Positions 1 to 64,000 of a stretch of DNA of 64,000 nucleotides are shown piece after piece (the first letter of the stretch is position 1; every line of letters begins with the position of its first letter). The notes below the pieces were generated by a model. It searched no databases. It saw nothing but the letters and a program-made list of their open reading frames with translations, and was not told the DNA's origin. The DNA comes from Oculina patagonica. Its lineage: Eukaryota. The DNA lies in the NCBI RefSeq assembly GCF_052425735.1, contig NC_135763.1, positions 3,348,001 to 3,412,000 on the forward strand. The letters are read 5' to 3'. Position numbers and translations under genes: made by a program.

Positions 1-2
1 AA

Positions 3-1920
3 AACGATTTACAGAGCGCGAATGAACGGTATGAAAAGGCGTCTCGATCAAACACACGAGCTAAAGTCTTTGAGGAGGAACTGCAAAGAGCACGTGAAGC
101 GAATGATGAAAGAGTTCAACAACTTCAGACTGAAATTGAAGTTCTTCAGGACGCTTTATCTAAAGCGACAGCGCAAGACACTTCAGGCGGAAAACCCAGC
201 CGTAGGAGGCGACTTGATCTAGAAAAACGACCTAGTGACGATTTAAGTAGCGTGATTCAACCTCTCAAGGATAATCTAGAAAAGAAGGAGTTAGAATTGG
301 AGGATTTGAGGCAGACATGCAATCGATTGCAGCGTGAGAGAGAGCAGATGCTTGCTTTGGAGGGGCACAGAGTGGATCGGCACACCAGCCCCAAACCAGA
401 CATGCGAGTGGAAGAATTAACACAAGAAAATAAGCGCCTTAAAGAGCAGGTCTCTCAGCTGTCACTCGATATGGATCAACAGCGGGTTCGGTTCCAGGCT
501 TCTCTAGCGGAGACCGAACGAAGTGCCCGGCTCTCTCGGGAGGAGGCAGCTGACCAGTTGGCAAGTGTACAGGCTCAACACAAACGCGACGTGGAACAGT
601 TAAAGGCTGGATTTGCTGCTGAGCACGGATCTTCTAAAGTAGCAGAGCTTAAGAGCCAGCTAGCGGGACAGGAGATAGTTATTCAGAGACTTAAGGCTAA
701 GATGGCCGATGTTACTGTTAATGCAGAGGCTATAGCGGCAACTAAGGTAAGGACAAGTGTTTTAGTTGAAGAACCTTCTAGCGCCAGTTTTTTACTCTTT
801 AGAGCGGTTTTCACTTGAGTGTCGAAAGTACTTTGCGTTTGCTTTGGTTTTGCGTTCACTACGCTTGGTGATTGGTTTAAAAATTTCGCGCCACTTTCTC
901 GGCCAATCAGGAGTAAAACCAAAACCAATCGCGACTCGCTCGCGTACGTTTTCCCGCGCTTCGTGCCAACTACATGTATTTGCTTCGAGTTTTGATTGGT
1001 TCCCTAGATTGTCTGTGTCGTTTGTGATTGGTTAGAGTAATTACTTTGGTTTTGGTTTTGGTTTTGGTTTTACGACACTCAAGTGAAAACTGCTCTAAGC
1101 CCCAAAGCTATTCCTAATGATGAAATTAGAATTCGGAGCAAAACTAGTGACCGTAACTGACGTCTGAAGCAGCTGAGGCCAGAATATCGCTTTGTAGGAT
1201 TTTTATTTTTGATGAATCCATTCAATTTCCGGTCATAAGAATCGTTTTACACAGTGGAATCCCCGCTAACTGAGACCTCCCCCAGGAGGACATTCCGTCA
1301 CTGGAGAACACTCCTTAAAACTCTTTCTGGTTCAAACGGTGTCCGCTTGTTATTGGTTTTCGCGGAAATTTTTTGAAATCCTGTTGAAACCCTAATTTTC
1401 CAGGCTTTTTTGCAATTTCTTTAAAAAGAAACACAGAACTGAGAAAAAAATTTTTTACTTCAAAATATATCTTGCTTGTTATAAAATCGTTAATGTAGAT
1501 AAATGTGTTTAAACTATTTTTGGAATTGCTTATTCCAAATCGTTTCCTACTTTATGTTAGGTTCGTGAGGAGTCTCTCCAGCAGCAAGTGAATCAACTTC
1601 AGGCGGATCTAAGACGCGCTAAACAGATATTCACACCAGAAATGAACCACTTCGACTCACTGGAGACTAAAATAACTGCTCTTGAACAAAGACACTCTCA
1701 GAGAGAAGTAGACTTACAAAGGATTATAGAAAAAACGCATCTCACTGCAAAGATTGAGAAAGACGAAACAGAAGCAAGATGGCGGCAAGTCGTTCGACAG
1801 AAAAATCGAGAGATTGATAAATTTCGATGTGAACTGGACGCTATACTTGAGGTGCTAAGTGAACTGAAACGCCAGGGTGTGGTCATACCCTTGCAGAATG
1901 GAGGGGGGTTTGTGCCGTAA
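3..1920 (+). CDS. CEP162: Centrosomal protein of 162 kDa, last two coding exons (5' part outside window)
   Basis: Exons <3-746 (open coiled-coil frame, donor AAG|GTAAGG) and 1561-1920 (acceptor TTAG|, phase 0, TAA). C-terminus FTPEMNHFDSLETKI...WRQVVRQKNREIDKFRCELDAILEVLSELKRQGVVIP resembles the CEP162 C-terminus as recalled. Confidence 0.88.
800..1097. mobile_element. MITE in CEP162 intron
   Basis: TIRs TAGAGCGGTTTTCACTTGAGTGTCG ... CGACACTCAAGTGAAAACTGCTCTA; TA at both ends. Confidence 0.85.
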
Positions 1921-2225
1921 GAAATTCCTCTTTGATTGAAAAATGTCTGCACCCTTTCTTGGTCAAAACGTAAACCAGATTCAAATCTCAAGTCACCTAA
2001 TATGATCCAGTGGGTGACCACCACCTAAACAAAAGCTATTGAACAAACATAAGGTTTTGTTTACTATGCCGTGCAATGTGACTTCATCATCTAAGTCTGT
2101 GGATGAAACCCGAGTTAAGTATAAGTATCGAGCCATTCCTATGACACTAACAAACCATTCCTGTCGTGTACTCTATTTATGGTTCATTATATCGTTATTT
2201 ATTGATATAAAAAAAAATATGCATG

Positions 2226-2480
2226 TAATTGACCACTCCCCGAATGGGGCTTTTCAGGGTCAATGTAAACTAACTCTGAAACAAATATTGTAAATGATCG
2301 AAACATGATTAAGAATCCCAACTGGCAGGAGGCAGACCAGCTGGCTATTTACAAGCGTAGCCGAGGAGTTGAATTCGGGGCTACCGAAAACAACACCAGC
2401 TAGTGGTCAGAACGGGACTTGAACCCGCGACCTCCGGATTTCAAGTCCGGCGCTCTAACCACTCGGCCACGCTGCCTCCC
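2226..2480 (-). mobile_element. tRNA-derived SINE
   Basis: Minus strand starts GGAGGCAGCGTGGCCGAGTGGTTAGAGCG...GGGTTCAAGTCCC (A and B boxes), then core GTAAATAGCCAGCTGGTCTGCCTCCTGCCAGTTGGGATTC and a stem-loop tail. The same core recurs at about 56400-56435. Confidence 0.85.
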
Positions 2481-2659
2481 TTAAATATATAGATATCAGT
2501 TCAGAGTCACTCACTACCATTCGTGTTTCACGGTGTAGAATTTTTGAAGAAATATTTCGAACACGAGAAAGGTGGTTAGCTTAAGTTTGTTTACAGATCG
2601 AACATCAAGAAGAGGGTTGTGTCTAGTTTGAGAATCATCCAACAGTGGCAGCCGACTGG

Positions 2660-2781
2660 CAACCTCGTTCCCAGGGTCTACTTCGCTTTTAAGATGGCGG
2701 CTGGACGCGGAGTGCCAGAGTCTTCTCACGACGAGTCGCCATTTTGAAAACTCGTCTTTGAGAAGACCCTGGGGACGAGGT
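2660..2781. mobile_element. Short MITE, AACCTCGTTCCCAGGGTC family
   Basis: ACCTCGTTCCCAGGGTCT ... AGACCCTGGGGACGAGGT; related ends at about 6900, 7260, 23745 and 28250. Confidence 0.7.
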
Positions 2782-3570
2782 AGCAGCAGTGGAACACCAA
2801 GAAGGGGACATTTAAAAAAGCGATTCCAAAGGTATCGCTTACAGAGTTAAGCGCTGTTGCCTTCAACCTCTCATGAGACAATTTTTCGAATAAATAAAAA
2901 AATAAAATAAATAAATCACTATATTTAAGTGTTAATGCATTTTACACTGAAAATAATTAAACAAATATGAACCCGGGATCAGCGCCCTTACCACTAGGCC
3001 ACGCTGTCCTCGAAGCATGATCGTCGGCACGTGCCAATTTCCATATATAACTCGAGGCGCAGGAAAATAAAGCAAAAGAAATCAAATCGACGTTTATAAG
3101 AGACGAATCAATTATTATTTTTTCCCTTAGCCTCGAAGCCAAGTTGGAATTTTGATTTATCGAAATTAGCCTATTGTCCTTCGCTCACGAGATGACGAAC
3201 CATCAGCGTTAAAGCTATATCTGTCTTGTCTCTTAATGTGAAGTCTAGCAACGTCGGTTTTATAAAACCATTGCGAGAGATCAAATATTACAAATCAAAA
3301 TGGGTTTAGCTGCAACTTGACAGAGTGCCTTATTGCTTCCGCAATAAAGTGAAAGCTTCATACGGCTTAGAGTTAGTGAAAACAAGCTTCGTGCGCTAGG
3401 ATTTCTGGGATGGTTAGATAGGCGGTTTGTTCTGGGCGAAATTTTCTTCCAGAACAAAATGCCAAAGCCAGTGAAATGTGTTTTTTGGCTGCGTTTACAA
3501 CGCTGCAACGTACCTGACCCACGTTATTGGATTCCAAACAATGAAGATCTCAAAGCCTGAATGATAACAG

Positions 3571-3974
3571 TGTGTCTTGTGCCGAATTTGAAGCCATTCC
3601 GACGCCATTTAGCGAAGTTATTCGAAGTCGTTGTCTCCCCTTCTAAAAAGAAGGAAAGGCAGACCACTCCATCGATCGCTGGCCAGAGCTCACTCCACAA
3701 ATCGCTCTCTCCTCAAAAGGAAAAGTCCCGAATCGCAATAAAACCAACAGTTCCATAAAGCCCAATAAATTTCACTCCACGTACGTGTGCTTCGGCGGTC
3801 GAAAGTCTCGTAAAGAACGAGAAATTTTGCTTTAAATTCGCCTATTCGGCTTTCCAGATGTGTTTGTGATCGATGGAGTGGTCTGCCTTTCCTTCTTTTT
3901 AGAAGGGGAGACAACGACTTCGAATAACTTCGCTAAATGGCGTCGGAATGGCTTCGAATTCGGCACAAGACACA
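3571..3974. repeat. Near-perfect inverted repeat, 107-bp arms
   Basis: 3571-3677 is the reverse complement of 3868-3974 with one mismatch; 190-bp spacer. Confidence 0.95.
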
Positions 3975-4573
3975 AGTAAGCGATACATTTGAGGTAGGTA
4001 AACTTTATTTCAAAATAGATAGTTATTTACCCGATTTTAGAGAATCCGTGATTTTCCCATACATTTCTCTATATACACAAGCTGTCGCATACACCACGTA
4101 TGTAGAGTCGGCCGCCCGAAGAGCTCTCAAAAACACATCAAATAGACGACTTTTGAGCTTGGGAAGCCTGTGGTTACTGTAGCAGTCAACAACTTCAAGT
4201 TTCGAATCGAGTAATTCGAGATACAAGGCGAAAAAACAAAGAACTTGTCAATCAATTTATTATTTACAAGACTGTTGGAAGAACAAAGTGTACTATTACT
4301 TGTCTTATGTACTACGCTTCAAGAAACAAACGTTACCATTGCCGCTTGGGATGTCACGCAATGTGAAGGAGCGTGGTGTGACCTTTTGTCACGTCGTTCA
4401 CGACAAATGCCTTTTTTCATGCAAATAAAAACCTAGAATCCTACAAGAACAGCAGTTATTAGACCAAAAACCTTTCCTTACCGCTAGCAAGATAGGATAC
4501 TATTTTCATTAAAAAAAGAAATGTTGCGTGGAGCACGTGAACTGTCTCGCATCGCTTGTTTACACAACCCTTA

Positions 4574-5323
4574 GGGTGCGTTTCTTTGGGAAAATCCAAA
4601 ATTGGATCATTGATCTCAGATCACACGGATACTTTGCTCCCAAAGAAACGAAGAATCCGAAAACGGATTTTTTTGCCATGACAACCCCGTAAACACATTT
4701 CGCACAGAACATAAAATATCAGCACAAATTTATTTTCCGTCGAATGTATCCTAGCTAAAATAATTTAAGCATACAAAATCTTTTACAAAAACCACCCGTC
4801 GAAGTAGATCTTCTTTAGCGTTAAGCACAATGTGGCGAGAAAGCATCTGAGAGCGAAAATGATTGCGAAATGATCAGTGCAAATTTCACTCGTGACAATT
4901 TCAAAAGGATACAACTTCCGTAGGCACACAGTGGCTGTTCTAAAAAACCTGTATCCCGTTTAAAATGATACTACATACCTATCTGAAGCTACCGTTTCCT
5001 TTTATCGTGAAATATTTTTGTATTTTGATCGAAATAACCACCTAAAACTTTCCGTATGACAGTGTTTACAAAGAGCGAACCTGTATTTTCACAGCAAAGA
5101 CCGCTGGGCCAAGGTACTTTTTTCGAATCCTTTCCCAAAGAAACGCACGGATCATGAATCCTAAAAATCCGGATTCAAATATAATCTGATGTATCCACTC
5201 GAAGTGTGGATTCTTCAGATCATTGATCCAAGATTAATCCATTTTCGGATATAGGTAAAGAAACGCAAAATCCGTTTTTGGATCAAGAATCCGGATTTGG
5301 ATTTTTCCCAAAGAAACGCACCC
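4574..5323. mobile_element. PIF/Harbinger-type non-autonomous element
   Basis: TIRs GGGTGCGTTTCTTTGGGAAAA ... TTTTCCCAAAGAAACGCACCC; TTA target duplication on both sides. Confidence 0.85.
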
Positions 5324-6551
5324 TTACTTTTTGTGTAAAGCTTGTGTACACAACTCATCGAAAAACTTATTTTCTTTCAATGAGTTCTTTTTTAACCTTT
5401 TTGGAATAAGAACTTTTCAATAAGCTTTTACAAATAATTTCTTAGTAGCTTGCGTAGAAAGGCGGAGAAATATATTTTTCTGTTTACGAAATATTCACTT
5501 GAAGTCGGTGTTTTGAGAGGCGGCGAAGGACGTTATTTGAACCGACAATTAAATTATTTTGTCGCACGGTTTGGATATATGCATATTCTACGGTTCGATG
5601 TTATTTTTATTCTTTTCATGACAATGTTTTAGTTCAGTTCTGAATTCGACTTCGGTCTTTTGTTAAATATACTACTTGAGAGAAATGGAGCTGGTGAATT
5701 ATATCCCGGAGTCCAAGACAAGTAAAACAACATGATCAGCGAACTTGTTTTGATACAACTCGTTGTGCATTCATTGTGTTTGGCAAAGCTGAAATAAATA
5801 AATAACCAGACATTTGATTCGTTTTAATATGCGAATCAAAAATGCTCAAGCCGCACAGAAAAACAAAAACTGTGGAAAGTGAGTCAAAAGTGTGAAAAAC
5901 AAGAAACGTGACCTATGACCGCAGTTGTTCAGCTCATTAGATATGAAGATTTCAGCCGTCGTGATTGTTATTTCACTTTTCATCTACGCCACCGCTGCCT
6001 TTGAAGTTGTTCCTTGATGTATATTTTCCAGCCACCACACGTTCTTCGAAAGCTGTGTCAAAAAGACTTCTAGATTCAAGAATAAAGTGCGACTTACTCG
6101 ATACTGATCGAACTTCTGGGTTTACTGCCTTGGCTGCCCATCTCACCGAAACTTCGGATCCTCCGATCACTGTCGAAAACTTCCGAAAGCACTAACCCGA
6201 GTTATCACGGAAAGTGACCCCCCAATCGGAAAAAACTGCATGACAACAATGTGTAGACTTTAAAGTCCACACAAAAATGACAAGTTTTCTGGATCTTTTA
6301 TCAATGACGCCATTTTGTACTTGACCGCACCAACCAGAAGCGCTCAGTCACCTAACCGAGGCTTTGAAGTGACTCACCTCAGAAACAAATCATGTGACAA
6401 ATGTTTTGCTTAAAACTTTTAATTATCGAGCTCAATTTTAACATCAGTCCCCAGCCAAAGAAACAAAACACTGGATCGTTGGGACTTTTTCGGCATCGTG
6501 AAAGAAAAACACACGATACAAATAAGACAGTTTTTAGAAGGTCGCGGGAAT

Positions 6552-8389
6552 TTACCATCCCTGACGAGTTTTTCGTTTGTGTTTTTTCTTTGGCTTCGGC
6601 TTCCAAATTGGTTTATCACTGTCATCTTCAGCGACTGATGTCTGAGCAGATGGTTGCATTTCATCTCGTTGTGTAACTCGTCTAGTTCTGCGGACTATCA
6701 AGGGTTTCCTGTTAAACCGGAAAATAATTACTATAAAGATTATAAAGCGACATATAAAGTACTGTTAAGCAAAATTTCTTGATAGCAGTACACGTGGTGG
6801 TGATGGTGGTGGTGGTGGTGGGGGGGGGGACGGGGAGGTTGCCCCACTGTTCTTTCAAGATGGTGGCTGAGGCCCAGCCGCTATATTGAAAGCGAAGAAG
6901 ACCCTGGGGACGAGGATAAAGCTGTTAAGGCTGATTCCGCCTAAAGGAGGGCATGGTATTTTTGGTTAGCTTCCTTTACTATTTATTTACTATAAAGGCA
7001 GCCGCACCGCGCTATGGAAAAACATAATGCGAACTGACGTGTGAAGGACCCAACGGATTGACGGAAGCCGATCCGGATAAAGTCGTCCGGCATTGCACAA
7101 CAAGTCAGCTAACGCAAGGAGTCGGGGGGCGGGGAGGGAAGGGGGAGAGGGGAAGAGGACTCCCATATGAAAGGGATAGAGCTGTTCGTCGGAAAATTCG
7201 AAATAGACCCCTGCGAGTGGCTCAAGGAAAACTTGAGCTGAACCAGTGTTTACAGCTTGAACCTCGTTCCCAGGGTCTTCTCGGCCGCAGCCGCCCCCTC
7301 CCTCCCCCTAAAAAATGGTCCGTCCCTAAAATAAGAAAACGTTTAAAACGACTCTGGTTTAAAATAAGATTTAGATGTTAGGCGTAAGCGGCCGCCGCCG
7401 TGAGAGAGTCTTGAATAAGCTCCCGCAATTCCTGCTCACCTTCTTCGTCGTAAGTAAGCCACACCATGGCGATACAAGCGGTAAATTGAACGAGTGAAAG
7501 CATGGACAGCCAAGGCAAAGATAAACAGGTGAAACAGGTCCAACCAGGTCCAATTCTGCACTCGGTACTTCAGGTTTGTCAGTTGATCTAACAAAATATA
7601 AACGGACAAAGAAACAGGCAAGCATGAAATTAGACTACTGGTAGTCTGCCTTTTCTTTAAGGTCTCTTAGGGTCGGAGCGCGCGGTTATATCAGAAACGA
7701 CATCAGGAACGCGAGCAAACTGGTTGAACTGGCGGGTGGATGAGAAGGGGTTTGGGGCGAGACGAGTTTTTCCTCCATCGCGCGCGCACACTTGTCTCGC
7801 CCCAATCCTTCCTCGCGCGTCTTAAACCCTCCCTAGCCTCGCACTCCCTTACTAAACTTCGAGATAAAAACAGACTGCAAGCAGTGCAAGCATTCTAGCA
7901 TGAAATTATCAGGAAATACAGTGGCGTTTTCTATTTAACGGTTCCCGGTTGCTCAAAGCACGATTAAACTAATATAGGATTAGCATGAATTTTGATTTCA
8001 GTTATAACTTTTCAGTAGTGATTGTCTTTTAGTTTTTATTTTAGCAAAATGTTTAAATTGCACTTAACATTTCTAGTAAAAATTACTTTTATTACACTGT
8101 GGAAAAATTAAAACCTCGGTTAACTTTTTATCCCGGCTTAGCCTTAATTAATCGAGTTTCCGAGTTTCGAACAACTTCGTCATGTACAATATGCCTTGCA
8201 AACTGGTTCGCAAAATGATTGAGGCAGACAGACAGACAGACAGACAGTGTCTTTTAGGTATTTAAATATATATTCTAATTCCAAACTCATCTCTGCGCAC
8301 TATTGTTAGGTTTAAGTTTTAAATATAATTTACACAGTTCACTTACTTTCCATAAATTTGTAATAACCGTTGAAGGTTAATCCTGACAT
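6552..8389 (-). CDS. Predicted 115-aa single-pass membrane protein, 3 coding exons, no family recognised
   Basis: Exons 8389-8347, 7587-7440 and 6708-6552 have GT-AG sites (GTAAGT, GTGAGC donors) and matching phases (1, 2). They give MSGLTFNGYYKFMENQLTNLKYRVQNWTWLDLFHLFIFALAVHAFTRSIYRLYRHGVAYLRRRRKPLIVRRTRRVTQRDEMQPSAQTSVAEDDSDKPIWKPKPKKKHKRKTRQGW*. Confidence 0.7.
7631..7897. mobile_element. Academ-like MITE (TAG...CTA ends, 9-bp TSD)
   Basis: Flanked by GCATGAAAT on both sides; subterminal AGTCTG / CAGACT inverted repeats. Confidence 0.7.
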
Positions 8390-9827
8390 TATGAAACTAC
8401 CATTCGAATATGAAAGAACAAGCTCACTGTACTCTCTTTAATTCCAACTTTAAATCCTGAAGTTTCATCTCCCAGACAGATCGAGCCTATCATTTAAAAT
8501 GAAAAACAAATCTAATAAGTAAAAAACTCGCAACAGACTTTCAACCTACATAGCCCACACGATATGGGACTTCGTACGTACCTGTCCACAGATTCGCGTG
8601 GTAAGATCCGCAAACCGTTCACTTCATTCAACGTATTGAGGAAGGCTTGAATTAGAAGCTGTCAGCACAATACACCAAAGGTAATTATCCTCCTCTTCAA
8701 ACAAACTTTGACGTTACAATGGCTTTTTAACCATGAGCTCGCGCTGTGACGTTCTCGCCGACGCTTTGTTTTACGCGCGCGCGGGTTTGTTTTCCTTTTT
8801 TTCTGAACTCTCTGACAGTCCTCAGTTCGGGGAGTGCTGAGCTACAATGGGCAGCAAAAGTAGTTGAGACAGTTGGCTGAAATGAGTTCTAATTCCAATA
8901 AATTAATTATTTCCACTTCAAATCCGGTGTAATGAGGACTGCACACAATGGAATATCACTGAGCGTGTATAGCCACAACACGCGTCATCATTATAATTAA
9001 GAACGTTAAGGGAACACAAATTATTTATTATACATCGTATCATTGTCACATAACATATCATCTCGATAATGTGGTTTGTACGAATAAACCATAAATATAG
9101 CTTAAGCGATGGTTATTCCCTAATTTTAACTACGCTTTCCAAGTTTTTTTTAATGCGGTTACATTTATTGAAAAATGTTTCAGCCATTAAGGAATGGCTT
9201 TTTGCTGTTTAGTCAATAAAACGTTATTTTGTCCTTAACCCTGAACACGAATTAAATTACTGACAACGCTACTCTCTTTATATTATTATCATCGATTGCC
9301 TTTTTGTTGCGTTGCATCGCAAATTCTTATTTTATTTGATCCCGTGCAAAATGCCGATTATTCACAGCCGTTACACTCGTTTCGTAACCTGGAGATCGTG
9401 GCGGATTCTAGGAGGGCTTTCGTTTCAATTCGCACCGTACCGTAACTGAAGCGTCGTCCTCTGGGTTGGTATAAAAAACTCTCAGAGCCAAGTCAAGTTT
9501 CGATCTGTGTTATCTCGTGCTACACAGACAAAATCAGCGCTAAAAAAGGGCCTTTCTTTGCTTTCTTTTTTAATCAATTCATGTAGTTTGTATCACGAAC
9601 AGACAGAATCGAAGGGCTTATTTTTGCGTCGAAAGCCCGTTTGTAAAATTATACACATATTTTCACTAGCTATACGAGTCAGGCAAAACTACGGAAAAGC
9701 AAATATTACGAGCACTCTGGTTGAAAAGAAAAGTCAAATTATCTCAGGTACGTAACGTTTTTAATCTCGTGTGGACTTTCAAGTGAGTGCTTATTGATTT
9801 TTTATAAAAGTTTACCGAACCTTGACG

Positions 9828-10313
9828 GGCATGTACTAAAACCCGAAACAACGAAACGAAACCACCGAAACCGCCGAAACGAGCGAAACGAAACCGCCGA
9901 AACAACCGAAACGGTCGAAACGAGCGAAACGAAACAAAATTACCGAAACAAGCAGAACTTCAATATTTCGCCACCTACCGTACTATACACTCAGTTTAGG
10001 CTACTATACACTCCGGTTAGCCTACTATTCGCTCTGGTTAGCCTACTATACACTCCTGTTAGCCTACTACACACTCCAGTTTGCCTACTTTTCACTTAGG
10101 TTAGCCTACTATGCACTCCGGTTAGCCTGCTTACGGTTAGCTCTCAATTATTGTAATGGGTTTTGTTTGTTTTGGTGACTTAGTTTCGTTTCGCTTGTTT
10201 CGGCTGTTTCGGTTGTTTCGGCGGTTTTGTTTCGCTCGTTTCAGTGGTTTCGTTCGTTTTGGTCGTTTCGTTTTGGTGGTTTCGTTTCGTTGTTTCGGGT
10301 TTTAGTACATGCC
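9828..10313. mobile_element. Foldback/MULE-like MITE with internal minisatellite
   Basis: GGCATGTACTAAAACCCGAAAC ... GTTTCGGGTTTTAGTACATGCC; 9-bp TSD ACCTTGACG; arms built from CGAAAC units; central 21-bp tandem repeat GTTAGCCTACTATACACTCCG. Confidence 0.9.
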
Positions 10314-11749
10314 ACCTTGACGTGCTTTGGCTTCAATTTGAGTGAGTGGGCGGTTAGGCTTGTCGTTTTACCGCCGAGAAGGCTACGAATATTAATACAT
10401 AATAGCTTCGTATGTAGTGTGCAAAATATAGGCAAGCTGATAACAGTTATCACATTAAATTAGTATCCACTTTTGGTTATTCCGTTTCTCTTTGCAGCGT
10501 TGTTGAAATTAAAGCTCTTTAATTAAATGCTCTTTGTGACTAATAAAAAATCGTGCTTCATAAATTTGAAATGGCAAAGAATAGCACTTACATACAGCAA
10601 ACGTCTTGCAGCAATTTCGTTCTTATTTTCCATTTTCAATTTCTCAGTTTTCATTTTTCCCAGACGGGATAATTTAAAATACGAAAAACAAAAGAGTTTC
10701 TAAGAGCAAACTTCGTATTGAAGAATACATGAGCTTTGGACACAATGGAATATCGCTGAGTGCAAATAACTACTACCCGTTCATCATAGGTCGAAACACT
10801 GCTAAAAGATGGCTTAAAATGAAGATGGTTCTTAAACTAACACAAATCATCAGTAATTATCGCCTGATAACGTTGTTTAATGGATAAAAAGATAGACAAA
10901 CGATCAATTGTTCTTGCCAATTTCAACCACACACTGATTCGAAGTCTGCCATTGTTCACAACAAGTTGGAACCGCATCATGGCTCTTTGTGTTTAGTCAC
11001 AAAGGCATTTAATTTCGAATTCCATTTTCGATATTTCAGCAATCCTGAATTTAAGGTCTTATTATATCTTTTCAGTCGCCGGTTTCATACATGCTTTTTT
11101 TGCCGGAGTGTGCACGAGCTATCGGTAAAATATCGGTTAAAATCAATGCCATGATTAATTCTAAATTTTAAATTATATATCTACTCTACTACGAACTCTC
11201 AAAGCCAAGGCAGGTTTTGATTTATAAGAGTATTTGTTTCACGTAACCAATTAACGTACGTTTCGAAACAGTTTTACTGTTTGAGGAAAACAAGAAAATA
11301 ATTATGAATTGGCAGTTTTGAATATTCATGCAGATAGCTTTGTAGACAGGTACAATATCTCTGCCTAATTCTCGGACGCCTATAATTCTGGACACTTCAC
11401 TTTGACTTTTCTTTATTCTTCGCAAGCAATATTTTCATACCGTCCCGCTTTTTCTTTGTAACTTAAATTTAATCTAACCCATTGTGAACTAAAATATCGA
11501 TTTTTTTTTTCACGCAATAACAGACAGATCTGCTTGTCCTCCCCACTGAGAAGTTTCGTCGTCTTTGTTTAATTAAAAAAAAAACGGAACGAATTAACGT
11601 AAAGTTAAGAAATGTGGTAATGGTTGTCACACTTTACTGACTCTCTCTATAGCTTTAGTTTTCGCTAACATTTATCTGGGATGTAGTTATTTCTAGTTTT
11701 TCAACTCCACAATTTTTATTTAAAGACTGAATTCTCCCTTCCATACTAA

Positions 11750-12947
11750 AAGAGAAACGCCACTGGGCATACTCTGTTTCTAGGCAATTTTATTCTAGAG
11801 CAAGTAAGCTCTGCTCGGTTATCGCACGTGAGTGAGCACATTTGCATGTATTTTGTCGACTTTTAGCAATTTTAATGTGATTATTCCTCGTTGTTTCGAA
11901 TCTCAAACGTAAAGTTCGTTTTAAAAATGGTTGCTCCTGTACAATTTTACGTGTGGTTACATTTATCTGATAAGTAGTAGTTTCTAGTTTTTGAGCTCCA
12001 CTTAGCCTGCGTGGCCGGCGTTCAAAGGGGAAGGAGAAGGGGAGTTCGAGCGTGAGGTGCGAGGAGAGAGCGCGAAGCGCGATCGGACCTTCTCCCTCTT
12101 CCCCGATCGCGCTTCGCGCTCGAACTCCCCTTCTCCTTCCCCTTTGAACGCCGGCCACGCAGGCTAAGCTCCACTGTGTTTTTAATTTCTAAAGAGAATT
12201 TAATTTAAACACTGAATTCTCCCTTTTATAGAGAAACGCCGCTAGGCATGCATTTTTTAAAAGTACTTTTATTCTGGCGCTAGCGAGCTCCGCTCAGTGA
12301 TCGCACGATCAACTGATCAACTGTCGACTGCCCGGCTTTAGTTTTGTGTTTATTTCTCGTTGCTGCTGCTTTTCAGAATTTCTAGTATTTTGTGCATGTT
12401 TTTTCTTCCTTGTAATTTACGTTTAATCCTAGGTATCGTGAACTGAAATATCGAAATATTTTATGTAAATGTGCTTGGTTCCCCTACTGTTAAATTAAAT
12501 GAAAAACAAAATGAACGTAAAGTTGCGAAATCGGAAATGTGGAAATAGTTGTTAGTCATTAAACTCTTCCTGTGTATATAGTTTTTGATTTCGTTAACAT
12601 TTATCTGATAAGTATTTTTTTTTTGTCTTTCAGCTCCCCTGATTTTAATTCAAGAAAATATTAATTTAGAAAACTCTCGCCACTAGGCATGCGCTGTTCT
12701 TATGCAATATTCTGGCGCTATTAAGCTCTGCTCAATAAAAAAAAGAAACGCCGCTAAGCTTGTCCTGTGTCTATGCAATATTCTGCGCTAGCAAGCTCTG
12801 CTTAAAGATAGAGAAACGCCACTATATTCTAGCGATGAAAAGTTCTGCTCAATAAGAGAGAAACGCCGCTAAGTTGTGTTGTTTCTATCAATATTCTGCC
12901 ACTTGAAATCTCTGCTAATTAATAGAGAAACGCAGTAGTAATGTACT
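11750..12947. repeat. Degenerate tandem repeat of about 60 bp running into the assembly gap
   Basis: Unit AGAGAAACGCC(A/G)CTA...TATTCT...AGCTCTGCTC at about 11750 and 12230, then tandem from about 12675 to the gap. Confidence 0.75.
12003..12166. mobile_element. Academ-like palindromic MITE
   Basis: TAGCCTGCGTGGCCGGCGTTCAAAGGG ... CCCTTTGAACGCCGGCCACGCAGGCTA; perfect 9-bp TSD AGCTCCACT. Confidence 0.9.
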
Positions 12948-38666: not shown

Positions 38667-41600
38667 CTCTGATCTGAGTGCTAACTTGGCATGAGCGATA
38701 GCCAGGCTGGTTCTAAAAAATAAAGCACGCTTGTTGTACAAACAAAAGGTTACAACTGTTTTGTGATTCACGATCTGAAACGACATTACTGAGAAAACAA
38801 TAAAATAATAAATAATTACACTAGGCGTAATACAGGTCCAATTCAATGAGAGTTGTATTCTACTGTAGTTTACTTTAAAGATCTGAGGAAGCACAAGCGA
38901 GCAGATGCAAATAGACTTACAGAGTCTGTAGTGCAGAAGCTGCAAAGTCTGAGCCTCCTGTTGAATGAGAGTTTCTGGTTCGCCTGCTTGCTAGGTAATA
39001 ACCTTGAATAAGATCTTGTGCTGCCGCGGTCAGGCTAACATGTTGACGTCCAGCATAGTGAAGGAACTAAAAATGGATACACATTACTAATTCATGTTAC
39101 ATACTAACATTAATGAGCCTACGACGAGGAAGGGGGAGGGGCGTACAAAATCCAGTGGTAATGCACTGAATGTCTGGTGTCGTCTTTAAGAGTAAAGGGG
39201 AATTGGTAAAGAATGACGATTAGGGGTTCACAAATCATCACGTGTGTTTCATCAAACACAAGCTCCAATAAAATACCGTACAAGTAATTTTTCCCTCTAG
39301 GTAGAACCCTGTTGTTGTACTTGAATAAATATGAAGATCATACCAAAACCACGAGTTCTCGTCTAATTTTGTATAGTAAACTGACTATACCTGGCTCATT
39401 TCCTCATCACTGATGTATAACGATGTTTCGTCTTCTATGTACTCCATCGCTTTCCTTAACACCTCCTCACTCACGGACTCATCAGAGTTGTCGACATGTT
39501 CGACTGATCCACTCAAGTTAATCACTAGCGAAAACTGGCTACAGATATAAAATATCCAGACAACACGAGTTTTAAAAAGCATGGGAGTTGTTCTGCTGCT
39601 TACACGTAACATTTAAACTGGGGTACATCCACGTACTATCAGACAGCTATCTTTAGAAGATAAAACGTCACGTCAAAGACAAGGGAAGGCACTTACTCTA
39701 CAAAGGCTCTTGGCAAAGTGGAACAGTCCTACAAAGAAGCGCATGTTGGTAAAAAGAACTATCAAAAGCGACTGAACCGTTTATATGTTAAAGAATTGAA
39801 TAAGCACATTTGTAAGCACCTTTAGGGATAATAATATACCTTAATTGTGTGACCTGGGTTTAACACAGGATCAAACACTGCTTGGTGTCCAGTTTTCTGT
39901 GTTGGTTCAGAACACGCCCAAACACTGCAGCATAGTGGCACGGACAGCTGGTGACCTTGGCAGGCCCAATACTTCTCTGGTACCTTCACCGTTATGGAGC
40001 CATTCTCTAAGGCTTAGAAGGAGCAAATGCAAATACATTCACTGATGAGCCTTTATCGCGTCGCTTACTGATCTTAAAATAGGAAGGTTTGGTCTAAGCA
40101 TAAGTTTGCAGGTCACCATCCCTTAAGAGTGAGATATTATAGCAGTTTGTGTATTTGACCTCCATGTATGTCTTCGCAAGCAAGACTTGCCTTCTTCCAT
40201 GCAAATTGGTCTTTTGGGGGAATTAAGAAATGCGCATCAGACTTATGTAAAAGACTGGGTAAAGTACATAGGTAGTTAGCTAGAAACAGAACCCCTCAAG
40301 CAAGCCTGTTGTTGTTATATCGTGTTTAAATAAAGGATGTTGTTGTTGTTGTTGTTGTAATGATTCAAAATATTTACATTAAGTGATGAGAGGCAGTTCA
40401 GTATGAAGATTACTTTTTGACACGATACTTACCATGAATGCAACAGTAACAGTTAATATTTCAAGAAGGTAAATGAAGCTGAATGCAAGTAATCAATACC
40501 ATTTTGAAGTTTGTCCTTTTGATCCTTTTTTAGAGGAGCTGCATTTGGAATAACACAGATACCATCAGTTGCCAAAGAAACACATCCAGCTGCAACAATA
40601 ACATTAAAGCAAAAATACGACATCAGTGCGACTGTGAGGGTGGAACCTCAAACCTTTGAATCCAAATTCAATCTAACACACTTACTCTTTGGCAGTAACA
40701 CCTCCATACAAGATGTTTTACTAAGTTGAACAACAACAACACTATTTTACACAATCATGTTATATACAATACTACTACAACATCACTGTAACAGTGATGT
40801 TGTAGTAGTCTGTTTATATCAATAATCTCCTTGTAAGCGTCTAACTTAGATGACAAATACTTGGATCAAATAGCTCCTGAATATGGTTCAAACAACATGT
40901 GCAGTGGGGCCCCACCTTGTCACGACCCCGTTGATACAACCAGCCCGTTATTATGGCCTTTATTTTTGGTCCGAGTAAAAGTTCAGTCTATTTTTTTTTT
41001 TTTTTAATAATGCAACTTTATTTACACGTAACACTAATTACATAGGTACTACAGATTAAAGATAAATAGATATATTCTGAAAACCTCTGATATGACAACC
41101 TCATTGATGTGACCAACCGCCAGCTTTTGGGGTATCCAACCTTTATTTGTTTTTGTTTTGTTGTTTTTTTTTATAAATTTTTCCTATTAATACGACCACT
41201 TGAAAAAGAAAACTAATGACTAACCATTAACCATGCAAGTGTCAGAGCCAAAAGGATCGCGACAACAAGATGGAAACAAATCACTGATGGGCGAGTAAAC
41301 AAGCATTCTCTTTGCAAACGACGCTCCATACAACAAAAGCCGTTGAATCCTGAGAAGATCATCAGCAATAACAAGCAAGTGAAGGTTTTTGGAGTGAGCT
41401 TGTTTAGCATCCTCAGGGGAGTGAAGCAGCAGCAGGCACATCAGCATGAACATCTTCAGTTGAAAGAATGTACCAGGAGGTGTCACAGAGCCTGTACATA
41501 AACAACCATCAAACATGAGACACTTTTTACATTCTAAAAGCATAACAGAATGCGTTTAGAAATGGTTTTATGCTGATCTATTTGTATGTGATTTCCCTTA

Positions 41601-42341
41601 TCATTGCTTTATGAGTCATTTGTAAGTTTGACAAATCCATCAACTAGGACGGAATTGAAACAACAATACAAAGAAAAGTTTTTTTCCACAGTCAATTATG
41701 ATCTTCTGTTTTAACTTAAAATGTTTTAAAAAACCAAGTCTCATTCAGACCACCTACATGTAGAAACCTGAAATTGGGCATTTAGATCACAGCCTTAAAA
41801 ACAATCTTTCTTCTACCAAGCTTTTGTATGAGATCATCACAAGATAGTCTACCTCCAAAGCAGTAAGCTAGACTGGCAACAAAACTCCAAGGTGAGTCCT
41901 CTCTGTCTAAATAGTAAACAGTAAACAAAAATATATAATACGCTAAATGACTGGTCCCGAGGGAAACAGCTGTTTTTCCCCCATTTTCCAGTTTACATGA
42001 AAAATATGTTCTCACTTCGGTCCTCCCGTTACGATCTACGTGGCAATAACATTTTGTCCCTTTGTAAGCCTAGAACAACAAGCTTTGGCCTCAGTTCTTT
42101 TTCCTACTACTCAGCTACACAATGGAATACGTTACCTGACTGTCTAAGAACATGTGACTTTACAGAGTTTAAAAGGAACATTCAGGGAATGACTTTTGTT
42201 TAGTTACATTTACTATTTTTTTTTTCACATTTTGCATTTTACATTTTTTTATATTATTATTATTTATTTTTCTCGAAGATATTAGCTACAATATAAATAT
42301 TATATTTAAAGCTACTCTAAAATTCGAGATGAAATAAAGTC

Positions 42342-42372
<31 letters not shown>

Positions 42373-45300
42373 TTTCGTTTCCCGAGAATCTCAATGTTTC
42401 CCTCAGCTCCACCTCAGGAAACATTGAGATTCTCGGGAAACAAAATTAACTGGTTTCCCGAGGGACCAGTCATCAAGTTGGCACAAATTGAAGTTAGCAC
42501 AATGAAGACTAAGAAAAACGGTGAGCAGCAGTGCACTTTTACACTCTGATGTCATAGATTTTGCAGTGTTGCCCCTCAGAAACTTTTGGCGGGAAACAGT
42601 TTTATTGTTAGATATCATGTGACCTCAAAGTAGCAAACAACAGCGTACACTGTCACTGTTGGGGAAAATTTTCCAGCTATATAACAGCTAGCATCCTAAC
42701 CTGCAGCTACAACCCTTAAAAACATGTTATCACTTCTAACATTACCTTTATATAGCATCTCTATTCTCTCTGGCAAATTGGATGGCAGTAGACTGAGGAA
42801 TGGACTAGGATTAATCTATGAGGTAAAAAGAGAGTTTCACAACACCTTTAAAGCTAAATTAGGCAAGTATAATTAAAGCTCCACTATTTAATTTAGAAGT
42901 TATTGCATCAAGACAAAACTATCAATATTTAGTACTGAAATCTCATTTTATACCTGCCAACTTCTTCTCAGAAACCACCGCAGCCAACACAATAATAAAG
43001 TAATTATAATTATTAGTGCAAGGAAATATCCATTTATTTTTTCTTACCTTCTCTATGTTATTTGCCTGTGAAGACATACATAATTGAATTAGTTGCTTAA
43101 ATAAATTATCTCAAACAAGAGCTAAATGTCCACTGCAGGTGATTTTAGTGCTGGTTTACTACAGTACTGTTCAAAGAAGTACAAATATGGGTACTTGGTA
43201 AATAACACTTTTATTAAAACTAAAATCAATTCTATTGATGAACTACAGAAACAAAACCTTTATTAAAGTGTCTAGGGGGGGGGGGGGGGTGTTTATGAGA
43301 TGCTCTACAATGAGTTCCATAACCTTATCAAAGCTTGAGATATAGAAATAAGGGGTCACCAATTTTACATTCACCATTGAAATTTTATGGTACTGTATTC
43401 AACAAAACAAGATATTGAACCAGCGAATTAACATGAGCCGGATGCTAAATATATTTATATTACCATATTTACTATACAAGTAGATAATTAGGGAGGCAGT
43501 CCTCAACATCTTACCTCAAAGACTGGAGTACACTGAAAGTGCACAGAAGTTTCCTGAATTTCACAGGAAGGTAAAACAACAAATGAAAAGTAGCAGCCAA
43601 TCTGAACTTCCTTGATAAGTTCATCTTTCCCAGGAGATAATTAAAAAGAGCAAAGTTAGTACTTATCCTCATCGGGCCCATGAGGACTCTTGAGGCCGGG
43701 AGCAAAGTAAGTAGAGAATAGAAAAGAGAAAACAAAACACAACTGTCAGTTACACTGACAAAAAATGTAAATCAAAGAAAAAAGTCAATGCAGTAGTTAA
43801 TGAGACTTTTCAAAACAGTGCATTTTACAAAATAATGACAGAAAACATTTAAGTTCTCTTCACCTCGGACATAGATTGGGATAGCTTGGTAGAATTGTCC
43901 ATCATCTGAGTTGATCCACAGCTTCTTGTCTACTGTCGAGGGAGATATTACTTGAACAATGCACTTATCTGACAACAAAACAAAAACATTGTAGTGACTG
44001 TTTATTAAACACGATGTGACCACATTCTAAATTTAAAGATTATCTTGCTAGTCAACACCAGAAATTTACACTGAGACATGCAGTGGCGGTAGCAAGAAAA
44101 ATAATAGAACTTACACTCGTCTGGCAACAATTTTCTAAGCTAAGGTTTCTAATAACGGTTTAACTTGACAGTTACCTGCTAAAGTACGGCAAGTGACATC
44201 TTCAATAAGAGAGCATCCACAATATCTGCACACAAAATCACTTCTAACAAATGCAATAGTGAATAATAAAATGCATTAACATTGCCATTTATCCAGTCCA
44301 CTGGCTTTAGTCTTAAGAGTAAGAAAAAGACTCTCAAATCAAAAAACCCTGGCCTGTGGCTCTTTCTCTCCTTTTAATACAACCTTCAGGTTTAAGAGTT
44401 TGAATTTTAAGTTAACTGACTAAAATATTTTTCTTCACTGCTTACTTATAAAAAAGCTCTAGAAGAACTGTAAGTATACAAGTCAGGAACATAAATTGGA
44501 AGGTGTCTTATTTTCTCATTGTCTAGAATAAACTTGCTTGCATCAATCAGTGTTGATGCAAGAACTTAATGGAAAAGGTTTTTCTTTAGATCTCATATAT
44601 CCAACTTACCTTACAGTTACATTCTCAGTTTTTCCAGCCAAATGAACTCTGATATAACAATATTTAGAGGAACCAAAGCAGTCAGATAGAGGACAATAAA
44701 ATCTTGCACTCTGGCTAAAAAAACAAGACATAGATTCTGTCAAAACTACACTCATTTTTTTTTTCAATACTAGGATGTATTGTCAGTACAGGTTATCTGC
44801 TACATGATAATATCTGCTGTAAAGATAGCTTGTTATTAATGAATGACCTTGTGTATTGCTACTCCTCTTGGATGGCCAGGGCACTAACCATAGTCTATCT
44901 CAGTTTAATTACTCCTGGCTGGCATATTTGCCATAGCACATTTATACACCCATGTTTTGGAAGAGTGAGAGTTTGACATCTTCCCCAAAGGAAAATACAA
45001 GGGTAAATGAAAATATGGCAAGGGCTGAGCTCTTGTTCTTGAGCTACGAGTCTCCGAAGAAGACCACAGACTGTGCCTTACATAAGTAGACTTCTTATTT
45101 CTGAATGTCTGTTATTTTGGTATTCCTTCACTATCATAATGATCATGACTAAGAGAACAGTCCTGAATAAGGCCGGGACAACAGTACCTGTCCTCTTTAC
45201 ATTGTATATAAAGTAAGCTTGGACGTCAGCATACAAGTCTTCTATAACTTGCACTATTTACTCACGTGTACTGGGTGACAGCTGTGATTCCTGTTACAAT

Positions 45301-48300
45301 ACCAACAATCTTTACAAGATTAGGTTGACCATTTCCAGCAAGGTTCTTGCTGCTTACACACCTGCCACCCAAGATTAACAAAACTAGTTTAGTTGTCTTG
45401 GCATGGTAAGTAACTAGTTACCTCATTACCTAGATATCATATCGGCACTGTGCATGTTAAACAATATGGCCTCCATCTTGGATTACTGCATTTTATGGGT
45501 GAAACTTGTTTTTAGTAGGTCTTGTGGAGTAAAATGAAATATTAAATAGATTTAGCCAAGCCTGAAAGCGGAGCTCCCCGGTTATTTACTTCGCCCTTTT
45601 CGAAAATCCGAATTTACTGACTGAAAACAGGAAAAAATATAGCACTTGAGCCCGTGATCCAATGTAAACCATTACTTGGTCAGCGGTAAACTTCAAAAAA
45701 ACATTCGACCTCAATGAGTTCTAAATGTGAGCCCGCGATATGGTCATGTGGTACTGGTCAGTGGATACCTTGTTTTGACAGCTGTCAATTGACCATGAAA
45801 TGGATGTCCAATATCAAAGATGTAAGCTGACATCAACCATAACGGTAAACCTTAAACCTATTTCTGGAGTATGGCCTCCATGTTGGGGCGACGTCTTCGC
45901 ATGTGCCCACGAACCATACCGCTAGCCATGATGACCATGAAAAACCAAAAGCATAGGTCTGTTAATCTATGGGTATGGGGCTCTGCTCTGTGGCCCTTTG
46001 GGCTGCTGGGAGCTCTGCTAAAATGGAAGTACTTTCAGCTGTGTTATTAGCAGATTGTCATATTTTGTGGTAACCACACATAAAAACATGTATGGGGATA
46101 CCAAATACAGTTGTTGTTGCAAAAGACTGTATACAGCAGCCACTAAGCATGGACTAGAGGTTTACAAACATTCTAAATAAAGCATAAACCTACTCTTGAT
46201 GTGGTGAAACTGAAGAAAACCTGACAACAGCAAGCACTTGTGATGGGAACAACAAATCTGGTATCCAGGACAGGGTATGAATGATAACATAGCAGACCTG
46301 TGAATTTCATTTGGGGGAACAAAAATTAACAGTTATTTATTGTTCATTTCACAGGGTTCCCACAATGTATGGGTACATGTATAAAGCAGCTGACAGAAAA
46401 TTCAAATTGATTTCATGTTTTTGAACAATCCAAAAATTCTTCCAAATTTCACAGGTTAAATCAGGATTTTTGTTGGAATAACAGAAATGGAAAAAAGCAA
46501 AATGATATTTTTGGGCTGATGATTTTGCTGCTAATAACATTTTCATTGACAAAGTTAATGTTACTCTCAGGCTATCTTGGCATGCTCACACAATTTCTGG
46601 CTAGTAATCATTTTATACTAAAACATTTCCTGTGATTAAATGTGTTCACAGGAAAGAAGCACAGCCCAGCCAAACAAGAAACAAGAAATTACAAAAGTTC
46701 AAACTCTGAACATAATAATTTTATATTGTTGGTCTACAAAAATATACTCCTTCAATTACCTCTTGAAACACATTGATGGCATTCAAAGGCTCAGTTATTA
46801 CCAGATTTCCAAGTGCAGCTGCAAAAAAATGGTGCAGATGCAAACCATTCTTTATTTGGTTTAGCAGGAAATGGGAGAAGTGACCATACAGTCAAATAAT
46901 ACATCTTTTCAAACTTAGTGACTCTTAGAATAATTCTAAGAGTCTCATGACTAACAGGCATACCATTAAAATCTAGCAAATGCATCAGGTCCATTTCAAG
47001 AACAAATCTGTAAACAGTCTTTTCCTGAGTAAAAACAAGAAACGTGTAATGTCAGAATTTATTGTCTGAAAATTGCTATATATATATCTGTCTGGACTTG
47101 CAAGATAAGGTGCCCCAAGTAACTCAAGGGCTCTGCAAGTCCCTTGACCTCCCCCCACCCCCACTGAATAGAGACTAACACATCATGAGCCAATGTGAAA
47201 CCTGCCACTCCAGCAGGGTGCCTTTCCAACAGAGAACCCTCAAGCAATGGCCATCAGCTGGGCACACTGTCCAGACAGGCAGTCAAAAATAACACACTTG
47301 AATATGCACTCAAAACAACTCAAGACTTTAAGTCTATCAGTCAAAAGGAACACCCTGCTTTTGACAGCTAGTCACAAGCCAAGCACCAGCGAATAGCCCA
47401 GTCCCCCAGTGGGCCACGACACCAGACTAGCCATGACGTTGACCCACCTCAAGTTAAAGCTGCCAGCTCTAGAGGCTCAAATTTGGGCTTCACCTGAGTC
47501 CTGTCACTTATTTTTCCTTCTCTTTTTTTGCCTGCGCAACAACAAAACTACTGGCTATACAGGCTAACAATGACATAGTCTTGCATTTTTTTAAATTTGT
47601 TTGTGCTATTGCAGTGTTAATGCTCTGCAGCCCTAGTGTCCCCCTCCTATTTTCACATATGGATAAATGCTAGTTCTGCAAGGCTTTGCAAGATGTCCAA
47701 TAACTCCTTTTGAGCAGAGCCCAAGTCTAATAGACCTTGTCATGGTTTTCGATGCCATCTGTTGATAGTTGTGATGCATGCGAGAGAGTTTACCTCTCTG
47801 ATGATTAACATTTGTTTGAAATATGCTGTATTACATACATATTTTGTAGTGGTCTATAACATCTGGTCTGATGAGCATGCGTCTCGACAGTCAACAGAAG
47901 CAATTCACAGTCCAAGAGGCCTGGGAGCAAATGTCTTGTGATCAATGTTTCCTTTATAGCAAATATTTGACTCACTCCACTGTGGTTGCCTTGGTAGCTC
48001 AGTGGTTAGAGCACCATTCATGAGATCGGAGTGTCGTGGGTTTGAATCCCGCTCGGGGCATCTGGTTTTTTTCCCGGCATTTGTTCTGTTCAATATATAG
48101 ATAGGCATATCAGAGTTTACCTCTCTAATGATGAACATTTGTTCAAAATATGCTGTATTACGTACGCAAAAGTTTTTATTCACCAAGTTTGAAGCGTTCA
48201 GTTATGTTTTTAATTTTTCATACATTTTTCCTGCAAACCATGTCAAAAAAATACAATCCTTTCCTTAGTATCTTTACTTTATGATTCATAAGTTGTTCAG

Positions 48301-48833
48301 AATTTTTTTTTTAATATTTGCCATTGGATTCCCATACAAACACTGTAAATTCTGACAGCGTTGCCTGCATGTCGAAAACAGTGACAAGGTCTACATAATA
48401 TAGCGAACTACCGGTATGTCATATGTTAGGATTAAATCATAAGTAACAAGGACTTCCTAACCATATATTTGTCGAATAATTGCAGCTACGTACCGGTATG
48501 TCAAAATTCTAGATTTTGATTGGTTCTTTACATGCCTCACATCAGCACGAGAGGGTGTGGGTGTCCAATTACAACTTTTTTGTAATTAAATGACTCAATT
48601 TAGTAATTGGACCTCAATCACCCAATTACTCTCGTTTGTAGTCAACTTAAATGTACTCCAGTTGCTGTTACTGCCCAATATAAAACTGCAAACTTTGTAT
48701 ACATCAGTACATCACCTCGAACACTTACCGCAAAATCTGCTGTATAGCATTCACATTGCTTTTTGAGCTGGTCAAAAGCTCCACATTCACACAGCCATTC
48801 GAATGCTACTTCTGAGATACTCTTTGTCTCCAT
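38667..48833 (-). CDS. MCMDC2: MCM domain-containing protein 2, 18 exons traced, terminal exon(s) unresolved
   Basis: Exons 48833-48729, 47024-46890, 46297-46194, 45361-45266, 44714-44610, 44243-44176, 43968-43864, 43624-43515, 43065-43048, 42815-42746, 41906-41853, 41491-41225, 40589-40500, 40012-39840, 39728-39697, 39538-39391, 39066-38921, 38712-38667, all phase-compatible. Motifs YTQSARFYC, YIRVHLAGKTE, TPPGTFFQLK, GYYLASRRTR and AHAKLALR match MCMDC2 as recalled. Confidence 0.9.
41985..42370 (+). mobile_element. 5'-truncated CR1/L2-type LINE fragment inserted into a hairpin repeat (41935-42680)
   Basis: YDLRG...KPRTTSFGLSSFSY...WNTLP...FK, the typical LINE ORF2 C-terminus; (TATG)n tail at 42342-42370. 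Confidence 0.75.
47785..48165 (+). ncRNA. Retrozyme-like unit: two decayed type III hammerhead ribozymes 327 nt apart
   Basis: Direct repeats 47785-47837 and 48112-48165. Their consensus is GCATATC^AGAG-TTTAC-CTCT-CTGATGA-T-GAAC-ATTT-GTTC-GAAA-TATGC, with all three stems pairing. Confidence 0.75.
47988..48060 (+). pseudogene. tRNA-like cloverleaf (not a functional tRNA)
   Basis: Acceptor GCCTTGG/TCGGGGC, D arm GCTC/GAGC, T arm GTGGG-TTTGAAT-CCCGC; anticodon stem does not pair; T7 run at 48066-48072. Confidence 0.7.
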
Positions 48834-49284
48834 TCCAGTTTTCTAAAAACCTATAAAATACCTGAGAATAAACAAAGAAATAACAAAAACTACATGTTTA
48901 CCCATCGATTATTTACAGCAGTGGTACGCGTGGCATTTGGCAGCCGGCGTTAGACTTTCCCGCCTTTTCTTCGACCAACGCGCGTCGTCCGCGCGTCATG
49001 CACGGAGCGCAGTCGGAGCGTTCGAGGGTACAAAATATATGCGCGCCGTTTTCAGTCCTATAACTTCTACTCCTGCGACACCAAAATCGATGAAAAGCTT
49101 ACAGGTGAATAAATAGTCACAAAAAAAAACACTTCGCAGCACAGATGAACACGATTTTGTATATATTTGTTGAACAAAATGCGCTTCGAAATGCATGAAG
49201 ACCCTTACATTCCGTCCCAGTCTCCTAGCATGTTTATGAAATCCGCTGACCAACCCCCATGTCTCTTTCTTCTCGAAATCCAAT
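48834..49284. promoter_or_regulatory. Bidirectional promoter region MCMDC2/SEC63
   Basis: Divergent start codons about 450 bp apart; CpG-rich patch at about 48920-49050. Confidence 0.7.
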
Positions 49285-52200
49285 ATGGCCGGCGCACAGT
49301 TCGAGTACGATGAAAAAGGCACCACTTTCTATTATTTCCTTATATCTTTCTTTGGTATAGTACTTGTTCCCTTAACCTATTATGTCTGGAAGATCACAAA
49401 ATTACCAGGTAAGTCGAGGAGCTTTTATAGCTGGCACACGAGGCAACGGTAAACTTCCGGCGTTCTCACTCAGCTGTTTACCGTTGATTCGCCGGCCTTT
49501 TTGTGGCTTTTTGTCGATTTTTTAACGAAATTCTTTCAATATTCTTATTTCAGATGACCAGAAAAGAAGCATTAAAATCTGTAGATGTCCACCCTGCGTA
49601 GAAAAGCGAGAGCTGTTACGAAAAAAAGAGCCGAAAACAAAGAGCATCCGCTATGTTAGGTAATCTGCCACAGTCAATTGTCTCTTCTCGTTAGAATGAC
49701 GTGTATCTAGACCTAGAGTAAGACCCAGCTAAGATGAACTTTTTGTTGTTTTTGAAGAAATAATGGGGACTTATTTTTGTGTTTTTACAGTGAAAATGTG
49801 TCATTAATAATGTTTTGTTTTTGTTACACTATTTTTACCTTAAAAATTTAGACACCACAGAATTTATTAATTTGAGGAGATTCAGTTTGTACAACTCCAA
49901 GTTTTAAAATTCACATTTTGCGTAATATCTGGTAATATTGACTTCTTTAATATTTGAACTGCTAAGAGGCGAGTCTAATTTAAGTTACACTATGGCTTAA
50001 CTAGTAAGACGTTTTTACAGCAGTAGAAACTAATATTTACTTAACACAGCTATATATATGTGTTTTGTCTGTGAGTGTACTTGTAACTGTAAGCATTAAT
50101 ATAAAGTTCCTTTTAATGCTAGTGATTACTCACGCTACTGAAGCAAAATATTTGAAATACCATGGACATTGACAACTCTTATAAATGCAGTTTTGTGAGA
50201 TCAGCAATTTTTCGCTACTAGAATCTAAGAAATTTTCCATTTTTTTATTATTATTATTTTTTGTTTTTTGGGGGGTGGGGGATAATGTTTAAAAACTAAC
50301 CTTTATCACTTCATGATATTGCTCTAACGATATTTTTACCCCCTGTAAATATACTTACATGAGAGGAGAGTGATAACTTTTATTCTTATTATCAAATGCT
50401 TGCAGGTATACACAATACAAAAAAAAATGTTCAAACCATGGGTAAAATTGTGTAGCTTGTTCTCAGATTCAAAAATCAACAATTCAAAGCAGAAAAGTGT
50501 TCACATAAGTAAAATAAATTTTACTTTCGATTAAAATTTAATTACAGAGCATACCCATAAACTGTAAAGGAAATATTAAAGTTGGCTTGTGCCTGTTATT
50601 TTTAGTCTTTCAGTTTTGGCTGTTCTTTGGGTTTTGTTTTTCGTTGGAGCATATAAAATCGCTCAGTTTGAGAAAGACTTCACTGAGTATGATCCGTATG
50701 CTGTATTAGAGGTAGACAGGGTAAGTAACCACAGACGTTTTGAGTAAAATGTTTGCACTTGCAATAGTTAAAAACTGCCTACTCAACTGGATTATATCTC
50801 GACTTCCATGTTCCTACCCCATGGGTGGCATACTAGTTCTTCCCATTCCTATTTCTCCTATGTTTTTTTTGCATAATCTTAACAGCATCCATTTACAGTC
50901 AACTCTCTCTATAACGGACACCTTAGGGACCACAATTTGGTGTCTTCAATAGAGAAAGTCTGTAGAAGTGGGAGTTATTTTTAGTATTTCTTATTCACCG
51001 GGACTTTAATTAAGTCCTGTCCGTAATAATGAGGTGTCCGTAATAGACCTTATCGCAGTTTTCAACGCAATCTTGACGAGTAGGCAAAGCGGGTAGAAAT
51101 TACAGTGTTTGTATGGGAAACCGATGGCAAATATCTTTTACTGACAAAAATTGAATTCTGGACAGCTTATGAATTGTAAAGTTAAGATACTAGGCAAAAG
51201 TTTTTATTCACCGAGTTTGAAGGATGTATATACGTAGCTGGGCTAGAAAGCATTCAGTTACGTTTTTAATTTTTCCATACATTTGTCTGTAATTTTTTCC
51301 ACATGATTGTTGCTGTGGTGGTTTAATTTTGTTTTTGGTCTAAAATTTTTCAAACAAGTTTGGTTTTTATTTTTCATTGTCTCCTATTCATTATCATAAT
51401 CTGAAACAAAGGGAAATAAAAATCAAACTGGTTTGAAAAATTTTAAACCAAAGATAAAATTAAACCACAACATTGCCGTTTGTGGGAAAAAATTACAGAC
51501 AAATGTATAGGAAATTAAAAACGTAACTGAATGCTTTCTAGCCCAGCTACATCCAGCCAGTAGCTGGCTATTAAGCTACATCCCTGCATATGGTGGTCTA
51601 GAAACTAAAGACAATAAGGGATTTTGAATCTCAGGCTTCATGTAGCAGTAAGATTGATTAATTTAGAGGCTTTCTTCAGCTGTTTACATAAACTATATTA
51701 TGCTGAGAGAGTTTGAGGGAAACGTACATTCACACGTGTCCAAAATAAACTCCCAAAACAAATTACTTTGAGAGAAATTGTACCTGCCGGGTTAGCAAGG
51801 CTAAAATCAAAATATCCCAAAGAGAATAAAATGCTTCTTATCGTGTCATGCCAAACCTCTCAGTGTCATCAGTGGCTTCTGTTACATCTTTGATTGCATG
51901 GACTGCATACATGTATCTATTGCTGTGAAATACAACCTAGGTATTTATTGACTGAAGACTTAAAACTGAATCCTGTAGGGTGCAACTACAGCAGACATTA
52001 GACGACAGTATCGCAGACTAAGTATGAAGTACCATCCTGATAAGGACACAGGCGACCCACAAAAGTTCATGAGAATAGCAAAAGCTTATGAAGCGTAAGT
52101 TTTTTTTTAAATATGCCAACCCTTTTTATTTGATTTATTGCAGGATATTCAAAAATAACACATTGGTCAGTCTCACCTTTTTTCAAACCTTATTCTTTTT

Positions 52201-55200
52201 TACCAATTGTTCTAACAAGAAGTTTGTTTCTTTTCAGGCTAACAAATGAAGAATCAAGAAAAAATTGGGAAGAGCATGGTAATCCTGATGGACCTGGAGG
52301 TATGCATTCACAGTACAAATGTAGAATAAAACCTCTTCTAATATCATCCTTTTGGTTTTAATATTAAGGAAAACATATTTCTAACTATAATAATAATATT
52401 TGTGCATGAAAATCCTGAGCTTAACAATATAGCAAGAATTATTCTGATTCAAGGTGGACTATATTAAAAAAATTGATACGAAATGTGGATACTGTTAATC
52501 AAAGTTCCCCTGGGGGCTTATTTTGTCTCCATAAATTGTCTTAAGTAGCTTTTCACGGAGCTTAGGGTTATTTGTAAAATAAAATAGAGTACTAAACAAT
52601 GAATGAGCTTGGAAGAGAGGAAGTGGGGCGAAATATTGAATTTGATTTACCGGTATAAGTGATTAAAGCGCATGCTTTTAAAGTACTGTTTTAATCTGCA
52701 ACTTTATTTTTTGATCTTTCAGCAACCAGCTTTGGAATAGCTTTGCCTTCCTGGCTTGTGAGCAAAGAAAACTCCATGTGGGTTAGTTGATTCTAAAAAC
52801 CATCATAATAATTTATTTTCTAATCATCACCAGCCTTATTATAAATGGTGTTCATTAGCCAGCTTAAAATTTTTGGATCAATTTAGGTTTCTGGGAAACT
52901 GCTCACCTACCCCTCCCCAAACCCAACATTAACCTTTACTTATCGCTTTGGGCAAAATGTTAGGTTTAGGGAGGGGTAGGTGAGCAGTTTCCCAGAAACC
53001 TAAATTGATCCAAATTTTTTTCATACTTTCAACTTTTTTATTCAGAATTCTGCGTCATCATTTATTGCTTGTCTGGTCTTTATACTAGGTACTGGGAGCT
53101 TATGGACTTGCCTTTATGGTGATTCTTCCAATTGCAGTGGTAAGCAAACATATTATAATGTGAATCATATAATATATTATGCAATATAACCAATTAGTGT
53201 GTCTGCTTGCTGGATACTAGAATGATAATTTTTATTCATTTTTTTTTGTTTAGGGAACCTGGTGGTACAAGTCTATTCAGTACAGCTGTGAACAGATCTT
53301 ACTGGATACCACTCAACTGTATTACTACTTCTTTCACAAGACACCAGCTATGCAGTCTAAACGTATGTACAGTAGTCAATAACGAAGAACATTCGGTTTG
53401 ACTGTAATTGATTTTGACCAAATAGCGCTGTGTGCACTTGAATTTTTTTGAATGAATAATAATAATCTTTATTTCAATAACATGGTACATTACACTAATA
53501 CATCACAATATTTCATACAAAATTTGCTACTTAAATTACACTTGATGATTTTAACATTGCTGATCCTAGCAGTATGCAGGACGCGTGTCACATATCAACC
53601 TAGTAAATGGCCCAGCTCACCACGAGTCTCTCGTAGCTCAGTTGGTTAGAGCACCCAATCGGTATTCTGGGAGGCCATGGGTTCGATTCCTGTCGGGAAC
53701 TCAGAATTTTTCTTTGTCCCATGCTCGTGTCATTGTTGAAAAGTTAATCTTCATCTTCAGTCACTTACTGTTGGTATAGTAAAGGGCAGTTTAGACCATG
53801 ACCATGTTTGATGGTCCAATGTCCATGCATGGGCACGTAAAGAGAAGAAATCTACAACATTGAAAAATGTAAACCAACTGTAATATTAATACTTCTGTTT
53901 TTATAGGTGTGTTAATGATTTTGGCTGGTTCCTTGGAGTTTGAAAAAGGTCACAATAATGAAGTTCAGGAGCGACCAAGTGATAACATAGAATTACCAGA
54001 GGTAAGGCCTGTGCAACATTGTAGCATAAAGACTAGGCCAGGGATTAAAATGCAATAAAGGAACTTTTTTTTAGTGATGTTGCAGTGTTTGTTAACTTTC
54101 TATTGATTCTTTGTTGTGTTTAGTTAATGCGAGACTTGCCCAACCTTGGTGATAAAAACAAAGAGCCGCCCCTGTGCTACCCTTACAGTATCAAGGCAAG
54201 AGCTCTGATTCATGGTCACTTGTCACGGCTAGAGCTTCCTAGACTCACACTCAAATCAGGTGAGGCTCCATGGGTTACACAGGGTTCATATTGTGAGGGA
54301 AAAGAGTCTGATTCAGAACATGTATAAACTGACACATTGGTCGATGTTTCAATTGGAAGTTGGTCCGCTGTTTGCGCAGTTGGTTTAAGCTCTCCATCAC
54401 TTTTACAAAAGGTTTCCATAACTAATAACACTTAAGAAACAAGTACATATTAATTAAAAAGAAAATTTATACTGATTTTCATTCAAATTTGTCTAGAGTT
54501 ATGGTTACAGTCAAACCAGATATTCTTTTGATGGGAACTTTGCAATGTTGCAGCGCAATGTTCCAATGTTGTTTAACAGTTTGCTTGTTACAACTTGCAA
54601 CTGAAATGAAAACCAGAACTTGGCAACTTGATCAAGCAAATTTGAAATGAAAGTTGCAAGTTGCGACAAGCAAACTGTCCATCAATATTGGAGCATTGCA
54701 CCACAACATTGCAGAGTTACCATCAAAAAAACATTCTGTTTGACTGTAATTGATTCTGACCAACCAGTGCTGTGTGCAAAGACTCTATCAACAATAAATT
54801 TTAATAAAACTGATAAAAAAAAGATGAGAAAACTATTTTTTAGATCGCACTTTTTTGAATTTTAAGGTTAGGGAGTGCAGTCTTATACATGCATTTTTCA
54901 TTTGCCATATTCTAGACCTTGATCTGATACTGCAGAAGAGTCCATTCCTTATCCAAGAAATGGTTAGCTGTGTGGGACAGCTTATTGCCATGGCCAAAGC
55001 AGGGCGAAGTAAGTAAAAACTTAAAAACCATTTAGTTTCTAGATCAATATTTAAGAGTTCTTTTGCTGACATACATGAATGTAAATATTACTAACAATCA
55101 TCAGGATTATAAATTTACATTAACCTTACTTTTTTTCTGGCATACACTAATAATAATAATTTATTATTATATCAGTCATACAACCGTCAGACCACTAATG

Positions 55201-58197
55201 ACTGCTTTATATGACATAAGATTCAAAAATGCAGTTGCCTTTTTCTGTGTTATCATTACCACATAATTTTTTTAAAGTGATAAATAAATTTAAATTGCAC
55301 ATTGATGTAACCATTGTTTTCTGACACCAAATTTGTTTGTATGTTTTTGTTTGGATAGCCCAAAATATGCCACGGCTTGAGACAATTGAGAACTGTATGC
55401 GTGTAAGTCAAATGATGGTGCAAGGACTCTGGGACAACAAGTCTCCTTTGTTACAACTGCCACATCTTAATCAGGAAAATTTACGACATTTCACCACCAA
55501 AAAGGTACAGTATAGGTAATCATGAAGTAGTAAAACACACAACTGCTAAAACTTGCCTTTAATCTTTTACTCCCTAATGACAACAGGCAAATAACACCTG
55601 CTCTCCACTGCAATTGCACCTTATTCCTACAATCAAAATCTCCCAACCAAATTTGTTTACTGTATTTATTTATATTTGGTTCAAAATTTCTCAAACTGGT
55701 TTGATTTTCTTTTTTTATTGTCTCCTAATGATTATCATAATCTGAAACAAAGGGGGGAAATCAAACTGGCTTGAAAATTTTTTAACCAAAAATAACTTTA
55801 AACCACAAAATTTACATTGTATAAAATATAATTGCTGTTGCCATTTCTAGATCTGTCTCTAGCCTCTAGGTCTCACATCTAGCTTTCATTTCTGAATAAT
55901 GACAAGTCATGTAGCTTGCTATTGTGTCAAACATGTTATATGATTTCAAGCATTCTTTGCAAGTTGACTATAATACGGTTTTATTGTTGTTCTTTGTACA
56001 CAGCGGAGTGTTCGTTCCATTAGACAGCTAGCGTCCATGAAGGATGAGGACAGGAGGTTAGTATGTACAAACTTGACAGTGTAACAAATGTCACAAGTGA
56101 GATACCTAAAGTATTATACAGTAAACCTTTGGATACCTTAAAATTAATTGTCTTTGTATGTCAGTAAAATTAATGTATATTTTCATTTGATGCTTAAGTT
56201 GTAGTGACACATTACAAAATATGCAGAGCTCTTTAATTTCTAAAACATGTTTTAAAAAATCCCTGGAACAAGTTTCTATGATTTATCAACTGCAAGTTGC
56301 TTTTTTCTTTAAATAGTGTCTTTGTCTTCTCTCTTCTTCTCAGCAATTTATGAGTACAGGTGTAAGTTTTCTTTCCTCGGTCAAGCTTTGTGTATTATAT
56401 AGCCAACTGGTCTGCCTCCTGCCAGTTGGGATTTTTAACCTTGCTATGTTCATTTAAAATATTTGTTTCAGGTCTGTTTCAGTGGCACGCCTGTAAACTA
56501 GCTATCTCGAAGCTAAGTGCATGACCACAATAAACAACATTAACATTCATATTTACATTTTTTTTTTACATTTAGTTACATTTTTCTTTCAGATTTATTG
56601 GGGTATTAAACTGACATGGTTTTTAAGTGACACTTTTTCTTGTGCAATATTTCAGATCCCTTTTAAGGAACCTGACTGGAGAGCAGTATGAAGACGTGAT
56701 CAATGTTTGCTCAATGTTTCCTGTTATAGATCTGGTAGTAAAACCACATGGTGAGTTTATTATCTAGTTGCACTGAAACATTACAGTATATTGTCACATA
56801 ATTTAGAGTATGATTCATTTACTGACATTGTGCCATTCTACTATCATTGTCTACTGAATTGGAACAAAGCAGCATGTACCTACACTTTTCAGTATATCGC
56901 CGTGTAAAATAATGTGTGCCATTTATTTTGAGAATAAGAACAGTACCTATTTGCACTCAAAGATCGTCAAGTGAATAGTAAGCATGCAAAATGGCCATGT
57001 AAAAATTGGCCCAGTTTTATACAACCATTTTCCCTACTCCCTCTCTTGGCTCTTACTTGACAATCTTTGAGGATAGGCAGGAACTACTCATGGTCTGGTT
57101 GACCTTTAGAGGACTACATTTCCAACTAAATAAATGAATTTTATTGAGGACAACAGCACTTCAGTTTGATGAAACAGAAAAATGTATGTTTGTGGTCGAA
57201 GTGTAGTTGTAGTCTGAGTACTGTAGGTGTCATTTTCTCAGCACCACCAAGCTCAAATTGAATTATGAATATTGAATTTTGTTTCAGTGTTCACGTTAAC
57301 ATTGGCCCTGAAACGCCCTGTTGATGGAGCGTTAAATTAAGATATTTATTTTATTCTTATTTATTTAGTTCAACGATTGTAATGACAGTTACGTAATAAG
57401 TACTGGTATTGTAAATATTAAGATTACTGTAAATTATTCCTGGTGTGCACAGTTTAAGTTAGAGATGTCTTGCTTTTCAGTCCTTGATGATGAAGATGAC
57501 GCAGGTCTAATCACAACTGGTTCAATAGTGACAGTGTCTGTTACAGTAAAAAGACGAAACCTAGGGGTGAGTTGCCTTTGGTTTATTACTGTCAGTAGTG
57601 ATATTGTGGTACAGTACATTCAAGCCTGCTGTACCGTGCACTGGCAATTTGTTGTTGCAAGACTGTAGATTGTTCTTATGGAGACTGTACAAGTTTCATC
57701 TGTGGACTAATAGATTTTTTACAACTGTCAAATTTGTTAGACAAGGTAGCTTGACCTTGTTTATTAATATTCAAAAGTAAAATGTCAAGTGAAACTAGTT
57801 TTCAAATACCGTAAAAGCAAAAATTGCCCCAGGAGATTTTATTTTATTTTATTTTTGAAGATTTCCCATTTTATTCCACTTGATTGATTAGGGAGAGCTG
57901 TGGATCCTGATTGGATATGCTACAGTAGTTTTCCACCTAGCATGGTACCGCCAATCATCTCATTATGTGATTATTTGTGTTTGTAGGAGTTCTTTGAGGA
58001 GGATAATATAGATGACCTACCACCCCTTGAAAGTGTTCAGCCAAATGACACAGTGGAGCCTAAGGTAAAGTGCTACTATTAAATTTTACAGTAACCCTCT
58101 GTAAAATTTATTTCTTGCATTTATAGCTCTTTGCACGCATTTCGTCCCTACAATACTGGATGTCTGACTGACTAACTGACTGATTGACTGACTGACT

Positions 58198-58231
<34 letters not shown>

Positions 58232-61200
58232 TGGTATGAAAGATTAACACGGTATAAGAGTAATTGTACAGTGGAGATTTATATTTCGTACACAATGTGT
58301 ACGTGAAAAGTGTTACTTAGCCAAGAAAGTAACAATTACCCATTGGCTGTTTTTCTAAAGGGCTCACCTCAACCAGGTGCTCAGAAAGTCTGGCAGAAAA
58401 ACAAAAAGAAAGGGAAAAAGGCCAAGCCACAAAAGCAACAACCCAAGAAAAAGCCTGTGAAACAACAGCCCAAAAAGAATACTTCTCAAGAGGAGAAAGA
58501 GGTGAGAATTTTTTTTAATGAGCCTATGGGCACTTTCCATTAGTTACGTGTAGAACTGACCGGCGGCCGGTCCAGTGGTTTTGAATGTGAAATGGCCCCT
58601 TTTCCACGAGATTTTCCCACAAATCCACCACAACAGTGTATAATATTTACGCATTGACTGATTTGACAGGGTAAACCAACTAACAATGGAATTCTGTGGA
58701 AAGCGCCCTATGATTTTATTTTCCAGCCATCTTTTCACTTTTACTCGCGTGTTTTGCGTGGGTAAATTGAGAGCAAAAACGCCATATTGCAAGCATTTTG
58801 TGCGAATGTTACTGAAGTGCTGCAACCGTGCCCTGTACTGTAGCTGCCACACAACTCAAATGAAAACCGCTCTTATACACAGAATCTATTTTCTCGAGTT
58901 TTTCTTCGAGAGAGAACTGTTTCTTGATGTTTCTTTCGCGTTCTTTTCGCGTTGAAAAATAGAGAGGCTGTAAACAGTCTAAATTTGAGGGATTTGAAAC
59001 ATTTTTGTTCCATCATTTTTTCAGAAAACCAGCGAAGAAAAGGAAGAGCGCAGTGGAAAGAAGAACAAAAACAAAGCGAGCAAAGGTGATGAGGATGAAG
59101 ACAAAGAGGAAGAGGATGAGGAAGATGTGGAGATGGAGAAGGAAGAAGCCGACGAAGAAGAAGATGAAGACGACGCTGAAGAGGAAGAAACAAATGACAA
59201 GATTGAAGAAATCAAGAAACCGAAAAGAAAGCCTGTTGAAGAAGAGTCTGATCTGGATAGTAGCAGGTATTAATATTTATGTTCACTGCCTGTTTTTTTT
59301 GTTGTTGTATTTTTGTTTTGTTTTTTTAGCATTGACTGCATTGGATGTTTGGATAAGTTACCGAGAAATGAGGGGAATTTAACATTATGGGCGCTTTCCA
59401 ATAGACCTTTTTCGCTTGGGCGTTTTGTTGCCCCATTACGAACCATGTGATGATACTCTTGAGAGTTCTTGCTTTCAAATTTTCAAATAATCGCGTGTAT
59501 ATGAATGAATAAATTTTGTGGATAAAGGAAAATTCTCTAGAGAACATCACGTGGTCTGTAATGGATAAACAAACCGCCCAAGCGAAAAAGGTCTATTCGA
59601 CCGAAAATACCGGTTTGAAATTTCAGGTATTCCATGTGGCGAATGGAACTTACAGTATTTTCCGGTAGGTGCTCACGTTCCAAGTTTTGGTTGAATGGAA
59701 AGCGCACTTGACTATGCGGACACGTTCGATTCCGGCTAGAAAAAAATTGGGCCCGAGCAGAATGGTTAAATGGAACGGTATTTTTCGGTTGTTTTGATTT
59801 TCCGAAATTTTATTTCGGGAAATTTCCGTTCCATTCGCTTCCCAACCCAGAATATCCGGAATTTTTGGTTGAGTGGAAAGCACCCTTGCTCTCACTCCCT
59901 TGGCCCCTTAGCCTACTATTTGATCCTACCCCCTACCCCCCCCCCCCCTTCCCAATGCTTCGTTACGAGAGCCACAGATTTGTCAGTCGAAAGACTGTTA
60001 TGTGTAACCCTCGTAAAACAAAGTCGATTTATTTCTGTGTTACGTGCATAGCAATCTTTCGACATCCATCTATCGGCATCATCTTTCGACGTGCTGTTTG
60101 AAATGAGCCAATCAAAGCCGATGCATACAGGTGTTTGTTTCGTGCAAATGAGCACACAAGTACAGATGGTCATGCTAGTGGACTGTGATTAGTGGATTTC
60201 CATCCGTCTTGTTTTTTTAGTATGTCGAAAGATGGATGAAGACGTACATGTAGCACTGTATTGCTGTAAAAGGTTTTCACTTTCTCTCACTGCAACAGTT
60301 TCTCGAATACAAACTTTACAATGTTCTCATACTTTAGCCTCGGTGAAGATGAAGACAGCGACGCTGTACAAGAGGCCAGTGCTCGGGATTCCGAAGACGA
60401 AGCCGAGTGGGACCGACTGCAAGCCGACGTCAAGGGTCGTGATGCTATCTTGGATCCGAAATTAAAAGAAAGTCATATTGTCCATGCACCTTATTTCCCA
60501 GAGGTACAAACTGAATTGAATGTTGTTTCCCTATGTGGTGGATGCTATTTTAACCCAAATTTCAGTGTCTACTGTTTTAAAAACCTTTCTTTCTGATGTA
60601 AGCTGATATTTCTTGACTAGAAATTTCCACAAACAACTAATAAAACCATGATAAAGTAAAAAAAATTAAATAAAGTAGATAAATAGTTAACCACCAGGCC
60701 CCAGTTGTTAAAAGGGCGGATAACGCTATCCACTGGATAAATCACTATCCGGTGGATAGCGAAGTAGGGTTTGTTTGTATGACAGTTATCCACTGAATAG
60801 CGATTTATCCGGTGGATAGCGTTATCCACCCTTTGAACAACTGGGGCCTGAGATGACAGATCTGGTGGTTAACTATTTATCTACTTTGTTTGGACGAAAA
60901 CTGCATCTGAGTATCTAAAAGAACTTGCTCAGTTTCTCCAAAAACCCATTAGGAATTGAAGCGTGTGCAAACGATTCACTGCTTGTGGTTTTTCTCATTG
61001 TACTAGACACCATGTTTGAAGAGAAATCATCTACGTAGAGAAATATAATATCCTCCCTCGGCTTACATATTTACCAATAAGTTCCCGTGAAATGCATCTG
61101 GCCAAATTTCAGTATCAGGCGGTAGCTGTATCACAGTTTGATATCTAATTTAATTTTTCAACCTTCTTATTAAAGATTGTCTGGTTACTCTACATGTTTT

Positions 61201-61613
61201 TTTAATTGCAATTACTACAGGAAAAACAAGAGTGGTGGTGGATTTATGTCACGGACCGCAGGAAAACAGAGCTCATAACACCGCCTCAACAGATATTCAA
61301 CCTTAAAGAGGAAGAAAAGGTAAAGCGTGGCCTGTCACGCAATCTGTCCTCCCTCCTAACGAAAGAGGGCAGATTGCGTGACTAAAGCTTTGTGATTTCT
61401 TCACATAGTCACGCAACACACTGAACCAAACTATTTTCAAATAGAACACTTCGTTTTCTTGTAAATGACGCAAAGGATGTAACGGTTTGCTGTTTTCTCT
61501 GTTTCTAGGTGGACATGAAGTTTCAAGCTCCTTACAAAGCCAAAACGTATCATTATACTGTCACATTACGATCAGACTCTTACTTGGATTTCGACGTTCA
61601 TCAGAATTTCAAC
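49285..61613 (+). CDS. SEC63: Translocation protein SEC63, 21 exons in window, last exon beyond window
   Basis: MAGAQFEYDEKG start, J domain with HPD, GNPDGPG-ATSFGIALP, HAPYFPEEKQEWWWIY, LRSDSYL. Exons 49285-49408, 49554-49659, 50606-50720, 51979-52094, 52238-52299, 52723-52781, 53089-53139, 53254-53362, 53907-54001, 54124-54259, 54916-55008, 55359-55504, 56004-56056, 56656-56750, 57481-57566, 57987-58064, 58361-58501, 59025-59266, 60338-60503, 61221-61319, 61509-61613. Confidence 0.97.
52875..53011. mobile_element. Palindromic MITE, copy 2
   Basis: GGATCAATTTAGGTTTCTGGG ... CCCAGAAACCTAAATTGATCC; AAATTTTT duplicated in the flanks. Confidence 0.9.
53550..53760 (+). repeat. Repeat with an internal tRNA-like module (53624-53702)
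   Basis: GAGTCTCTCGTAGCTCAGTTGGTTAGAGCA...GGGTTCGATTCC...GGGAACTC, then a T run; preceded by a potentially structured motif. Confidence 0.65.
56370..56575 (+). mobile_element. 5'-truncated SINE
   Basis: Core TAGCCAACTGGTCTGCCTCCTGCCAGTTGGGATT shared with 2226-2480; TTTACAT-type tail. Confidence 0.7.
58163..58229. repeat. (CTGA)n(CAGA)n microsatellite
   Basis: Direct reading. Confidence 0.9.
59389..59885. mobile_element. Cluster of nested MITEs
   Basis: Harbinger-like GGGCGCTTTCCA ... TGGAAAGCGCAC, interrupted by AATAGACCTTTTTCGCTTGGGCG ... CGCCCAAGCGAAAAAGGTCTATT (59400-59597); second partial copy ending TGGAAAGCACCC. Confidence 0.7.
60695..60850. mobile_element. hAT-like palindromic MITE
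   Basis: CAGGCCCCAGTTGTT ... AACAACTGGGGCCTG with GGATA/TATCC subrepeats. Confidence 0.85.
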
Positions 61614-62101
61614 GTGAGTAACTTTTCTTATATTGTGGGAATCCGAGTTGGTACATTTACTTCTATTTCGTTTGCTTGTATGGTGTTCTTGGGCAAGAGT
61701 ACTGTATTCTCACTCCAAGAGAGAGGGCTATTTCTTGACACTGAGCAAAATGTGTGAATGGCGACTCGCTTAAATGATTCGTTCATTTATTGAGGTTCCG
61801 AGGACCTTGTTTACTACAGTACTTACCCGCTTATAAGAACCTGCAATTTAAGAACCTGTTAGCCTAAAAATATCAATTTAGACCCCATTTACATAAGAAC
61901 CTATTTAGCCTAAAATTTGAAACAGGTTCTTATAGAAAGGTTCTTATAGAAATTAACCTAAAAAAATCTTCATATATGTATATATTTCACATCATTAAAT
62001 CAACTTTTAGCCTGATACTGAGAATTAAAATATCTACTAAAATGGGTCATGGCCACATACTGTACTGTCTAAAGGCCAGGCCTGTTTTGGCATTAAATTA
62101 A

Positions 62102-64000
62102 TATACCTACCTATACCTATATCTCTCCATGCCATAAGGCACATAAGGCTTTGACATTCTCTTTCCACCCACTACGATTTGCTGCAAGGGCTCTGACATT
62201 CGCCCATGACTGCCACCCAGCTGTTTGCCTTTCATCTTCAACCATCCTCCTCCATGTTGTTTTCGGTCGACCCGGTCTTCTTCTCCCTTCTGGCCTCCAC
62301 TCCAAAGCTGTGACACAATGTTCCTCTCTGCCTTTCCTCATTATATGACCAATCCAGTTCCATCTTCGGCGTCTGATCTCATCGCTCGCTCTGTTCACTC
62401 CTGTATTCTCCTGGATTTGTTGGTGGGATATGGTCTGAGGCCACCTTATTCTTAGAATCCTCTTCATGCACTTGTATTGGAAACCGTCCAGCTTCTTTGC
62501 TTCTGTTTTCGTAAGTTTCCAAGCCTCACATCCATACATCAAAACTGACCTAACAATTGTTTTAAACAATTGTACCTTCGTCTTCCTTCCAATCTCACTG
62601 GTGTCCCATAATCTTCGCATCCTATAGAAAGCCTGTCTAGCTTTACTTAGCCTATGCTGTATGTCCTTGGTTGTTCCGCCTTCTTTGTCCAGCAATGCAC
62701 CTAAGTACACAAATTCTTCCACCTCATCTACCACCTCCCCATTAATCTCTAGTCGTTGGTCGTTTCTAGCATTCACTCGCATGACTTTTGACTTCTTTGC
62801 ATTGACCCTAAGACCGACTCTTGCAGCTTCATCGACTAGCCTGCTGGTCTTATCTCTTATGTCGACGTACCTGGACGACAACAAAGCGATGTCGTCTGCA
62901 AAGTCTAGGTCTTCTAAGACCGAGGTGAACTTCCATCGTATACCAGTTCTTCTACCTTCTGTAGTCCTGCTCATGACCCAGTCAATTGCAAGTAGAAATA
63001 GGAAACCAGACATGACGCATCCTTGCTTTACTCCTGACTGGACTTGAAACCATTCTGTTGTTCCACCCTCATCCAAGACTGCGCATTCAAAGTTGTTGTA
63101 CATCGCCTTCACCAATGCGATAAGCTCTTCTGGGATTCCGTACATTGACATGATGTTCCACAGACTTTCTCTATGTACTGAATCGAATGCTTTCTCAAAG
63201 TCTATGAAATGGGTGTACAGAATTGCGTTCCATTCGTTGACTTGTTCCAGTATATTCCTGAGAGCAAAGATCTGATCAATGGTACTTCTGTTCTCTCGAA
63301 AGCCTGCTTGTTCCTTCCTCAGGATGTTGTCAACACCATTTTTGATTCTACTTATCAACACTCTTCCAAAGATCTTACTGATGACTGGTAACAGCGTAAT
63401 GCCCCTCCAATTCGTACACTCCCGTAGGTCACCCTTCTTGGGTAACTTTACTATCAATCCTCTATTCCAGCTTTTTGGTACTACGCCCTCTTCCTTCACC
63501 TTGTTAAACAGCTTTGTCAGCTCCTCTGTTCTCTCATCTAGATCTGTTTTTAGGAGTTCTGCTACTACGTTATCAAGTCCAGCTGCCTTCCCATTTTTCG
63601 TTGATTTTATAGCTCTTTTCACTTCGGCTGGTTGAAATGGTCCAGTGTCAAATTCTCTGTCATTTTGCCTTCTTTCCAATTCATGGGGCTGAATAGGACT
63701 TTCAGGTGGTTCTTTGTTGAGTACTGCCTCAAAGTGTTCTTTCCAGATCTTCAGTCTTTCACTCCCCTCATTTGTCGGTCTTCCGTTTTTATCGTTTACT
63801 GCTGTACTCGCTCTTCTCTTCTCACCCGTCAAGGTCTTCACTATTCGATGTAATTCCCCAGTTCTTCCATTTTCTGCCGCTCTCTCAGCATTGCCTGCCA
63901 TCTCATTCAACCAGCGCCTCTTGTCTTCACGTGCACTCCTTTTCACTTCCCGGTCCTTTCCCTTATACTGCTCCCTTATTCTTTGTTTGACTCTTTCTGA
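62102..64000 (-). mobile_element. RTE-clade non-LTR retrotransposon, RT ORF (62117 to beyond the window edge)
   Basis: At least 609 aa without a stop, with RT motifs NWRGITLL, QAGFR, DFEKAFDSV, GVKQG, FADD and YLG; RTE-type C-terminus GRPKTTW...ALC; (TAGGTA)-like tail right after the stop. Confidence 0.95.

Follow-up and report, generated by a model that had tools for sequence, protein, structure and literature searches.

A low-copy coral retroposon family combines a tRNA-like module with a type III hammerhead motif

Positions 47785 to 48165 of the window (the whole stretch of 64,000 nucleotides [nt] of Oculina patagonica DNA that was analyzed) are one dead copy of a dispersed retroposon. The copy is 381 bp long and consists of a 327-nt unit plus 54 nt. 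It belongs to a low-copy, dispersed, non-autonomous family, named family A, with roughly 50 to 150 copies in the coral genome; the 381-nt query gave at least 62 matches. The original prediction of a retroelement, of an inactive window copy, and of type III hammerhead topology was upheld. The element is of a known kind, and its closest known relatives in design are the schistosome Sm-alpha SINE-like hammerhead elements and the animal retrozymes. The arrangement, a tRNA-like gene with a type III hammerhead, is new. The best explanation as a whole, which we consider probable, is a retroposed tRNA-hammerhead family that uses Penelope-like elements (PLEs) in trans and has an Sm-alpha-type 5' end.

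The window copy lies on the plus strand and is bounded by the predicted direct repeats (47785-47838 and 48112-48165), which are 54 nt long, 91% identical, and spaced by 327 nt. Sequence, repeat comparison, and the family pile-up identify 47785-47838 as a 5' terminal redundancy (unit positions 1-54). It contains, in order, a helix I hairpin (AGAG/CTCT, loop TTTAC), CTGATGA (47798-47804), an extra T, helix II, GAAA (47818-47821), the 3' strand of helix III, and a tail. Direct reading confirmed both core pieces and revealed a spoiled helix II (TAAC/GTTT, in which G10.1-C11.1 became U.U). Because neither the cleavage triplet nor the 5' strand of helix III is present in this part, it cannot fold as a ribozyme. 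It was also predicted that identity between the repeats starts exactly at the cleavage site. This is true within 2 nt, because the junction reads GCGAG followed by AGAG. Among about 10 near-full-length copies, the window copy alone starts at unit position 1.

Comparison with the family majority defined a non-coding unit body (47839-47987). Within it, CTGATGAG at 47868 was considered as a second hammerhead and rejected because the family majority has CCGATGAG, without GAAA in register. The body is followed by the tRNA-like module (47988-48060), a run of seven T (48066-48072), and a complete but mutated type III hammerhead motif (48104-48154; sequence, pile-up, and alignment). This motif has GGCATATC at 48104-48111 and, as predicted, an intact helix II and a mutated core. 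It comprises helix I (AGAG/CTCT, 48112-48124), CTAATGA with G5 changed to A (48125-48131), an extra T (48132), helix II (GAAC/GTTC, 48133-48144), and AAAA in place of GAAA, with G12 changed to A (48145-48148). Helix III is GGCATAT/ATATGCT, and cleavage is predicted after C48111. Pile-up and end mapping assigned 48155-48165 to the family 3' tail, which ends in ACGTAC, one of the two canonical 3' termini of family A. Both hammerhead motifs of the window are mutated relative to the family majority. Since its insertion, the window copy has lost G5 and G12 in its sole complete ribozyme, and we regard it as a decayed insert without likely function.

The tRNA-like module of the window copy scored 41 bits against Rfam tRNA, and scores across the family copies were 37 to 49 bits. 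Its A box is canonical (TAGCTCAGTGG), its B box reads GGTTTGAATCC (family majority, GGTTCGAATCC), and its anticodon arm is aberrant. ARAGORN rejected the module in the window copy and called a 75-nt 'tRNA-Leu(gag)' in 19 of the 27 other family copies. The hammerhead motif begins about 45 nt downstream of the module, and the predicted cleavage site is 51 nt downstream. Thus, a tRNA-like Pol III-type promoter lies upstream of a hammerhead in a unit of about 300 nt, as in Sm-alpha. The T7 run, which resembles a Pol III terminator, directly follows the module, lies between it and the ribozyme, and is kept in family A and in a sister family, B.

The main prediction, an intact hammerhead in the family consensus, was borne out. 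The family majority has the CUGAUGA/GAAA core, the three predicted stems, and the extra U, and reads GGCAUAUC/AGAG-UUKAC-CUCU-CUGAUGA-U-GAAC-AUUU-GUUC-GAAA-UAUGCC (slash, predicted cleavage site). The core CUGANGA...GAAA with a UH triplet is present in the majority and in 12 exact genomic copies; the pattern scan gave these 12 and 36 near matches, versus none for the reversed control. In the descriptor scan, helix I has 4 bp and a 5-nt loop, helix II has 4 bp and a 4-nt loop, and helix III has 7 bp; helices I and II are loop-capped, and helix III is open. The minimum-energy fold is a three-way junction in which helix I is out of register, so that C17 and core bases are paired. A type I reading (tail as helix III plus helix I) was rejected, as the pairing fails and a G would fall at position 17. 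The extra nucleotide between A9 and G10.1 is a hallmark of PLE hammerheads. A generic type III descriptor matched once in 20 Mb of Markov-1 random sequence (a false-positive rate of about 5e-8 per nt) and 16 times in about 0.5 Mb of fetched loci, each time in a motif of family A or the sister family. Therefore, the motif is not due to chance.

The proposed check with Rfam Hammerhead_3 failed. At E values up to 10, the Rfam hammerhead models gave no score on the window, eight good family copies, a 76-nt stretch, or family B, and the family motif did not reach the gathering threshold of RF00008. A whole-genome RF00008 search, in which only 68 of about 80,000 candidates were scored, was uninformative. 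Sequence variation was analyzed on BLAST-found loci because the set of all loci was biased by the motif-based search. In 44 motif-independent pieces, non-majority bases amounted to 13.9% in ribozyme loops, 6.1% in stems, and 5.1% in the core, a contrast that counts copies of BLAST-found loci and not independent events. Only the loops stood out, relative to stems plus core; stems plus core did not differ significantly from the unit body in these loci (p = 0.14). Few natural hammerheads have AUC as their triplet, and it makes cotranscriptional cleavage slower (PMC1636495). On balance, the majority motif is likely to be catalytic.

Sister family B (locus L062) has a 268-nt unit in 2.5 tandem copies with 98% identity. 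Its sequence is unrelated to that of family A, and its layout is the same, with a tRNA-like module, a T7 run, and a type III hammerhead in which the extra U recurs and helices I and III again have 4 and 7 bp, respectively. Between the two families, about 10 stem pairs are changed on both sides, and the core is identical. These pair changes were taken from the descriptor output because a MAFFT alignment of the A and B ribozymes, which was discarded, misaligned the helices. The same layout with different stem sequences argues against chance.

Family A spread through retroposition by target-primed reverse transcription. In most cases, a copy is a single insert that is truncated at its 5' end and has a target-site duplication; at six loci (L004, L011, L020, L021, L022, and L027), the duplications measured 8 to 14 bp. 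The 5' ends cluster at unit positions 1 to 31, with the remainder scattered over positions 60 to 205, and in the copies the tRNA-like part is preceded by up to 175 nt of the element. The 3' ends fall at unit positions 347 to 359 or 377 to 381. These fixed ends lie in the helix II loop or 27 nt beyond it, inside or past the ribozyme and not at the cleavage site. An exact start at the cleavage site was seen in one copy only, and three copies run through the site. The predicted repeat-tRNA-repeat layout recurred in other copies (L002, L003, L007-L010, and L014-L016). The claim that tandem hammerheads bound the monomers was not sustained: among 60 loci, no family A copy exceeded about 1.2 units and none contained two full units. 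A typical full copy has one complete hammerhead and a terminal redundancy of 27 to 54 nt. Head-to-head inverted partial copies are frequent.

A SINE of a different family was observed at window positions 53629-53698. The same SINE family is present at locus L063, which was considered as a relative of family A and rejected, as it lacks the type III motif.

The window copy is inserted in a foldback/MITE-like repeat. Comparison of repeats and of host paralogues located a left remnant at 47729-47784 and a right part at 48166-48393, and the terminal inverted repeat at 48372-48393 pairs with 47731-47752. Relative to the host-repeat paralogues, about 105 nt are absent at the junction with the window copy, and a search for a target-site duplication of this copy found none. 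Insertion of the window copy was thus accompanied by loss of about 105 nt of the target. As for the predicted position antisense in MCMDC2 intron 1, the Pfam MCM model had no match within the 64-kb window, a result that speaks neither for nor against this gene context.

Reverse transcriptase (RT) and endonuclease were probably supplied in trans by PLEs. Four features mark PLE insertions (PMC8557442): the copies are truncated at the 5' end and form partial tandems, a second copy that is 5'-truncated lies next to them in inverted orientation, and a tail of tens of bp terminates the insert. All these marks were found in family A, at about 14 loci. PLEs with RT and GIY-YIG domains are abundant and young in the coral genome and have been recently active. 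GIY-YIG domains gave 150 matches from 860 candidates. Locus L064 is a bona fide PLE with an 860-amino-acid open reading frame containing RVT_1 and GIY-YIG; it shows a head-to-head layout like that of family A, and its 1271-nt arms are 100% identical. A search for an autonomous PLE with the family 3' end found none, all pattern and BLAST matches being family copies. The 3' end of L064, the sole PLE compared at this end, differs from that of family A; a second PLE (L065) was scanned for the hammerhead core only.

On the PLE reading, source loci would carry a partial upstream copy whose hammerhead removes the upstream transcript. Because of this cut, the template RNA would begin at unit position 1, as in the Sm-alpha-type model. 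The RNAs copied would be those whose 3' ribozyme was uncut or religated, and reverse transcription would be primed in the helix II loop or at the ACGTAC tail. Several points speak against this explanation. Pol III should terminate at the T7 run and not reach the ribozyme, helix I is short (4 bp), the Rfam models give no hammerhead score, and the triplet is AUC.

Family A is expressed and present in RNA, since one RNA-Seq run (X10) yielded contigs limited to the element. They cover unit positions 28 to 379 at a depth of 83 to 164, with nothing on either flank, in a run totaling 306 Mb, less than one genome equivalent. The contigs cross the T7 run and span the predicted cleavage site; being contigs, they cannot reveal RNA ends or strand. 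No circular RNA or back-joint was found among the contigs of this single run. Back-joints of about one unit were present in a DNA-type run, and we attribute them to partial tandems such as the window copy.

The copies might instead derive from a classic retrozyme, in which tandem hammerheads release a 327-nt monomer, tRNA ligase circularizes it, and the circle serves as the RT template, the genomic copies being permuted read-outs of slightly over one unit. Copies of 1.0 to 1.2 units indeed occur in different phases (284 to 328 in L015, 305 to 381 in L016, 28 to 381 in L002, and 31 to 353 in L006), the 3' end of L015 lies 1 nt beyond the cleavage site, and the family B array has 2.5 nearly identical units. 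In addition, coral type I retrozymes make circular RNA (PMC7229834), and the DNA-type run has back-joints of about one unit. However, those back-joints are explained by partial tandems, the RNA contigs contained none, the 60 family A loci include no array of at least two full units, and the ends cluster at fixed positions within the ribozyme rather than in random phases. We therefore consider this reading unlikely. Still less probable is that the hammerhead-derived three-way junction is no longer catalytic and acts as a 3' recognition or priming structure for RT. Such a role would explain the 3' ends in ribozyme loops, which lie in the helix II or helix I loops of both families. The short helix I, the silence of Rfam, and the poor in vitro cleavage by minimal PLE hammerheads (PMC4209133) would also agree with it. 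However, C3-A9, G12-A14, C17, and G10.1-C11.1 are kept in two families without common stem sequence, and a pure binding role would not require kept catalytic positions.

Mobilization by a LINE, with family A as an ordinary tRNA-derived SINE that took its 3' tail from a partner LINE, was tested, found unsupported, and is very improbable. It was suggested by one locus (L061) where the open reading frame of a PHD-APE-RT LINE is followed 800 nt later by the motif. However, this combination exists at that locus only, doubled by a 4.7-kb duplication, and the piece is a 5'-truncated family copy among other repeats. The candidate LINE partner was rejected accordingly: its two motif matches are 4738 bp apart on another chromosome, and a 611-nt stretch was found nowhere else. 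Moreover, the element does not begin with its tRNA-like part, copies are often paired head to head in inverted orientation, and the shared 3' tail and 5' tRNA head of a LINE-dependent tRNA SINE are absent. Finally, local tandem duplication with a chance resemblance to hammerheads could account for two defective window motifs and the Rfam result. This reading is refuted by the genome-wide family with its intact majority motif, the low false-positive rate of the descriptor, and the existence of family B with the same design. PLE-dependent retroposition remains our preferred explanation.

Sm-alpha and Sj-alpha are SINE-like hammerhead retroposons of schistosomes, for which the Sm-alpha model has been described (PMC6765202; PMC2770079). 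Like family A, Sm-alpha has a non-coding unit of about 330 nt in which a hammerhead follows a tRNA-like Pol III promoter, and tRNA finders call its copies tRNA pseudogenes. In both, the promoter is in the 3' part of the unit after cleavage, so that single copies cannot propagate and partial tandems matter. Sm-alpha differs in its type I hammerhead, its flatworm hosts, and its very high copy number, whereas family A has a type III hammerhead, T7 between promoter and ribozyme, copies in the tens, and common inverted head-to-head inserts. Animal non-LTR retrozymes, including those of Acropora millepora, resemble family A in being small, non-coding, low-GC, cnidarian, and hammerhead-bearing, in their target-site duplications of more than 4 bp, in their expression, and in their proposed PLE dependence (PMC7229834; bioRxiv 10.64898/2026.07.22.740005). 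Their defining feature is type I hammerheads in tandem units of 220 to 245 bp, from which circular RNA arises, and they lack a tRNA-like module. In contrast, family A is dispersed in copies of up to about 1.2 units. With helix III open and the type I reading failing, its units do not carry a type I hammerhead each; arrays of at least two tandem units with complete ribozymes, as in retrozymes, are absent from the 60 family A loci, and family B has 2.5 units.

PLE inserts resemble those of family A in architecture: they are truncated at the 5' end, form partial tandems, have an inverted partner that is 5'-truncated, and end in a tail. PLE hammerheads differ in being of type I, with a minimal helix III, and in lying in the pseudo-LTRs of a coding element (PMC4209133; PMC8557442). 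The PLE at L064 has no sequence in common with family A, and its end lies 45 nt beyond its ribozyme rather than within it. Plant LTR retrozymes and the viroid/satellite and insect/delta-like hammerheads share with family A the type III topology and a 4-bp helix II with a 4-nt loop; family A lacks the extended helix I and pseudoknot of the insect/delta-like class (PMC4918200; PMC7936874). Unlike plant LTR retrozymes, family A has no LTRs, primer-binding site, polypurine tract, or 4-bp target-site duplications, and unlike these type III hammerheads, it has a helix I of 4 bp instead of about 6 bp and the triplet AUC.

We tentatively propose, as a possibility short of even odds, a distinct coral superfamily in which a hammerhead of the Penelope type, rewired to type III, is immediately preceded by a complete, built-in tRNA-like Pol III cassette. 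It would comprise at least two families (327-nt and 268-nt units) with insert ends in hairpin loops. Ends in the loops of the ribozyme would mean that RT primes within it, perhaps on circular or multimeric RNA. If true, this would provide direct access to the way in which Penelope-type enzymes copy retrozymes and to the reason why the hammerhead, with its tRNA-ligase-type ends, is coupled to tRNA mimicry. At present, tandem arrays of type I hammerheads define the hammerhead retroelements of animals, and the type III hammerhead is regarded as the form of plants and viroids. A coral type III hammerhead with a tRNA cassette and Penelope-like insertion would widen this definition. The coral families would also link the schistosome Sm-alpha design to cnidarians, and their precise insert ends in ribozyme loops would help to work out the copying mechanism of Penelope-type RTs.

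The feature at window positions 47785-48165 is a dead copy of a coral family. The direct repeat that had been claimed for it is real: 54 nt at 47785-47838 recur at 48112-48165 with 91% identity and a 327-nt spacing, and direct reading of the sequence located the hammerhead pieces where they had been placed. The sole complete hammerhead motif spans 48104-48154. Its helix III (GGCATAT/ATATGCT; cleavage is predicted to follow C48111) precedes helix I (AGAG/CTCT, loop TTTAC), the core, an extra T, helix II (GAAC/GTTC, loop ATTT) and the GAAA position. The core of this motif reads CTAATGA and AAAA, having lost G5 and G12 (hammerhead numbering). In the first repeat, CTGATGA and GAAA are preserved, but positions 10.1-11.1 are U.U and the helix III 5' strand is absent. 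Between the repeats, the copy contains a 149-nt body, a tRNA-like module (47988-48060; 41 bits with the Rfam tRNA model, not accepted by ARAGORN) and a seven-T run (48066-48072). An Rfam scan of the copy with E values up to 10 reported no hammerhead family.

The copy is inserted in a foldback/MITE-like repeat with long inverted arms (47729-47784 and 48166-48393), of which the genome contains several hundred candidate copies. It has no target-site duplication. Comparison with paralogues of the foldback repeat revealed that approximately 105 nt of host repeat are missing at the insertion point; the 5' junction can be placed only to within two bases. Elsewhere in the window, tRNA-like matches at 2404-2476 (minus strand) and 53629-53698 (plus strand) represent other SINE families derived from tRNAs; that of the second match is also present at locus L063, where partial copies adjoin each other. 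Downstream of the element, an apparent coding exon with a GT donor at its end was noted at 53905-54003 (plus strand).

The 381-nt stretch has no fewer than 62 matches in the 529-Mb genome. In a pile-up of 30 loci of this 327-nt-unit family (family A), the majority at the motif reads GGCATATC, then, after the predicted cleavage site, AGAG-TT(T/G)AC-CTCT-CTGATGA-T-GAAC-ATTT-GTTC-GAAA-TATGCC, then GTATTACGTAC. This majority has the intact core and three helices predicted for the family consensus. A genome search for the core pattern gave 12 exact matches and 36 with up to three mismatches (reversed control, 0), indicating a small family whose copy number lies between some tens and perhaps 150. 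A generic type III descriptor, which required 4 bp or more per helix and allowed the extra nucleotide, gave a single match in 20 Mb of Markov-1 random sequence and 16 in the fetched DNA (about 0.5 Mb), every one of the latter at the motif of family A or of a sister family. The proposed Rfam check did not bear out the assignment: no covariance model reports the motif, be it in intact copies, a stretch of 76 nt or the sister family, and the likely reasons are the additional nucleotide and a helix I of 4 bp. Variation was scored in 44 family A pieces found without using the motif. Non-majority nucleotides, counted over copies and not over independent events, amounted to 13.9% in loops, 6.1% in stems and 5.1% in the core of the ribozyme, 4.4% in the tRNA-like part and 7.4% in the body.

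The sister family, family B, forms an array at L062 (G000:C6:10275900-10277300, 302-1007, minus strand) of 2.5 repeats of a 268-nt unit that are 98% identical. Within each unit, a tRNA-like module (54 bits) is followed by a T7 run lying in a hairpin of 7 bp and, 35 nt past the module, by the hammerhead ACAGUGUC, which continues after the cleavage site with UCAU..AUGA-CUGAGGA-U-GAUUCUA-AAC-UAGAAUC-GAAA-CACUGU. This hammerhead is intact, of type III and has a GUC triplet. The two families share the core, C17, the extra U and G10.1-C11.1, whereas about ten stem pairs are changed on both sides and only the tRNA-like part can be aligned (71% over 79 nt). That two families with unrelated stems follow one design speaks for selection of both the ribozyme and its association with a tRNA-like cassette.

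Simple copies of family A (L011, L021, L022, L020, L004 and L027) are flanked by target-site duplications of 8-14 bp, and no copy has an A-tail. The 5' ends of ten copies lie at unit positions 1-31 (position 1 being the first nucleotide after predicted cleavage), and others are spread over 60-205. The 3' ends fall into two classes, one of about 20 pieces ending at 347-359 in the helix II loop (e.g., L004, L006, L013, L019 and L026) and one of about 25 pieces ending 27 nt further, at ACGTAC (377-381); isolated ends are at 328 (L015) and 336 (L023). At about 14 loci, a second, inverted 5'-truncated copy lies directly upstream; both 3' ends face outward, and the axis frequently falls within the hairpin of helix II or of helix I. 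The family B array ends inside helix II (at 302) and has at one end an inverted 42-nt partner, which ends in loop 1; in both families, ends in loop 1 are rarer than in the helix II loop. As for the predicted tandem layout, repeat-tRNA-repeat copies exist and are 1.0-1.2 units long, but two full units were found in no family A locus. In L017, a roughly 680-nt insertion (~1742-2425) flanked by a 15-nt duplication of element sequence interrupts a family A copy.

The features of family A inserts match those listed for Penelope-like elements (PLEs; PMC8557442), namely pronounced 5' truncation, copies in partial tandem, a neighbouring 5'-truncated copy in inverted orientation and a terminal extension measuring tens of base pairs. 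A LINE was also considered as the mover, since a PHD-APE-RT ORF at L061 (G000:C4:35991000-36000999) has two motif matches on its downstream side, separated by 4.7 kb. This ORF is intact (242-3778, 1178 aa), and a DDE_Tnp_4 transposase ORF is located at 6145-6885. The combination is unique to this one duplicated locus, and the motif there belongs to a 5'-truncated family copy within a repeat that spans 600 nt or more (4055-4653 and 8794-9391, 92-96% identity, 4738 bp apart); the LINE was therefore rejected. The genome is rich in GIY-YIG endonuclease domains (150 matches among 860 candidates), many of them in head-to-head pairs, and L064 (G000:C8:10950800-10957800) contains at 1177-5297 a very young PLE with an 860-aa ORF comprising RVT_1 and GIY-YIG. 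An inverted 5'-truncated copy abuts this ORF, the 1271-nt arms are 100% identical, and each arm has a minimal hammerhead of type I in which A9 is followed by an additional A. Thus, PLEs are present in this genome, young and of the same architecture as family A. The L064 PLE ends 45 nt past its ribozyme; inserts of families A and B commonly end inside theirs. One PLE 3' end was compared and a second locus scanned for a ribozyme core, and no PLE with the family A 3' end was found; for this reason, we only infer that family A depends on PLEs.

Among described models, that of schistosome Sm-alpha comes closest: multimeric transcripts are trimmed by a hammerhead located downstream of a tRNA-like Pol III promoter, cleavage leaves this promoter towards the 3' end of the unit, and a copy on its own is unable to propagate (PMC6765202; PMC2770079). 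The order of promoter and hammerhead is shared by family A. The upstream ribozyme in a partial tandem would generate the 5' end of the template, which fits the outermost 5' ends of near-full-length copies, including the window copy, reaching unit position 1. Against a simple transfer of the Sm-alpha model, family A has a T7 run between promoter and ribozyme, its 3' termini lie inside the ribozyme, and its AUC triplet and the shifted helix I register in the fold are jointly expected to make co-transcriptional cleavage slow (PMC1636495). Slow cleavage could, on the other hand, make it easier for a 3' ribozyme to remain uncut.

Family A is expressed as element-limited RNA. In X10, a coral metatranscriptome RNA-Seq run, contigs cover unit positions 28-320 (depth 83) and 291-379 (depth 164) of the L002 copy and neither of its flanks. 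Since X10 comprises 306 Mb, under one genome equivalent, DNA carry-over cannot give these depths. The RNA spans both the T7 run and the predicted cleavage site. No back-joints were seen in X10, whose contigs cannot show ends, strand or circularity; those in a DNA-type run match partial tandems.

Overall, the observation behind the retrozyme proposal was confirmed, and its interpretation is supported in part only. Type III hammerheads are already known from animal genomes (PMC7936874) and type I retrozymes from corals (PMC7229834). Family A is an apparently undescribed coral family in which known parts, an Sm-alpha-like promoter and ribozyme, PLE-like insertion and retrozyme-like size, are joined in a type III topology.
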